The position numbers and the translations under genes are program-made. A model generated the notes under the pieces. The model searched no databases. It worked only from the letters and a program-made list of their open reading frames with translations, and was not told the DNA's origin. From a virus: 64,000 nt of DNA. The DNA is taken from positions 1 through 64,000 of IMG/VR virus record IMGVR_UViG_3300025636_000001. One strand, 5' to 3'. How positions within the stretch are numbered: position 1 is the stretch's first letter; each line of letters opens with the position of its first letter. This document shows positions 1 through 64,000 of the stretch, in pieces.

Positions 1-1
1 T

Positions 2-121
2 GAACTAACACCTGATTTTAAATGGTCTGGTTGGAGTTTTGAAATAATGATTACTTCCGAGAATGGAATTTCATACAATATGAAGAAAGATAACATATAT
101 TTTATAAATAAAGATGAATAA
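2..121 (+). CDS. Partial hypothetical protein (3' end)
   Basis: Frame is open from the window edge (ELTPDFKWSGWSF...DE*), and its TAA abuts the next ATG at 122. Confidence 0.5.
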   Translation, partial: ELTPDFKWSGWSFEIMITSENGISYNMKKDNIYFINKDE

Positions 122-358
122 ATGAAAGCAATATTAGAATTCAATTTACCGGAAGATCAAACCGAATTTGAAATGGCCAATGATGCATCTAAAATGTTTA
201 ATACATTATGGGAGATGAAACAATGGTTGAGATTACAGGTTAAGTATGCACCAGATGATATGAGCCAAGATGCTTATGATGCATTTGAAAAGTGTAAACA
301 TAAACTAAATGAATTACTAATTGATAACAATTTAGATTTAGATATATTAAATTATTAA
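122..358 (+). CDS. Hypothetical phage protein
   Basis: 78-aa ORF, co-oriented and tightly packed. Confidence 0.7.
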   Translation: MKAILEFNLPEDQTEFEMANDASKMFNTLWEMKQWLRLQVKYAPDDMSQDAYDAFEKCKHKLNELLIDNNLDLDILNY

Positions 359-376
359 AACTATTAAAATTTTAAA

Positions 377-1474
377 ATGACAAATAGAGAAATAGTACAA
401 AGAGATGCATTGGCAATAGCAGTGCAACATAATAGATGTGGTTTAGGTATATCTATGGGTGTAGGTAAAACAAGAATTGCAATACAGCATTTCTTAAAGA
501 ACTATGATCCATTTGTTAAGGCACTGGTTGTTATACCAAAACTATCAATCAAAGAGTCTTGGCTATCTGAATTAAAAAAGATGGAACTTGAACGTTTAGC
601 AGATCATTTAACCTTTACAACTTATTTATCTATTAATAAACAGAATCCTATGGAATACCAGCTTCTTTATTTAGATGAATGTCATAGTTTATTAAATAAC
701 CATAGAAGTTTTTTATCAGCATTTTCTGGTAACATACTTGGTTTAACAGGTACACCACCAGTACGTAAAGGAACAGAGAAGTATGCAATGGTTGCAGAGT
801 TTTGCCCAATTAAATACACCTTTACTGTTGATGATGCTACAGATAGTAATATCTTAAATGATTATCAGATTATAGTTCATGAGTTACTTTTAGCTAAAAC
901 ACCTACACACAAGAAGAAAAATAAGAAAGGTGGATTCTGGTATACATCAGAATATAAAGATTATATGTATGTAAACAAAAGATTTGAAGAGGCTATAACG
1001 CCAAAACAACAACAGTTTGCTTCTATCATGAGAATGAGGGCTTTAATGGACTATAACACTAAAGAAAAATATGTAAAGTCTATATTAGCAAACATCAGTT
1101 CTAAGTGTATTGTATTTGCAAACACTCAAGATCAAGCTGATAGAATATGTAAACACAGTTATCATTCTAATAATCCAAATTCAGAAGATAATTTTGAGTT
1201 ATTTAGTGATGGACGTATAAATAATATGTCTTGTGTACTACAGCTTAGTGAAGGTGTTACTATACCAAAGCTTAAGCAAGGTATTATAATGCATGCATAC
1301 GGTAATGAAAGAAAAACATCTCAGAGAATTGGCCGTCTATTAAGACTTAATCCGTCAGAAAAAGCAACCTGTCATATACTATGTTATAAAGGAACAGCTG
1401 ATGAAAGATGGGTAAAAAATGCTCTTAAGAGTTTTGATGAAAAGAAAATTAAATATTATAATCCATTAGATTAA
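377..1474 (+). CDS. Superfamily 2 (DExH-box) helicase
   Basis: Motif I MGVGKT, motif II LDECH, motif III LTGT, motif VI QRIGRLLR. Confidence 0.92.
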   Translation: MTNREIVQRDALAIAVQHNRCGLGISMGVGKTRIAIQHFLKNYDPFVKALVVIPKLSIKESWLSELKKMELERLADHLTFTTYLSINKQNPMEYQLLYLDECHSLLNNHRSFLSAFSGNILGLTGTPPVRKGTEKYAMVAEFCPIKYTFTVDDATDSNILNDYQIIVHELLLAKTPTHKKKNKKGGFWYTSEYKDYMYVNKRFEEAITPKQQQFASIMRMRALMDYNTKEKYVKSILANISSKCIVFANTQDQADRICKHSYHSNNPNSEDNFELFSDGRINNMSCVLQLSEGVTIPKLKQGIIMHAYGNERKTSQRIGRLLRLNPSEKATCHILCYKGTADERWVKNALKSFDEKKIKYYNPLD

Positions 1475-1477
1475 GTT

Positions 1478-1711
1478 ATGGGAAAAATGAAAGAAATATT
1501 TATGCAGCAAATACAAGAACAGTATGGCTCATATGATAAATACATAGAAGAAGAAAATAAGAATGCAGCTAGACAATGGATACACTTAGATGAACATCCT
1601 TGTCCTAACTGTAATAATACAACACTACACCAAGATGAAGAGTTAGACATAAACTGTGATGTTTGTGGTCAAAACTTTATACAAATTGATAATGCTTTAA
1701 GATTTAAATAA
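1478..1711 (+). CDS. Small Zn-ribbon protein
   Basis: CPNC...CDVC cysteine pairs. Confidence 0.65.
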   Translation: MGKMKEIFMQQIQEQYGSYDKYIEEENKNAARQWIHLDEHPCPNCNNTTLHQDEELDINCDVCGQNFIQIDNALRFK

Positions 1712-1995
1712 TGGGACTATATACACATACAATTGCAACAGGAGATAGTGAGATTTATCTTGATATTGAATATTCTTATGAAGCAGGTGAGCCTGATGAG
1801 TATTATGATCAACATGGTAATCCAGGAACACCAGGTTATCCTTCATCAGTTGAGTTAACACATGTTTGGTATACATTGAAAGATTATAACAAAAATACAG
1901 TTACAGTAGATATACTCCCAGTGTTTGATATAATACTAGAAGGTGATATATATAATCTTGAAGAAGAAATATTAGATTATCATGAAAACAAATAA
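1711..1995 (+). CDS. Hypothetical acidic phage protein
   Basis: ORF coupled to the previous gene (TAATG). Confidence 0.65.
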   Translation: MGLYTHTIATGDSEIYLDIEYSYEAGEPDEYYDQHGNPGTPGYPSSVELTHVWYTLKDYNKNTVTVDILPVFDIILEGDIYNLEEEILDYHENK

Positions 1996-2224
1996 AGTAG
2001 AAAAACATGTATATAAAAAGAATGATATAATTATTGAATATTTACTAGATGCTTCAAAAAATTCTAATCAAACTAAATATAAATATACTATATGTATAGA
2101 GGATATTTTATTAACAGATGGTTATGAAAAAGAAAGTATTTTTTATAAAATGAGTGAAAATGATACATTAGATTATGTTTGTATGCTTATGAAACATCAT
2201 GAATCACAAAATATCAATATATAA
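1982..2224 (+). CDS. Hypothetical protein
   Basis: 80-aa ORF filling the gap between co-oriented genes. Confidence 0.5.
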   Translation: MKTNKVEKHVYKKNDIIIEYLLDASKNSNQTKYKYTICIEDILLTDGYEKESIFYKMSENDTLDYVCMLMKHHESQNINI

Positions 2225-2228
2225 AAAA

Positions 2229-2615
2229 ATGAAAAATCATATATATCTAAACGCAGAAATTAAAGGAGGTAAAATTATTTACCCTATAAAAGCAAATGAA
2301 TCTAGAATTAATAACTTTTTAGCCAATGCACCAGAAGGTGCAAAGGTTGAGATGTTCATTAGTGTATCTGATGAAGTTAAAGGTAGTAATGCACAACTGG
2401 CAAGAATACATGTTATGTGTAGAGAAATAGCAAATGAGATTGGTTATACATTTAATGAGGTTAAGCTAAATGTAAAAAGACAGGCAGGACTTTGTTTTAT
2501 GAGAGATAATTCAGAGTACTGCAAGTCTTTTGGTAAGTGTGATAAAGATGAATTAAATTTAGCTATACAAGCATGTATAGAAATAGGAGATTTTAGTAAT
2601 ATGAATTTAAGATAA
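2229..2615 (+). CDS. NinB/YbcN-like recombination accessory protein (tentative)
   Basis: SNAQLARIHVMCREIANEIG resembles the NinB-type S-x-x-Q...H...IA motif; start moved to the ATG at 2229. Confidence 0.45.
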   Translation: MKNHIYLNAEIKGGKIIYPIKANESRINNFLANAPEGAKVEMFISVSDEVKGSNAQLARIHVMCREIANEIGYTFNEVKLNVKRQAGLCFMRDNSEYCKSFGKCDKDELNLAIQACIEIGDFSNMNLR

Positions 2616-3026
2616 TTTAGGTTTTATTAATTTTTGTATTTCTTGTAGTTTTTTATCTGCAGCTTTTGAATCATCATCCATTAAAGCTGTCATATAAGCA
2701 GTCAAATCTTCTTTAGTAATTTTACTATCTACTTCAATTTCTAAATTTTGTTCTTTAGCTTTTGCTTTTAATAATTGTTGAAGAGCAAATAAAGTATATA
2801 TTTGACTTTCTATTTTATCTAATTTTACTTTTTCTGGTTCGTCACCTGTAATTATTTTTTCAAACTTTTTAAAAGTCTCTGGTAAAGTAGTTGCATCTTT
2901 AACAATGTTAGTTATATAAAACATCAGTATATCATTAAGACCTAATATAAAACCGGTATTAATTTCAATATCTTTAATGTTTTTGGTAAAATCGTATGTA
3001 TTAGTTGTTTTTACAAAATCTTCCAT
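2607..3026 (-). CDS. Hypothetical protein, lone minus-strand gene in the replication block
   Basis: 139-aa ORF with no competing plus-strand ORF; upstream TTGTATATTA motif. Confidence 0.75.
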   Translation of the reverse strand: MEDFVKTTNTYDFTKNIKDIEINTGFILGLNDILMFYITNIVKDATTLPETFKKFEKIITGDEPEKVKLDKIESQIYTLFALQQLLKAKAKEQNLEIEVDSKITKEDLTAYMTALMDDDSKAADKKLQEIQKLIKPKLS

Positions 3027-3037
3027 AATGTTTCATT

Positions 3038-3047
3038 TAATATACAA
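3038..3047 (-). promoter_or_regulatory. TTGTATATTA candidate phage promoter motif
   Basis: The same 10-mer lies upstream of transcription-unit starts at 32238-32247 (-) and 35343-35352 (+). Confidence 0.4.
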
Positions 3048-3059
3048 ATATAGTAAAAT

Positions 3060-3761
3060 ATGCATCAACAAACAATCAATATGCCTGAAAAGATAGGTAA
3101 ATTAAAATTAAAACTAGAAAATTCAGGTTGGGAAAATATAATATATCCTTACTTGGATTCAGAAAGTTTTTACACTACTCTTAATAAACTTGCAGGTATG
3201 GTGCAAAATGGCACCAGATTTACACCACCAATGAAAGATTGGTTTAAAACTTTTACAAAGTGTCCTTATAAGGAAACAAAAGTTGTATTTATTGGACAAG
3301 ATCCATATCCTCAACTTGGTGTTGCTGATGGTATATCTTTTAGTTGTAGTAATACAATGAAAGAACAACCTTCATTAAGACATATATTTAATTCATTAGA
3401 GAAACAGTATCCAGGTTATGAAAGAAATCCTGATTTGACTAGATGGTCAGAACAAGGTGTGCTTATGCTTAATACTGCTTTAACAGTAGAAATTAATAAA
3501 ATAGGTTCACACTATTCATTATGGCATTCATTTACAACACAACTACTTACTGGAATGAATAATTATCCTTCTAAGCTTGTTGTTGTATTACTTGGTAAGA
3601 AAGCTCAAGAATGGCAAAAATTATTACTTAATCATATTGTAATTCAAGTAGAACATCCAGCAGCTGCTGCTTATAAAGGCGGTGTATGGAATGATAAAGA
3701 TTTATTTCTAACAATAAACAAAATACTTAATGATCAGGGAAAGTCCTTGATAAATTGGTAA
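3060..3761 (+). CDS. ung: Uracil-DNA glycosylase, family 1
   Basis: GQDPYP water-activating loop, ADGISFS, QGVLMLNTALTV, HPAA (variant of HPSP). Confidence 0.93.
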   Translation: MHQQTINMPEKIGKLKLKLENSGWENIIYPYLDSESFYTTLNKLAGMVQNGTRFTPPMKDWFKTFTKCPYKETKVVFIGQDPYPQLGVADGISFSCSNTMKEQPSLRHIFNSLEKQYPGYERNPDLTRWSEQGVLMLNTALTVEINKIGSHYSLWHSFTTQLLTGMNNYPSKLVVVLLGKKAQEWQKLLLNHIVIQVEHPAAAAYKGGVWNDKDLFLTINKILNDQGKSLINW

Positions 3762-3777
3762 AAATTTCTTAACTTTG
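3747..3777 (+). promoter_or_regulatory. Bacteroidota sigma-A-like promoter (-33 TTG / -7 TAACTTTG)
   Basis: TAnnTTTG at 3770-3777 with TTG 20 nt upstream, just before the DnaA-domain gene. Confidence 0.5.
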
Positions 3778-3798
3778 TTAAGACCCAAAATAAGTTAA

Positions 3799-4320
3799 AT
3801 GACTGAAAATCAACATAATAATATTCTAAAAGATATACATGCTTTCAGAATAAAGCTGTATAATGAATATGGCGTAGATATACATTTATTTGTAAAAAAC
3901 AAAGATTATAGAGTTAGTCTTGAAGTGTTAGAGAAAATGTGTATTGCTACATTACATGAGCAGTACCCAAGTTTTATTCATACTAAAAGTTTGAAAGATA
4001 GAACACGCATTAAGCCAATAACAATGCTTAGACAAATTTTCTTTTACATAGCTGTAGAAAGGTTTGGTTATGGTAAATCAGAATCAGGTAAGTATATGAA
4101 AAGAGACCATGCTACATGCATACATTCAATTAAAGTTTGTGAAGACTACATGTATGTTGGTTACTCTGAATTCAATAAATGTATAGAATCAGTGCAAAAT
4201 AAAATAAACCAATATGTGGGAAATATTTCAGAAAATAACAAAGGAGAAGATAACTCCAAATCAAATGCTTCTATTGTACAGCGTGAAGGAAAAGACATCA
4301 GTACCGTTACTGAAATCTAA
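3799..4320 (+). CDS. DnaA C-terminal (domain IV) HTH DNA-binding protein
   Basis: RQIFFYIA...SESGKYMKRDHATCIHSIK matches the DnaA domain IV signature (RQ..MYL...IG..F.RDHTTV.HA); no AAA+ domain. Confidence 0.75.
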   Translation: MTENQHNNILKDIHAFRIKLYNEYGVDIHLFVKNKDYRVSLEVLEKMCIATLHEQYPSFIHTKSLKDRTRIKPITMLRQIFFYIAVERFGYGKSESGKYMKRDHATCIHSIKVCEDYMYVGYSEFNKCIESVQNKINQYVGNISENNKGEDNSKSNASIVQREGKDISTVTEI

Positions 4321-4807
4321 AGATGAATTACCTGCACTATTAGAAGAAGGATTTCTTATTAAAGAGGAATCATCATACAAGCTTACAAATAAAGCTAAAA
4401 AACTAATTACAAAATTAGATGGCTATTTTATTAAAGCCAAGAAGAAAACCAACATTGAATTGATGGGTAAAGATCTTAATGATAAATTGGATATATATAG
4501 AAATATATTTCCACCTGGAAGATTACCTTCAGGAATGCCATCAAGACAAAATGTAAAAGCTCTTTCTGAGTCTTTTAGATGGTTTTTTGAAACTTATGAT
4601 TATACTTGGGATGAAATACTTGATGCAACACGTATGTATGTAAATGAGTATAGAGAGACTAACTACATGTATATGGTTACAAGTCAGTACTTTATAGCAA
4701 AACAAGACAAACATAAGGTAAAACACAGTAAACTAGCAGATTACTGTGATATGATTAAAGACGGTGTAAAAACAGAGACTCATCATTTTAAAGAAAAAGT
4801 AGTATAA
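4214..4807 (+). CDS. Putative replication protein (winged-helix-like N-terminus) upstream of DnaB
   Basis: 197-aa ORF; L..L.EEGFL...YKLT.KA wHTH-like pattern; position next to DnaB. Confidence 0.5.
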   Translation: MWEIFQKITKEKITPNQMLLLYSVKEKTSVPLLKSKDELPALLEEGFLIKEESSYKLTNKAKKLITKLDGYFIKAKKKTNIELMGKDLNDKLDIYRNIFPPGRLPSGMPSRQNVKALSESFRWFFETYDYTWDEILDATRMYVNEYRETNYMYMVTSQYFIAKQDKHKVKHSKLADYCDMIKDGVKTETHHFKEKVV

Positions 4808-4965
4808 TGACATCAGATAAAATAACAGAAGTATTACATAAGTTAAACCAGATACTAGAAGATTTTCAAATGCTTAGAGATGGAACATGGGTTCCGGATG
4901 AAGCTTCTTGTGAAGCAAGTATAGAAAATGTTGAGAGTATCATATACACAATAGAAAATGAGTAA
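4807..4965 (+). CDS. Small hypothetical protein (52 aa, not in the ORF track)
   Basis: MTSDKITEVLHKLNQILEDFQMLRDGTWVPDEASC...; TAATG coupling upstream, overlaps the DnaB start. Confidence 0.6.
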   Translation: MTSDKITEVLHKLNQILEDFQMLRDGTWVPDEASCEASIENVESIIYTIENE

Positions 4966-5917
4966 ACCAACAGAAGGATGGGCGGGTCAATATGCTGCAT
5001 TTAATGATGCACTTAAATATATGGTCAAGCGTGCAAACGGTGAAGAAAAATCTATTTACACTCCATGGCCTAAATTTAATGACGCCACTACTGATGGTTT
5101 AGAATGGAACACTCTTACTGTAATTGGTGGAAGACCTGGTTCAGGTAAAACATTGATTAAAGATCAGATTATAAGAGAATCTTTTGAATTAAATTCTGAA
5201 GATGATTTTAGAGTCTTAGAGTTTCAGTTTGAAATGGTTGGTAGAACCTCAGCATTGCGTGAGTTTAGTTCTATAACTGGTAAGACATATAAAGAATTAT
5301 GTAGTGCTGGTAGTGTATTAACAACAGATGTATTAAACAAGTGTCATCAGTATGCTAAAGAACGTGTAAAATATCCTGTTGATATAGTCTCAAGACCTAT
5401 GACTGTTAATCAAATGAGAGAACAGATTGATATGTATATGAATATACATAAAGGTAAAAAGACTATAATCACACTGGATCACACTATGCTTGTTAAGAGA
5501 GCACCATATCAAAATAGTAGTTTAGATATGCTATTTGAATTAGGTGAGTTCTTTACACAAACAAAACGTGAGTATCCATGTTTGTTTATTGCTTTATCAC
5601 AGCTTAATAGAAACATTGATAACCCAGAACGTGCACAACAAGGTAAGTATGGTAATTATATTCTTGAATCAGATTTGTTTGGTTCAGATGCTATGCTTCA
5701 ACATGCTGATACTTTAATAGGTATTAATAGACCAGCTAAACAGAAAATTAGATTGTATGGACCAGACAGGTATATTATAGAAGATGATAGAACATTAGTA
5801 CTACACTTCTTAAAAGCCCGTAATGGTGATACAAGAATGAGTTTCTTTAAAGCAATGTTTGAAAAAATGGAAATAGCTGAAATGCCAACACCAGCACAAG
5901 AAGCATTAAGAATGTAA
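4958..5917 (+). CDS. dnaB: DnaB-like replicative helicase (SF4)
   Basis: Walker A GGRPGSGKT, FQFEM, LDH, LSQLNR, SDLFGSDAMLQHAD, KARNG. Confidence 0.9.
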   Translation: MSKPTEGWAGQYAAFNDALKYMVKRANGEEKSIYTPWPKFNDATTDGLEWNTLTVIGGRPGSGKTLIKDQIIRESFELNSEDDFRVLEFQFEMVGRTSALREFSSITGKTYKELCSAGSVLTTDVLNKCHQYAKERVKYPVDIVSRPMTVNQMREQIDMYMNIHKGKKTIITLDHTMLVKRAPYQNSSLDMLFELGEFFTQTKREYPCLFIALSQLNRNIDNPERAQQGKYGNYILESDLFGSDAMLQHADTLIGINRPAKQKIRLYGPDRYIIEDDRTLVLHFLKARNGDTRMSFFKAMFEKMEIAEMPTPAQEALRM

Positions 5918-5945
5918 AATTGAAAATTTAATAAGGAATGAAAAA

Positions 5946-6452
5946 ATGACTCCAGAACAAAGAAAACAAAAAGTAAAAGAACTAAGAGAACAGCATGAAA
6001 ACTATTTCAATATGAATGAGTTATCAAATGCTGCTTATATTCCCAAAATGGCTTATAGACCATCAGGAAAGGATGAACTACATGTTAGTTTTTTCCCAAG
6101 TGAGCTAGAAAGAAACAAAGATATTTACACAGAATTTGTAAGTATTGATTATGACTCAGAAGATCCTAAGAGAACTTTATATTTACATAAATATAATCCT
6201 CACTGGAAAGAAGAATATGAGTTAGTAGAAAGCAATAGTGGTTTTCAAAGACACTTAATTCCTGTTTCTGAACTTAAAGTTGTAAGTGATGTAGTTTCTA
6301 AACAAGGAAAAAATACTATCTTTGATAACTTACTGGAACAAATGGAAGATCTTCCAAATCCAGATGAAGCAGTACCAATGAATGGTATTGTTAAAGCACT
6401 AAACAGAATTGCAGATAGTTTAAGTAAAATAGAAAAGAAAATAAATAGTTAA
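5946..6452 (+). CDS. Hypothetical protein
   Basis: 168-aa ORF in the replication operon. Confidence 0.7.
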   Translation: MTPEQRKQKVKELREQHENYFNMNELSNAAYIPKMAYRPSGKDELHVSFFPSELERNKDIYTEFVSIDYDSEDPKRTLYLHKYNPHWKEEYELVESNSGFQRHLIPVSELKVVSDVVSKQGKNTIFDNLLEQMEDLPNPDEAVPMNGIVKALNRIADSLSKIEKKINS

Positions 6453-6454
6453 GT

Positions 6455-7138
6455 ATGGCACAAAGTGTTTTAGTAATTGCTGAGTCAGGCTCAGGTAAAT
6501 CAACCTCAATTAGGAATTTAGATCCTAAAGAAACAGTTATTATAAATATTGCTAATAAACCCTTACCTTTTAAAGGGTGGAAAAGTAAATATACTCCTTT
6601 GGATAAATCAAATCCAGATGGTAATTTGATCAGTGTATCAAGCGGCCCAGGAGTTTATAAAGCTATGCAGCATGTAAGTGATAAAATGCCTCACATCAAA
6701 AACTTAGTAATTGATGACTGGCAATACATGTCAAGTTTTGAGTACTTTGATAAAGCTAATGAAAAAGGCTATGATAAGTTTACTCAGATTGCTGCAAATC
6801 TTGCTCAAGTTGCAAAGCTTCCTAAAGACTTGAGAGAAGATCTTTATGTATTCTTCTTGACCCACGCTGAAGAATCAACGGATATCAATGGTAACCGTAA
6901 AGTAAAAGCAAAAACTGTGGGTAAAATGATTGACAATGCACTTACACTAGAGGGTTTATTCTCTATTGTATTGTTTGGCAAAGTCCGTAAAGAAGATGAT
7001 GGTAGTTTACACTATGGTTTTGAAACACAAAACAATGGAGAAAATACCTGTAAATCACCAATGGATATGTTTGAAGATGATTTTGTTCCAAATGATCTTC
7101 AGTATGTCAGAGAGGCTATTACAGCCTATGAAAATTAA
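6455..7138 (+). CDS. P-loop ATPase (AAA_24/Sak4-like)
   Basis: AESGSGKSTS Walker A, LVIDD Walker B, FLTH, KSP; adjacent to an SSB-like gene. Confidence 0.8.
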   Translation: MAQSVLVIAESGSGKSTSIRNLDPKETVIINIANKPLPFKGWKSKYTPLDKSNPDGNLISVSSGPGVYKAMQHVSDKMPHIKNLVIDDWQYMSSFEYFDKANEKGYDKFTQIAANLAQVAKLPKDLREDLYVFFLTHAEESTDINGNRKVKAKTVGKMIDNALTLEGLFSIVLFGKVRKEDDGSLHYGFETQNNGENTCKSPMDMFEDDFVPNDLQYVREAITAYEN

Positions 7139-7170
7139 TAATCAAAGTTAAATTTAAAATCAAAAGAGAA

Positions 7171-7854
7171 ATGTTAAGTACAAAAGACATGTCAGCCGGT
7201 AGCGGCAAAGTAAAACCAGTAATTGATGCAGGTAACCAAGAATTAAAAATTAATTCTATTGTTTTAAACGCTCCACCTTATGATAGCTCTGCATATGATC
7301 TACAAATCAATGTAGAAAGTAGACCAGTAAAAGGAGAGTTTGAAGGTTTCTTACATGATATGAATAATCCAAGTGGACCAAGATATCAAGGTCAAGTTGG
7401 TAGAGTATCATTTCAACGTTATGCATTTGCTGATGCAACATTACCAAGCGGTAGAGAAATCAATCGTGATGCTGAAATTATGAAAGCTTTAATCTTTTTA
7501 GCTGAACAACAAGGTAAACGTGGAGAACTTGATTCAATTCAAGCACAAACAATTGAACAATTTGTTTCATCTGCAAACACTATTTTAAGTGGTGATACTT
7601 ATTACAATTTCTGTATTGCAGGACGTGAGTGGGAAAACAAAGAAGGTTACATCAACCTACAGTTATTCTTACCAAAGCGTAGCAGAAATGGAGTTACTGT
7701 TGAAAGATTAGATGTAGATAACTCTAACTTAGTTGAGTTTAATAGATCTGAGCATATTGTTCCATTAAAGAATAAGTCTACTAACACGGCTTCTACTACA
7801 AGTTCATTTGAACCAGTAGCTGGAACAGTGTCTGGTGATGATTTTGATCTTTAA
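7171..7854 (+). CDS. Putative single-stranded DNA-binding protein
   Basis: Beta-rich core, Ser/Thr linker and acidic-hydrophobic tail (GDDFDL); lies between the ATPase and primase. Confidence 0.6.
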   Translation: MLSTKDMSAGSGKVKPVIDAGNQELKINSIVLNAPPYDSSAYDLQINVESRPVKGEFEGFLHDMNNPSGPRYQGQVGRVSFQRYAFADATLPSGREINRDAEIMKALIFLAEQQGKRGELDSIQAQTIEQFVSSANTILSGDTYYNFCIAGREWENKEGYINLQLFLPKRSRNGVTVERLDVDNSNLVEFNRSEHIVPLKNKSTNTASTTSSFEPVAGTVSGDDFDL

Positions 7855-7871
7855 TCTTTAAAATAATAGGA

Positions 7872-7900
7872 GGGGTGGTTTAGGCTACCCCTTTTTTTTT
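7872..7900 (+). terminator. Rho-independent terminator
   Basis: GGGTGGTT-ta-GGCTACCC hairpin followed by a T9 tract. Confidence 0.8.
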
Positions 7901-7905
7901 ATAAT

Positions 7906-8883
7906 ATGTTTAGTACTAAAAATTTATTAATAAATATAAAAGACATACCAAGTTATTGGGTATTTCAATACTATTTAAATATTCCTGAAAAATTAATAGG
8001 TCAAAATATTAAAATAACATCTATATTTAATCCTGGAGAAAGAACTCCAAGTTTTGCTATTTATGTTGATACTAGAACAAGACAGTATAAATTTAAAGAT
8101 TTTTCTACTGGTATTTCAGGTAATAAAACAGATTTAATTCAAAAAATATTTAATTTAAATTATACTCAAGCTGTTAACAAAATTATTCAAGAATACAATG
8201 AATATGTTAAAAGTGGAAATGTTGAATTAATTACTCTTCAAGCAAATGCTAAATGGAAATTTGAAGGTGCTTGTATAAAAGAATGGGATAGTATTGATGC
8301 TGACTATTGGTTATCATTTAGAATTGGTTCTAAAATTTTAAATGAATATAATGTAAAACCCATTGAATATTTTACTATGGTAAAGGAACAGGATGATAAA
8401 GTAGAAGTTGCAAAGTTTAGAAAACCTATGACATATGGTTACTTTAATAAAGACGGAGATCTTATAAAGTTATATCAACCAAAAGACCCTAAACACAAGT
8501 TTTATAATATTAATCCGTATCTGCAAGGTTATGATCAACTTAAATATAATCAACCCTACTTAGTAATATGTTCATCTTTAAAAGATGCAATGTGTTTAAA
8601 AGGTATGGGTTATAATATAGAAGTGATTGCACCTAATAGTGAAAACACGTTAATCAAACCTTATCTAATTGATAATCTAAAGAAAAAATACAAAAAGGTA
8701 ATCACATTATTTGATAATGATGAGGCGGGTTCAAAAGCAATTAAAGCATATGCAAAAGCCTATAATATTCAAGGATGTGCCTTAACTATATGCAAGGATA
8801 TATCAGACGCTATGAAGTTACATGGTTTTGATAAGGTTCATGCAATGCTAAAGCCATTATTAAAAGAAACATTAAATAAATAA
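7906..8883 (+). CDS. DNA primase (TOPRIM, crAss-like)
   Basis: N-terminal ERTPSF...FKDFSTG, SSLKDAM, TOPRIM LFDNDEAG, KDISD. Confidence 0.85.
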   Translation: MFSTKNLLINIKDIPSYWVFQYYLNIPEKLIGQNIKITSIFNPGERTPSFAIYVDTRTRQYKFKDFSTGISGNKTDLIQKIFNLNYTQAVNKIIQEYNEYVKSGNVELITLQANAKWKFEGACIKEWDSIDADYWLSFRIGSKILNEYNVKPIEYFTMVKEQDDKVEVAKFRKPMTYGYFNKDGDLIKLYQPKDPKHKFYNINPYLQGYDQLKYNQPYLVICSSLKDAMCLKGMGYNIEVIAPNSENTLIKPYLIDNLKKKYKKVITLFDNDEAGSKAIKAYAKAYNIQGCALTICKDISDAMKLHGFDKVHAMLKPLLKETLNK

Positions 8884-8885
8884 AT

Positions 8886-8993
8886 ATGATAGAAGCAATA
8901 GGTTGGCTAACAATAGCCGTAGTAGTAATGATAGTTGGAAAGTTTATAGCTAAAAAGTTATGGCCAGAAGACTGGGATAATGATCCATTTTAA
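8886..8993 (+). CDS. Small membrane protein (35 aa, not in the ORF track)
   Basis: MIEAIGWLTIAVVVMIVGKFIAKKLWPEDWDNDPF; one hydrophobic helix; fills the intergenic gap. Confidence 0.55.
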   Translation: MIEAIGWLTIAVVVMIVGKFIAKKLWPEDWDNDPF

Positions 8994-9015
8994 TAAAAAA
9001 ATAATTTAAAATAGT

Positions 9016-9429
9016 ATGGCAAATAAAAAATGGTTTATACCCGGCAATGTACCAAGCTCAAAAAATGGGCGTAGATGGACAGGTAAGTATTTTATAGCAA
9101 GTAAAACTGTTATGAACTACCGTAAAAATACAAAAGAGTATTTTCAGAAATATGCTCCTGAGTTCCAAGAAGAACTTAAGAAGTATAAACTTCCTGTTAA
9201 AATTGGTTTTACATTTGTTAGAGGTACACGTCATAAGTTTGATTATATAAATCCTGCACAAACAGTGCAAGATGATATGACATCATATGACTGGATAGAA
9301 GATGATAATGCAGATAATATACTACCAGTATTTTATAATTATACATATGATAAAGAAAATCCAGGTGTGTATATAGAGATTTTAGAAGATAATGAATTAA
9401 AAAAAACAAAGGAAAACAATGGAGAATAA
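9016..9429 (+). CDS. RusA-like Holliday junction resolvase
   Basis: GNVPSSKN, FDYINPAQTVQD, IEDDN acidic motifs, GVYIEI. Confidence 0.7.
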   Translation: MANKKWFIPGNVPSSKNGRRWTGKYFIASKTVMNYRKNTKEYFQKYAPEFQEELKKYKLPVKIGFTFVRGTRHKFDYINPAQTVQDDMTSYDWIEDDNADNILPVFYNYTYDKENPGVYIEILEDNELKKTKENNGE

Positions 9430-9802
9430 AAATGAAGAAAAAAATAAAGAAAATCTAAAAAGAGCTCTAACTTTAATGAATTGCAAACACTTAGGTGTAG
9501 TTGAAATTACAATTGAGTTTTCAGGAAGTGGTGATTCTGGAGATATTGATGAGATATACTTCAGAACTGAAAAAGATAGTTATGAATATATTGATATGCC
9601 TAATAAAAAAGCAGAAGAAATAATCAGAGATTTTGCTTGGGATATTATTGCTTCTAAGGTTGATACAGTTGGAGACTGGGTTAATAATGAAGGTGGTTAT
9701 GGTCACATCACAATTGATGTAGAAAATAATACATTTAACTTAAATTATTCTCAGAATATAACTGAAGACTATGACTGGTCTGATGAAATGCTGTTTATAT
9801 AA
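9419..9802 (+). CDS. DUF6878-like protein
   Basis: FSGSGDSG and WVNNEGGYG motifs. Confidence 0.6.
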   Translation: MENKNEEKNKENLKRALTLMNCKHLGVVEITIEFSGSGDSGDIDEIYFRTEKDSYEYIDMPNKKAEEIIRDFAWDIIASKVDTVGDWVNNEGGYGHITIDVENNTFNLNYSQNITEDYDWSDEMLFI

Positions 9803-10149
9803 TGGCTCATCCATCATTACATGCTAAGAGTTCTGTGAGAAAATGGGGTGGTAAAGTTGAAGATTATGTGCACATTCATGATTGGTTTGATGAAACTAAA
9901 TCATGGGTGGGTCATAGTATTCATAGAATGTTCCGCCATCATTCAGAAGGAATTTTTGAAGCAGAAAGATTATTTGGAAATAGTTTTACTAACTCGGATG
10001 GTAAAACAGTATACACAAGATATGTTGGAGAACAACATGTAAAAGAAGATTGTAATAATTATATACCTTCTGCAAAAGAATGGTTGACTCACATAAATCG
10101 TGAAAAAAAACCACATTGGATGTCTAAAACTTTAAAAATAGAAGATTAA
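9802..10149 (+). CDS. DUF6915-like His-rich protein
   Basis: MAHP..HAKSS.RKWGG, HDWFDETK, HRMFRHH.EGIF, GEQHVKED. Confidence 0.65.
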   Translation: MAHPSLHAKSSVRKWGGKVEDYVHIHDWFDETKSWVGHSIHRMFRHHSEGIFEAERLFGNSFTNSDGKTVYTRYVGEQHVKEDCNNYIPSAKEWLTHINREKKPHWMSKTLKIED

Positions 10150-10578
10150 ATGAATAGTTTAAACATAAAAGATTATAAATCTTTAAATGAAATATTGTCT
10201 TCATCAGTAAAAGAAGATGTAAACATAGGATTGGAAAATTTAAAAAATTTAAATCTAGATCCTATTTATATATTGTTTTTTGCTAAGGATTCTAATAAAT
10301 CTACAAGAGAAAAAATAATTGAATCACACAGTGATATATTTAGTAATGATGGGTTTGATATTTTTAAACAGGAAATATCATCAATGTATAGATCAAATAC
10401 AAGCATAACAAATTTAAGTTGGCAGAATTTCTATAACTTTATCATTCAGTACCGTAAAGATGATGATGATGTTAAAACATTATTTGAATACTTATTTGAC
10501 AAGGAGATAAAAGGAACAATAGAAGAGGTAACTGATTATAAATTTAATTATGATATAAACATGAAGTTAAAATGGTAA
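10150..10578 (+). CDS. Hypothetical helical protein
   Basis: 142-aa ORF; shares a helical motif with the 13003 and 14024 genes. Confidence 0.65.
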   Translation: MNSLNIKDYKSLNEILSSSVKEDVNIGLENLKNLNLDPIYILFFAKDSNKSTREKIIESHSDIFSNDGFDIFKQEISSMYRSNTSITNLSWQNFYNFIIQYRKDDDDVKTLFEYLFDKEIKGTIEEVTDYKFNYDINMKLKW

Positions 10579-11735
10579 AAACAGCAGATCAACTTGCAAA
10601 AGCAAGTAAAACATTAATACTTGAAGAGCCCTTTTACGGGCTCTTTTTAGTTGGTCTTAATAAGACTTTTAGAAAAGACATACCAACCGCTGGTGTAAGC
10701 AAGCATGGTATAGGTGTACAGTTGGCAGTTAATCCTGATTTCTTTGATAACCTGAGTTTAGAGCACAGAGTTGGATTAGTTAAGCATGAGATATTGCATA
10801 TAAGCTTTGGTCACTTAATAATGCGTGATATATACAGTGACAAAAAGTTATTTAATATTGCTGCAGATTTAGAGATAAACCAATACATAGATTCAAGTTA
10901 CTTACCTGAAGGTGGCATTACAATGGATTCATTTCCAGAACTAAAACTACCAGTAAAAGCGGGTACTAAAGTCTATTATGATTTACTGTCAGAAGCTAAA
11001 GATGATGGGACATCTCCATCTCTTGACTCTATGCTTAATGATACTGAAGGAGATAGTCCTTATGATGCTCACGCTACATGGGATGAATTTGATGAACTTT
11101 CTGAAGCTGATAAAAAGCTTATAGAAAAACAAATAGAGCATCAACTTAAAGAAGTTGCAGAACAAACTGAGAAAAGACAAGGTACTATTCCTGGAGAATT
11201 AGGTGAGATAATATCTAGGTTGCGTCATGTTGAACCAGCAAAGTTTGATTGGAAAGCTTATTTAAGACGTTTTGTAGGTAATTCTTCTGTTGTATATACA
11301 AAGAAGCTAAGAAGAAAGTATAATAAGCGTTATATAGCAAATCCCGGTCTTAAAATTAAGTTTAAGAATCATATTCTTGTTGGTGTTGACACTTCTGGTT
11401 CTGTATCAAGCAGTGAACTGGTAGAATTTATGAATGAAATAAATCACATGCATAAAACCGGTCATAAAATTACAGTAGCACAGTGTGATACAAGATTAAA
11501 TTCTGTAGAAGACTTTAATCCAAAAAAAGATTGGAACATTAAAGGTAGAGGAGGTACATCTTTTCAACCTGTTGTAGATCACTACAATGAGTACGGGCGT
11601 TATACAGCCCTTATATATTTAACAGATGGTGAAGCATATAATCCAGACAACTGCCCTAAAAATACTCTTTGGGTATTAAGCAGCAGGTCTCATATGAATA
11701 ACGATTTACCAGGAAAAGTAATAAAATTAAATTAA
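10572..11735 (+). CDS. Metallopeptidase-vWA protein (DUF2201-like)
   Basis: HEILH zincin motif, NIAADLEIN, MIDAS VDTSGS, GRGGTSF, YLTDG. Confidence 0.88.
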   Translation: MVKTADQLAKASKTLILEEPFYGLFLVGLNKTFRKDIPTAGVSKHGIGVQLAVNPDFFDNLSLEHRVGLVKHEILHISFGHLIMRDIYSDKKLFNIAADLEINQYIDSSYLPEGGITMDSFPELKLPVKAGTKVYYDLLSEAKDDGTSPSLDSMLNDTEGDSPYDAHATWDEFDELSEADKKLIEKQIEHQLKEVAEQTEKRQGTIPGELGEIISRLRHVEPAKFDWKAYLRRFVGNSSVVYTKKLRRKYNKRYIANPGLKIKFKNHILVGVDTSGSVSSSELVEFMNEINHMHKTGHKITVAQCDTRLNSVEDFNPKKDWNIKGRGGTSFQPVVDHYNEYGRYTALIYLTDGEAYNPDNCPKNTLWVLSSRSHMNNDLPGKVIKLN

Positions 11736-11747
11736 TAAAAAACAATT

Positions 11748-13001
11748 ATGGCACAAGTAAATTTAAACATTGATGAAGTAAAAGATTTTGTAAATCACAT
11801 CATCACAAACAATCGTAAGATACAAGCAGAAGGTAAAAATCCAGTAGCAATTGAAGTTGTTGGTGAATCAGGTATCGGTAAAACATCTACTATTATAGAA
11901 TTAGCAAAAGAAAATAATTTAAACTTTGTTAAGTTAAACTTAGCTCAGATAGAAGAGCTTGGTGACTTAGTTGGTTTCCCTGTACGTCAATTTCAGATGT
12001 ATACAGAAAAAACAGTTAAGAAAGTAAATGATTTAAACTATACAGCAAAAGCAGGTGCTGATCTTGCAAAACTAGGAGGCACAGTGACTAAGAAAGTTGG
12101 TCAATGGGTTGATGAGTTAGCAGTTGATGCATATCTAAAGAACGGATATAAAATGACTGGTAAAAACAGAATGTCTTATGCAGCACCAGAATGGATTGCT
12201 GATGTAAAAGAAGGTGGTATTTTATTATTGGATGACTGGAACCGTGCTGATGTGAGATTTATTCAGGCAGTTATGGAATTAATTGATCGTCAGACTTATA
12301 TTTCATGGTCTCTTCCAAAAGATTGGCATATTATATTGACAGCAAACCCGGATAACGGTGATTATATGGTAAACAGTATTGACAGTGCACAAAAGACACG
12401 TTATATTACTGCTAACTTAAAGTTTGATGTTAATGTATGGGCTCGTTGGGCAGAAGAAGCTGGTATAGATACAAGATGTATTAACTTTTTGTTATTACAC
12501 CCTGAGTTAGTAACACAAGAAACTAACTCAAGATCTATTACTACATTCTTTAACTCTATTTCAAGCTTTGACAATTTTGAAGATAACCTTAGTATGATCC
12601 AAATGATTGGTGAAGGTTCTGTAGGTGATGCATTTGCATCTATGTTTACAACTTTTATTAATAACAAACTGGACAAACTGGTAACACCTAAAGATTTATT
12701 GGCTCATGATAATGAATCATATATTCTTGGTGAACTAAGAGGTTGTGTTGGAAAAGATGATGCTTACCGTGCAGATATTGCATCTACACTTGCAACACGT
12801 TTGGCTAACTATGCTGTTGTATATTCTAAAGACAATACAATTACTCAGAAGATCACTGATAGATTAATAGCTCTTTGTACAAAAGACTATTTCACTAATG
12901 ATCTTAAGTATTTGATTGTACGTACAATATTTAATGGCAACAAAGCTAAGTTTAACAAAATGATGATGAATGCTGATATCATCAAAATGACAATGAAGTA
13001 A
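11748..13001 (+). CDS. MoxR-like AAA+ ATPase
   Basis: GESGIGKT Walker A, LLLDDWNRA Walker B, TANP sensor, DSAQKTR; follows the vWA gene. Confidence 0.85.
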   Translation: MAQVNLNIDEVKDFVNHIITNNRKIQAEGKNPVAIEVVGESGIGKTSTIIELAKENNLNFVKLNLAQIEELGDLVGFPVRQFQMYTEKTVKKVNDLNYTAKAGADLAKLGGTVTKKVGQWVDELAVDAYLKNGYKMTGKNRMSYAAPEWIADVKEGGILLLDDWNRADVRFIQAVMELIDRQTYISWSLPKDWHIILTANPDNGDYMVNSIDSAQKTRYITANLKFDVNVWARWAEEAGIDTRCINFLLLHPELVTQETNSRSITTFFNSISSFDNFEDNLSMIQMIGEGSVGDAFASMFTTFINNKLDKLVTPKDLLAHDNESYILGELRGCVGKDDAYRADIASTLATRLANYAVVYSKDNTITQKITDRLIALCTKDYFTNDLKYLIVRTIFNGNKAKFNKMMMNADIIKMTMK

Positions 13002-13002
13002 A

Positions 13003-14022
13003 ATGGCAACAAAATCAGTATATCAAGATTTTGATACTGATGCATTGACACACTTTGGATTGGATAGTGCCCCATTATATGGGGTGCTAACCTCTTCAGG
13101 TGTTGAAGATGTATTAGCTACTCAAGATGAAACAACGTATGACAATATAGTCAGACTGTTATCTGTACCAACAGAAACAGATCAGACATTTATAAACAAA
13201 AAGAAAGCTTTCATATTACCCAGATGTAATGTATCACAAGATAGATTGAAAGCAGCTTTAAAAGAGCATAAGATCACAGTAACTAATGATTATACATTGG
13301 CTGATCTTATAATTGGACATGATGAAATATTTGGTAAGTTCCAAAACGGTCTGAATATACCTAGTACGTATATGGCCGGTAAATTATGGAATATGGAAGC
13401 TATATCTTCTACCAATGGGTCTATACTAGATGTGGATAACCATAATAATCATGTTATAGTAACAGAAAAGGTTACAGATAAAGTTAGATATTATAGTTTA
13501 GATGTTGAAGAGAGTCTTTATGATGAGTGGATGCTTACAGGTATGGCAATTAACTTAGCACATAAAATTGATACAACATCTGTTTCTGTAGTTGATGCTG
13601 AAACAGTACTTCATTCTTCTGCAAATAAAATTGTATTAGATGAAGAAATGTTAGAGTTATTAGTTTCTCAATTGAATTCTTATGACAGTGCAGATCATGA
13701 TTTAGCATCAAAGATAATTCCAACTATTGATTATACTAAGAACATACATTTATTATGGGAGTTTGCTCAAAAAGCTTACAGTAATATGTATAAGTTCAAT
13801 AGAAATAAAGATATTCAATATTGGATGGATCAATCAAACTTCAACAAATTATCACGTAATACAGCTGAAGATATGATATTAATGTTGGAGAAAGAAGATA
13901 AGCTTTCAAAAATTACATTCAGATACTTTGAGCCTATATGTAGAAAAGACATACAGATTTATAACAGGAATCTGTATACGTTTAAAGTTAATGTAAAAAA
14001 AGAATATTTAAAATATTTATAA
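13003..14022 (+). CDS. Hypothetical protein with a BRCT-like segment
   Basis: KKAFILPRCNVSQDRLKAALKEHKITVTNDYTLADLII; paralogous to the next gene. Confidence 0.6.
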   Translation: MATKSVYQDFDTDALTHFGLDSAPLYGVLTSSGVEDVLATQDETTYDNIVRLLSVPTETDQTFINKKKAFILPRCNVSQDRLKAALKEHKITVTNDYTLADLIIGHDEIFGKFQNGLNIPSTYMAGKLWNMEAISSTNGSILDVDNHNNHVIVTEKVTDKVRYYSLDVEESLYDEWMLTGMAINLAHKIDTTSVSVVDAETVLHSSANKIVLDEEMLELLVSQLNSYDSADHDLASKIIPTIDYTKNIHLLWEFAQKAYSNMYKFNRNKDIQYWMDQSNFNKLSRNTAEDMILMLEKEDKLSKITFRYFEPICRKDIQIYNRNLYTFKVNVKKEYLKYL

Positions 14023-14023
14023 G

Positions 14024-15124
14024 ATGAAGAAAATATATAATTATCACTTTAGAAATGGATCAGGTGCTATATTTGACAGTTTTGATATGTATCTGTCATA
14101 TTTTGCAGGTACAGGCCAGTTTGATATTAAAGGTATAAATATTAGTAAAGTTAATACTGTAGATATACAAAGTAAGTCTTTCTATAGATATCCTAAATTA
14201 GATTTACCACGTATGAAGGTAGATTTATTAAAGGAGAAGTATGACATTTCTATTACCAGAAATAAAGATACAGCGGATTATAAGGTTGTATCATCTAAGT
14301 ATCTTAATAACTTAGCAACATATTCTTGGGAGTCATTATATTTAGTTAGTGATGTAATTAAAAGTTATAAAGCTAAAGGTGCTGGGGTTGTGGATGCTGA
14401 TACTTTAAATAATTTTATATCAGAGCTTGAGCTTTATAATCAAGATGATCTTGTTTCTATTAAAGCTCAGTACGGTTACAATCAAATAAATATGGATAGC
14501 TGTTATCCTGAAAGAACACATTACAATCATTATTATTTAGATAAAGAAGGTTATGATGAGATTGTAGGAATAACATCTTCAAGTAATGTTATATTAGATT
14601 CAAACCTTAATGAAATAATTTATGAGGGTTTGCATATATTAACTCAGGAGGAGTATTCTAACGCAAGAAAAATGATTAAGTCTGATGATTTAGAAAACAG
14701 GGCTTTAGCTTTAGAGTTACTTTCAAATTGTAACTTAACTAAGTCATTTGACTATGTATCATTGTTATATTATTTTTACTATGATTACTTAAAAGATGCA
14801 AGAAACTGGAATAGTGTTAATGTGAAAACTTTGAAAGCAAGTTTGAAAGAGTTTTCACCATACACACAGACTAGATCCGGTCATTACTATAATACATACC
14901 TAATGAAGTTGATAGAGGCAGATCATTTTAGTGAGTTTGCTTTTAAAGAGTGCGCTAGATATGCTTTTCATAATGTAGTTAAATCTCATATGGGTTTATC
15001 TGATGATAGCGTGTTTACTATAAACTTAGATGCCATTAAGGTTAATCCAAAGTATATAGATAAACTAAAAAGAGAAGCAAGTTTTTTTAACACAGAGTTA
15101 GAAGAACAATTAATAACAATTTAA
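14024..15124 (+). CDS. Hypothetical protein with a BRCT-like segment (paralog of 13003)
   Basis: KSFYRYPKLDLPRMKVDLLKEKYDISITRNKDTADYKVV. Confidence 0.6.
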   Translation: MKKIYNYHFRNGSGAIFDSFDMYLSYFAGTGQFDIKGINISKVNTVDIQSKSFYRYPKLDLPRMKVDLLKEKYDISITRNKDTADYKVVSSKYLNNLATYSWESLYLVSDVIKSYKAKGAGVVDADTLNNFISELELYNQDDLVSIKAQYGYNQINMDSCYPERTHYNHYYLDKEGYDEIVGITSSSNVILDSNLNEIIYEGLHILTQEEYSNARKMIKSDDLENRALALELLSNCNLTKSFDYVSLLYYFYYDYLKDARNWNSVNVKTLKASLKEFSPYTQTRSGHYYNTYLMKLIEADHFSEFAFKECARYAFHNVVKSHMGLSDDSVFTINLDAIKVNPKYIDKLKREASFFNTELEEQLITI

Positions 15125-15179
15125 GGAGAATATTGCCATAATCGTGGAGGGCCCTTATGGGTCCTCTCTCCTTATTTTT
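15122..15179 (+). terminator. Nested hairpin, terminator or structured RNA
   Basis: Outer TAAGGAGA/TCTCCTTA and inner GAGGGCCC-ttat-GGGTCCTC stems, followed by a T tract. Confidence 0.55.
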
Positions 15180-15189
15180 AAAACAAATT

Positions 15190-16173
15190 ATGATAGATAC
15201 ACAAAAAGAAGAAGAGTTTTATTCTAAAGACTTTTCATTTAGCTATTCTTCATTGAATAGATTATTATTTTCCCCGTCCCTGTTTTACAAGGACTATATA
15301 TTAAAAGACAGAGAAGTCAAAACAGATAAGTATCTTGTTGAAGGAAAGCTTGTACACTGTTTGGTATTTGAACCAGAGCATGTTAATGATAAGTTTAATG
15401 TTGTCCCTGGTAGTGCACCATCAGATAATGTAAGAAAGATATTCAAACATTTATCTACTGTTACAGACTCAGAGACTCTTGGAGGTATTGATAACACAAT
15501 CATACTTGACACTTTAAAAGAGTTTAATTTGTACCAGTCACTTAAACTGGATGATGCTAGAATAGCAAAGATTAAAGTTGATGACTATGAGCCTTATTGG
15601 AAGTTTCTTTTAAACACTAACGTTGATGTGATTGATCAAGATACTCTTGCTAAATGCACAGAGTACGCTGAAATAATTAAAAGCAATAAAGATGTAATGA
15701 GTCTTTTTAGTAAAGCAGCAACTGAATTTGATTTAGATCCTATTCAGACATATGCTGAGAAACCTTTGTCTTGTGATTTAATTGATAAACCTTTTGGTTT
15801 AAAAGGTATTATTGATTTCTATAAAGTTGATGCTGATGAAAAACTGGTCACAATTTGTGACCTCAAGACAACCAGTAAGTCTATATCAGACTTCAGAGAG
15901 ACTATAGATTTCTATAAATATTGGTTACAAGCAGCTATTTATTGTAAATTAGTCTATGAAAATTTAGATGAGTCAGAGAAAGATTACTCAATTATTTATA
16001 AGTTTGCTGTGATAGATAGTTACAAGCAAGTTTATGTATTTGATGTATCTTCTGAGACATTATCAATATGGACTGAGGGTTTAAGGGATGTTCTTACTGT
16101 TGCAGAATACCACTACAAAGAGAGAAACTACACTTTGCCTTATGAATTCTTAGCTAAAAAAGTTATATTATAG
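15190..16173 (+). CDS. PD-(D/E)XK exonuclease (RecE/RecB-like)
   Basis: SYSSL, GKLVHCLVFEP, KGIID, ICDLKTT, YWLQAAIY; start moved to the ATG at 15190. Confidence 0.85.
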   Translation: MIDTQKEEEFYSKDFSFSYSSLNRLLFSPSLFYKDYILKDREVKTDKYLVEGKLVHCLVFEPEHVNDKFNVVPGSAPSDNVRKIFKHLSTVTDSETLGGIDNTIILDTLKEFNLYQSLKLDDARIAKIKVDDYEPYWKFLLNTNVDVIDQDTLAKCTEYAEIIKSNKDVMSLFSKAATEFDLDPIQTYAEKPLSCDLIDKPFGLKGIIDFYKVDADEKLVTICDLKTTSKSISDFRETIDFYKYWLQAAIYCKLVYENLDESEKDYSIIYKFAVIDSYKQVYVFDVSSETLSIWTEGLRDVLTVAEYHYKERNYTLPYEFLAKKVIL

Positions 16174-16174
16174 T

Positions 16175-16756
16175 ATGGCTGGTGTATATACACAATACTT
16201 CCAAAAAAGTAAAGTTTTTTTATATCCTTTACTGAAACTAAAAAAAGGTATAGCTTTTGTCCCTGAACAAACATATATTTCATGGGATAAATTTTATAAA
16301 CCTGAAGACATGAAGTTTATGTGTTTATACAATGCAAAAGCGGATTCAAAATATATAGAGTTTGAGTCTAAATACATCAAAAATCATCCACTACTTGAAG
16401 CATATTTTAACCTGGGAAATGATCAACATATATATGTTTATGATTTTTCAAAATACAAACATGATTTTAACTCTTTTATTGATGGTAAGTATTCCAAATT
16501 TAGTATAAACACAAAGGAAACAATTACAAAATTCTTTGGTACTGTAGGTAACATATCACAATATGTAGAAAGTTTTTTATCACCTGATTCTTTTCATGAA
16601 ATTTATGCAAGAGAATTAGGTGTAGATCTTTCTATTATAGAAACTGTGCATGAATTATGTTCAGTTCCTGATATTAAAAAAGAAACATTATTTGAAAATA
16701 TCCCAGATGAAATAGAATTATTTAAAAACAATTTTATATCTTTGGACAAACATTAA
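16175..16756 (+). CDS. Hypothetical phage protein
   Basis: 193-aa ORF coupled to the exonuclease gene. Confidence 0.7.
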   Translation: MAGVYTQYFQKSKVFLYPLLKLKKGIAFVPEQTYISWDKFYKPEDMKFMCLYNAKADSKYIEFESKYIKNHPLLEAYFNLGNDQHIYVYDFSKYKHDFNSFIDGKYSKFSINTKETITKFFGTVGNISQYVESFLSPDSFHEIYARELGVDLSIIETVHELCSVPDIKKETLFENIPDEIELFKNNFISLDKH

Positions 16757-16762
16757 AAATCA

Positions 16763-17182
16763 ATGGCAAATTTAGGAAACAATATGATGCTTGTAAACTC
16801 TGTATTCAGAGGAGCAAGATCATTTAGTCTAGTACCGGTGAGCTTAGAATCACCTTATATTGAAGCCATGTTTGACCCAACGTCAAGCATATTAGCTGTA
16901 ATTGGAAAAGAGAAGAAAGAATCTTTTCATATGATGCCCCGTCTTGATGAAAGCGGTCAGCCTCAAAGATTAAAAGTTCCAAATAATACAACAGGTAAAA
17001 CTGTTAAGGAACAAAGAGTAACTCTTAATACTTTTCAAGAGTATTATATTAATGATAAAGCTGACATTGAAACATTCATTGAGCTTTTTGCAATAAATGC
17101 ATCTTCATTTAATTATAAAGAGTTCTTAGAGGTAAATATTGAAGAAACAAAAGTTTCTAAAATTATTATGCCAGGTCAATAA
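16763..17182 (+). CDS. Hypothetical phage protein
   Basis: 139-aa ORF; TATCTTTG promoter-like motif at 16737-16744. Confidence 0.7.
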   Translation: MANLGNNMMLVNSVFRGARSFSLVPVSLESPYIEAMFDPTSSILAVIGKEKKESFHMMPRLDESGQPQRLKVPNNTTGKTVKEQRVTLNTFQEYYINDKADIETFIELFAINASSFNYKEFLEVNIEETKVSKIIMPGQ

Positions 17183-17225
17183 ATTATACATTTTCTTTAG
17201 TCTACTAAAGAGATAATATCAGATA

Positions 17226-17259
17226 CCAAAAAAAGCTCATTAATTTGGGCTTTTTTTGG
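17226..17259. terminator. Bidirectional-type rho-independent terminator
   Basis: CCAAAAAAAGCTCA-ttaat-TTGGGCTTTTTTTGG. Confidence 0.75.
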
Positions 17260-17276
17260 CTCTAATAAGTAAAGTT

Positions 17277-17558
17277 ATGAAGCAATTAAAGAATGAAGAA
17301 ATAATTGATATTAATATCTTATGTGCACTAACAAAATGTTTAGGTGAAGTTTCTCACAATTTACAATATGTTCTTTCTCAAATGGAAAAGAAAAAACTAA
17401 AGAATTGTATTCAAAGTATTAGTGCTTTTGAAAGAGAAATAGATAAAAGATTTCATGGATCACAAAAAGATGCAGTAGAATCAGTATATGACGTAATAAT
17501 GGATTTAATACTTGAAGCAAGAGAAGTAAGTCTTAAAAATGCAACAAATAACAATTAA
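17277..17558 (+). CDS. Hypothetical protein
   Basis: ORF; start moved to the ATG at 17277, after the terminator. Confidence 0.6.
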   Translation: MKQLKNEEIIDINILCALTKCLGEVSHNLQYVLSQMEKKKLKNCIQSISAFEREIDKRFHGSQKDAVESVYDVIMDLILEAREVSLKNATNNN

Positions 17559-17562
17559 AAAG

Positions 17563-19560
17563 ATGGAAAAAAAACATTGGGTACATGATTATGAAACACT
17601 ATCTAATTGTTTCACAGCCGTCTTTGAACATTATAAAACAACAGAGACAGAAATATTTGTAATTCATGATCTAAGAAATGACTTTAATAAGTTTATAGAT
17701 TTTCTTGAACAGAATGTTAAAAATAAAGAATGGCATATATCATATAATGGTTTAGCCTTTGATGGTCAGATTACTCAATATATAGTAGATAATCACTATT
17801 TGTGGTTAGATTTAACAGGTTGTGAAATTGCAAATATTATTTACAGGTATGCTCAATACTGTATAGAAAAGTCTAACAAGAAGGAGTTTATGGATTATCC
17901 TCAGTGGAAAATGAAAATAGGTCAGATTGATTTATTTAAAATGCATCACTGGGATAACCCTGCAAAACGTTCAGGCCTCAAATGGATTCAGTATAGTATG
18001 GATTGGGAAAACATATTAGATATGCCTATTCATCACACTGCAGAGATTACAACACTTGAGGAAATTGATACTGTATTAGAATACAATATTAATGATGTTA
18101 AGTCAACCAAAGAAATATTTAATAGGTCTAAGGATCTAATTAAGTTAAGAAAGGAGTTGACTAATACATATGATATAAATTTATACAGTGCCAGTGAGCC
18201 CAGGATAAGTAAAGAATTATTTGCTTATTACATGTGTGAAAAACTAAATATACCTAAAAGAGATCTTAAGCAAATGAGAACTCATAGAAGTATTGTTAAG
18301 TTTAAAAATATTATACTACCTTATATTAAATTTACATCTCCACAGTTTCAAAATCTTCTTGAGAGATTTAACGCTGTAGAGTTAGATCCTAACAATCTTA
18401 AGGGTGCTTTTAAGTATTCTGTAAATTATAAGGATGTTAAAACTGATTTTGGTGTAGGTGGTGTTCACGGTGCAAGAAAGGCTGGAGTGTATACATCAAA
18501 TGATGACTATGTAATAATGTCATCAGATGTTACATCATTTTATCCTAATCTTGTAATTAGAAATGGATGGGCTCCGGGACATTTTCCTGCTAAAGATTTT
18601 TGTGATCAGTATGAATGGTTTTTTGATGAAAGAAAAAAAATTCCTAAATCAAATCCCATGAATTATGTTTACAAGATTATATTAAATTCAACCTTTGGTC
18701 TAAGTAATGATAAGAACAGTTTCTTTTATGATCCTGAACTTACAATGAGGATTACAATTAATGGTCAGTTAAGTCTAGTTATGTTATATGAAATGATTAT
18801 GGAAAGAATACCTGATAGTAAAGCATTAATGCAAAATACTGATGGTATAGAAACAATTATTCCAAGAAAATATGTAGATGAATACATGGCTATTTGTAAA
18901 GAGTGGGAAGATCTTACAAATTTACAGCTAGAACATGATGAATATCAAAAATTAGTATTAGCCGATGTAAACAACTACATAGGGCTTAATAACTATAAAG
19001 AAGTAGATATGACCACTTGGAGAGACGTCAAGAAAAAAAACCCTCATTATAAATTTAAAATAGAAGGTAGTAAATTCTTTTTTGCTCCCACCAAAACAAA
19101 AGGTAGATTTGATTTCTTTAACTTACAATTACATAAAAATAAATCAAAACTTGTTATACCTAAAGCAATTTTTTATTATTTTATACATGACATGTTACCT
19201 ATGGATTATTTAAATGAAAATAATAACATTTTAGATTATTGTATAGGTGGTAAATCTAAAGGAGATTGGAAACAGGTGGCAAAGTCAATAAAAGATGGAG
19301 CATACCATGAAGAAGATCTGCAGAAGATAAATAGGTATTATATTTCTAAACAAGGTGTAAAGATTGTTAAAGTAAACAAATCAGACGGTAGAGAAATTCA
19401 ACTAGAATCTGGTAGATGGGTGCAAACAGTTTTTAATAAAATGGAATTAAAACCTAAGTGGGATGCTTATGGCATACACAAAGGTTACTATTTAGAAGCT
19501 ATTGAAAAAGAGATAGATAGTATAATGAATGTAAGTGCAAATCAGTTAACACTATTTTAA
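17563..19560 (+). CDS. polB: Family B DNA polymerase
   Basis: ExoI HDYET, ExoII YNGLAFD, ExoIII YNINDV, motif A SDVTSFYPN, motif B KIILNSTFG, motif C NTDGI. Confidence 0.92.
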   Translation: MEKKHWVHDYETLSNCFTAVFEHYKTTETEIFVIHDLRNDFNKFIDFLEQNVKNKEWHISYNGLAFDGQITQYIVDNHYLWLDLTGCEIANIIYRYAQYCIEKSNKKEFMDYPQWKMKIGQIDLFKMHHWDNPAKRSGLKWIQYSMDWENILDMPIHHTAEITTLEEIDTVLEYNINDVKSTKEIFNRSKDLIKLRKELTNTYDINLYSASEPRISKELFAYYMCEKLNIPKRDLKQMRTHRSIVKFKNIILPYIKFTSPQFQNLLERFNAVELDPNNLKGAFKYSVNYKDVKTDFGVGGVHGARKAGVYTSNDDYVIMSSDVTSFYPNLVIRNGWAPGHFPAKDFCDQYEWFFDERKKIPKSNPMNYVYKIILNSTFGLSNDKNSFFYDPELTMRITINGQLSLVMLYEMIMERIPDSKALMQNTDGIETIIPRKYVDEYMAICKEWEDLTNLQLEHDEYQKLVLADVNNYIGLNNYKEVDMTTWRDVKKKNPHYKFKIEGSKFFFAPTKTKGRFDFFNLQLHKNKSKLVIPKAIFYYFIHDMLPMDYLNENNNILDYCIGGKSKGDWKQVAKSIKDGAYHEEDLQKINRYYISKQGVKIVKVNKSDGREIQLESGRWVQTVFNKMELKPKWDAYGIHKGYYLEAIEKEIDSIMNVSANQLTLF

Positions 19561-20220
19561 ATGACTCAAAATACAGATAAAAAACCGCCCAAGGGGCCAA
19601 TAAGATTTTCAATAACTCTTTCTGAAGAACAAAAAGAAGCTAAGAGCTTAATTTTAAAACATCCTTTTAATTTTATAGTTGGTAATGCAGGTAGTGGTAA
19701 AACACTGCTTGCTGTCCAAGTAGCTTTAGACCAGTTCTTTAAGAGACAGTATAATAAAATCATAATTACAAGACCTACAGTCTCAACAGAAGATAATGGT
19801 TTTTTACCTGGTTCAGAAAAAGAAAAGATGGAGCCTTGGTTGGTTCCAATTCGTTCCAATATGAGGAAGGTTTATAATAAACCGGCCATCTTAGAGAAGA
19901 TGGAAAATGAAGAGAAGATAGAATTAGTATCACTTGCTCATTTTAGAGGAAGGACTTTTGATAACTCTATAGTTATTATAGATGAATTCCAAAACTTAAC
20001 AAGAGCTCAACTAGCCATGGTCTTAGGAAGACTTGGTAAAAATTCAGTTATGATTCTTTGTGGAGATAACCAACAAATTGATTTAAAGGATAAAAATTAC
20101 TCAGCAATTAATGAAGTTGCTAAAATTTTAAATTCTAAATATGTAAGTAAAACCATATTAAAAGATAATCATAGACATGAATCATTAGTGGAAGTATTAG
20201 ATTTATTAGCAAACAATTAA
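19561..20220 (+). CDS. phoH: PhoH-like ATPase
   Basis: GNAGSGKT, ITRP, GFLPG, RGRTF, IIDEFQN, GDNQQID, HRH. Confidence 0.93.
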   Translation: MTQNTDKKPPKGPIRFSITLSEEQKEAKSLILKHPFNFIVGNAGSGKTLLAVQVALDQFFKRQYNKIIITRPTVSTEDNGFLPGSEKEKMEPWLVPIRSNMRKVYNKPAILEKMENEEKIELVSLAHFRGRTFDNSIVIIDEFQNLTRAQLAMVLGRLGKNSVMILCGDNQQIDLKDKNYSAINEVAKILNSKYVSKTILKDNHRHESLVEVLDLLANN

Positions 20221-20234
20221 ACAATTAAAACCAA

Positions 20235-20537
20235 ATGGATTATTTTGAATTAGAATGTGCCGTTGAAGAATGGGCACAAGAAAAAGGAATCTTGGATAAA
20301 GCCACACCAATGGCCCAAGCTCTTAAAACTTTAGAAGAATGTACAGAATTATGTACAGCAATCAACGCAGATGACCGTGAAGAAGTCATTGATGCTATGG
20401 GTGATATTATGGTTACCCTGATCATTCAAGCTAAAATGCAAGGACTTAAATTAGAAGAGTGCCTTGAATCAGCTTATAATGTAATTGCTAAACGTACAGG
20501 TAAGATGGTTAATGGTCAATTTGTAAAAGACAATTAA
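20235..20537 (+). CDS. MazG-like NTP pyrophosphohydrolase
   Basis: KTLEECTEL...EEVIDAMGDIMVTL; AYNVIAKRTGKMVNGQFVK. Confidence 0.85.
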   Translation: MDYFELECAVEEWAQEKGILDKATPMAQALKTLEECTELCTAINADDREEVIDAMGDIMVTLIIQAKMQGLKLEECLESAYNVIAKRTGKMVNGQFVKDN

Positions 20538-20538
20538 T

Positions 20539-20739
20539 ATGGAATTACATCAAGTACCTAGAGGCTCTAAAATAAAAGTTAAATCTGATATAAAAGTTCC
20601 TCCCGGAGCTCCTGCAATTCAGGAAGAACAAATACTAATTTTTAATCACATAGATGGGATGTATTCTCATTGTTTAGATTTAAAAGGTAATGTTGTTCAT
20701 CTTGTTGCATGGGCTGACGTAGAAATAGTGAATGATTAA
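20539..20739 (+). CDS. Small hypothetical protein
   Basis: 66-aa ORF, HIDGMYS motif, coupled on both sides. Confidence 0.65.
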   Translation: MELHQVPRGSKIKVKSDIKVPPGAPAIQEEQILIFNHIDGMYSHCLDLKGNVVHLVAWADVEIVND

Positions 20740-21565
20740 AGTACAAGAGACTAAAACTCTTGTTACTAAGGACAATAATAATAGTGCTAACTGCATTGCT
20801 CCTAACCTTATATATGGTTGTTTTGGAGGATGTGTTAGCACTTATTGTTATATGTCAAGATACAATGACAAGAGAGTCTATGTAAATACAAACGTAGATC
20901 AGATATTTCAGTCTGTTGTTGAATGGGAAAAGTCTTATGATAAAGTACCGGATCAACAAGACCCCATATACACTATGGTAGATATTGCATGTAATACAGA
21001 TTTAGTATTAATGCAGAAACATTTACCTGAACCACTGTTACATTATCTTAAACGTTATGATGATCACCCGCAGCTTAATAGCACAATGGCTACTAAGTAT
21101 CCTGGATTACTAACCTTAGACGTTAGTAGTTTCAACAAGAAACCTAGAGTGCGTGTAAGTCTTATGCCACAGAAGTACTCTGATATACTTGAACCCAAGA
21201 TGTCAAGTATCTTGAGCCGTATACATGACATTAACCGTCTCAAAGACTTAGGATGGGAAGTACATTGTAATTACAGTCCACTTATATTTTACCCCGGATG
21301 GAAAGAAGAGTATGATAATTTATTTAAACAAGTAAAAGATATTGCTGGTGAAAATAAATGTGAAGTAATTGCACTTACAAATCATAAGTTTCAAATGATT
21401 AGATCTTCAAATGAAGCTCAAGAATTAATGAAATACAGCTCAGAAGTGAAGAATAAAAGTGGTGTATTAAGATACCCCTTGAGCCATAAATCAAGATTAT
21501 TAAATGAGTTTAAAACAATATATAGTAAATATTTTGACTTAAAAACAATTAGATATATATTTTAA
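20732..21565 (+). CDS. Spore photoproduct lyase-like radical SAM protein
   Basis: GCFGGCVSTYCY cluster motif, IACNTD (cf. SplB ASCTSD), ATKY, RVRVSL, EPKMSSILSRI, PLIFYPGWKEEY. Confidence 0.78.
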   Translation: MIKVQETKTLVTKDNNNSANCIAPNLIYGCFGGCVSTYCYMSRYNDKRVYVNTNVDQIFQSVVEWEKSYDKVPDQQDPIYTMVDIACNTDLVLMQKHLPEPLLHYLKRYDDHPQLNSTMATKYPGLLTLDVSSFNKKPRVRVSLMPQKYSDILEPKMSSILSRIHDINRLKDLGWEVHCNYSPLIFYPGWKEEYDNLFKQVKDIAGENKCEVIALTNHKFQMIRSSNEAQELMKYSSEVKNKSGVLRYPLSHKSRLLNEFKTIYSKYFDLKTIRYIF

Positions 21566-21566
21566 T

Positions 21567-21598
21567 TTTGTTTCTAAGATTATATTTGTTATATTTAC
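21567..21598 (+). promoter_or_regulatory. Bacteroidota-like promoter
   Basis: TTTG at 21567, TATATTTG at 21581 and TATATTTAC at 21590, upstream of the ATG at 21616. Confidence 0.4.
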
Positions 21599-21615
21599 AC
21601 TTTAAAAATTTACAA

Positions 21616-22458
21616 ATGCCAAAACTAATAAAAGATACAACAAGAAGCTATTTAGAAGCAGCTTCACTTCCGTCTCACGGGGATAGCTATACGGTTATAC
21701 CTCATAAAGATGTTATAGAAAACACTCTTAACATGTTGAATGCCAGTGGCTTTACTGTTACAAGAGAAATGTATAGAGCAAATATAAATGCAAACGTTGC
21801 TCAGGGAATTTATCATATCATACCAACACGTTCTCTTGATGATAAGATAAATCAAGAATCAGAATTAGGAATGATGTTTGCTTGGACGAACTCTTATGAC
21901 AAAACAACTAGATTTCAGTGTGCCGTAGGTGCATATGTTGGAGTATGTTATAACGGTATGGTTTCTGGAGACATGATGAACTTTGCAAGAAAACACACTG
22001 GTTCTGCAGATTATGAAGTTAGAATGCAAATTTCTAATCAAATTAAAAATGCTGAAAAGCATTATAGAAAAATGATTGATGATAAAGATTCATTAAAGCA
22101 GGTAAATCTTTCATTTAAAGAACAATCTGAACTATTAGGTAGATTGTATGCGGATGAAGAATTGCTGGATGTAGGACAGCTTACAACTGTTAAATCAGAA
22201 ATGAAAGATCCATCATATGAATATGATGCTGATGCAGAAAATGCTTGGACTTTTTATAATCATGTAACACATGCGCTTAAGAAGACTCATCCAAGACATT
22301 GGTTAAGTAGTACTCAAAAGTTTCATGACTTTATGGTAGCTGATTTATTAGGTCAAATGGGTATTCAAATACAAGATACTACTGATGCAGTAGAAGAAGA
22401 GTCTTTACAAGAAACTCCTCAATATAATTTGTTTGAACCAGCAACATTTGATTTATAA
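21616..22458 (+). CDS. DUF932/DUF945-like phage protein
   Basis: SYTVIPH, NSYDKT, GAYVGVCYNGM, RKHTG, NAWTFYNHVTHALK. Confidence 0.7.
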   Translation: MPKLIKDTTRSYLEAASLPSHGDSYTVIPHKDVIENTLNMLNASGFTVTREMYRANINANVAQGIYHIIPTRSLDDKINQESELGMMFAWTNSYDKTTRFQCAVGAYVGVCYNGMVSGDMMNFARKHTGSADYEVRMQISNQIKNAEKHYRKMIDDKDSLKQVNLSFKEQSELLGRLYADEELLDVGQLTTVKSEMKDPSYEYDADAENAWTFYNHVTHALKKTHPRHWLSSTQKFHDFMVADLLGQMGIQIQDTTDAVEEESLQETPQYNLFEPATFDL

Positions 22459-22548
22459 AGTTAATGAAAGAGTATCTGTCAATATTATTAATACTCTTTA
22501 TAATGAGTCTTTTTTATAAAGAAGATAATACAAGAAGGTAAGATTAAG

Positions 22549-22596
22549 AAGGGAACCAACCCCACTGGTTTTTTGCATTTCCGGTGGGCCCTTTTA
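22549..22596 (+). other. GC-rich intergenic stem-loop
   Basis: AAGGG...CCCACTGG-ttttttgcattt-CCGGTGGG-CCCTTTT. Confidence 0.5.
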
Positions 22597-22653
22597 CTTA
22601 TTTAAATTTACAAATCCACCGTAATAAGTAGGGCAAATAAATAAGAAATCAAA

Positions 22654-22818
22654 ATGAAAATAGAAATTTACAGAATGGACCGTTGGCATATAACGCCATC
22701 AATTGTATATTATAATGACATTGACTGGCATGGAGATAGAAGTATAGACTTTGTCTGGTTGAAATGGGGTATTAGTATTATATGTGAACTATGTAAACAA
22801 AAAAAGGGAGACATTTAA
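22654..22818 (+). CDS. Small beta-rich protein (54 aa, not in the ORF track)
   Basis: MKIEIYRMDRWHITPSIVYYNDIDWHGDRSIDFVWLKWGISII...; A-rich start context. Confidence 0.5.
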   Translation: MKIEIYRMDRWHITPSIVYYNDIDWHGDRSIDFVWLKWGISIICELCKQKKGDI

Positions 22819-22833
22819 GCTCCCTTTTATTTT
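22797..22833. terminator. Bidirectional terminator between the convergent + and - blocks
   Basis: AAAAAAGGGAG-acatttaag-CTCCCTTTTATTT. Confidence 0.8.
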
Positions 22834-23119
22834 ACCATTTCACTTTATGTGACCAATATCTTGCAGATAATTTATCAGGTTTTGAATCCTGTGCATTATG
22901 TCTAGCATAGTAAGATTTTTTACGCGCTTTATCTTTTGCAGTTTTTGGATTTTTACCAGCACCCTTTACACCTTGTTGACCAAAACGTATTGTTTTAACC
23001 GTGTCACCTTTCTTAGCAACAACAACGTGTGATTTTGTAGGATGAGAAGGGGTTCTCTTAGGTTTATTATAACCAGAAACTCCTGCTCTTTTTAATCTAC
23101 TATCTTTATTTTTAGCCAT
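22832..23119 (-). CDS. Small basic phage protein
   Basis: Lys/Arg-rich; NKPKRTP.HPTKSHVV, IRFGQQG, YYARH, ARYWSHKVKW. Confidence 0.75.
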   Translation of the reverse strand: MAKNKDSRLKRAGVSGYNKPKRTPSHPTKSHVVVAKKGDTVKTIRFGQQGVKGAGKNPKTAKDKARKKSYYARHNAQDSKPDKLSARYWSHKVKW

Positions 23120-23148
23120 TATTATATTAAATTTAATCTTTTAATTTT

Positions 23149-23850
23149 TTAATAATCCCTAACAAATCTAACATAAGCATACTTATTAGAATTTGCTTGA
23201 TATGCAAATGATATTGTAGAGTCTTCTCCATTATATGAAAAACCAGGAGTACTTTCGTTCGTGCTGCTTATACTTCTCCAATAAAATTCACTACTAGTTT
23301 TATAAAAAATCATAGTATCTCCATTACTACGAGCCCAACCACGTCCTTGACTATCAAATCCAGAGTTTCCAAAATCTAGTTTAGAAGTTATATCCAAAGG
23401 TAAAAAATTAGGAGTACCTCCAGTTCCATTTGTTACATCTGTACTACCACTTAAATACTCTAATGCTTGTTCAAGTTTTGCCCAATCTTGTGAAGTTGGT
23501 AATCTAAAACCATCAGGTGGAGTTAAAGCCTCTGCACCTTGTTTATTGAAAAGTAAACCTCTTGAATTATTACTTGAATCAAACTCAAAATAAACACATG
23601 CAGCTTGATCATTATCTAAATAACTGATTGCTTCTGCTTCTGTAGTAGCAATAGGAATACCAGCTTCAGTTTCGCTAACATTTGGTTTTGTCCAAACTAA
23701 ATTTCCTATTAAAACTTCATTTTCCCCAATAGGCTCAGGAATCGGAAATACTTGTGTATATCCATTATAAATTTTTTGCACATTTTCTGTACCTAGCTTT
23801 ATTTTACCAATTTCATCAAATGTTATATTATTAAATTTAAATTCTCCCAT
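23149..23850 (-). CDS. Fibrobacter succinogenes major-domain (C-type-lectin-like fold) protein, putative adhesin
   Basis: IGNLVW..PN, GLLFN, PPDGFRLPTSQDW..L, SGF...G, FYW, terminal YVRFVRD. Confidence 0.75.
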   Translation of the reverse strand: MGEFKFNNITFDEIGKIKLGTENVQKIYNGYTQVFPIPEPIGENEVLIGNLVWTKPNVSETEAGIPIATTEAEAISYLDNDQAACVYFEFDSSNNSRGLLFNKQGAEALTPPDGFRLPTSQDWAKLEQALEYLSGSTDVTNGTGGTPNFLPLDITSKLDFGNSGFDSQGRGWARSNGDTMIFYKTSSEFYWRSISSTNESTPGFSYNGEDSTISFAYQANSNKYAYVRFVRDY

Positions 23851-23851
23851 A

Positions 23852-25219
23852 TTATACTATTATATAAAGTGTTGAAGCAGATGGACTACTTATAGCTGTA
23901 TATTGAGCTTGAGATAATGTTACTATCTGAGTTACTTTAGCAGAAGGCGTAAAATCGTCTTCATTGTTTTTAACATAATTATCACTAACATCATCTATTC
24001 CATCTAGTTTTGTTTTATCCGCTGCACTCATACTACCTGCTGCAGATGTAGTAGCTGCAGTAATAGATATTGCAGGAGTAGTTCCTCCACTACTAACTAT
24101 AGGAGCAGTTCCTGTTACGCCGTCAATAGAACCTGTTCCGTCTCCAGCTCCTATCAATGTTCTAATTTCCTCAGCTGTGATACCAGTAGCTAAGGTTGGT
24201 GTACCTGAGTCAGATAGTATAGCTGAAGCAGCTGGTTTGTTACTTAGACTATTATAGTCTCCATCAAAAGATGAAGGTGTATATCCTAGAAAGTCTATAA
24301 TTTCTTGGCTTGATAAGCTTAAACTACCACCTAATGTTAAACTACCTGAATCAGTTACAGTGCCAGATAAACTAATACCATTAACTTCACCTGTACCGGA
24401 TACTGAAGTTACTGTTCCAAAACCACTTAAGTCAATATTACCTGTAAAAGCATTTCCAACACCTGTAATTTCTAAATTAGATCCGTTAAGTGCAACGCCT
24501 GATATATAATCAATATCATTTGTATTTGTATCTAATAATGAAGATAAATCTAAAGTAAATGTTGTAGCATCATCACGTGTGAAAGTTGCTATACCTGTTT
24601 GAGCATCTAATGTACCACTTACAAGTCTTGCTAGATTTGTATCATCTAAGTATAAAGATAAGTCAATATCTGTATCAGCATTATTCTCATCAGTATATGT
24701 AAGGACATTTGCATTAATACTCAAACTGGTTACTGTTTCAGATACATTAACACCTGTATTATAATTTTTTAAACCTTCTACTGTAAGTAACGTTGTACTA
24801 TCATTAATAGAATCTTCAATATCATTTACAATTGCATTTACTGAATATGATCCAGGATTACCAGTTAGTGTTATATTACCAGTAACTTTAAAATTACCCG
24901 TAACTTTACCTTCAGTTGCTTGAGCATTTTGGCTAAATATAGAATCAACAATGGTTTGCACATTGCAATTATTAGAATCAACAGTAGACCACATTGGTAA
25001 TGTGTATTCTTGACCTGTTCCACTTATTAAACCGCTAATAATTTCACATTTAAGATTATCAAATCTAATTGCATGTGGTTTCATTTTAGGTGAATACAAT
25101 GGATTACCAACCGAGCTTGCTTTTTGTCTACCAAATTCAAACCAATCTTTAGTAAGATTTAATTCTTCTTTGTCTTCTTTTCTGTCTAAAAGATTTAAGA
25201 CCTCTTGTATAAAATTCAT
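23852..25219 (-). CDS. Tail fibre-like protein
   Basis: Gly/Ser/Thr-rich fibre motifs (GTVTSV, TAPIVSSGGTTPAIS, GSMSAADKTKLDGI, LSQAQYTAI...TLYII); N-terminus nearly identical to the 25278 gene. Confidence 0.75.
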   Translation of the reverse strand: MNFIQEVLNLLDRKEDKEELNLTKDWFEFGRQKASSVGNPLYSPKMKPHAIRFDNLKCEIISGLISGTGQEYTLPMWSTVDSNNCNVQTIVDSIFSQNAQATEGKVTGNFKVTGNITLTGNPGSYSVNAIVNDIEDSINDSTTLLTVEGLKNYNTGVNVSETVTSLSINANVLTYTDENNADTDIDLSLYLDDTNLARLVSGTLDAQTGIATFTRDDATTFTLDLSSLLDTNTNDIDYISGVALNGSNLEITGVGNAFTGNIDLSGFGTVTSVSGTGEVNGISLSGTVTDSGSLTLGGSLSLSSQEIIDFLGYTPSSFDGDYNSLSNKPAASAILSDSGTPTLATGITAEEIRTLIGAGDGTGSIDGVTGTAPIVSSGGTTPAISITAATTSAAGSMSAADKTKLDGIDDVSDNYVKNNEDDFTPSAKVTQIVTLSQAQYTAISSPSASTLYIIV

Positions 25220-25277
25220 AGTTGTTTAATATTATTTTTTTATTTATTTAAATTTAATACTCATATTGGATTATTAA

Positions 25278-28200
25278 TTATATACCTACAAATCCAAGAG
25301 CTAAGAGCCTTTCTCTATATATACCCATATAATACTGACCATTTTGTTGAACTTCAAGTGCAGTTCCTGTTTGATTTAGGGATGCAAAAAATAAATCTTG
25401 CTGATTACCTACACCTGTGATTACTCCATGAATTGGGTCGTTTGTATACCCAGCAGCAACATATTTTATAGGTGAAGTGTTATTAGGTACTGGCATAAGA
25501 TTGTTATTTGTCCAATCACCACCAAACGTAGGTGCTGGTCCATTTACTCCCACAACAAGACCTTGAACTAAATCAGCTATATTAGGAGTTGCATTTCCAA
25601 TAACCATATGGACAGCTCTATAAATTTGATTGTTACCTGCTGCAGTTTCTGCTGCTTGAATATAAGACTGTAAGGCTGCAATATCAGATGCAACAAGTTG
25701 ACTTGACGTAGTAGTATTTGGAGATTGATAATCTAGACTAGTCATATAATTAGTATTAGACTCATCACCCCATGCTGCAATTACGACAGTATCTGCATTT
25801 TCAAATTGATCACCCGGATTTGTTGTTAAAGGTCCATTTCCACAATTTGCTAAAAACTTTATAGTATGCTCAGAAGTGCCACCACCTCTCCAGCCAAATT
25901 TAACTTTATTGTCATATTCATCTGAACCATTTGTTGCAGGATTATTTGGAATATTTGCAGCATCTTCTTGAGCTTCTGTTAAACCTATTGCATAAAAATC
26001 TTGTAAAAAAGATCTAGCGGTTAACCTAGTATTATTTGCTCTACCACCATCATAATCAGCTTTTTTCTGAGCAGCCGTTCTTCTAAAGACAAGAGCTGAG
26101 TTAACCGGAAGTGTTACAGGGTTAGTAAGCGTAATAGAGGTATTAGATTTAGTAGATACAGGCTGTCCAGTAACAAAAGCTCCAGTACTTGTTTCATTTC
26201 CTGTCACTTGATCCATTACAAATAGTTCCATACCATCTACTATTAAGTATTGATTATTATAAGGTACATAATTAGAAGTAATATCTGACATATCATTTAC
26301 AAACTGACCTTCACCTGAAGGTCCGCCATCTTGACTTCCTGGGCTAATTATTACGGTAGTACTATTATTAGCTGGAACTGTGTTTATTGTTCTAACATAA
26401 CCAATACTTGATGCTCTTGATAATATTGTTCCTGCTCCATCCATAGATCCAGATGCATCAAACCAATTTACAAAATATGTATTTATAGTTGGCAATATAC
26501 CCGCTATAGTAAAGCTATCTGTTTCAGAAAGAACCGGATTTCCGTCATCGGATACAGTCATATTAACTGTCCATGCTCCACCGGTTGGTGGGTATTGACC
26601 AGATAATGTACCTCCACATCTATTGGAAGGAGTAGGTGTAAAAGTTAACCATTGATTAGCATCAGGTAATGTGTATACCGTATTAGTTGTTTCATCTGTT
26701 ACTGTAACTGTATAAGTTAAATCAGAACAAGGGGTTTCAGCATCTATAGCTGTCCAATTATATTCCCATTGATCTCCTCCAGTTAAATTTGGATAAGTAT
26801 TAGCTGTTACTGGGTTTGTAGATGTCCAAAGAGGTTTATCATTTACAGCACTAATATTTATAGTTATAGTAGCAATATTACTATCACAGTATCCATCATT
26901 TGCTTGAAAAGTAAACTGTTCAACACCATCATAATTAGCATCCGGTGTATATGTCCATACGCCAGTTGCATTATCAAATGTAAATGTACCATTATTAGGT
27001 TGAGTTAGTGCAGTATATGTTAAACCATAACCCCCGTAACCATCGTCTATTGCTTGAGCTGTAGCAGTTAATGTACCACTATCTTCATCAATAGTATAGC
27101 TATCACTAGTTGCTACAGGGCAGCTATTATTTCCATATATAACGCAGTAACACCAATTCATTTGTTTTCCTGTAGTAATATCATGATACATTTCACCAGT
27201 AAACTTAACTTTATCACCAAAACGTAAATGAGACGTTGGATAACCTAAATTTGGTCCAGCTGGAGTAGTTGGAGAATTCCAAGAAGCAAAATTTATGACT
27301 TGTGTTGGGCTCCCCCAAGTAGGAAATTGAATGGCATAATCAGCTAAATTAGAACCTTGTTTAGTATTTTCTGCAATAACAACAACTCTATCTCCATCAA
27401 CAAGCCAATCCATATCTTTAATATTTTTGACTGGTGTTGTTGTGTCATTAAGTTTTATATATGCATTAAAGTTACCATTAGTTGATGCCCAACCATCAGG
27501 TAACATATCTAATGTATCAAAACCAACCTGTGGTTTTATTGATGAAGCATCTCTAAATTTAATTAAATTATCATTTGCTGTATCTCTTACAAGAACTTGA
27601 ACAAGTGTATCATCTTGAGCAAGTGTATCTAATTTTGTTGTTCCGTTGACCTCAACATTACCTTCAAGAAAAGTATTAGTTTCTACATGTAAATCACCCT
27701 CTACTATAGCTTCACCTTCAATTGTAACTTTAGTAGCTGGAGTAGTTGAGTCTCCATCTTGTATTAAGATAGAATCACCTAGTTCATCATCACTTGGTGT
27801 CCATAAAGGTAAACGGTATATAGTTCCTTTACCTGTTACAATATCCAATGAGTCTAGAGTTTGCCACTCTGGTACAGTTCCATTAGATACTAATATAGAA
27901 TTAGCTGCAGATATGGGTAATTCAATTTTTAAGTTGTTTGAATCACCATACCATAGAGCACCATGTGTAAGTGTTTCTACAATATCATCATTACCCCATA
28001 GTACAGTGCCATCAGCTTGTCCAATAAGAACTTGGTTTTCTTGACCTGTATTACCTGCTGCATCTACAATAGCTCCATTAACATAAATACTATCACTAGG
28101 AGTTTTTCCTAATTCAATATCACCATGTAAATGTGAGCTTGGTCCATTTACTAATAGTACTGAACCATCAAATGTAAAGTTTGCATCATCTTCTAACTCT

Positions 28201-29171
28201 CCATCTACACCAACAATAACTACTCTATTATCTGTTAAATCTTCTACGTTTACTGATGCAAGAGTTGATTGTCCGTCTACATCAAGAGTTCCTAATATTT
28301 GTGTGTTACCATCACTTACCTGAACTGTAAAGTTACCAGCTCCTATATTAAGTTCTACACCGTCAAACGTGAAGTTGGCATCATCTTCTAGTTGTCCTCC
28401 TGAGCCTACAATTACAACTCTGTCTTCTGTTAGATCTGTTACTGTTAAACTGCTTGTTGTTAACTCCTCACCATCAAAAGTTAAATTAGGACTATCTTCT
28501 AATTCTCCATCAGGTCCAGCAATAACAAGTCTATCTTCAGTAAGATCTTCTACATTCGCACTAGCAAAGGTAGCTTGATCATCAACATTTAAAGTACCAA
28601 TAATTTGAGTATTACCTGTAGTCACATCAACAGTAAAATTACCTTGACCAATGTTAAATGTAGTTCCATCAAAAGTAAAATTAGCGTCATCTTCCAACTC
28701 TCCGTCTAATCCTACAATAACTATACGGTCTTCAGTTAAATCTTTTATGTTAGCTGATCCTGCTGTAAGTTGTGAATTTATATTAGCATTTTGATCTACT
28801 TGTAAGTTTTGTTCTAATACAGTATTACCTGTAACTCTAAAGTCACCACTAACAAGACCTTCTGTAGCTATATCATCTTGACTAAAGATAGAGTCAACTA
28901 TGGTTTGAACTTTACAATTGTTTATATCAATTGTAGACCACACAGGTAAAGTATGTTCTGTCCCAGTTCCACCAACCAAGCCAGAAATAATTTCACATTT
29001 TAAATCATCAAACCTAATTGTATAATGATCCATCTTAGGTGCATATGATGATTTACCTAAATAACTACTTTTTGTTCTTCCAAACTCAAACCAGTCTCTT
29101 TTTAGTTGTAATTTTTTTTTGTCTTGCTTTCGTTGTAACAAGTTTAAAACCTCTTGTATAAAAATACTCAT
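25278..29171 (-). CDS. Large tail fibre/spike protein with internal repeats and Ig/cadherin-like domains
   Basis: Repeats DLTEDR.VIVG.DGELEDDANFTFDG; PVATSDSYTIDED...WTYTPDANYDG.EQFTF...VNDKP (Big_9/cadherin-like); FDASGSM. Confidence 0.75.
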   Translation of the reverse strand: MSIFIQEVLNLLQRKQDKKKLQLKRDWFEFGRTKSSYLGKSSYAPKMDHYTIRFDDLKCEIISGLVGGTGTEHTLPVWSTIDINNCKVQTIVDSIFSQDDIATEGLVSGDFRVTGNTVLEQNLQVDQNANINSQLTAGSANIKDLTEDRIVIVGLDGELEDDANFTFDGTTFNIGQGNFTVDVTTGNTQIIGTLNVDDQATFASANVEDLTEDRLVIAGPDGELEDSPNLTFDGEELTTSSLTVTDLTEDRVVIVGSGGQLEDDANFTFDGVELNIGAGNFTVQVSDGNTQILGTLDVDGQSTLASVNVEDLTDNRVVIVGVDGELEDDANFTFDGSVLLVNGPSSHLHGDIELGKTPSDSIYVNGAIVDAAGNTGQENQVLIGQADGTVLWGNDDIVETLTHGALWYGDSNNLKIELPISAANSILVSNGTVPEWQTLDSLDIVTGKGTIYRLPLWTPSDDELGDSILIQDGDSTTPATKVTIEGEAIVEGDLHVETNTFLEGNVEVNGTTKLDTLAQDDTLVQVLVRDTANDNLIKFRDASSIKPQVGFDTLDMLPDGWASTNGNFNAYIKLNDTTTPVKNIKDMDWLVDGDRVVVIAENTKQGSNLADYAIQFPTWGSPTQVINFASWNSPTTPAGPNLGYPTSHLRFGDKVKFTGEMYHDITTGKQMNWCYCVIYGNNSCPVATSDSYTIDEDSGTLTATAQAIDDGYGGYGLTYTALTQPNNGTFTFDNATGVWTYTPDANYDGVEQFTFQANDGYCDSNIATITINISAVNDKPLWTSTNPVTANTYPNLTGGDQWEYNWTAIDAETPCSDLTYTVTVTDETTNTVYTLPDANQWLTFTPTPSNRCGGTLSGQYPPTGGAWTVNMTVSDDGNPVLSETDSFTIAGILPTINTYFVNWFDASGSMDGAGTILSRASSIGYVRTINTVPANNSTTVIISPGSQDGGPSGEGQFVNDMSDITSNYVPYNNQYLIVDGMELFVMDQVTGNETSTGAFVTGQPVSTKSNTSITLTNPVTLPVNSALVFRRTAAQKKADYDGGRANNTRLTARSFLQDFYAIGLTEAQEDAANIPNNPATNGSDEYDNKVKFGWRGGGTSEHTIKFLANCGNGPLTTNPGDQFENADTVVIAAWGDESNTNYMTSLDYQSPNTTTSSQLVASDIAALQSYIQAAETAAGNNQIYRAVHMVIGNATPNIADLVQGLVVGVNGPAPTFGGDWTNNNLMPVPNNTSPIKYVAAGYTNDPIHGVITGVGNQQDLFFASLNQTGTALEVQQNGQYYMGIYRERLLALGFVGI
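28165..28770 (-). repeat. Four copies of a ~30-aa coding repeat in the tail fibre
   Basis: DLTEDRIVIVGLDGELEDDANFTFDG / DLTEDRLVIAGPDGELEDSPNLTFDG / DLTEDRVVIVGSGGQLEDDANFTFDG / DLTDNRVVIVGVDGELEDDANFTFDG. Confidence 0.85.
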
Positions 29172-29189
29172 GATTATATATTTTATTAT

Positions 29190-29432
29190 TTATCTTTTTT
29201 TCCCTTTATGTAATCCATGCTTGGCATGTTGTTTACCTTTTTTAGTAGCAGCTCTTTTCTTTTTATTTGCTGCTGCTAACTTTTTTCTACCTGCTGCAGT
29301 ACTTTTAAGTTTAGAAATAGTTTTAGCTGGAGCATATACTTCTCCAGTGTCTTTACTTTTTTTACCAGATGGTGTTCTCCATTTCTGTTTAGTCCATCTA
29401 TCTAAACTTTTTTGTGATGCTGCTTTTGCCAT
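29190..29432 (-). CDS. Small basic protein (DUF5872-like, C-terminal half)
   Basis: SQKSLDRWTKQKWRT.SGK...GEVYAP...NKKKR...GKQH. Confidence 0.65.
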   Translation of the reverse strand: MAKAASQKSLDRWTKQKWRTPSGKKSKDTGEVYAPAKTISKLKSTAAGRKKLAAANKKKRAATKKGKQHAKHGLHKGKKR

Positions 29433-29623
29433 TATTTTTTGGTTTTATATCCTCCACCTTTAGCTTTATACTGTTTAGCAAGCATTTGTGCTTTACGTGC
29501 AGACCACTGACCAGGGTTACCACCTTTACTTCCAGCTTTAATCTTATTAAATAAGTTTTTACGCATGGTTGGTTTTGTATAGTTACCTGCTTTGTTTACT
29601 GTACTTTTCTTTTTAGTTGCCAT
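29432..29623 (-). CDS. Small basic protein (DUF5872-like, N-terminal half)
   Basis: NYTKPTMRK.LF..IKAGSKGG.PGQWSARKAQMLAKQYK..GGGY. Confidence 0.7.
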   Translation of the reverse strand: MATKKKSTVNKAGNYTKPTMRKNLFNKIKAGSKGGNPGQWSARKAQMLAKQYKAKGGGYKTKK

Positions 29624-29626
29624 AAT

Positions 29627-30292
29627 TTATACATATGTTTTTTCAATATAATAAATTACGTCCCATATTTTAACATCTTCACCTACAGCACTTACCAACC
29701 ACTGATTACCATTAGCTACAAAATCAGCATCACCATAATACTTAAACATCATGTAAAAGTTCTGAGTTTCATTATTACCTTTAGTAAAAGACAAAGTTTG
29801 AGATACTCTTTCATATGGTGTAGAACCGCCACCTGTTAAAGATAAATCTAAATGTGCTTGTTCTACATTACCTGTTGAAGCTTTAAATGTTACAACCATA
29901 GTGTATGCACTATTTAATTTGTTTATTTGAATTTTTTCAGATGCAGGATCATAAAAAGGTTTAATATCATGCATGCTTGTTTCAATAGAAAAACCAGCAT
30001 TGTTTGGTAAAACAACAGGTGTAGCATCTTCTATAACTGTAAATGGATCCAGCTCCGTATATTCTTTATCATCATAACGGGCCCAGCCTCCAACATAAGC
30101 AGATTTAATTGCTTGTATAAAATATTTTTTTAATCCTGCAATGCTTATTAAAGAAGGATGCATTTTAGGATTTGGTTTTAAAGCTTCTTGAGGATTATCA
30201 TAAGCTGCAGATATAATATAATCTTTATCTGTAGGTGTTTTAACTTTACGTCTTTTAATTAAACCTAATATATCTTGTAATACTGAATTCAT
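29627..30292 (-). CDS. Putative structural/tail-associated protein
   Basis: Shared N-terminal module (LQDILGLIKRR...PKM...LK) plus a beta-rich C-terminal domain. Confidence 0.6.
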   Translation of the reverse strand: MNSVLQDILGLIKRRKVKTPTDKDYIISAAYDNPQEALKPNPKMHPSLISIAGLKKYFIQAIKSAYVGGWARYDDKEYTELDPFTVIEDATPVVLPNNAGFSIETSMHDIKPFYDPASEKIQINKLNSAYTMVVTFKASTGNVEQAHLDLSLTGGGSTPYERVSQTLSFTKGNNETQNFYMMFKYYGDADFVANGNQWLVSAVGEDVKIWDVIYYIEKTYV

Positions 30293-30294
30293 TG

Positions 30295-30879
30295 TTATTG
30301 TATTAATGTTGTTAGTTCACCTGCATTATTTATACTAACTTCCCAAACATTTCCATCAGGAGAAGTAAGTAAAACTTTAGCAAGTTTTATATCTATAGTA
30401 TCTGTATTTTCAGTAACTTGAATACTATTATCATTATTAGTAATAGATTTAAATCTTAAACTTTCACCATTTTTATCTTTGTAAATACCATTACCTCCAC
30501 CAATATTTTGAGCAGTGTTAGGTTCACCGGCAGTAGATATTTCAATTTCATTATTGTTTTGAACTAAACTTATATTGTTACCAGTAACAGAGATGCTTCT
30601 TAAATTAACGGAGCATGGATTTGAAGTTGTATTTATATAAATACCAGCTCTTCCAGATGATGGTGCACCATTATCTAAATTAATATGAGCGCAAGGAACA
30701 GATGTTACTTTTAAATCTTTAGCTTTAACAAGCTTAACGCTCTTATAAGGTATTGGTGATGCAACTCCCAACATATCAGGTTTCTCATGTCTTCCAACAA
30801 CAATAAGGTCATCAGATGTGAGTTCTTCTACAAGTTGTTTTCTTTTAAATAAACTTAATATGTCTGTTAATATATTCAT
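30295..30879 (-). CDS. Putative structural/tail fibre-associated protein
   Basis: Shared N-terminal module; GEPNTAQNIGGGNGIYKDK..SLRFKSI repeats; LTSPDG.VWEVSINNAGELTT tail. Confidence 0.6.
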   Translation of the reverse strand: MNILTDILSLFKRKQLVEELTSDDLIVVGRHEKPDMLGVASPIPYKSVKLVKAKDLKVTSVPCAHINLDNGAPSSGRAGIYINTTSNPCSVNLRSISVTGNNISLVQNNNEIEISTAGEPNTAQNIGGGNGIYKDKNGESLRFKSITNNDNSIQVTENTDTIDIKLAKVLLTSPDGNVWEVSINNAGELTTLIQ

Positions 30880-31130
30880 TACTTTTTCTTTTTAGGACCG
30901 CTATAAGTGTTAGCAGTACTACCACCCATTCTCATTTTATTGACCATTTGATCTGACATATCCATTGATGCCCCACCATAAGTCATTTTGTTTAATAGTT
31001 TTTCACCACCGCTTTTCATATAACCCATTTTATTACGTACAGCTGTTGGTAATTTAGCTAAACCTTTATTGTCTTTTGGTACTGGTTTCATTTCACCACC
31101 TGGTTTATATTTTATTTTATCGTATCCCAT
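30879..31130 (-). CDS. Small basic protein with repeated (M/Y)xxGG motifs
   Basis: YKPGG, MKSGG, MTYGG, MRMGG; KGLAKLP..VRNKMGY. Confidence 0.65.
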   Translation of the reverse strand: MGYDKIKYKPGGEMKPVPKDNKGLAKLPTAVRNKMGYMKSGGEKLLNKMTYGGASMDMSDQMVNKMRMGGSTANTYSGPKKKK

Positions 31131-31142
31131 AATTTTTAATTT

Positions 31143-31289
31143 TTATTCTATGTCTAATGTTATTGTTAATACACCTAAATATAATTTAAAGGTATCATAT
31201 GAAAACTTTTCATCTGCTCCAATAAATTCCCATCCTAAAGCAAATCTGTCATGAGGCCAATGTAAAGCTAATTCTAAATTCCAATTCAT
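31143..31289 (-). CDS. Small beta-rich protein (48 aa, not in the ORF track)
   Basis: MNWNLELALHWPHDRFALGWEFIGADEKFSYDTFKLYLGVLTITLDIE; exactly fills the gap. Confidence 0.6.
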   Translation of the reverse strand: MNWNLELALHWPHDRFALGWEFIGADEKFSYDTFKLYLGVLTITLDIE

Positions 31290-31291
31290 AA

Positions 31292-31537
31292 TTACTCTTT
31301 ATTATTTTTATTACCCCAAACTTTATCAACTGAAGCTAAACCTAATGCACCAAATGCTAATGCTGCTACAGCATTAATCAATACAGCAGAAGGAGCAATA
31401 TGTTCTTCTGTAAATTGATTTGCAAATAAAGTAACACAAAGAGATATACCTGCAAGTATACCTATAAATCTTTTAGATGAAGCATTTCCTTTTTCATCTT
31501 TAAGTAAATCAGAAACCCAGTTAACTATTTTTTTCAT
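31292..31537 (-). CDS. Holin-like 2-TM membrane protein
   Basis: G.ASSKRFIG motif, two hydrophobic helices, charged C-terminus; start moved to 31537. Confidence 0.6.
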   Translation of the reverse strand: MKKIVNWVSDLLKDEKGNASSKRFIGILAGISLCVTLFANQFTEEHIAPSAVLINAVAALAFGALGLASVDKVWGNKNNKE

Positions 31538-31820
31538 TTTTATGTTTTTTAGGTGCACGTTTCTTACGTGGTTTAGCAGCAGGCTTTCTACCTTTTCTTG
31601 CTTTACCTTTAGCTGCATCTACAACATCTTTGGATTGTTTACCAACTTCTTTGATTGCATCTGCTACATCTGCAACTTCTTCTTTGACACGTTTAACACG
31701 TCTCTTTGTTTCTTTAACAACTTCAATTGCTTTTTCATCAACTGTAGTTTTAGACCAAAGTAATTTCCATGCTTTTGACAATGAGAAGTTCCAGATTTTA
31801 TTTAATACTTTTTTAAACAT
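31521..31820 (-). CDS. Amphipathic helical protein with a basic tail
   Basis: Amphipathic N-terminus, TTVDEKAIEVVKE, Lys-rich C-terminus. Confidence 0.65.
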   Translation of the reverse strand: MFKKVLNKIWNFSLSKAWKLLWSKTTVDEKAIEVVKETKRRVKRVKEEVADVADAIKEVGKQSKDVVDAAKGKARKGRKPAAKPRKKRAPKKHKNEKNS

Positions 31821-31856
31821 AATATTGATTTTATTTTGTAAATATAATAATTTTTT

Positions 31857-32168
31857 TTAAGACAAATTTTTAAGACGTTCATTTTCTTTTTCAAGAAAAT
31901 CAACCTTGACTCTTAAAGCATGAACTTCAGCTGTAAGATTAAGAACTTGTTTTCTCATAAGATCTTTTTCTTCTGAAGATTGAGCAAGTAAAGACTCCAT
32001 ATTTCTTACTCTTGCTTTTAAATCATCTCTGTATTGCATACCATCACTATTTACTTGATCAAATTTTTCTTTTTCTTTTTGTGTTTTATATCTTGTAGAT
32101 ATAAACTGCCATATGCCTGTAGATCCAGCAACTGTGATCAAAGTTAATATTATTTGAGTGATATCCAT
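31857..32168 (-). CDS. 1-TM coiled-coil protein (holin/antiholin-like)
   Basis: N-terminal hydrophobic helix ITVAGSTGIWQF followed by a heptad coiled coil. Confidence 0.6.
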   Translation of the reverse strand: MDITQIILTLITVAGSTGIWQFISTRYKTQKEKEKFDQVNSDGMQYRDDLKARVRNMESLLAQSSEEKDLMRKQVLNLTAEVHALRVKVDFLEKENERLKNLS

Positions 32169-32214
32169 TTTAAAATTTTTACATACATAAACAAAAAGAA
32201 AACATACAAATTCT

Positions 32215-32247
32215 TATATTTGCATACTATCTATATATAATATACAA
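32215..32247. promoter_or_regulatory. Divergent promoter region
   Basis: TATATTTG (+) at 32215-32222 and TTGTATATTA (-) at 32238-32247, between divergent gene blocks. Confidence 0.45.
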
Positions 32248-32300
32248 AATTCTGAATGAATTTTGAAATTTTAAACTTATAATCTTTAAATTACTATAAA

Positions 32301-32492
32301 ATGTCAAACGTAACTGAAAACACATTCAACCACAAAGTCAATTTTACATTGTTTCCATCAGAGCCTTTATTAGGTATTAACACAATTAACGCTCAAGTTA
32401 AATGTGCTGATGAGCAATTTAGAAACGTGCTAAGTATTGAAGTGGGTTTATTTTTTTTTAAAATTAGTTATTCCAATATGATTTGGAAATAA
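32301..32492 (+). CDS. Small beta-rich hypothetical protein
   Basis: 63-aa ORF with A-rich start context. Confidence 0.55.
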   Translation: MSNVTENTFNHKVNFTLFPSEPLLGINTINAQVKCADEQFRNVLSIEVGLFFFKISYSNMIWK

Positions 32493-32548
32493 TCTAATTT
32501 ACATTTGTAAGATACATCAATTTTTATTAAATTGATTATACACTAGAC

Positions 32549-32594
32549 AGCTATACTGCCAGCTTAAATGAGCTGGTTTTATAGCTATTTTTTT
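32549..32594 (+). terminator. Nested hairpin with T tract upstream of nrdB (terminator or attenuator)
   Basis: AGCTATA..CCAGCT-taaatg-AGCTGG..TATAGCT followed by T7. Confidence 0.5.
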
Positions 32595-32621
32595 CTATAA
32601 ACTATTATAAATTAACACATT

Positions 32622-33602
32622 ATGAGCAAAAATATTTTTATGCCTAGGGAAAACATAATGCCCTATGAATACCCGTCCTTACTTGATTATAAGGATGCTA
32701 TAAGACACTCTTATTGGATAGATACAGAGTACAACTTTACAACTGATATTGATGACTTTAAAACTAAAGTTTCAGATGAAGAACGTGAAGTTATTAAAAA
32801 AACAATGCTTGCTATTGCTCAAATTGAAGTTAATGTCAAAACCTTTTGGGCTGATCTTTACAAGAGAATGCCTATCACAGAAATTGGAGATGTTGGAATG
32901 ACATTTGCAGAATCTGAAGTAAGACACAAAGATGCATACGCAAGACTTCTTAGAATTCTAGGATTAGAAGAAGAATTTAAAACGGTTGTTGAGATACCTG
33001 CTATTGCTGGAAGAATTAAGTACTTAAAAAAGTACTTAGATGGTTCACGTAGTAGAGATGATAAGATGTACACTAAATCAGTACTTCTATTTTCTTTGTT
33101 TATTGAACATGTAAGTTTGTTTAGTCAATTCTTAATTATGATGTCCTTCAACAAAGAAAGAAATTTATTTAAAGGTATTTCCAACGTAGTTGAAGCAACA
33201 TCTAAAGAAGAAGATATTCACGGTAACTTTGGTGCAGAACTTATCAATATCATTAAAGAAGAAAACCCAGATTGGTTTGATGAAGAATTTAATGATTTAA
33301 TTTATTCAGCATGTAAAAAAGCATATGATGCTGAGTGTAGCATATTAGATTGGATCTTTGAAAAAGGAGAACTTGAGTTTTTACCAAAGCAGACTATATA
33401 TCACTTTATAAAAAACAGGTTCAATAACTCTTTAGCTAAAATTGGAATGAATCCTATATTTGAAGTTGACACCAATTTATTAGAGTCAACAAAATGGTTT
33501 GAGGTAGAAATTACAGCAACCAAAGAAGGAGACTTCTTTTACAAAAAACAAATTGATTACAACAAAAAGTCCAAGGCAATAACCGAGGATGATTTATTTT
33601 AA
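32622..33602 (+). CDS. nrdB: Ribonucleotide reductase class I beta subunit
   Basis: ESEVRHKDAY and EEDIH metal ligands, IEHVSLFSQF, C-terminal DFF...DY.....EDDLF. Confidence 0.93.
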   Translation: MSKNIFMPRENIMPYEYPSLLDYKDAIRHSYWIDTEYNFTTDIDDFKTKVSDEEREVIKKTMLAIAQIEVNVKTFWADLYKRMPITEIGDVGMTFAESEVRHKDAYARLLRILGLEEEFKTVVEIPAIAGRIKYLKKYLDGSRSRDDKMYTKSVLLFSLFIEHVSLFSQFLIMMSFNKERNLFKGISNVVEATSKEEDIHGNFGAELINIIKEENPDWFDEEFNDLIYSACKKAYDAECSILDWIFEKGELEFLPKQTIYHFIKNRFNNSLAKIGMNPIFEVDTNLLESTKWFEVEITATKEGDFFYKKQIDYNKKSKAITEDDLF

Positions 33603-33616
33603 TAAACCAACAAATT

Positions 33617-35242
33617 ATGGAATACAAAAAATATTATTGGCTTAATGATGATAGCCGTACTTTTTTATCAAGGGGTTATATTTCAGAAACTCCAGAACAA
33701 AGAATCAAAGATATTTCTATTAAAGCAGAAAAATATTTGAATATAAAAGGCTTTGCAGAAAAGTTTGAAAACTATATGGCTAAAGGATATTACTCTTTGT
33801 CAACACCAGTTTGGATTAACTTTGGTAAAGCAAAAGGTTTACCTATCAGTTGTTATGGATCTAACGTTGATGACAACTTAGATAGTATCTTAAATGCTGG
33901 CCGTGAAATTGGAATGATGTCTAAATACGGAGGAGGTACTTCTGTATACTTAGGTAACATTAGACCTAGAGGTACAAAGATAACAACAGGTGGAACTGCA
34001 GATGGTCCTGTGCATTACGCTAGAATCTATGATACTGTAGTAGATGTATGTAAACAATCTGAGGCTCGTAGAGGTGCATGTGCTGCTTGGTTACCTGTAG
34101 AGCATCCTGATGTTTTAGAATTTTTAGAAATAGGTGGAGAAGGTAATCCTATTCAAAATCTACAATTTGGTATTACAGTAACAGATAAGTGGATTGAAGA
34201 AATGAAAGAAGGGGATTCTGATAAACGTAAGATTTGGGCTAAGATTATTCAAAAAAGAAATGAGTTTGGATTTCCATATATTATGTTTAAAGATAATTCT
34301 AATAATAATTCACCATATAAAGAATTAGGTTTAGATATTACAGCATCTAATTTATGTTCTGAGATTCAATTACCAACTGATTCATTCAATTCATTTGTAT
34401 GTTGTTTAGGTTCAATCAACTTATTGCATTGGGATGAAATTGTTAAAACAGATGCTATTGAAACTTACACTTTATTCTTAAATGCTGTTATAGATGAATT
34501 TATTACAAAGTCTAAAACAATGCCAGGTATGAGCAGAGCATACAACTTTGCAAAAGATCATAGAGCTGTTGGTTTAGGTGTAATGGGATGGCACTCTTAT
34601 CTACAGTCTAAGCTGATTGAGTTTGAATCAATGGAAGCTAAATTCTTAAACACAAGTATATTTAAAACAATTAAAGATAGATCTGAGGTAGCGTCCAAAG
34701 AACTATGTGAAGTTTATGGTGTAGAGTCAATTAGAGAAGGTTATGCAAATACTACATTAGTAGCTATTGCACCCACTAAATCAAGTTCATTTATTCATGG
34801 TCAAGTTTCTATGGGTATTGAACCAATTAAATCTAATTACTTTATCAAGGATCTTGCTAAGTCAAAGACTATATATAAGAATTCATTCTTAGAGTGTGAA
34901 TTAGCTAAGTATGATATGAATACTCCTCAAGTATGGGAAGACATCTTGAAAAAAGATGGAAGTGTGCAACACTTAGACTTTCCAACAAAAGCTGTATTTA
35001 AATCATTCATTGAGATTAGCCCTAAAGAAATAATTATTCAAGCGGGTGCTAGACAAAAGTTTATTGATCAAGCACAGTCATTAAACTTAATGATTCATCC
35101 AACAGTGCCAGCAAAAGATATTAATCAATTGTATTTATTTGCACATGAATCAGGAGTTAAGACTTTATACTATCAATTTAGTATGAGTTCTGCTCAAGCA
35201 TTTTCAAGAAATATTCTTGAATGTGCTAGCTGTGAAGGATAA
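33617..35242 (+). CDS. nrdA: Ribonucleotide reductase class I alpha subunit (no ATP cone)
   Basis: PISC, RRGA, ASNLCSEI, IAPTKSSS, KTLYY, C-terminal CASCEG. Confidence 0.95.
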   Translation: MEYKKYYWLNDDSRTFLSRGYISETPEQRIKDISIKAEKYLNIKGFAEKFENYMAKGYYSLSTPVWINFGKAKGLPISCYGSNVDDNLDSILNAGREIGMMSKYGGGTSVYLGNIRPRGTKITTGGTADGPVHYARIYDTVVDVCKQSEARRGACAAWLPVEHPDVLEFLEIGGEGNPIQNLQFGITVTDKWIEEMKEGDSDKRKIWAKIIQKRNEFGFPYIMFKDNSNNNSPYKELGLDITASNLCSEIQLPTDSFNSFVCCLGSINLLHWDEIVKTDAIETYTLFLNAVIDEFITKSKTMPGMSRAYNFAKDHRAVGLGVMGWHSYLQSKLIEFESMEAKFLNTSIFKTIKDRSEVASKELCEVYGVESIREGYANTTLVAIAPTKSSSFIHGQVSMGIEPIKSNYFIKDLAKSKTIYKNSFLECELAKYDMNTPQVWEDILKKDGSVQHLDFPTKAVFKSFIEISPKEIIIQAGARQKFIDQAQSLNLMIHPTVPAKDINQLYLFAHESGVKTLYYQFSMSSAQAFSRNILECASCEG

Positions 35243-35282
35243 AACTATCATTAAGACGTAAAAAGACTTTTAATGCTAGTTA

Positions 35283-35329
35283 AAACAAACAAAGACCGGT
35301 CATATAATGTGGCTGGTCTTTCTTGTTTT
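35283..35329 (+). terminator. Rho-independent terminator after nrdA
   Basis: AAAGACCGGTCA-tataatg-TGGCTGGTCTTT followed by CTTGTTTT. Confidence 0.75.
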
Positions 35330-35342
35330 ACATTCTTAAAAG

Positions 35343-35352
35343 TTGTATATTA
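35343..35352 (+). promoter_or_regulatory. TTGTATATTA candidate promoter of the signalling operon
   Basis: Lies between the nrdA terminator and the ATG at 35389; same motif at 3038 and 32238. Confidence 0.4.
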
Positions 35353-35388
35353 TTATATAAATACTTATGTATATTTTAATATAATATT

Positions 35389-35589
35389 ATGAAAGAATTA
35401 CTTAATAGCATTACTGATACCCGTATGGTTTATCTTTTAATGTCAATTGTTTTATTGACAGGTTATTTTTTTCAATCATGGAGTGTAGTAATATTTGTAA
35501 CATTTATGTTAAACGTTGGTGTATGGACGGGGTTTTGTCCTAGCAAATGGTTCTTTGCTAAATGTGGTTTTAGAAAAGCTGATTTATAA
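35389..35589 (+). CDS. Small 2-TM membrane protein, YgaP/DUF2892-like
   Basis: Two hydrophobic helices followed by GVWTGFCP; TAATG-coupled to the kinase. Confidence 0.6.
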   Translation: MKELLNSITDTRMVYLLMSIVLLTGYFFQSWSVVIFVTFMLNVGVWTGFCPSKWFFAKCGFRKADL

Positions 35590-36869
35590 TGAAAGCACTT
35601 TCAGGTTTATCAATTAACTCTAAAATATCTTTAGGAGTTGCTTTAGTTATCATGATGACATTCTTCATGGTGCAGACCTGTATTGTTTTTGGTTTATGTG
35701 AGCCTTCATTAGAATTAGCTAAATTTGGCTGGGGTTGTGTAGTGTTTTTCATGCCCCCTTTTTTTAAAGTTGTGCAAGAATTTGTCAGCAACATTAAAAG
35801 AAAAGAAGAAAATATAGATGTTTATTTAAATGCTATTGATAAATCTAATCTAGTTGTTATACTGAACATTGATGGTTATGTTTTAGAAGCAAATCAAAAC
35901 TTTTGCTCAGTAATGGGGTATCAAGAAAAAGATTTAAAAAATAAGCTTCACAAAAATTTAGTACCTAAAGAATATAATGAAAGTAAAGAATACTTTAACT
36001 TTTGGAAAACATTAAAAGAAGGTAAAAGTATAACTGGTGAATTTGAACGTATAGGGAAAAATGGAAAAAGTGTTTGGTTATTTGGTAATTATACCCCTAT
36101 TCAAAATAAAGCAGGTAAATATACTAGGGTCTTAAAAATAGCAACTGATATAACAACTCAACATGAGGCTGAGATAATAGTAAATCAAAAGAATACTTAT
36201 TTAGAATATGCAGCAAAAATCATACGTCATGATATGCACAGTGGTATCAATACTTACTTACCAAGAGGAATTAAGTCCCTTAACCGCAGACTTAGTCAAG
36301 AAAATATTAAAGATCTAAAAATAAGTGCTCCTTTAAAATTAATAAGTGATGGTTTAGATCATACACAAAAAGTTTATAAGGGTGTATACGAGTTTACAAA
36401 TCTTGTTAAAGAGAATGCACAGCTTACCACTGAACAAAATGATGTAACTGAAATACTAAAAGATTATCTAAGACTAACAGCTTACAAAAACAGCGTTATC
36501 TTATCTGATGACTTACCTAAAACATTGGAAATAAATAGAGCTTTATTTTGCACAGCTGTAGATAATTTTATTAGAAATGGATTAAAGTATAATGATAGTG
36601 GTACAAAATGGGTTAAGATTTATCTTGAATCAAAAATTATAAATAGCAAAACAAAAAACTTTATTGTTATTGAAGATAATGGTAGAGGTATTACAGGTGA
36701 AGAATTTACAAAATTATCAAAACCATACATACGTAAAGAAGATCAAAGTGAAACTGGAACTGGATTAGGATTAAATATTTCTATTGCAATTTTAGAAGAG
36801 CATGGGTTTAAAGTTCACGCAGAAAAAAAACAAAAAGATAACGGTACAAAAATATATATAAGGTTATGA
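35589..36869 (+). CDS. Membrane-anchored PAS-domain sensor histidine kinase
   Basis: 2 TM; PAS/PAC (ANQNFC...FWKTLKEG..TGEFERIGKNGKSVW....TP.....IATDIT); H-box RHDMHS; N-box NFIRNGLKY; G1 IEDNGRGI; G2 GTGLGL. Confidence 0.92.
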   Translation: MKALSGLSINSKISLGVALVIMMTFFMVQTCIVFGLCEPSLELAKFGWGCVVFFMPPFFKVVQEFVSNIKRKEENIDVYLNAIDKSNLVVILNIDGYVLEANQNFCSVMGYQEKDLKNKLHKNLVPKEYNESKEYFNFWKTLKEGKSITGEFERIGKNGKSVWLFGNYTPIQNKAGKYTRVLKIATDITTQHEAEIIVNQKNTYLEYAAKIIRHDMHSGINTYLPRGIKSLNRRLSQENIKDLKISAPLKLISDGLDHTQKVYKGVYEFTNLVKENAQLTTEQNDVTEILKDYLRLTAYKNSVILSDDLPKTLEINRALFCTAVDNFIRNGLKYNDSGTKWVKIYLESKIINSKTKNFIVIEDNGRGITGEEFTKLSKPYIRKEDQSETGTGLGLNISIAILEEHGFKVHAEKKQKDNGTKIYIRL

Positions 36870-37300
36870 TAAATACATTGATGTTGATTGATGATGAGAA
36901 TCTCTTTCATTTAGTGTTTGAAGATGCATGTTCAATGCTAGATATAGCATTATCAATACAATCACTAGACAGTAGTGATGAAGCAGATAAAATGTTTAAA
37001 AGTTGGTTTCCAGATAATGATGAGGAAAAACCTGAGTGTGTCTTTGTGGATCTAAATATCATTGGTTCTAGCTTTGATGGCATAGAAATGATTAGGAAAA
37101 TAAATCAGGATTATGGTAATGGTTGTGTTATTGGAATTATTTCTAGTAGTTCAGATCAAGAAGAAATTGAGAAAGCCAAAGCAGTAGGTGCTCAGTTTTG
37201 GATTATTAAGTCTGATGACATTGAACCAAGACTGGAAGAATTTCATAAAGATTATGAAGGGTATGTTAGTAAAACAAATCCTTTCAAAGTATACAGATGA
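36866..37300 (+). CDS. Stand-alone response regulator receiver protein
   Basis: LIDDE acidic pocket, PECVFVDLNI phospho-acceptor Asp, DGIEM, ISSS, GAQFWIIK conserved Lys; no output domain. Confidence 0.9.
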   Translation: MINTLMLIDDENLFHLVFEDACSMLDIALSIQSLDSSDEADKMFKSWFPDNDEEKPECVFVDLNIIGSSFDGIEMIRKINQDYGNGCVIGIISSSSDQEEIEKAKAVGAQFWIIKSDDIEPRLEEFHKDYEGYVSKTNPFKVYR

Positions 37301-37869
37301 TAAGCTCTAAACATACAATCAAAGAAGCTTTAGAAATAGCTAAAAATAAAAAAGTTTACATAGAAGGAAACTTTACAAAGCTATTAAATGAAACTTCTGA
37401 TAAAGAAGTTAAAAGCTACATTGATTTATGTAAAGAAAAAGATTTACAGAACAGAAAGAAAAGATTACAAATAACTAAACAAGTTCAAAAGCAAAATAAA
37501 GATCTTGAGTCAGCAGCTAAAGAAAATGAAAAACTTGTTGTTGATTTGAAAAAGGCTTTAAAAGAAACTGAATCAGCAAAAAAAACTGCTGAGGATAGTA
37601 TGGATAAAGCTTTACAGGATCTAGAGGTTGTTCAAAAGAAAAGTCAATTTGAACTTATTGGTACTATTGTAAGAGTTGCTTTATGGGTTATAGGTGGTGT
37701 TGGTATACTAACAACCTTGATGTATGCAGTAGCTTTAATGAATGATGTAGATACTCAGATAATCGGTAGTACCTGGTCTAATATGTTTGGTATACTCCTA
37801 ACTAATGCTTTCTCTATTGTAGGGACCATTATGGGTGTAAAGTATGCCACAGATAATACAAAGGAATAA
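37297..37869 (+). CDS. Coiled-coil protein with two C-terminal TM helices
   Basis: Heptad-rich middle; VALWVIGGVGILTTLMYAVAL and MFGILLTNAFSIVGTIMGV helices; ATGA-coupled to the response regulator. Confidence 0.7.
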   Translation: MISSKHTIKEALEIAKNKKVYIEGNFTKLLNETSDKEVKSYIDLCKEKDLQNRKKRLQITKQVQKQNKDLESAAKENEKLVVDLKKALKETESAKKTAEDSMDKALQDLEVVQKKSQFELIGTIVRVALWVIGGVGILTTLMYAVALMNDVDTQIIGSTWSNMFGILLTNAFSIVGTIMGVKYATDNTKE

Positions 37870-38453
37870 TGAAAAAGTATTTTAAGAATTTACAGACACT
37901 GCTTATAGTAGTTCTGGTTGTAGTTATATTACTAATGAGAAGTTGTTCTGGTAAGTCAGAACCTGTTGAACCTGTTATTATAACAAACGTTGAAGTCAAG
38001 TATGACACCATCACTGAATATGTACCTGAGTACATCCCTAAGCTTATCACAAAAGTGGAGTATGTACATGACACAGTAGTTAGAACACAACCTATTGATA
38101 CAGTAGCAATACTTAAAGATTATTTTGCTACATATGTATATGAAGATCGTCAAAAGTTAGATAGTCTAAACATAACTATCAAAGACTCGGTAACTCAAAA
38201 CAAAATTATATCAAGGTCTATAGCTTATGATCTTATATATCCCACTACTACTATTACAAAAGAAATCTACTTAAACAATAGAGAGTTTTATTATGGTCTA
38301 AACCTTAACGGTAAATCAGATCAACTAAACTACTTAGGTGGAAGTCTTTTATATAGAACTAAAAGCAAGCAAATATATAGTATTGGTTTAGGTGTTAATC
38401 AAAACATGGAACCTGTTATATCAGCCGGATTATACTGGAAAATAGGAAAATAA
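37869..38453 (+). CDS. Membrane-anchored/lipoprotein-like protein, putative spanin
   Basis: Basic N-terminus, hydrophobic helix ending LLMRSC, V.YDTI/HDTVV repeats, amphipathic beta-strand C-terminus ending GLYWKIGK. Confidence 0.55.
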   Translation: MKKYFKNLQTLLIVVLVVVILLMRSCSGKSEPVEPVIITNVEVKYDTITEYVPEYIPKLITKVEYVHDTVVRTQPIDTVAILKDYFATYVYEDRQKLDSLNITIKDSVTQNKIISRSIAYDLIYPTTTITKEIYLNNREFYYGLNLNGKSDQLNYLGGSLLYRTKSKQIYSIGLGVNQNMEPVISAGLYWKIGK

Positions 38454-38482
38454 AAAAGGAAGACTTTTACATCTCCCTCTTT
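38452..38482. terminator. Weak hairpin between convergent genes
   Basis: AAAAAGGAAGA-cttttaca-TCTCCCTCTT imperfect stem. Confidence 0.35.
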
Positions 38483-38484
38483 AG

Positions 38485-41400
38485 TTATTTTATAAAGAAA
38501 TTATTTAGCTGAATGTAATCTTGCCACTTCTTAATTGTATAGAGAATTGGTACTATATCCATAAATTCTTTACCTACTTTTAATTTACCGGCTCTTCTAC
38601 CTCTCTGATAGTATACGTCTTTATTATAATACCAGTCATCTTCATTACCTGTGACCATGTATTTAATACCGCTTGTTCCATAATCCCAAGATGCATCTAT
38701 AAGCCCTCCCATTTCACCAAGAGTTCTTGTTATAGCAAAGGGGCTATCAAAGAATTCAACAGTTTGTGTTAAACCACTAGAACTAGGTACAAATATTAAT
38801 AATTCTTTTTTAGTTCTATCTGCTTGATAGCGTGCAATATTTTTAAGCTTCTTTACAAAATCACTATCATCATCATCACTTAATAGTATTGAATCAAATA
38901 GATTAATTATTAAAAATGTTAAACCAATTGTAGCTAACTCACCATTAAATCTATGAACATTTAATATTTTGTTTTCTATTCTTTGTCTTTCAGATTCACT
39001 TATTTCTTTATCATTATTTAACCTTGCTATACTGTCTATGTAACCTTGAACAGTCATACCTTTATTAAGATCCCCTTTAAGTTTACCTAGACCAGCTTCA
39101 CTCATGTACTTTACAAATGACCACCAAGATCTAATCCTACCTTCCATCCAACCTAAGTTTTCATCAAAATATTCCCTTTGATATCTCGCTCTTATTGCTG
39201 GAGCAACCCACTTATGAAATTGAAATAATAATTTACCAACATAAAGTTGTTGTAAAACAACCTTATCTTCAGCAGCATAGTTACCATGAATTTGTTTATT
39301 TACTTCACGTATTTTCATACGCAGATCATATCTAAACTTATCATTGTATTCACCAACCTCATCATAAAGCATATTACCTTGCTCATCTTTTTTAATGTTG
39401 TTACCTTTTAGAGCTTGCTTAAATGTTGGAATTTCTTTTTTAGGTTTTATTATTGTTGTAAATCCTTCTTTTAATTCTAATTTTTGATCTCCACTAAATT
39501 CAAATGCATCATATAAACTTAAGATTTCACCAGTGTCTTTGTTTAATATATAGGTGTCCATTACTATTGCCATACCTATTTTAGTTTGAACATTATATTC
39601 AGCTGCATCCTGTAACAAATATCCAAACTCTTTAAATCGGTCATAATAACTTTTACCTGTTCTATCAGTAACACCACCAGATTCCCTTAAATCTCCTTTA
39701 TTATCCATCATTCTAAAGAGATCAACAAAACCTTCAAACTTACTTGTTGGTTCATATGGATCATACCTACCGCTACTTCTAACAGCAGTAACATCATGGG
39801 CTGTTCTTCTAATAAAATCTGGAATAGCTCTGGTATTAAATTCTTTACTTGCTCTTATATAAGCATCTCTTGCAAAGAATCTTTGACCCATTACTTCAAT
39901 ACCATTATTAACCCTTGCAATAACGTAGTTATTAAAGTTACCAAAAACGTTAAATGCAACATAACTTAAAGAAGTCCATCCTAAAACGCCATCAATGATT
40001 TTTTCAAATTGATTTTTAGTCATATCATCTGAATCATAGAATACCATTTCCATGAATTTTTTTGCAGCCTCTTTAGTATTACGTGCTTTTTGATCAGCAG
40101 GTGTATCATCAACACTACGACCACCTGTTAATTTTTTAGCTTTTCTTGCAACTTTCTTAACTGTTGTAACTCTTTTACTATATTCTCTTTTATTAATTAC
40201 TTCTTGAAAAGCCAACATTGTTTCTTCAACACCACTCATGACTTCATAGTTTTCAGCCATTGCAGCGTATTTCATTATAGCTTCCGTCAAATCATAACTT
40301 AACTCTTCTGCTGCAGGTTTAGACCTTACGGCAACCAGTTCAGATTCCAGTTTTTGTAATTTTTTTAAATAGCTTTGAGAAGTTGCAGCTGTTGAATTAC
40401 CATATTGATTTTTAAGCTCAGCTATTTTATTTTCAATAGCTTCAACATCTTCAGCTTGTCTAAGATTTCCAGTATACATTATTGGTATACCATCAACCAT
40501 TTCACCCTTTTCATTTACATTAACCTTTGTAAGTCTTGTTGTTGTAGAAAAGAATTCTTTAGTATTAGTTTTAGTTGCTGCCCAAAGAGCTTTAGCACCT
40601 GTAGGTTTATTTTTAGCATAACTTGAGAAATTACCACGGACTCTTGGTGATTTACCATACATGTAACTACCAACACCATCAGGTAACTTATCATTAAGAT
40701 CTTTCCACAATGCAGTATAAGCTATATAATAAGCTTTTCTAGCTGACGCTAATGCATCAGTTTGTGGAGCATCCATTATAGCTCTATACTTATCACTAGT
40801 CATAATCTGACCTGACTTAGATGTTTCTAAAATTTCTACATATTCTTTTTTAGGAAAAACACCTTCTTTCTCTACAACCTTTCCTGTAAATACACCATCT
40901 TTCATTATAGCTTGGTTGTACTTAACTACATTATAATATTTATTATAGTACATCTCTTGTTCTTTCCCTTTAGAACCATTGTATACCCAGCGTCCATTAT
41001 CTAGTTGTATTTCATTTTTATTTCTTGCATTTATAAACTCAGAATTATATGTATGATATTCACCAGTTTCAGTTGTACCATCATCATTTACAACTTCAGC
41101 TTGCATAAACTTTCTATACTCTTGTTTCTTTCTATATAACTCTTGATTAAAAGCAATATCTTCAGGTTTAGCTTTTGATATATCACCAATAGGTCTATAC
41201 ATAATCATCTCACCGTTAGAGTCACGTAGTGATTTATATAAAGCATTAAACTTATCATAGTATTGAGGACCTATTTTTTTAACTAGCTCCCCTGTATGTA
41301 CACCATTTTCATCAAGTTCAATCATGAACTCATAAATTTCTTTAGCATTTTTACCTGGAGATAATTTAGCTAACCTTGATGCATACAAAACAAAAGACTT

Positions 41401-44247
41401 TCTTTCTTCAATTCTATCTAGAACTTCTTGTCTTTTAGCATGCCACATCTTTTTCATTAATGCAATTAAAGTGTCTTCTGCTGTATTTGTATCTCTCGTG
41501 TAATAATCCGTAAGGCTCATATCTTCAATTACTGAATGAAATAAATCTTCAAATGGATCAACAACTTCACCTGTTATTGGATCCACATAAGGAGCAAAGT
41601 CTTTACTTGAATTTTCTCTAACAATGGCCTTAACATGTGTAAACAAAGCTTCATCAATAACACTTTGTTTTTCTGAAGTAGATTCACCTAATCTATTTAA
41701 TGTATTTTGTATCTGAAGTATGATATCCTTTTGTGTTGTATTTAAACCCGCAATGGAAGGAAGCTTATATAAACCTTCAAAGGTTTTAATAAAGTTTTCA
41801 TAGTTTCTTGCTCTTGTTAAATACAAAGGATTAGAAGCATTATCTTTATTTAAAAGATATTTTTCATACTCCTCTAATTCTTTTTTAATATCAAGAAGTA
41901 ATTCTGTAAATACTCTAGGTGCTTCTCCTGTCTCTGTTAGTGCAATTGTTGTTAATGCAATGTTTGAACTTAATCTTTCAACAGCATCTTCTTTAGTTCT
42001 ATCCATATAAACAGCAGACTTTACTGTTTCTATAACATCACGTCTTGTTGTAAGACTTTTTCTGTATTCTTTAATAGCACCTATATACATGTTTTGTTCC
42101 AACCCACCAAACTCTGTTGGGCCAGCTAAATCCATGTTCTTTATATCACCAAGATCTTGACCATCAAATTTTTCAATAGCAGTATCTGTTTCATTTAGAA
42201 GCTTTTCTAATTCTGCTTTAGATTGTTTGTTTACTTTTTTAGGTACTAAGGCATTAACATAAGGCTCATTTTGATTTAGTGGATGAAATACAACATTCTC
42301 TATTTCAAAATTTCCATTAAACTTTTGATCTTTCCCTTTACCTGTTATATCCACCCATAAGTGATGAGTGCTTGCACCTTGTTCACTTGCATCAACTTCA
42401 TAACCCATATTTTCAAGCATCCTTCTATATAAGTTTACTTGAAGATTGTGTTTTTGTTTTGTTGATAGAGTCTTTACACCGTAAGCTTTTAGTAAAGAGT
42501 CATCTTTTAAATCCCACTTATTATTATACTTACCATCTTCACTTGTTGATAATCTATTCTTACTTGTCTTTAAATCTAAAATCTTCAGCTTTCCCTGGGG
42601 TGTTATTGCAAGTAAATCTATAGTTCCTGCAATATTAACACCGTCTGCATTTTCACCATGCACTACAACTTGAGGAACTAAAATATCTCCATCATTGGTT
42701 ATTGCTTTTATATAACCGTCCATTGAATAGTAAGCTCTTGTTAGCTGTTCATCTGTTAAGATTTGCATACCCGCTTCTTTCACATCAGCTAGGGATTTTC
42801 CTAATACTATAGCTTCTGCTATATTATCAAAGTCATTACCTACAGCTAAATTAAGTTCTACATCATCAAGATTTTCCATCTTACCACCTATAGCAGTTGT
42901 TGATGAAACATATTCAATTGATAAATCTTTTAGATTATAGTATGTATGATTCTTCTCATTTAGAATTACTATGTCATCATTGTTTCCAACATCTTTTTTA
43001 CCAGCACTAAATGTAGGAGTCTCTCCCTTTCTTTGTTGTGCAGCATGAAATAGTTTATCTAAAACAATTTTTTGAGCGTCATTAGCATTTCTTCTTATCT
43101 GATCAAGTGCTGTTTGTTTTTCTTCAGATAATGAATATCTAACTTTAGAATCTACTTTCTTCTCTAATATAAATTGCAATTCACTTGTATTCAAAAGTTT
43201 TGCAACATCAGATAAGTTTGATCCGGGTTTTATTTTATCTACTTTAAGTTTAGCAGTACCACCAGTGTATGCTTCATGAAGATTTTTAATTACACCTAAG
43301 AACCAATTTAGGAACTCATTGATTTTATCTTTAAAAGATTTAGTGGGTGTGTTCTCAAATTCATTTGAAAAATATCTTGTAAGAGCTTGTGTTACCAACT
43401 CTAGTTCTCTGTGTCTTTCACTAAACTTTCTATACTTGGTATTATAAGCTTCATCTATTTCCTGCTTTAATATAGGAAAGTTTGCAGCAGCTTCATCGTA
43501 AAGAGTTTTAAACAGCTCTGGGTTGTCTACATACACAGCATCAATAAAAGGGTGTAAGACCTCTTCTATAGCTATATCATGTGTCACTTTACCTTTAATT
43601 AAAACAGCAGTTTGATTTACATAAAAACTTCTTACCTGTGAAAAAGGTGTTTTGTTTTTTTGATATGCTGGTAATGTATCATACAAGTTCTCTGCTTCTT
43701 TAGCAGATAAGATCTTAATTGCTAAACCTGGGAACATTTTTTGTATGTGACTTAACACATCTACTGTATGTGTACCTGCAGCTCTTCTGCTTTTTGGTAA
43801 AACATCCACAGGCATTAAAGCATCTTCATTTATAGAGATCCTTCTTGACCTCCTTGTTATAGTATCATTTATAACATCTCTTGGTATTTTATTTTTATCT
43901 AAGTATCCAAGTAATCTATTATAATTAATCTTTAGACTTTTAGGGTTACCAACCATTTCACCATCTCTTGTGTTGTTGAGATAGTAACCACCATACTTTT
44001 CAGAATAATGTATAATTTTATTTCTAACAAGGTTGGCAATCAAAGCATCTGTAAAAGCCTTTGTCTTTAATGAAAAAGACATATTAAGTTCTTCTTGCAC
44101 TTGCTTTGCTTGCTCTACCGTAGGAAACTCTTCTGAGTTATTTAATGATTGCCATTTTTCAATTAAACTATCAACAACCATATTGTCTTTAAACTCCTCA
44201 CTTAAAGACTGATACTCAGGTAAATTTTTATTATAACACTTAGCCAT
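38485..44247 (-). CDS. Large virion cargo protein with a PD-(D/E)XK nuclease-like domain
   Basis: 1920 aa; IAGTIDLL...KILDLKTS...QVNLYRRML; degenerate zincin-like IEEVLHPF; adjacent to the vRNAP gene. Confidence 0.75.
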   Translation of the reverse strand: MAKCYNKNLPEYQSLSEEFKDNMVVDSLIEKWQSLNNSEEFPTVEQAKQVQEELNMSFSLKTKAFTDALIANLVRNKIIHYSEKYGGYYLNNTRDGEMVGNPKSLKINYNRLLGYLDKNKIPRDVINDTITRRSRRISINEDALMPVDVLPKSRRAAGTHTVDVLSHIQKMFPGLAIKILSAKEAENLYDTLPAYQKNKTPFSQVRSFYVNQTAVLIKGKVTHDIAIEEVLHPFIDAVYVDNPELFKTLYDEAAANFPILKQEIDEAYNTKYRKFSERHRELELVTQALTRYFSNEFENTPTKSFKDKINEFLNWFLGVIKNLHEAYTGGTAKLKVDKIKPGSNLSDVAKLLNTSELQFILEKKVDSKVRYSLSEEKQTALDQIRRNANDAQKIVLDKLFHAAQQRKGETPTFSAGKKDVGNNDDIVILNEKNHTYYNLKDLSIEYVSSTTAIGGKMENLDDVELNLAVGNDFDNIAEAIVLGKSLADVKEAGMQILTDEQLTRAYYSMDGYIKAITNDGDILVPQVVVHGENADGVNIAGTIDLLAITPQGKLKILDLKTSKNRLSTSEDGKYNNKWDLKDDSLLKAYGVKTLSTKQKHNLQVNLYRRMLENMGYEVDASEQGASTHHLWVDITGKGKDQKFNGNFEIENVVFHPLNQNEPYVNALVPKKVNKQSKAELEKLLNETDTAIEKFDGQDLGDIKNMDLAGPTEFGGLEQNMYIGAIKEYRKSLTTRRDVIETVKSAVYMDRTKEDAVERLSSNIALTTIALTETGEAPRVFTELLLDIKKELEEYEKYLLNKDNASNPLYLTRARNYENFIKTFEGLYKLPSIAGLNTTQKDIILQIQNTLNRLGESTSEKQSVIDEALFTHVKAIVRENSSKDFAPYVDPITGEVVDPFEDLFHSVIEDMSLTDYYTRDTNTAEDTLIALMKKMWHAKRQEVLDRIEERKSFVLYASRLAKLSPGKNAKEIYEFMIELDENGVHTGELVKKIGPQYYDKFNALYKSLRDSNGEMIMYRPIGDISKAKPEDIAFNQELYRKKQEYRKFMQAEVVNDDGTTETGEYHTYNSEFINARNKNEIQLDNGRWVYNGSKGKEQEMYYNKYYNVVKYNQAIMKDGVFTGKVVEKEGVFPKKEYVEILETSKSGQIMTSDKYRAIMDAPQTDALASARKAYYIAYTALWKDLNDKLPDGVGSYMYGKSPRVRGNFSSYAKNKPTGAKALWAATKTNTKEFFSTTTRLTKVNVNEKGEMVDGIPIMYTGNLRQAEDVEAIENKIAELKNQYGNSTAATSQSYLKKLQKLESELVAVRSKPAAEELSYDLTEAIMKYAAMAENYEVMSGVEETMLAFQEVINKREYSKRVTTVKKVARKAKKLTGGRSVDDTPADQKARNTKEAAKKFMEMVFYDSDDMTKNQFEKIIDGVLGWTSLSYVAFNVFGNFNNYVIARVNNGIEVMGQRFFARDAYIRASKEFNTRAIPDFIRRTAHDVTAVRSSGRYDPYEPTSKFEGFVDLFRMMDNKGDLRESGGVTDRTGKSYYDRFKEFGYLLQDAAEYNVQTKIGMAIVMDTYILNKDTGEILSLYDAFEFSGDQKLELKEGFTTIIKPKKEIPTFKQALKGNNIKKDEQGNMLYDEVGEYNDKFRYDLRMKIREVNKQIHGNYAAEDKVVLQQLYVGKLLFQFHKWVAPAIRARYQREYFDENLGWMEGRIRSWWSFVKYMSEAGLGKLKGDLNKGMTVQGYIDSIARLNNDKEISESERQRIENKILNVHRFNGELATIGLTFLIINLFDSILLSDDDDSDFVKKLKNIARYQADRTKKELLIFVPSSSGLTQTVEFFDSPFAITRTLGEMGGLIDASWDYGTSGIKYMVTGNEDDWYYNKDVYYQRGRRAGKLKVGKEFMDIVPILYTIKKWQDYIQLNNFFIK

Positions 44248-44254
44248 TATTTAT

Positions 44255-47200
44255 TTATTTTAAGTAACACTTTCTCAAGTGCTCTTCATATTGTGATTCT
44301 TCTGTGAATGCGCTCTTCTTAAATGATTCTTTAAGAGAATTTAAATCTGATATGTTAACACCATCTTTTTTCATTTTTTGGATTGCTCCAGGTGTTGTTT
44401 TTAAATCATCCAGCAATATACTAAAATTATCTGTCAAGCCTAAATTCATAGCTGATAATTCTTCAACATCAAATAAATCTAATTGAGCATTTTCAACCTC
44501 ACTAGCTTGTTGTGTTGGTTGTTTAGATATAAAAGCGGTAAGTTTATCATTCACTTCCTCTGAAACCTCTGCTGGTATATCTGCTTGAGTTAGATCTGCA
44601 ATATTTTTTCCTTCAACTTCAATACCTTTTTCTGTAGCAGTTCTTGTTAAGTTGTTTAAACTACCAAACTCTGCAATATTATCAGGCATTGTAATGTCAT
44701 CTGGAATTGTATCCATATTAAAATCAACATCAATTGAATCAAACCTATCAGAAACATACAAGTCTTTTGTTTTAGGTCTTTGGAAGTTATCATTATTAAA
44801 GATAAACCCTATTGCATTTTGGTAATAAGAACCTTCTAAATCAAACCTTTCATAAACGCCTTCTGTTAATACTGAACCATCTATGTTATCAACAGGAACT
44901 TCTAAATTTTTATTACCCCCTTTAACTAGTATGTAGTATTGTTTTTGAACACCTATTGGATTTTTAGTTTCTCTAGAAATGAATTTAGGGAAAACTATAG
45001 CAGGTAATCCATCTTCTTCTACAGCTCTAGATACTCTAATTATGTCTTTGTTATCTTTATCAACATTTACTTTGTACCCATTGTCTTCATTAAAAACAAA
45101 ATAATCAGGTTTTATATTTTTAGAAAATGCAGCAGATCTACCATAATTATTTATAAAATCTTTGCTCATATCTTCTAAGCTTTCACCAAACACCTTTTCA
45201 AATTCAACTTGACCTTTGAATGCTTTGAATACTTCTGTACTAGAAGATAAATATTTTTCAAGACCAAATGGAGTGATTGCTTCTAATAGACTACCAGCAG
45301 CTAGACTTAAACCATCCTTAGCCATTATATAATGAAGTATGTTAACTGCCTCTTTTCTTGTTTTAATATCACCATATAAAGCTTGGAAACCATTTTGAAT
45401 TCTTACCTTCTCATTATCACTGAGCTTTCCAAAGCCTCGTGTAGTTGCAATATTCATCCCAGTTTTATTATCTTCTGCATTTACAGTTTTTGTAAATACA
45501 AAATAATCTAGGAAATAATTATCTCCAACATTAAAGTTACTCTTAAGATCTTTAATTACAGTAGTAATATTAAAGTCACTGTTTTCACTTGGATACAAAA
45601 ATTCATTTGATAATGATGCACCAACAAGAGAACCTGCTTCTCTATCAAATAGATCTTTTATGTAAGCTTTTATTGTAAAGTAAGACAATATATCTTTCTG
45701 AACTTGTGCTTTTAGTTTAGCACCTTCAGGTCCAAAAGAAACATTAGCATAAGACATTACACCACTAAAAATACGTTTAAAAGCAGGACTTTGAGAAGTG
45801 AATACTTCCGGTAAAACATTTCTTTTAAAGTCTTCAAATACTCTTATGTTTTGACCTATGTAATGACGTACAGGTTTATCTTTTGTTAAGTCAGTACTAA
45901 ATGCATTTCTTAAATCAAATATTAATTCTTTTGTTCTGATCTTATCTTTCATTTCTGAATTAGATGTATATAAGCCAGCTTTTTCTATTGACTCATCTAC
46001 ACTTAACAAAGAAGAAAAATCTTTACCAAAACCTTTATTTAATTGAAATATAGCTTGAAGATTATCAACTTCTTTTGTTAATCTATCCACCTTTAATACT
46101 TCAAGAAGTAAACCTAATAAAGCTCCGGGCTTTTCATTACCTTCTATACCTTCACTTAAAGTTTTAGTTGTTACTCTTTCAGGTTTAACACCTCCAGCAT
46201 TTAAATCTTTAATTATTTCTCTGATCTGACCAACAGGACTCTCAGTTTCTAAAGCTTCTCTTATGGCTTTTACATTTACAAGCATTGTTGCTTGCTCCAA
46301 AGGAACACCAAATGAGACCATGCTTAATACATACTTAATACCTTTTTTATTATATCCAAGTTTACTTAATAAGCGTTCTTTAGCATCATCTGTTGCAAGT
46401 GTTATTAAGTTGGATAATACATACTGTGTTCTTTGCAACTCACCATTAGAGTCTATTTCATTTACAAATCTATTATAAGATTTCCCATCTACTTGTAATT
46501 CAAACCATTCTGAAGAAATATTCATTTCTCTTAAAAAGTTTATAATTGTAGCTGGTGGTACAACACCTCCAATAAGGCCTGAGTTTTCTTTAACATTTTT
46601 ATGACTATAGAACTGACCAACTAGATTATCAATAGCAATACCCTCATCTTTAGTGTACGTTTTAAGTATACTAAATCTTTCACTTAAATCTTGCCATACT
46701 TGTTTAACAGCCTCAATGTCTGCGGGCTGATAAGATAAAGGAACAGAATCATCTTTACTTTCAGTAAGTTTAGTGTTACCAACAAGAGTATACTTTAGAT
46801 CAACTAGTTTATTAGTGATTGCAGCTTTGTACGGTTCTACATCATTATCCTTAATATAATCTTTATACTCTTTTTGAGTTAAAGGTAAACCTAACATGGT
46901 TGCACCATCTATTGCTTCTGAAGTATATCCAAGTTCTAATAGTTCTTTTATCTCAGCTAATGACTTAGTCTCAACCTCAGATGAAAGACCACCATCTTCA
47001 TACTTTGAATAAGCTTCATTTAAGTTGCTGCCTTTTTCTGCCACCTTTTTATTAGTATACTTAATGTAATCAGCATATCCTTCTTCTCCCTTTCTGCTAC
47101 CATATTCAATGAATTTACCGTCTTGGTAATACCATTCTTTAATTGCAGCATATACTTTATCAATATCAAAATCCGCTCCTGATATTTTAATTAAGTCTTC

Positions 47201-50200
47201 AGGGAATATTGCAGTTGATCCATAATATACAGGTAAGAAATCAACAACCTTTGAAGCCATTGAAGAGTGTTTATCTTGTGTAGGTATCCTAACAGCAAAC
47301 ATCTTAGCTACAGAATCAGGTACATCTTTAATATTTTTATTTTCTAAATAACGCATCACTTCTTCATGATGAGCAGGCATTAGTGTTTCAGCATATCTGA
47401 CATTAGTTGGCACCCAAGTTGAAGGATCATTTGGATTAACCATATTATATTCTTTCATGTCATAACGCAATCTATCTAAAACAACAATTGGTTTAGAAGG
47501 ATCAGATTCAAGTTGTTGTTGTGCTGATTGTAAATCTTCAGCATTAGTTATATCTAATAACTTTTGACCATTATATTGGTTAGAGTTTTTTCTTCTAATA
47601 ACTCTTTGTTTATCTGGTCTACCCGTCTCATCAAATGAATATATCTCTCTAATAACTGGAACACCAAAGTCAGACATCAATGCTAAAGTAACACCTGGTA
47701 CTTTTTGAGACAATACTTTTTTACTAAAGTATGCCATAAAGAACTGTTCAAACTTCTGACTGATTATAGGATTATTTAATTCATATTTAGGTTTACCATC
47801 TTCTTCTGTAAAGAATTCTATTTCTTTACTACTTGCCGCAGATGATTTTAAGTTAGCCTGAGCTGTTTTAATAAAAGAATATAAATTAGGCTCAATATTC
47901 ATTTGCTCTAATACTTCTTCATCTAAGTGAGGTATTAAATCAAATATTAAATTCTTTTTACCAATATATTCAAAATCCAATCCTGCAGCTGTAAGCTTAT
48001 GATATTCACTTACAACATCAGCCATTGGCAGTTCAACACCATCAATAACAACTTTAAAGTCTTTATCATTTATATCTTGTTCAGAAGATATAATTGTTTT
48101 AATTTGACTAGGATCTGTTATTAAAAGTTTGTTTGAAGGGTTTACCATTTGTCTACCAAAATCTTTGGCGTCTAACAAGGTAACATGCTCTTCATTTAAA
48201 ACCATTGTTTCAGCAGTCATGCTTTCATTGTCAATGACATTTTGCTTTAACATTTTAACAGCTGACTCAGGAGCACCTATAGCAATCTTATCACCATTTT
48301 GAGACTCCCACCTTTCCATGTTTTCACGTAAGTTGTGCAACCTTTCCATTCCTACTTTAGCTACCCACGCACCTTCTTCATTTTGATAAGAGGTAAGTTC
48401 TTTTGTTAAGACAACTGTAGATGTTTTGATAAATGTTTGACCATTACCAAAAACATATTTTTTAGAATTTAATGGAGCATGCTTAGAGAATTTTTTTAAG
48501 TAATTATTAAACCACTCATTATCCACACTTTCCCCAGCTTCAATTTTATCATACATTTTAGCTAAGTCACTATTTAAGCTACCTAAACCAAATGCAGAAT
48601 AACGTGCACCTTTGATTGTTTGATATGATTGTGCATCAGCTTTATCACCACCATCTTCTGTTGAAGGATCTGTGAATGTAAACAATCCAATAGATTTATC
48701 ACCAAGTGTATGAGATATACCAAAAGAATCATCCTTTGGTAAGAAATCAAAAGCAATAGAATCATGAGCTGCGTTTTGCATCTTAGCTCTTTTTATTGGA
48801 TCTACTACAGCATCTTTAAATAGTTTAGCTTCTTCACCCAATATTAGTTCATTGATTGCCATTGTATTCAACCAGTTGCTAATAAAGATCTGAGCAAGGT
48901 TTGCTTTTTCATTCTTTCTAAATACATTAAGCTTTTCCATACTGTTTGAAGCTGCTTCTGTATCTGGGAATATACCTTTTGCGTGTTGTGATATACCTTG
49001 TAATTTTCCAGATGCTAGATCTTGGAACTCTTTTATATAATCTTTTAATTTATTATTAAGCTCTGTCTTGTATTCTTTGCTAAATACGTCATCAAAGTTT
49101 TTACCTTCAGCTGCTGCTTTAATTAATTCATTCTGAGTTTCTTCACTTATAAGTTCAGCACCCTTAAAGAATTTAAATCCACGTCCATTCTTACTATCAT
49201 TATAACCTTTTATGTTACCAGGTCCATTTAAATCATATTCTTGATTATTTTTCTGAATAACATTATATTCTGTTTTAAGTCTGTTAACAAACTGATCAAA
49301 TGCTTCAGGTGTCAATACAACATATTTACCATCTGAACTTAACTTAACACTTTTTATAATAGGTAGTCTTGTACTATCACCTGTGTTAGATGATTCAATT
49401 ATTCTTATAAATACTGGTGCTAATGCAACATTAGCTGCAGTTTCTACTTTGTTTGATTTTGTATTAAACCCTTCAAAGTAATTATTTATAAGGTTAGTTA
49501 CAAACTCAACAGAAGTAAACTTACCATACTTCTTACCTTGTATAGATCTTCTTGATAAGTCATCAGCATCTTGGAGATCCATTGACTCCATGTTTTCTGC
49601 AAGCATGTTTGAACCAGCCGTTCTAATTAACTGAAGTTGTTTGGATGCTGACAATTCTAAGAAAGCTTCTGAATTAAGTAAAGTATTATCAGGGAACTCT
49701 GATTGAAGTTTTCTAATAACCTCTTGATCAGATAACTGAATCATTCTTCTTGAATGTAGAGTTTGATTTTGATGTGCATATATTAGATTTCTTTCAGGAT
49801 CTTCAAACACAGTATTACCAACCGTCTCATCAAACTCTGCATTTCCTAATGCTATTTGTTTCAGCCTAGAGCTAATACCTTTTTCGGCATCATCAATAAA
49901 TAAATTCTCAGGTAGTGGTTTTGCTGTTTCTTTATCCTTACCTGTTAATTTGTTATTAATTAAAACTAAATCTTCTTTAGTAAGCAACCTTGCATTTCTA
50001 CCAATATCTTTTAGTGTTTCTTGATACTTAGTTAATTTACCAGATATAGCATTAGCTATACTAATTTCTATATAAAGAGGACTGAGTTTTATACCTAACT
50101 GATCATTAATAAGTTTAGAATACATTAAAGATTTAGCTCCTAGTTCTTTATTTGTAATTCTAGTTCTCTTCTCAGAGAAATTAGTCAAGTCTTTTAAAAG

Positions 50201-53200
50201 CATGTTTACACCAGAAACTGCTTCTCTTATACTAGCATTATCATTTCTAAATATTTCAAACTTATCATTAAATAACTTTTTCCAATAATCTATTTGAGCA
50301 TTAGCAGCATCCCTATTGGAAGCTGATATAATTCTAACTTTACCTGTGTTAGGGTCAGTTAATTGGAAAATGTAATCAAATCTAGCATTCTTAAATGTTG
50401 TCATAAATTGATTAAACAACATTGAGTTATCTATTGTATTTGGTATCTGACCTGTTTCTTGAAATTCATTTATATCAATACCTGTTACTCTAAATAATTC
50501 ATCTATTACAGCAGCCGTGTTTTCATTTCTACGTGAGAAGTAATACATCTTCTCTAACATTTTTGCATCACTGGTTTCATTCATACCAGCTAACATTAGA
50601 CCGTTATAAACATCTACATGATTTACAGGAACTCTTATTGGTGTACCATCCATCAATTCAACGTTACCAAACATATCTTTAGATTGTATGGATACACCTG
50701 CTATAAAGGTTCTTACTTCTTTTGTAGCTGAGTTATAACCACCGGTCTGATTAGCATCTTTAGTATAGTCACCAACCTTTCTTGATCCATAGTCATCCTC
50801 ATCTTCTTCAAGCTGCTCATCCATCTCATCAAACTTGAGATTTAAAATATCAAGATATTGAACAACAGATTCTTTGACAGCTTTACCATCTTGAAGATTA
50901 AGTGCTTCATTTAGTTGTTCAACAGTATCTAATTCAACGTCAGAAAGACTTGCATAGATATCTCTCTCTGAATCATAAAGATCTGCAAAATCAATAATGA
51001 TAGTATCTAATAACTCTTCATCTTGCAACTCACTATAATCTGATTGACCTCTTTTTAAAACAAATATCTGTCCAATCATTCTTGTAAGAATATCTGCTTT
51101 TGAAGGATCTAAATATTTAGCTGATTTTAATTTATTACCTCTTATAATTTTATAAGGTATTGCTTTAAATGCATCTAGGGCTACACCAGACTCTAAAGAT
51201 CTTGTGTATTGATTATCTAATATTTGACCACCTCTGTATTTACCTGCATCAATTCTTTCATAAAATAAATCAAGTTCATTTTTTCTGAATGATTTTAAAA
51301 CAGACTTAATCCACTCAACAACACGGTTAAAGAAACTCTTAATTGCTGAGCTAGTTTTAGTACTTCTTGGGTTTGTTTTAAAAGCTTGGAATTGATCTGC
51401 CATATACTCTTCCAAGTATTCACGTTCTAAAGCTTGTTTAGATAGTGCTCTATACTTTGGATGTCTATTTGCAAATCTGCTAATGTCTTCTTGTAAAGCT
51501 TCAGTTGTTTTAAACTTCTTTCTTACTTCATCTTTAGCAAGTTTTAATAATCCGTTTTGCTCTTCAGTTGTAAGTAACATTCTAAATATAGCATGGAAAG
51601 ATTCATGATAACCTATACCATTAGACGGACCCGTATAAATAGTACCTTCTATATTAAGACCACCAGCAATATTTCTCAAAGCCATTGTAAACTGACCTAC
51701 AGTTGTACCTGTACTTTTAAGACGTGACTTAATCTCAGATAAATCTTTGATCTTAATAAAATCAGGTAAGTTCTGAGCTGCCCATTCTAAGAACTCATCT
51801 ATAGACTCTTCTTTCTGTAAAGACTCAGAAGGATCTAATATCTTAAATGCACTCTCATCAGTACTTCTTCTTTCTAGTTCATCCAGTTGATCCATCAAGC
51901 TGACATACAACTCAGAATTTTTTCTAAGAGTTGCTTGATGTTGACCGGTTCTTTTAGCTTCAGCAGCTATACGTCTCTTCTCTTTTTTTATTGCAGCTTC
52001 TACTTCAGCTATTTCTTCCTCTAAAGATTTAGATTCTTCAACAGGTTTTTGATATGATTTACTCATGATAAGCAATTCAAGCTCATCACTATTCATTTTT
52101 AATATCTCTTGTTCTCTAGCATCTAATGAGTCTCTACCTTCTTGGACTACTTTATTTACAATAGCAACTTTTATTGATCTAGGTAGATCTTTAAAGTCAT
52201 TACTTTTAAATTCATTATAACGCTCATCACTCATTTCTTGCAAGCTGTTATCTTCTTGTAATAACTCTTCTGCACGTTTTTGCTCTAATATTTTATTAAT
52301 CTCCGCTACCTTATCTTGGAATATAGCCTTCTCTTCTATTGTAAGAGAGTTAGGGTTATTAACATATTTGTTTGCTATCCTTTCTAAAGTTTCTTGTGAT
52401 ACAATACCTTTAGCAACAAACTGAGTATATTCATCAGACTGTGTGTTAACTGGTTTTGATGGTTGTACCATTTCAAGACCCTTAACCATTTCATCAGTTG
52501 TATCAAGCTTTACTCTAACACCTTTAAGAACACGTGGATCTAAGTTTGTTTTGGTGCTACTAAGCATTTGTTGTAAAGATGCCGATAATGGGAAAGTTTC
52601 TCTTATATTATTGTCCCCAAAGCTAAATGGATATTCAACTGTTTTATTAAACTTTATAATCTTTTCATTTTTATTAAGCAATGAATATAAAGTTAAAATG
52701 TCATCAGGGTTTAATCCATCTAGTTCAGATGCTTTAAAACTTTCACTTACTGTAAAACCTGTTTCATCTACTTTAAATCTTAAATAAATATCTCCTTTTG
52801 ATGAAACGTTTAAATCTAAATATGATTTTACTGATGGATTAGTTGCACTGAAAAATTTATTATTAAATTGCTTATTCCAATCAAGTAAAGACATGCTCTT
52901 TTTTGTAGCACCAACCTTAGTAGTTGTTTGTGGTGCTGATTCTAAAGCAGCTAATTCTGCATCATATTTAGCATTAATTTTGTTAGTATTTGTTACACCT
53001 TCTTTAAAATTATCTAATTCATTTAATAATGCAAACAATTCATCTCCTAAAAATTCACCTCCAAAAGGTAAAAGTTGAGTTAGTTTATTTTTATATTTAG
53101 AATCAACTACCTTATCTCCATTTACAAAAGACATTTTTAATATTTTGTTTTCTAAATTTTCTTTTGTAGGAATATTATTTAACTCTTCTTGCCTTCTTTT

Positions 53201-56200
53201 TTCTATATCAGCTTTTTTAGCTTCAATATTAGTTGTTTGTTGTCTTGGTTGTTGACCACTTTTAGAATCTCTAACTTCTTTAGCTTTTTCTATAAGTTCA
53301 GTAAATAATTCATTACGTTCATCTACTTCTAATTTTCTAGGTTTTAATCTAGCTAATACAATTTTACCCGTAAGCGGATCTTTTATAATACCAACATACC
53401 CACCTTTTGACAAAGCTTTTCTAAACATGTTAGACCCTTCTTTGGATTTACTATCAGATGCAGGTGTTGATTCAAGATCTTTAATAAGCTTCTGTATAAA
53501 AGCTTCATTCTCTTTAGGATCTTCAATATCTGTTTCAAATCTTTCTCCTACTGTGTCTACGTTTCTTGTATTAACTATTACAACCTTATGTCCATCATAT
53601 GTATTCTGTGCTAGATCATCATATGAGTTATCATAGTTTTCTGTATCCTCATACTGACCACCTGTTACTTTAACTGAGAAACCTAGTTCTTCTAAGTCTG
53701 CTATAGTAATAGCAGCATTAGTTTTGTCTTTCATGAACTCATCAATCTTCAAAGTAAAGTAGTCTTGCTTAAGCATTTCATTTCTTAATTCAGAAACGCT
53801 TACACCTGTAGGTGTTATATACCTATCAATTACTTTATCTTCAAGCTGGCTAATCTTTACAATTTCTTTTGGATTACCGTTTTTAGTAAATCTAAAATGA
53901 TCATTTCTTATAAAACCAATAGAACCATCCCAATTTTGAGGATAGTCAAAACCATCCATATTTTTAGCAATCTCTTCTCTTAATACTTCAGGTATAAATA
54001 CTTCTATTGAATATTTATCACCTCTAACAATAAGCTTGTTTTCAGTTGTATCATCACCAGCTCTAAGAAAATTAGATGATTGATTTGGATTTGGTCTTAT
54101 TCTTATTTCTAAAGCAGAGATTTGCTCAGGAGATAATAAAGACAAAACCTTATTAAGTCTTAGAGCTGAATCTGCATCAACTGCACCAAATGATTTAGGA
54201 TATAAACCATTTACTTCACCTGGTAATAATTTTACAGCATCTGTTGAAAGCTTAACACCTTCAAATGTTTCTTCAACCTTTGTATATATGTCTGAGAATC
54301 CTGCTTCTTCAACTGTAAAAGATGCAAGCGTTTTATCGTTGCCCTCAAGATCTTTTTTATCTAAAGCAATTAATTCAAGCTTTGCTGCATTTTTAGCAGA
54401 AGTTGAAGTACCAAGAACTACAAATTTATTTCCATCTACATCTTCTACAACATCTAAATTTACTAGCGTTGTACCATCAAAGTTAAATGGTGTTGTGTCA
54501 GGCATTAGTTTCTTTAATTCATCAAAAGCTTCAACAGCCTCATCAAAATTTGTAAATGCTGCCTTGTCTAATCCAGCCAATTCCAAAAGATCTCCGGATA
54601 AAGTATCACCGTTATTATCAGTTAGAACATATATTGTTTCTCTCAACTCAGAAGCATCTTCATTATCAATAGAATCAATACTAGCTATTTCTTTTTTAAG
54701 AATATTTACACCAGGTCCTTTATCAGCCCATTCCATTAAAGGATCATTCTCAACAACTGAGTCTAATCCTTCATTAGTCTCATTTCTTTCTATATCAGCT
54801 GCTTTTAATCCAGCAAATTCAAGGGATCTGTATACAAAAGTATCATCCTTTTGATCAAGAATCCATTGTTGAAAGCCTTCTTCACTTTTAGTAATATTGT
54901 TTTTAGCTTGCTCTGATAAAGCTTTATTGCTTTCTGAGGCTAGCCATATACCTTTAATTTTTTCTAACCCTGCAACAGCGTTAGTTCCTTCTTTTGTATT
55001 AATCCAATCTGCTTTGCTAAGTATTGTTTTTTTACCTAACTGTTGTTTTTGTTTATACTTTAAATATAAATCATCCAATAACAATTTTGAAAAAGGAGAT
55101 TCATTTTCTTTTAAAATATCAACACCCTCTTCAACATTTGCAATAGGACTATCAGAAGTTAATTTTAAATATTCATTTAACTCTGATGTTTTATTTGAAC
55201 TTGTATCTTTCTGATTAACATCTGTTTTTTCTTCTTCAGCTTTTTTATCAGCATTTTCAGTTTCAAACTTTACTCTATTGTAATTATCAATAAGTGTTTG
55301 TATTTTCTGATAAAGTTCATTGTTATTAGATTTAAAAACTTTACCAGCTTCAGTATAAAAATCTGTTAATACAGATGTATCACCAGTCTCCATAAATTTA
55401 ATGGACTGTTCTGTATCTGCATACACACCTCCGTTTTTATTTTCACTACCTATACCAGCTAGAGCTTCAAGTAAAGAAACTCTTTCTTGATTTTGAATAC
55501 CTTTTATGACACTCTTCTTAAAATCAGCTTTAATATTATTAAAACGTGTTAAGAATATTTCACTAAGTCTATCTGACATTTCAGTAAACTTAACATTATC
55601 ACTAAACATAGAAACACTACGGGCATATACTTGAGCTCTCTTGTCTAAATAACTGTGATCTACTAACTGCTTTACCAAGTATGATAACTTAGCATCATCA
55701 ATCATTGCACCTTTTGATACAGCCTCAATATATGATTTAAGTGGAGTTTTTAAATTTTCCATCTTATCTCTATCATATACATCTGAGTCTTTATCATATA
55801 TACCTTCTAGAGTTGTTAAGTAACCAGCTAGAGCTACTAGTTTATCTTCCTTATCAGTAAGAATTTTTTTATCTACATTTTCAGAATCCTTTAAAACTCT
55901 TATCTCATCTGACAATAAAGCTATTTCTCTTTGTATAGAATCAACAGCTAACAATGGTGTAAGGTCATTAACATCAGTACTACCTTCAACTGTTGAAAGT
56001 TTTAATGCTTGTTCAATAGCATCTCTTCTGTTTGCTGCAGATTTAAAAGATTCTTTACTAACTAGATAAAGCAAACGTCCGTGTTCTACAGCACTGTATT
56101 TTGCCAACTCTGCATTAAATTCCTTTGTACCTTTATCAAATCTTTTAAAAGCATAAGGGTTTTGTATAACATCAAAAGATGCATCATAATCTTTTTTAAA

Positions 56201-58360
56201 GTCCTTAACTCTATCAATTGATTTACCAATACGTTCTTTAAACTTACCAGACTCTATATCTTCTTTTTGATTAGGGTATGCTTCTATTAAAGCTTCATCT
56301 GATAGTTTTTGTAAGTCTTCTAACTGCTCAATATATAAACCTTCAGTTCCATTAGTAACCATGTGATGAGCATTCATAATAAAGGAATCATCCTTACTAT
56401 CTCTCATACCCAACTCATCATCTTCAAACATGTGCTTATCACCGTCATCTTCAGATTGCTTTTGAGCAAAAAAGTTTAGTTTAGAAGAGCTCATAAAGTT
56501 TTGAGGATCTTTAGCTACTTCTTCAGCTATATTATTAACCTCATCTACAAAAGCATCTCTTTGTTTTTTATACTCTTCATATTGTTTAGGATCTCTTTTT
56601 TGTTGTATGTAATCAGGTAATACTTCAAAGAATAATCTTTGAGGTCCTTGAACCAAACCACCCATTAAAAATCCAGATAAAAAAGTTTCAAAACCTTGAC
56701 CTGTCATTTGACTATTAAAGCCTGATTGAAAAGCTGCTTTTTGAAGATCGTGCCTGTTTGCATTTGGGTTTTCTAATAATAATGAATGATAATCAACAAG
56801 TCCTTGAGATACACCTTCTTGAAACATTTCCTGAAAACCTTCTCCCAATCCACCAGATGAGTATCTAAGTATCCCACCTGCTGTATGTTTGATACTACCT
56901 TTAACACCTAAAGCTTTTAACTGATTCCAACCAATTAATTTACCAAATATTGTTTTATTAGATGTTTCTTGAAATAATTTACCTGCTGTTTTTCCAGCAG
57001 CTCTATTCTTAACAAAGTTTTCTACTGTTGTCCTTCTAACAATATTTTTAGAATTACCAAGTTTATTAAATATTCTTCTTAGTTGTGGAGAAAATCCACC
57101 AAGTGCTTTACCTAATGCTATTTTATTAGTTACAAAAATTACAGGAGCATTAAACAAAGCAGCATTTGAAGCCGCCTTTAATGCTTCTTCATTAATTTCA
57201 CTTAATTGATCTGGTGTTAATTGAGCACCTCCGTTTTCACGCATCACTCTTTCAACATTTCTACCAAACATATCTTGATATACAAAACCTCCTTCAAGTT
57301 TTGATTCGCTTATTGTAAGGTTTAATGCTCTAGCATCTCTATAAAAAGCACCAAACCCTTTTGATGTTTTAGCTAAATTACTTAAACCTTTTGCCGCGCT
57401 TTCTGTTGATTTAAAAGATTTTAATGTAGCTCTTAATTCTGGTGTAAAGAAATCACCTGCAAGTTTACCACCCGTTTTAGCCACGCTCCAAAAATCTTTT
57501 GCTTTATCTGCTGTTCTAAGTGTAGCTAAAACATCCTTACCAAGCCTCATTGTTCTTGTAACATCAAAAATGTTACCAATACTTTTAACACCCCTAACAA
57601 GGTTTTTACCCGTCCTTGCTAAAAACATAGGTGCCGCACCACCTTCAGTGGCAGCAGTAGCACCGGCTAATACTAATTCTTCAGCTAAAATCTCACTAAT
57701 TGTACCTAAAGTTTGAGCTGCGTTTAAATTAAGATTTATCAAAAAACCTGTTGCACCACCTCTTGTGCTTGCCCCTAATCTATTTGCTTCAGACATAGCT
57801 GCAGCACCTTCTAAATCTGCAGATGTCCAATAACTTTCATCACCTGAAAAAAGATCACCCCAAGATCTAAATGCACTTCCAAAACCACTAGAAAAATTAG
57901 TCAACCAAGGCATTACTGATCTTTTATAATCATCCCATCCTGTTGTGTTTGCATTATAATAAGATTCCATATCCATATCAGGTCTCCAACCTAATTTTTC
58001 AAAAGCACCCATTCTTGCATACCTATCATAACCGGAAGATTTAATTCCAGATATAATAGGGTCTTGTATTTTCATTTGCTGTTCACCTCCTAGAAAAGGA
58101 GTTGGAGCATTAAAAACTTTTTTAAATGATTCAAAATTATCAAACCCAGGTTTTGGTGAGTTATGTCTTGACATAGGTAAATCAAGAGGTATAGCAAACT
58201 GATTCATCTTTGGTGCCAAAGATTCTAAATCTTTCATGTAATCACCCATATCTTGAACGCTTTCAACGTCAAAGTCTAAGTCAAACATTTCATCAATTGG
58301 TTTAAACTGAAAATCATCTGGTTGATACATAGGATCAGTTTGGATATTTGAATCTTGCAT
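44255..58360 (-). CDS. Giant virion RNA polymerase (crAss-like two-barrel RNAP) with a zincin-like domain
   Basis: 4701 aa; VRIPTQ...GADFDIDK catalytic motif (~47160-47295); YHESFHAIFR...EEYMADQF zincin motif (~51600). Confidence 0.9.
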   Translation of the reverse strand: MQDSNIQTDPMYQPDDFQFKPIDEMFDLDFDVESVQDMGDYMKDLESLAPKMNQFAIPLDLPMSRHNSPKPGFDNFESFKKVFNAPTPFLGGEQQMKIQDPIISGIKSSGYDRYARMGAFEKLGWRPDMDMESYYNANTTGWDDYKRSVMPWLTNFSSGFGSAFRSWGDLFSGDESYWTSADLEGAAAMSEANRLGASTRGGATGFLINLNLNAAQTLGTISEILAEELVLAGATAATEGGAAPMFLARTGKNLVRGVKSIGNIFDVTRTMRLGKDVLATLRTADKAKDFWSVAKTGGKLAGDFFTPELRATLKSFKSTESAAKGLSNLAKTSKGFGAFYRDARALNLTISESKLEGGFVYQDMFGRNVERVMRENGGAQLTPDQLSEINEEALKAASNAALFNAPVIFVTNKIALGKALGGFSPQLRRIFNKLGNSKNIVRRTTVENFVKNRAAGKTAGKLFQETSNKTIFGKLIGWNQLKALGVKGSIKHTAGGILRYSSGGLGEGFQEMFQEGVSQGLVDYHSLLLENPNANRHDLQKAAFQSGFNSQMTGQGFETFLSGFLMGGLVQGPQRLFFEVLPDYIQQKRDPKQYEEYKKQRDAFVDEVNNIAEEVAKDPQNFMSSSKLNFFAQKQSEDDGDKHMFEDDELGMRDSKDDSFIMNAHHMVTNGTEGLYIEQLEDLQKLSDEALIEAYPNQKEDIESGKFKERIGKSIDRVKDFKKDYDASFDVIQNPYAFKRFDKGTKEFNAELAKYSAVEHGRLLYLVSKESFKSAANRRDAIEQALKLSTVEGSTDVNDLTPLLAVDSIQREIALLSDEIRVLKDSENVDKKILTDKEDKLVALAGYLTTLEGIYDKDSDVYDRDKMENLKTPLKSYIEAVSKGAMIDDAKLSYLVKQLVDHSYLDKRAQVYARSVSMFSDNVKFTEMSDRLSEIFLTRFNNIKADFKKSVIKGIQNQERVSLLEALAGIGSENKNGGVYADTEQSIKFMETGDTSVLTDFYTEAGKVFKSNNNELYQKIQTLIDNYNRVKFETENADKKAEEEKTDVNQKDTSSNKTSELNEYLKLTSDSPIANVEEGVDILKENESPFSKLLLDDLYLKYKQKQQLGKKTILSKADWINTKEGTNAVAGLEKIKGIWLASESNKALSEQAKNNITKSEEGFQQWILDQKDDTFVYRSLEFAGLKAADIERNETNEGLDSVVENDPLMEWADKGPGVNILKKEIASIDSIDNEDASELRETIYVLTDNNGDTLSGDLLELAGLDKAAFTNFDEAVEAFDELKKLMPDTTPFNFDGTTLVNLDVVEDVDGNKFVVLGTSTSAKNAAKLELIALDKKDLEGNDKTLASFTVEEAGFSDIYTKVEETFEGVKLSTDAVKLLPGEVNGLYPKSFGAVDADSALRLNKVLSLLSPEQISALEIRIRPNPNQSSNFLRAGDDTTENKLIVRGDKYSIEVFIPEVLREEIAKNMDGFDYPQNWDGSIGFIRNDHFRFTKNGNPKEIVKISQLEDKVIDRYITPTGVSVSELRNEMLKQDYFTLKIDEFMKDKTNAAITIADLEELGFSVKVTGGQYEDTENYDNSYDDLAQNTYDGHKVVIVNTRNVDTVGERFETDIEDPKENEAFIQKLIKDLESTPASDSKSKEGSNMFRKALSKGGYVGIIKDPLTGKIVLARLKPRKLEVDERNELFTELIEKAKEVRDSKSGQQPRQQTTNIEAKKADIEKRRQEELNNIPTKENLENKILKMSFVNGDKVVDSKYKNKLTQLLPFGGEFLGDELFALLNELDNFKEGVTNTNKINAKYDAELAALESAPQTTTKVGATKKSMSLLDWNKQFNNKFFSATNPSVKSYLDLNVSSKGDIYLRFKVDETGFTVSESFKASELDGLNPDDILTLYSLLNKNEKIIKFNKTVEYPFSFGDNNIRETFPLSASLQQMLSSTKTNLDPRVLKGVRVKLDTTDEMVKGLEMVQPSKPVNTQSDEYTQFVAKGIVSQETLERIANKYVNNPNSLTIEEKAIFQDKVAEINKILEQKRAEELLQEDNSLQEMSDERYNEFKSNDFKDLPRSIKVAIVNKVVQEGRDSLDAREQEILKMNSDELELLIMSKSYQKPVEESKSLEEEIAEVEAAIKKEKRRIAAEAKRTGQHQATLRKNSELYVSLMDQLDELERRSTDESAFKILDPSESLQKEESIDEFLEWAAQNLPDFIKIKDLSEIKSRLKSTGTTVGQFTMALRNIAGGLNIEGTIYTGPSNGIGYHESFHAIFRMLLTTEEQNGLLKLAKDEVRKKFKTTEALQEDISRFANRHPKYRALSKQALEREYLEEYMADQFQAFKTNPRSTKTSSAIKSFFNRVVEWIKSVLKSFRKNELDLFYERIDAGKYRGGQILDNQYTRSLESGVALDAFKAIPYKIIRGNKLKSAKYLDPSKADILTRMIGQIFVLKRGQSDYSELQDEELLDTIIIDFADLYDSERDIYASLSDVELDTVEQLNEALNLQDGKAVKESVVQYLDILNLKFDEMDEQLEEDEDDYGSRKVGDYTKDANQTGGYNSATKEVRTFIAGVSIQSKDMFGNVELMDGTPIRVPVNHVDVYNGLMLAGMNETSDAKMLEKMYYFSRRNENTAAVIDELFRVTGIDINEFQETGQIPNTIDNSMLFNQFMTTFKNARFDYIFQLTDPNTGKVRIISASNRDAANAQIDYWKKLFNDKFEIFRNDNASIREAVSGVNMLLKDLTNFSEKRTRITNKELGAKSLMYSKLINDQLGIKLSPLYIEISIANAISGKLTKYQETLKDIGRNARLLTKEDLVLINNKLTGKDKETAKPLPENLFIDDAEKGISSRLKQIALGNAEFDETVGNTVFEDPERNLIYAHQNQTLHSRRMIQLSDQEVIRKLQSEFPDNTLLNSEAFLELSASKQLQLIRTAGSNMLAENMESMDLQDADDLSRRSIQGKKYGKFTSVEFVTNLINNYFEGFNTKSNKVETAANVALAPVFIRIIESSNTGDSTRLPIIKSVKLSSDGKYVVLTPEAFDQFVNRLKTEYNVIQKNNQEYDLNGPGNIKGYNDSKNGRGFKFFKGAELISEETQNELIKAAAEGKNFDDVFSKEYKTELNNKLKDYIKEFQDLASGKLQGISQHAKGIFPDTEAASNSMEKLNVFRKNEKANLAQIFISNWLNTMAINELILGEEAKLFKDAVVDPIKRAKMQNAAHDSIAFDFLPKDDSFGISHTLGDKSIGLFTFTDPSTEDGGDKADAQSYQTIKGARYSAFGLGSLNSDLAKMYDKIEAGESVDNEWFNNYLKKFSKHAPLNSKKYVFGNGQTFIKTSTVVLTKELTSYQNEEGAWVAKVGMERLHNLRENMERWESQNGDKIAIGAPESAVKMLKQNVIDNESMTAETMVLNEEHVTLLDAKDFGRQMVNPSNKLLITDPSQIKTIISSEQDINDKDFKVVIDGVELPMADVVSEYHKLTAAGLDFEYIGKKNLIFDLIPHLDEEVLEQMNIEPNLYSFIKTAQANLKSSAASSKEIEFFTEEDGKPKYELNNPIISQKFEQFFMAYFSKKVLSQKVPGVTLALMSDFGVPVIREIYSFDETGRPDKQRVIRRKNSNQYNGQKLLDITNAEDLQSAQQQLESDPSKPIVVLDRLRYDMKEYNMVNPNDPSTWVPTNVRYAETLMPAHHEEVMRYLENKNIKDVPDSVAKMFAVRIPTQDKHSSMASKVVDFLPVYYGSTAIFPEDLIKISGADFDIDKVYAAIKEWYYQDGKFIEYGSRKGEEGYADYIKYTNKKVAEKGSNLNEAYSKYEDGGLSSEVETKSLAEIKELLELGYTSEAIDGATMLGLPLTQKEYKDYIKDNDVEPYKAAITNKLVDLKYTLVGNTKLTESKDDSVPLSYQPADIEAVKQVWQDLSERFSILKTYTKDEGIAIDNLVGQFYSHKNVKENSGLIGGVVPPATIINFLREMNISSEWFELQVDGKSYNRFVNEIDSNGELQRTQYVLSNLITLATDDAKERLLSKLGYNKKGIKYVLSMVSFGVPLEQATMLVNVKAIREALETESPVGQIREIIKDLNAGGVKPERVTTKTLSEGIEGNEKPGALLGLLLEVLKVDRLTKEVDNLQAIFQLNKGFGKDFSSLLSVDESIEKAGLYTSNSEMKDKIRTKELIFDLRNAFSTDLTKDKPVRHYIGQNIRVFEDFKRNVLPEVFTSQSPAFKRIFSGVMSYANVSFGPEGAKLKAQVQKDILSYFTIKAYIKDLFDREAGSLVGASLSNEFLYPSENSDFNITTVIKDLKSNFNVGDNYFLDYFVFTKTVNAEDNKTGMNIATTRGFGKLSDNEKVRIQNGFQALYGDIKTRKEAVNILHYIMAKDGLSLAAGSLLEAITPFGLEKYLSSSTEVFKAFKGQVEFEKVFGESLEDMSKDFINNYGRSAAFSKNIKPDYFVFNEDNGYKVNVDKDNKDIIRVSRAVEEDGLPAIVFPKFISRETKNPIGVQKQYYILVKGGNKNLEVPVDNIDGSVLTEGVYERFDLEGSYYQNAIGFIFNNDNFQRPKTKDLYVSDRFDSIDVDFNMDTIPDDITMPDNIAEFGSLNNLTRTATEKGIEVEGKNIADLTQADIPAEVSEEVNDKLTAFISKQPTQQASEVENAQLDLFDVEELSAMNLGLTDNFSILLDDLKTTPGAIQKMKKDGVNISDLNSLKESFKKSAFTEESQYEEHLRKCYLK

Positions 58361-58383
58361 GTTGATTATTTTATTTTAATATG

Positions 58384-61300
58384 TTATTGTGCTGCTTTGT
58401 TTTTCTTCTTCCAAGCTTTCTCTGTTTCAATATTTCTTCTAAACTCTTCCATCATTATTAATTGATAATGATTTACAAAGTTATCAATATTATGCTTACC
58501 TGCAGGTCCATTTTCATCTTGAACTAAAATAGGATCTTGTATACCTGCTGAATTAAACAAACCTGTCTTTGGATCTAGCTGCATCATTTCCATTGCAACA
58601 TAATAATTGTTATTATTTTTAAAGACTTTAAAAGACCCAGCTTTTTCAGAAAATGCATCATAGTTATAAACTTTATCTTCTGATAAATCAATGGCTGTTT
58701 GAATAGCTGATACATTATACTGACCAGCTCTTTTTGGATTCATGTCTTGTTCTGATGGTACTAATACTTTAATACTTGTGTATTCGGGTATTTGTGTAGG
58801 ATTTAACATTGCTGTGTTTTTACCACCCCCTGTACCTTTTGTTGCACCGGAAAATTCTTTAATATAATCATAATCAGTTTTAAGAGTATATGATGCAAAT
58901 GATTTACCATCTATTGTTTCAACGGGATTATATTCTATTTGATATGATAGTTTCTTTGAAGCTGCTGATTTTGGATTAAGCATTGCCTGTCTACTATCTC
59001 TTATTATTTCATCAACAATAAATTTAGCATTTGCATTGTTTTCAACTTCAGTTGCAGATTGAGTCATAACAACTTTATCCGCTGACATATCATACTGTCT
59101 CTTAAAATTAAAAATCATTTCTTGAGCCTTTTTATCCTTAGCTATAGTACTAACACTAAATGTGGCACCATATCCTTGATAAGTAAACAAATTACTTTCA
59201 TTCATTTCTTCTAAAGGAACACCTCTAAAAACAGCTTCTGCTGAAAATGGTTGGAATGTTCTTGACCCACCCATTTCATTCATATTTAAAGTACCATTTA
59301 TAGATTGATTTAATAAACCATATTGTACTTTATAAGCTTCTTCAGCATCTTCCTTTGCTCTTTTTTCTACAAATATTGTATTTCCAAATAATTCATCTGT
59401 CTTTTTACCAAGATAATTAGCTATTCCTGGAAACATGCTTATTTCAATAAGATCTTTACTACCATCGTCATTCCTACCATTTCTACCTTCTATGTAGTCT
59501 TTACCTTTTATTACACCTTTTTTTGCTCTCTCTACATATTCAGCAATAAAATCATCTTTGGATAAAAGAGCTCTTTGAGTGTCATCATTTTTACTTGTGA
59601 TAACAAGCTCAGGCATATTAGCTTCAAGTTGTCTTTTTAATTCTGCACCTTGTTTTGTAGTACCTACTTTTAATAAATCATAATTTTTACCAAGAACTGT
59701 ATTTAAACTTTTTTCATAAGCAATAGATTTACTTTGTCTTCCTTGTATTGTATTATACATACTGTAAGCTTCAACCAGTTGAGGACTTTCTAAAGCTTTA
59801 GGATTATTAGTGGGTAGTTTATTTGTAAGAGTCTTTACAGCATTATCATAATTTAAATCAACTAAGTTTTCATTTCCTTCTTCTGATAGTTTAGCTTTTA
59901 TTTGATCATAAGATCCTTTAAATGTGCTACCATCATTGAGTTTAATCTCCATACTATTATAGTTAGTATTTTGAAGACTTCCACCCATCTTACTAAGTTG
60001 ATCTATTTTAAGTATAAAGTCAGTTTTACTTTGATTAGTTTCTTGTGCATAAGCTGCTGCTCTCTGAGCATTATCAGCCATTGCATCTTCAACCTCTCTA
60101 ACCTCAGTTGAATTTTTTGTTATACCTGTTGTTGAACCACCAAACAAAGCATCAACTAAATTACCATCAGCTGTTGATTGCAATGTTGGATCTAATTTTG
60201 CCTTTAATTCTATTTCTTTTTTTCTATTAATGTGCTGTTGCTCAATTTTAGCCATGCTATATTTATGCTGAACCTCTAATTTTTTATAAGGGTTAGCCGT
60301 AATAGTTCTGGAATAATCTTTCATACTATGAGCTTTAGCCGCTCCTAAGATATCAGAGCTGAGGTTATAGTTCATCAAAAGATTAAAGGCTTTATTTAAA
60401 AGCTCAGGATCCTCATCAATATTTATATTATCAACTCTTTGTAGAGTTTCTTCATTTCTTTCAAGAGCACCTCTGCTTTTGTCATACTGCTCAATAGCTT
60501 CAAGCATTGCTTTAGCTTCAGGGCTGTTTGGTGTAACACCTGATGTTCTTTCATACTCTTCCCAATTCTCTTTAGCTTTTAAAGCTTCATCAAATTGTTG
60601 TTTGATAATCTCATTGGCAGTAGCATTTCTTTGAGCAAGATCACTTAACTTATCTTTTGCCCATGCAGTCTGTCCCTCTAACACAGTAGAGTATAAACCG
60701 TTGTCTAAACCTTTTTGAGCAAAGTTTCTAGAATCAACATAACCACTTGCTCTGTAGGCATCCATTACTCTTGGATCCTCTATTAAAGTTTTTTGTAAAA
60801 AATTATATGCACCTGGTACTTGTTGTTTACCATTCTTCTCTCTGATAATCCAATGACCTGTTGGATCTGGAATATCAATTTCTACATCTCCAAATCCAGC
60901 ATCTTTTAAAAGTTTAGTAGACATTGAATATAAATCAACGTTTTCTATATATGTTGGTAGACCTTGCTTTAAAGCTGCATCTCTATCAGCAGTTTTAAAA
61001 TCTTCCATTTGATAGTTCAAGTATTGCATACCTGTAGACCAATATTTTTTTCTTTGATCTACATTATCAGAATCTTTAAATGTCAACGCACGTTGTGCAT
61101 TTTGTTTATACTGTTTTGTATAAACAAGATCTTTTACAATAAGATCATCCTCATAAAAAGGTTTAAAAACGCTCTTAGCTGAATCAACATTTTGACGTAG
61201 AGAAAGATCCATGCCTGAAATTTGTTGAATCTTTGGTGCAAGTTGATTTGCATACTGATCCCTCATTGCAATTGTATCTTCTCTTGATAAATCTGCATAT

Positions 61301-61452
61301 ACAACCTTACCATATAAATCACTTAATTGTTTATAGTTGGTATCATAGCGATCCTGTCTTGTATCCAATACAGAAGACAAAAACTTATAGTCTGGTGTAA
61401 ATGGTTGAATCTCTCTTGAATATGTCTTACTTCCTGGTACGTATGTTGCCAT
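58384..61452 (-). CDS. Putative virion cargo/ejection protein
   Basis: 1022 aa, helical, immediately upstream of the vRNAP gene as in crAss-like phages. Confidence 0.65.
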   Translation of the reverse strand: MATYVPGSKTYSREIQPFTPDYKFLSSVLDTRQDRYDTNYKQLSDLYGKVVYADLSREDTIAMRDQYANQLAPKIQQISGMDLSLRQNVDSAKSVFKPFYEDDLIVKDLVYTKQYKQNAQRALTFKDSDNVDQRKKYWSTGMQYLNYQMEDFKTADRDAALKQGLPTYIENVDLYSMSTKLLKDAGFGDVEIDIPDPTGHWIIREKNGKQQVPGAYNFLQKTLIEDPRVMDAYRASGYVDSRNFAQKGLDNGLYSTVLEGQTAWAKDKLSDLAQRNATANEIIKQQFDEALKAKENWEEYERTSGVTPNSPEAKAMLEAIEQYDKSRGALERNEETLQRVDNINIDEDPELLNKAFNLLMNYNLSSDILGAAKAHSMKDYSRTITANPYKKLEVQHKYSMAKIEQQHINRKKEIELKAKLDPTLQSTADGNLVDALFGGSTTGITKNSTEVREVEDAMADNAQRAAAYAQETNQSKTDFILKIDQLSKMGGSLQNTNYNSMEIKLNDGSTFKGSYDQIKAKLSEEGNENLVDLNYDNAVKTLTNKLPTNNPKALESPQLVEAYSMYNTIQGRQSKSIAYEKSLNTVLGKNYDLLKVGTTKQGAELKRQLEANMPELVITSKNDDTQRALLSKDDFIAEYVERAKKGVIKGKDYIEGRNGRNDDGSKDLIEISMFPGIANYLGKKTDELFGNTIFVEKRAKEDAEEAYKVQYGLLNQSINGTLNMNEMGGSRTFQPFSAEAVFRGVPLEEMNESNLFTYQGYGATFSVSTIAKDKKAQEMIFNFKRQYDMSADKVVMTQSATEVENNANAKFIVDEIIRDSRQAMLNPKSAASKKLSYQIEYNPVETIDGKSFASYTLKTDYDYIKEFSGATKGTGGGKNTAMLNPTQIPEYTSIKVLVPSEQDMNPKRAGQYNVSAIQTAIDLSEDKVYNYDAFSEKAGSFKVFKNNNNYYVAMEMMQLDPKTGLFNSAGIQDPILVQDENGPAGKHNIDNFVNHYQLIMMEEFRRNIETEKAWKKKNKAAQ

Positions 61453-61511
61453 AATACTAAATTACTAAAATTTTATAAGTTTTAAAAACTTTTTCAATAC
61501 ACTTTTTGAGT

Positions 61512-64000
61512 TTAATAACCCGTTTTACCTGTATAAAAAGGAACAACATATTTTTTCATCTCTTTTCCTTTCTTTCCAGTTGTTCCTGGATAACCGCCTG
61601 TTTGACTTAGCATCTTTAATGCATCCGCATATGGATTAGCCCCATAAGATGGAGCACCTTTTGTAGAAGAAGTTTTAGAACCAGAACCCATTATGGTTTT
61701 AATATCTTCTTCACTAAAGCCGTCTTTTTGTAGTTGTGAATAAGCGTTAGCTCTATCTGTATAACTACCATAATTGTTAGTATTAGCTGCTGATTTATTA
61801 GCAACTATTGCAGGTAAATTATCAGCCACATTTATTACACCACCAGTTGTTGGATCTATATTAAAATATGGATATAAAGTATTTAAGTTTGCTGTGTTTG
61901 CTCTATTGGTTATAGCCGTATTCATCAAACCTGTATACTGCTCCCTATCAAGATTTTTTTCATCCATATAGTTTTGCAATGTCAACTGCGTATCATCATA
62001 CAATTTAACATCTCTATCTCTTTGCTCTCTTTTACCTGCTGCTTCTAATTGAGCATTCATTGCTAAACCTCTATTAACAGTGCCTATATTTCTTTGATGA
62101 ACTTGAGCAAAAGTATTTGCATTTTGCGCAAATGCTTTACCTTGAGCTTGTGATGCTCTAGCATTAAATGATTGAGGATTACCAAATGAGGCAGCACCTT
62201 GAGTTATAATATTTAACTGTTCATTTACATCAGCAAGTTGTCTTGTAGGTTCTTCTAAAACATAATCAGCTTTAGGTATTTCTACAGCAGGTTGCCATGG
62301 TAAAAACATCTCCCTATCTCTCATTGCAATTGCAGCAAGATTATTTAAATCCTGTGTCCAGTATTCAGGGCGTAAAGGTGCTAGACTTTTAACTTCAGGA
62401 ATATCAGATTCTTTTTTCTCTTCCTCTTTTTCTTTCTTTGGTTCTGGTTTTTTTGATTCCTTTACCTGTAATGTTTGATTCAAAGTGTTGTTACCGTAAA
62501 ATCCTTCAGCTTTAGAAATTGTTTTATTATCTGCCCAGTTACCTTTTTGATCAGGTCCGCTAGCAACATAATTTAAATTAGGGTTGTCACTTTCATTATC
62601 TGCTAAAGTAACAGCTTGAAAAAATAACTGATTCATTTTAGTTGTAGCGTCATCTATTTGATAAGCTTCATACTGATCAGGATATAATTCAGCAGTTCTA
62701 TTAAACAACTTCTGAGTATTTTCATTCTTCTTTACATCAGCTGCCTTATCACTACCTTTATCTAATTGGGTTGCATACCTGTATTCATCAGGAACTAAAT
62801 CTTGAATCTTATAATTATTTTCTTGATACTTCAAAAAGTTTTGCATTGCAACATCTTTTGTTGGTATCTGATCTTCAGCTATTCCTTGAGCAAGTGCATT
62901 TGCTTTAAACGCAGCATAAGCTCTATCAGTTGTTGCTTTCCATTCAGGGGAATCAGAAGTAAATAAACGCTCTAGTTCTTGATACTGTTTGTATCCAGAA
63001 CCTAAAGATCTACCACCTTTAAACCCATCTAGATCTATTCTTCTTCCACCTATCTGTCTACCTGTAGTTCTACGTTCTGTATTAGTATTGCTTTGAGTAT
63101 TTGTATTAGTGTTTGTATTGGTGTTTTGATTTGCTGCATCTTGATTAACACTTGTTATACCAAAGTCTGTAAGATCAGGTTCATCTTGCTTTATAGCAGT
63201 ATTTCCAAAATATTTTTCTTCAAAAGCTTTATTTTTTTCTTCATCTTTTTCAAACTGGTCTTTCGCGTCTTTAAAATCAAACACACGTGGTTGAAATACT
63301 CTGGTATTATCTTGCGCTACTGTAGGTGGTATAAAATCATACTTAAATTCATAATCATTTTTACCATCTTGAGCCTTTGGTAATTCACTACCATATTTAG
63401 CCATAGGCATTTGTTGCTGTTGTCCAGCTTGTGCCATCATCTGCTGAAGAGCTGCCATTTTTGCTTGTTCTTCAGGAGGTAAAGATTGTAACATTCTTTG
63501 TGCCGCTTGCTCTGCAGTTATATTCTCAACCTTTTGAGTAAACTCTATAGGATCAATACCCATACCTATCAAATACGGATGAGATGCAAGTGGTACTCCA
63601 TCTTCAAAATTCTTTTTTGATTCTTGAGCAAAAGCCAACTTAGATAATTTATTTTGATTTTTATCAATCATTAGTTCAGCACTCTTAAATTTTATAGGAT
63701 CTATATCCTCAGAGTCCATTGCACCAATAAATTCATTAAGTTGATATTTTTTTGATATCTGTGCTGGAGTCATTTTCTTTTTTGATTCTATACCAAATTC
63801 TGCAAGCTCTCTTCTATTAAGCTTCATCTTTTGTGTATCAGAAAAAACAAATGACTGTTCTGGTAAGAACATAGGAACACCACCACTTCCATGTCTAGGA
63901 CCAGTTATATTATATAAACCAAATTGACCATCATCATTAAGATCAGTAAGAACTGTTTCTCCACCTTCAGCTTCAATATTAGCCATATCTCTAGGTACTG
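61512..64000 (-). CDS. Putative virion cargo protein (5' end probably outside the window)
   Basis: Frame stays open upstream of the ATG at 63986 to the window edge; EAEGGE...GPRHGSGGV...FVFSD motif; Gln/Met-rich linker, MAKYG and KAQDG motifs. Confidence 0.65.
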   Translation of the reverse strand, partial: VPRDMANIEAEGGETVLTDLNDDGQFGLYNITGPRHGSGGVPMFLPEQSFVFSDTQKMKLNRRELAEFGIESKKKMTPAQISKKYQLNEFIGAMDSEDIDPIKFKSAELMIDKNQNKLSKLAFAQESKKNFEDGVPLASHPYLIGMGIDPIEFTQKVENITAEQAAQRMLQSLPPEEQAKMAALQQMMAQAGQQQQMPMAKYGSELPKAQDGKNDYEFKYDFIPPTVAQDNTRVFQPRVFDFKDAKDQFEKDEEKNKAFEEKYFGNTAIKQDEPDLTDFGITSVNQDAANQNTNTNTNTNTQSNTNTERRTTGRQIGGRRIDLDGFKGGRSLGSGYKQYQELERLFTSDSPEWKATTDRAYAAFKANALAQGIAEDQIPTKDVAMQNFLKYQENNYKIQDLVPDEYRYATQLDKGSDKAADVKKNENTQKLFNRTAELYPDQYEAYQIDDATTKMNQLFFQAVTLADNESDNPNLNYVASGPDQKGNWADNKTISKAEGFYGNNTLNQTLQVKESKKPEPKKEKEEEKKESDIPEVKSLAPLRPEYWTQDLNNLAAIAMRDREMFLPWQPAVEIPKADYVLEEPTRQLADVNEQLNIITQGAASFGNPQSFNARASQAQGKAFAQNANTFAQVHQRNIGTVNRGLAMNAQLEAAGKREQRDRDVKLYDDTQLTLQNYMDEKNLDREQYTGLMNTAITNRANTANLNTLYPYFNIDPTTGGVINVADNLPAIVANKSAANTNNYGSYTDRANAYSQLQKDGFSEEDIKTIMGSGSKTSSTKGAPSYGANPYADALKMLSQTGGYPGTTGKKGKEMKKYVVPFYTGKTGY

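Follow-up and report, generated by a model that had tools for sequence, protein, structure and literature searches.

A candidate sensor-gated lysis module of aquatic phages: a histidine kinase, a receiver-only regulator and a virus-only membrane hairpin protein

Described systems and the locus under study

Lysis inhibition in phage T4 involves the holin T and the antiholin RI (PMC11413866), and the TeaA/ArrA system of phage ICP1 is the other lysis-timing system used here for comparison (PMC7182436). In both, as these papers present them, phage-encoded sensing sets the time of holin-dependent lysis, and a membrane-associated regulator is encoded with the lysis genes. The staphylococcal LytSR system responds to membrane potential and controls the holin/antiholin-like proteins CidA/LrgA (PMC5717393). 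Bacterial-type receptors encoded by phages have also been described. The agr genes of phage phiCDHM1, according to the cited paper, include the AgrC histidine kinase and no regulator (PMC6127314). VqmA of vibriophage VP882, a transcription factor of the one-component kind, acts on the switch between lysis and lysogeny (PMC7790227).

Here, we analyzed a window of 64,000 nucleotides (positions 1 to 64,000 of the IMG/VR virus record IMGVR_UViG_3300025636_000001), which contains a five-gene cassette for a histidine kinase, a response regulator and three further proteins, g1, g4 and g5. The likeness to T4 and ICP1 would lie in the phage-encoded sensing and in the membrane-associated regulator encoded with lysis genes. 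In those two systems, superinfection is sensed by a periplasmic antiholin domain that binds the holin, and neither is known to use a kinase, a receiver or phosphorylation, whereas the presumed sensing of the system reported here is cytoplasmic or intramembrane and modular (PAS, GAF or phosphorelay). Pfam and PHROG searches gave no sequence relation between g4 and the T4 or ICP1 lysis regulators. With LytSR, as described in the cited paper, the cassette shares a kinase-regulator pair that would control membrane proteins resembling holins or antiholins; LytSR is a cellular system that works through transcription, LytR being the inducer of lrgAB, whereas the present pair is phage-encoded and presumably works by protein contact. 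Control of the LytSR/LrgAB type was rejected: the regulator has no output domain, and g4, g1 and g5 have no LrgA or CidA match in Pfam. The receptors of phiCDHM1 and VP882 are likewise phage-encoded and could couple phage decisions to a sensed signal, but neither is known to have a complete kinase-regulator pair wired to a lysis-cassette membrane effector. We found no published description of a module of kinase, regulator and g4. The features of the locus are listed below.

31295–31537, minus strand: p79 homologue, an 81-aa 2-TM protein from an internal start of a 108-aa ORF (TM 24–42 and 52–70)
35291–35321, plus strand: terminator-like hairpin of 14 pairs followed by a T-run, between nrdA (end 35242) and g1
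35389–35589, plus strand: g1, 66 aa, two adjoining hydrophobic segments (ORF list, hydropathy)
35589–36869, plus strand: sensor histidine kinase, 426 aa, with a membrane anchor at residues ~15–62 (Pfam, alignments, solved-structure matches)
35850–36164, plus strand: PAS domain of the kinase, residues 88–192
36228–36230, plus strand: H214 in the H box of the kinase
36549–36866, plus strand: HATPase_c domain of the kinase, residues 321–426
36866–37300, plus strand: receiver-only response regulator, 144 aa, with a conserved C-terminal tail at residues 116–144 (Pfam, alignment)
37049–37051, plus strand: predicted phospho-acceptor D62 of the regulator
37297–37869, plus strand: g4, 190 aa, output candidate, with an N-domain (residues ~1–70, motif EG-x3-K ... 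R-x2-R-L-x-I/V-T-K-Q-V-Q-x-Q-N) and a coiled coil to residue ~118 (alignment, AF2 model, hydropathy)
37654–37731, plus strand: TM1 of g4, residues 120–145 (hydropathy)
37783–37839, plus strand: TM2 of g4, residues 163–181 (hydropathy)
37869–38453, plus strand: g5, 194 aa, N-terminal TM helix (8–26) and beta-rich body (ORF, AF2 model, hydropathy)
38453–38482, minus strand: terminator-like hairpin of a convergent 1920-aa gene, which closes the cassette

The ORF coordinates agreed with the first-pass annotation, which had proposed five ORFs joined by overlapping stop and start codons (35389–38453) and a terminator separating them from nrdA. The TAATG at 35587 was read directly, the overlaps ATGA (36866), ATGA (37297) and TAATG (37867) were derived from the coordinates, and the hairpin with its T-run was found at the expected place. 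The cassette is co-oriented with nrdAB and not with the lysis enzyme. The region is not an assembly chimera, since the order from g1 to g5 recurs in two other loci (L029 and L045), and a separate contig of 1663 bases, assembled from DNA reads of a different study, spans 35329–36991 with 5 differences. RNA-library contigs from three studies overlap parts of the cassette and lend weak support to the functional reading favoured below.

The genome has PHROG matches to portal, TerL and major head protein. Its portal matched 141 phage records, of which the best was Leptolyngbya phage Lbo-JY46 (33% identity), and was 23–24% identical to that of crAss-like cr55_1 and others over 94–97% of the length. 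With portal identities of 23–33% to named phages, this marine phage genome appears to be crAss-like (Crassvirales sensu lato) at long range only; the earlier crAss-like label is kept in this remote sense and not as a close relationship.

Proteins of the cassette

The kinase had been annotated as a 2-TM protein with a PAS domain and intact H, N, G1 and G2 boxes. Pfam PAS_3 matched residues 99–184 (E 6.4e-14), and HATPase_c matched with 55.1 bits against a cut-off of 26.4. In 11 relatives, H214 (RHDMHSGINTY), N326/N330, D363-N364-G365-x-G367 and G392-L393-G394-L395 are invariant, at a mean column identity of 51% (11 sequences). An alignment of 57 sequences retains N326, N330, D363, N364, G365, G367 and G392–L395, and the H-box string is present in 54 of the 57 C-terminal kinase slices; a C-terminal extension makes the other three start past the H box. 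The PAS domain and the N, G1 and G2 boxes are thus confirmed, and the H box is conserved. The second membrane segment is less clear, since hydropathy gives one strong segment (15–33) and a weaker second, and there is almost no outer loop.

The nearest solved chain to the kinase is 2c2a/3dge ("sensor histidine kinase", E 2e-10), with which DHp helix 2 and the CA domain align (core residues 36–225). Counting back from the alignment without a gap places H214 at chain position 29 of 2c2a, which we take to be the acceptor histidine. Compared with these class-I kinases, the H box of the phage protein is divergent, and the Pfam HisKA search of the kinase gave no match. In the case of the PAS domain, the nearest solved structures are 3ewk ("sensor protein", E 2.4e-14, aligned end to end) and the aerotaxis receptor 8dik (E 1.2e-9), whose PAS domains are presumably FAD-binding redox sensors. 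About half of the relatives lack a PAS domain, and long kinases of 417 to 712 aa also occur. By its sequence, the protein is probably a class-I histidine kinase that is anchored in the membrane; its cytoplasmic sensor is swappable and belongs in this case to the PAS domains of the Aer/3ewk type.

The regulator protein matched Pfam Response_reg (PF00072) in hmmscan with 34.1 bits (cut-off 30.2), a match that is marginal, because a six-frame PF00072 search of the genome found none. The acidic pair D9 and D10, together with D62, S93 and K115, is invariant in 39 regulator sequences, and the description as a receiver-only regulator with all phospho-relay residues holds. The protein consists of the receiver and a 29-residue tail, with neither an output domain nor a DNA-binding domain. 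Single-domain regulators such as CheY, acting on FliM, and DivK work by protein contact, and the regulator of the window is likewise receiver-only. Its nearest solved natural receiver is 3ilh (E 9.5e-5). Relatives form 3789 clusters at E ≤ 1e-3, and the best 120 of these 3789 are all at least 84% identical and all carry a precomputed PF00072. The mean column identity is 87% (39 sequences), and the regulators are 71–92% identical among phages whose NrdA proteins are only 37–39% identical.

The AF2 model of g4 (pLDDT 80.3) has an unbroken helix at 36–148 that runs into TM1, and TM2 at 154–188. Together with two hydropathy peaks, it bears out the coiled-coil/2-TM architecture proposed for the 190-aa protein. 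The two TM segments are joined by a short outer loop, and the C-terminus is short and charged. The hairpin is highly conserved, while the whole protein has a mean column identity of 56%. All Atlas clusters of g4 are viral and belong to no Pfam family, and its profile found only 243 representatives among 1.84 billion proteins. Membership in a described holin family was rejected, as the window copy had no holin family among its Pfam (E ≤ 1) or PHROG (E ≤ 0.1) matches; weak Phage_holin_9 matches occur in 8 of 58 relatives (best E 0.0096). A Foldseek search of solved structures gave no fold match, the best row being an MscS channel at E 6.8, far from significant. Since many relatives have a canonical holin next door, g4 need not be a holin itself. 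It is a candidate holin, antiholin-like regulator or other membrane effector.

The small protein g1 has the invariant motif T-x-F-C-P-S-K-W and invariant R12, C50, P51, S52, K53 and G60 (mean column identity 59%). Of 59 loci with enough sequence before the kinase, 51 have g1 there. It had been called a YgaP-like 2-TM protein. The two hydrophobic segments are present and 11 of 29 g1 relatives match PF11127 (YgaP-like_TM; best E 1.9e-4), but the window copy has no match to this family even at E 10. The third Atlas match of g1 (score 0.89) is a bacterial cluster, 10% of whose members carry PF11127. It seems that g1 is a distant relative of YgaP-like TM proteins and likely an accessory of the kinase membrane domain. 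Intramembrane-sensing kinases of the LiaFSR type have small accessory membrane proteins, and the window kinase, with its minimal outer loop and g1 just upstream, is similar. Beyond the receiver and kinase domains, there is no homology to the CheY, DivK or LiaFSR systems, and the partner g4 belongs to a virus-only family.

The annotation of g5 as spanin-like is unsupported, because its model has a beta-strand body after the N-terminal TM helix (pLDDT 66.7), the fold search found nothing above Z 4.8, and g5 adjoins the cassette in only 2 of 66 other distinct loci (L029 and L045). No coiled coil was modelled, and no spanin partner gene is present. C26 is near-invariant; an Arg stands at −2, which is atypical for a lipobox. 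The g5 family comprises 558 clusters. We conclude that g5 is a lineage-specific neighbour, translationally coupled here and outside the conserved module. Another small protein, p79, adjoins g4, endolysin and holin in some relatives, and is found in 11 of the 64 loci of the two-component type and in 13 of the 57 of the one-component type (described below). The window homologue is 78% identical to p79 of locus L007. No Pfam or PHROG match was obtained for p79, and its context makes the homologue a candidate holin-type partner.

Conservation and gene neighbourhood

At least 546 IMG/VR contigs encode the regulator, whose family comprises thousands of 90%-identity clusters on phage-size contigs. 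Of 67 distinct loci, 64 have an ORF before the regulator, and in 63 of these the ORF directly upstream is the kinase; g4 follows within 3 ORFs downstream in all 61 with room. A second, more divergent set was reached via the g4 N-domain. There, the regulator directly precedes g4 in 24 of 24 loci and the kinase lies upstream in 23, the remaining locus being cut by the contig end. The conserved unit is therefore the core trio of kinase, regulator and g4, usually preceded by g1; of the five-gene order expected at first, three to four genes are conserved in phages, and g5 is not among them.

A search of 185,579 species genomes gave 4 true matches to the module, all on MAG contigs with labels of three phyla, and not the chromosomal Bacteroidota operon that could have been its source. 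This distribution of sequences indicates that the module is viral. The kinase and receiver domains do belong to bacterial families, as would be expected if the phages had recently taken up a bacterial two-component operon, or if the region were an assembly artefact, in either case with no phage function. Given the abundance on phage contigs, the near absence from cellular genomes, the same order in independent assemblies and the conservation of all catalytic residues, we consider this explanation hardly credible. The phages that carry the module range from 30 to 48% in GC and from 100 to 430 kb in size, and so probably have different hosts. In three of five complete or near-complete records with the module the portal is unrelated, which suggests mobility.

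Lysis ORFs (holin or endolysin) account for 66 of 336 ORFs at a distance of up to 3 ORFs from the cassette edge and for 3 of 369 at 6 or more; because the phages counted are related, the events are not independent and the Fisher p is not a true probability, and the lysis-gene labels are based on a small reference set. In 45 of 67 loci, a recognized lysis gene is found no more than 7 ORFs away; the other 22, the window included, showed none at this distance. The flanks in relatives carry Peptidase_M15_3, Amidase_2 (with or without PG_binding_1), GH19, PHROG endolysins and a Phage_holin_4_1 holin. The side and type of the endolysin differ between arrangements, and in many of them the module lies between endolysin, holin and nrdA. 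While g4 stands beside an endolysin in many relatives, it does not in the genome of the window. The sole recognizable endolysin of that genome is at 104592–105506, about 67 kb from the cassette, with no membrane protein beside it, and no Phage_holin_4_1 gene was found in the genome.

The co-orientation of the window cassette with nrdAB rather than with the lysis enzyme would also suit another membrane task for g4 and its sensors, such as controlling membrane potential or transport while the phage replicates, or reshaping the envelope for assembly; the association with lysis genes would then come only from late expression in common. The lack of a holin-family signature, the short charged C-terminus and the MscS row of the Foldseek search, although far from significant, point the same way. 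We regard this as decidedly improbable, since tight clustering with endolysin and holin genes recurs across several independent arrangements and for two architectures, and the terminator insulates the cassette from nrdA.

Sensor-fused forms and proposed function

The second architecture was found among the 243 g4 representatives, some of which join the hairpin to GAF (P0270) and others to a single or double PAS (P0293, P0291); the g4 N-domain is also fused to HisKA+HATPase_c kinases (P0366, P0385, P0389 and P0379). At least 253 viral contigs encode a PAS-PAS-hairpin protein, with an endolysin or holin within 4 ORFs for 46 of 57 distinct proteins. None of these 57 loci contains a kinase or a regulator. 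In some loci (L130–L132 and L171), this form directly follows nrdA, which is the position of the cassette in the window, and it is also the form found in a 123-kb relative whose portal is 61% identical. Identity between the window PAS and the PAS pair of the one-component form is 39% for one domain and 35% for the other (E 4e-23). Because the hairpin of sister phages is fused directly to PAS or GAF, the kinase, regulator and N-domain look like the two-component counterpart of a lysis protein that is sensor-gated in one-component form.

These fusions also bear on the target of the regulator. Its conservation, high in comparison with the kinase and g4, could reflect contact with a conserved host protein too. 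An alternative goes further and makes a host protein (motility, division or a host phosphorelay) the target, with the CheY-like regulator phosphorylated by a phage or host kinase and g4 serving merely as a membrane scaffold or phosphate sink. Both the column identities (87% for the regulator against 56% for g4, 59% for g1 and 51% for the kinase), which fit an invariant host surface, and the receiver-only form, which acts by contact, would agree with it. But the regulator and kinase accompany every g4 with an N-domain (61/61 and 24/24) and are absent from the 57 PAS-hairpin loci, which ties the regulator to the N-domain and not to a host target, and the carriers probably differ in host. We therefore find this alternative quite unlikely.

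A further possibility is that the trio is a superinfection-exclusion or abortive-infection module. The sensor would detect a rival phage or envelope damage, the hairpin would depolarize or seal the membrane and so shield the resident infection, and lysis cassettes would be a mere site of accessory-gene accumulation. Many defence systems typically have this layout of a sensor feeding a membrane-hairpin effector, and the free swapping of sensors (PAS present or absent, GAF, kinases of 417–712 aa) resembles conflict systems; the occurrence in lineages without a related portal suggests mobility as well. In PADLOC, g4 had a weak match to LeoBC (E 1.6e-6, 25.6 bits, residues 33–180). This match spans the coiled coil and the hydrophobic hairpin and may be compositional, however, and the kinase, regulator and g1 had no PADLOC match. 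The module is also very widespread, with a fixed place between endolysin, holin and nrdA in many arrangements, and so resembles a core lysis function more than an accessory gene of patchy occurrence. On balance, a role in exclusion or abortive infection seems unlikely.

With moderate confidence, we favour the reading that the region may encode a phage-owned phosphorelay that gates a lysis-cassette membrane effector, g4. The kinase would read the state of the infected cell, most likely its redox, energy or membrane state, and phosphorylate D62 of the regulator. The latter, having no DNA-binding domain, would act by contact with the g4 N-domain. The signal would then run along the coiled coil and switch the inner-membrane hairpin to another state, through oligomerization or holin contact, and hole formation, hence lysis, would be advanced or delayed. 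In sister phages, the same hairpin would be driven directly by the fused PAS or GAF. The first-pass annotation had suggested such a route from phosphorelay through the 2-TM protein to lysis timing, and had named possible cross-talk with host phosphorelays as an alternative. Conserved catalytic and phospho-acceptor residues, gene linkage, clustering with lysis genes and sensor-fused hairpins speak for the route to lysis. The distance of about 67 kb to the endolysin and the absence of a Phage_holin_4_1 gene in this genome, the 22 loci in which no lysis gene was recognized nearby and the lack of a holin-family match for g4 speak against it.

As the set sits among lysis genes in hundreds of relatives, it is probable that these viruses adjust the time at which they lyse the cell to a signal that they sense. 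More tentatively, and with chances that we put a little short of even, many aquatic phages, from crAss-like ones of ~100 kb to those of more than 300 kb, may share an undescribed "sensor-gated lysis" built on a virus-only hairpin and interchangeable cytoplasmic sensors. The sensors would be either PAS or GAF domains acting directly or a complete phage phosphorelay whose receiver docks on the N-domain. If true, a two-component system encoded by a virus would for the first time have a defined, non-transcriptional output, and in the sea the time of lysis would depend on the host cell's redox or energy state.

Genome and layout of the cassette

The window covers the first 64 kb of a record of 116,877 bases that has an IMG/VR completeness rating of 100% and a GC content of about 30%. 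Portal, large terminase and major head protein were recognized in the genome by PHROG matches. The best named relative of the portal was that of Leptolyngbya phage Lbo-JY46 (33% identity); csAssE-Sib reached 27%; for many crAss-like phages the identity was 23-24%, over 94-97% of its length. Based on these portal relatives, the genome was classed as that of a distant crAss-like phage. The sequencing runs containing the stretch are marine/seawater metagenomes from several studies. No relative of the cassette DNA was found among the GenBank phages. Positions 1-127 of the window are repeated exactly at 115551-115677 of the whole record (G000), 1327 bases before the record end. This is no clean terminal repeat, and it may stem from the cutting of the record or from an internal repeat.

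The cassette and its surroundings are arranged as follows:

32622-33602, plus strand, nrdB, upstream of the cassette
33617-35242, plus strand, nrdA, between nrdB and the terminator-like hairpin
35291-35321, terminator-like hairpin of 14 pairs, between nrdA and g1
35389-35589, plus strand, g1, membrane protein of 66 aa
35589-36869, plus strand, histidine kinase of 426 aa
36866-37300, plus strand, receiver-only regulator of 144 aa
37297-37869, plus strand, g4, coiled-coil/2-TM protein of 190 aa
37869-38453, plus strand, g5, protein of 194 aa
38485-44247, minus strand, giant ORF of 1920 aa
44255-58360, minus strand, giant ORF of 4701 aa

The ORF calls and the sequence confirmed the overlapping stops and starts of the five ORFs exactly as the first-pass annotation had stated them. 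The 3' limit of the unit is set by the convergent 1920-aa gene and its terminator; the product of this gene had no PHROG match at E ≤ 1e-5. A scan for sigma-70 promoters found 14, which is not above the 20.6 expected from shuffles, and the regions upstream of the cassette in relatives are mostly coding. Cassette contigs occur in RNA libraries, which may contain DNA, and the cassette parts that lack coverage prove nothing.

The two outer genes of the cassette had been labelled from the sequence as YgaP-like (g1) and spanin-like (g5). The g1 proteins share an invariant motif, T-x-F-C-P-S-K-W. A YgaP-like TM family was matched by 11 of 29 relatives (best E 1.9e-4) but not by the window copy, which leaves the first label weak. 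The second was not borne out. In the g5 model (pLDDT 66.7) an N-terminal TM helix precedes a beta-rich body, and the fold search (VIA) over 48,161 chains returned beta-meander matches only, with a best Z of 4.8. g5 adjoins the cassette only in two relatives (L029 and L045) and the window, yet it is common in the phage group (558 clusters). In many relatives (L029, L045, L002, L074, L025, L066, L057, L020) a small ORF with the conserved segment ...EEFKSL.W..R.W.RLKVAFF... lies directly upstream of g1; in the window its place is taken by the terminator and a non-coding spacer.

Kinase, regulator and the conserved unit

The kinase has a strong hydrophobic segment at residues 15-33 and a weaker one near 46-62. 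Pfam detected PAS_3 (E 6.4e-14) and HATPase_c (55.1 bits, cut-off 26.4) in it; HisKA had no match in the window kinase. Invariant among its relatives are the H-box histidine, H214 in RHDMHSGINTY, and the N, G1 and G2 boxes. The three slices without the H-box string belong to proteins with a C-terminal extension, whose H box had been cut off by slicing. The nearest solved structure for the kinase core is 2c2a/3dge (E 2e-10). For the PAS domain the nearest are 3ewk (2.4e-14) and the aerotaxis receptor 8dik (1.2e-9), both of which we take to be FAD-binding redox sensors.

In an hmmscan of the protein, the regulator passed the Pfam Response_reg cut-off narrowly (34.1 bits versus 30.2), and all 39 sequences compared share its D9, D10, D62 (the phospho-acceptor), S93 and K115. 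A reading of the genes as an artefact or relic is scarcely credible. When the genome was searched in six frames with the Response_reg family, no match came up despite the hmmscan result; the regulator is therefore a highly divergent receiver, and genome-wide domain screens could miss this family. The nearest solved natural receiver was found only at E 9.5e-5. A tblastn search of 50,697 GenBank phage records with the regulator gave no match at E ≤ 1e-3, and the GenBank phages matched the kinase only in part, in the PAS or ATPase domain. Both proteins can be placed in known families, of which they are new members.

At least 546 IMG/VR contigs encode the regulator. Its family forms 3789 clusters at 90% identity, all 120 of those listed being at least 84% identical, and the longest contigs of the clusters are mostly 100-120 kb; the kinase core forms 5307 clusters. 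Phages with NrdA proteins only 37-39% identical have regulators that are 71-92% identical. Such unusual conservation would suit a regulator directed at the host, a reading that we judge distinctly unlikely.

The labelled loci (n = 89) were reduced by DNA to 67 distinct ones, the window included. Where an ORF precedes the regulator (64 loci), the one directly upstream is the kinase in 63. In all 61 loci whose downstream part spans 1300 bases or more, g4 follows within three ORFs downstream of the regulator; it is adjacent in 43 loci, and an ORF of 109 or 163 aa stands between them in others. Of 59 loci with enough sequence before the kinase, 51 have g1 no more than 500 bases upstream of it. These linkage counts define a conserved unit of kinase, regulator and g4, usually with g1. 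That the three form one functional signalling unit is, in our own judgement, highly probable, and this is a weaker claim than a role in lysis.

Among 185,579 bacterial and archaeal species, each represented by one genome, four true relatives of the module were found, all on MAG contigs. These are labelled Bdellovibrionota, Verrucomicrobia and Alphaproteobacteria, have a GC content of 39-48% and keep the trio where the contig allows. On one of them, the genes beside the module presumably encode T4-type topoisomerase subunits, as their N-terminal sequences resemble these. The copies look like phage DNA binned into MAGs and not like a cellular operon. Five complete or near-complete viral records carry the module. 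Two have a related portal (86% and 61%), and since the other three (186, 322 and 169 kb) have none, the module crosses phage lineages.

The sensor part of the kinase is variable, and what stays constant is the regulator and the g4 hairpin. The commonest form, of about 299 aa, has a membrane anchor alone; others have a PAS, a divergent PAS or a different exported N-terminus, or are long types of 417-712 aa, including some with GAF. Kinases of 365-371 aa in L034, L040 and L043 lack PAS, and their ATPase domain is followed by some 80 further residues, for which Pfam gave no match. In L015, L094, L206, L213 and L214 two different histidine kinases stand in tandem before a single regulator and g4, one of each pair being PAS- or GAF-rich; this suggests that several inputs converge on one output. 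Cysteine-based sensing is no more than an idea: C31 (45/57), C37 (43/57) and C50 (45/57) of the kinase are none of them invariant, and only C50 of g1 is.

The hairpin protein g4 and the lysis genes

The g4 model (pLDDT 80.3) consists of two short N-terminal helices followed by a single continuous helix (36-148), in which the coiled coil passes straight into TM1; after a five-residue turn comes TM2 (154-188), which is almost invariant. Charged residues flank the hairpin before TM1 and after TM2, and the inter-TM loop is acidic. By the positive-inside rule, this charge pattern fits a topology with both termini inside. Foldseek against the PDB gave nothing at E ≤ 0.001, and Pfam over 58 members gave mainly coiled-coil noise. 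A profile of the 58 proteins found only 243 representatives in 1.84 billion proteins, and the Atlas clusters of g4 are all viral. In PADLOC, residues 33-180 weakly matched LeoBC, the model of a dynamin-like defence protein (E 1.6e-6, 25.6 bits). This match gives some support to a superinfection-exclusion or abortive membrane effector, which we consider unlikely. It is weak and the sole PADLOC match for g4, was not accepted as family membership and may reflect merely the succession of coiled coil and membrane hairpin.

Each half of g4 also turns up in different combinations. Its coiled coil and hairpin are preceded by GAF in P0270, by one PAS in P0293 and by two in P0291, and its N-domain (about residues 1-70) and coiled coil are followed by HisKA and HATPase_c in P0366, P0385, P0389 and P0379. 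From these fusions it follows that the hairpin behaves as an output module driven, via the coiled coil, by cytoplasmic sensors; by the same comparison, the N-domain appears to behave as an input module. The fusions of N-domain and kinase (P0366, P0385, P0389, P0379 and P0365) have a soluble kinase core, and the longest contig carrying them has 100,868 bases. A viral scan for such fusions with P0366 found none, a scan with alignment A7 returned ordinary g4 genes only, and a metagenome scan for fusion context with P0385 gave only unrelated kinases or N-domain pieces.

The PAS-PAS-hairpin form was found on at least 253 viral contigs and studied as 57 distinct proteins in 80 loci. Kinase or regulator was present in 0 of 57, and an endolysin or holin lay within four ORFs in 46 of 57, directly adjacent in 25. 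Some of these loci occupy the position of the window cassette, right after nrdA and before an endolysin and p79, a small 2-TM protein; this form is also carried by a 123-kb relative whose portal is 61% identical. The GAF-hairpin form adjoins p79 or a GH19 endolysin, and the same kind of GAF occurs in long kinases preceding regulator and g4. The PAS of the window kinase is 39% and 35% identical to the two of the one-component form. The N-domain co-occurs with kinase and regulator in 61/61 and 24/24 loci. Since the N-domain tracks these two genes and its replacement by a sensor tracks their absence, we infer that it is the target of the regulator. Complex prediction for the regulator with g4 1-118 gave a score of 0.12 and a mark of 0.32, which counts neither for nor against binding.

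The two-component cassette itself is flanked in relatives by Peptidase_M15_3 (1.4e-22), Amidase_2 with or without PG_binding_1, a GH19 enzyme, a PHROG endolysin or a Phage_holin_4_1/phrog_199 holin. The gene order varies by locus, for example:

nrdA-M15-holin-g1-kinase-regulator-p163-g4
g1-kinase-regulator-g4-p176-p79-M15-holin
p79-amidase-holin-g1-kinase-regulator-p109-g4
kinase-regulator-g4-endolysin

Of the 67 loci, 45 have a recognized lysis gene within seven ORFs of the cassette. On a per-ORF basis, such genes make up 66/336 at a distance of up to three from the cassette edge versus 3/369 at six or more; as the loci are related, a Fisher p-value would treat them as more independent than they are. 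Arrangements, enzyme types and sides all vary, which speaks against a single inherited accident.

The window is one of the 22 loci with no recognized lysis neighbour. For the cassette, another membrane task is very unlikely. The genes that bear on lysis in this genome are:

31295-31537, minus strand, p79 homologue, 2-TM protein of 81 aa, 4 kb upstream of the cassette
31857-32168, minus strand, protein of 103 aa with a PHROG "hol-like" match (phrog_2658, 4.7e-7) and a weak DUF2730 match
G000 104592-105506 (L018:592-1506), minus strand, only recognizable endolysin of the genome, PG_binding/Amidase_2 type, 51% identical to the L008 enzyme

The endolysin lies far from any membrane-protein gene, among small soluble-looking ORFs, and no Phage_holin_4_1 gene was found in this genome. 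Because none of the membrane-protein genes adjoins the endolysin, the p79 homologue and the 103-aa protein may be the holin-type genes of the genome. Both belong to a cluster of small membrane proteins upstream of nrdB. In some relatives p79 lies between g4 and the endolysin. As an obligate partner it was rejected, being found in only 11/64 and 13/57 loci by blast of a short protein, a search of low sensitivity.

Proposed relay and its significance

As far as sequences can tell, kinase and receiver are intact, a virus-only membrane hairpin protein is tightly linked to them, lysis cassettes are a frequent setting and the sensors are interchangeable. We propose that the kinase, together with g1, would read membrane, redox or energy state and phosphorylate the regulator at D62. 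The phosphorylated receiver would dock on the N-domain of g4, and the coiled coil would relay the signal to the hairpin, so that hole formation is promoted or blocked. Since a canonical holin is already present in many relatives, g4 is just as likely to activate a holin or act like an antiholin as to be a holin itself. The relay acting on lysis, as proposed in the first-pass annotation, is partly supported, by strong comparative evidence, and we lean slightly towards a function of the cassette in lysis timing.

The nearest functional analogues are lysis inhibition in T4 and ICP1, which relies on sensing by periplasmic antiholins and no phosphorelay, and cellular LytSR, which is described as acting on LrgA/CidA by transcription. 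Of the known phage-borne bacterial-type receptors, AgrC of phiCDHM1 (without a regulator) and VqmA of VP882, neither is a complete kinase-regulator pair with membrane output. What a jumbo-phage survey reports is no more than a divergent receiver domain that is not related to kinases. In the literature outside subscription journals and supplements, no description was found of a phage kinase-regulator pair linked to lysis. The whole system, with a phage-owned phosphorelay, a virus-only membrane hairpin as output and a lysis neighbourhood, is a variation on known two-component signalling and regulated lysis that was not found in print.

The module is abundant, with at least 546 (two-component) and 253 (PAS-PAS-hairpin) IMG/VR contigs, thousands of protein clusters and unrelated phage lineages. 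Burst size and phage fitness are set by lysis timing, and besides lysis inhibition of the T-even type hardly any sensory input into it is known. The module described here, a complete two-component system owned by the phage, seems to provide such an input by protein contact, without transcription, together with a new family of membrane hairpin proteins and their sensor-fused cousins. If the proposed role is true, it has consequences for the dependence of viral lysis on host physiology in the sea and in fresh water, and the module would also supply a compact kinase-receiver-effector set to study and engineer.
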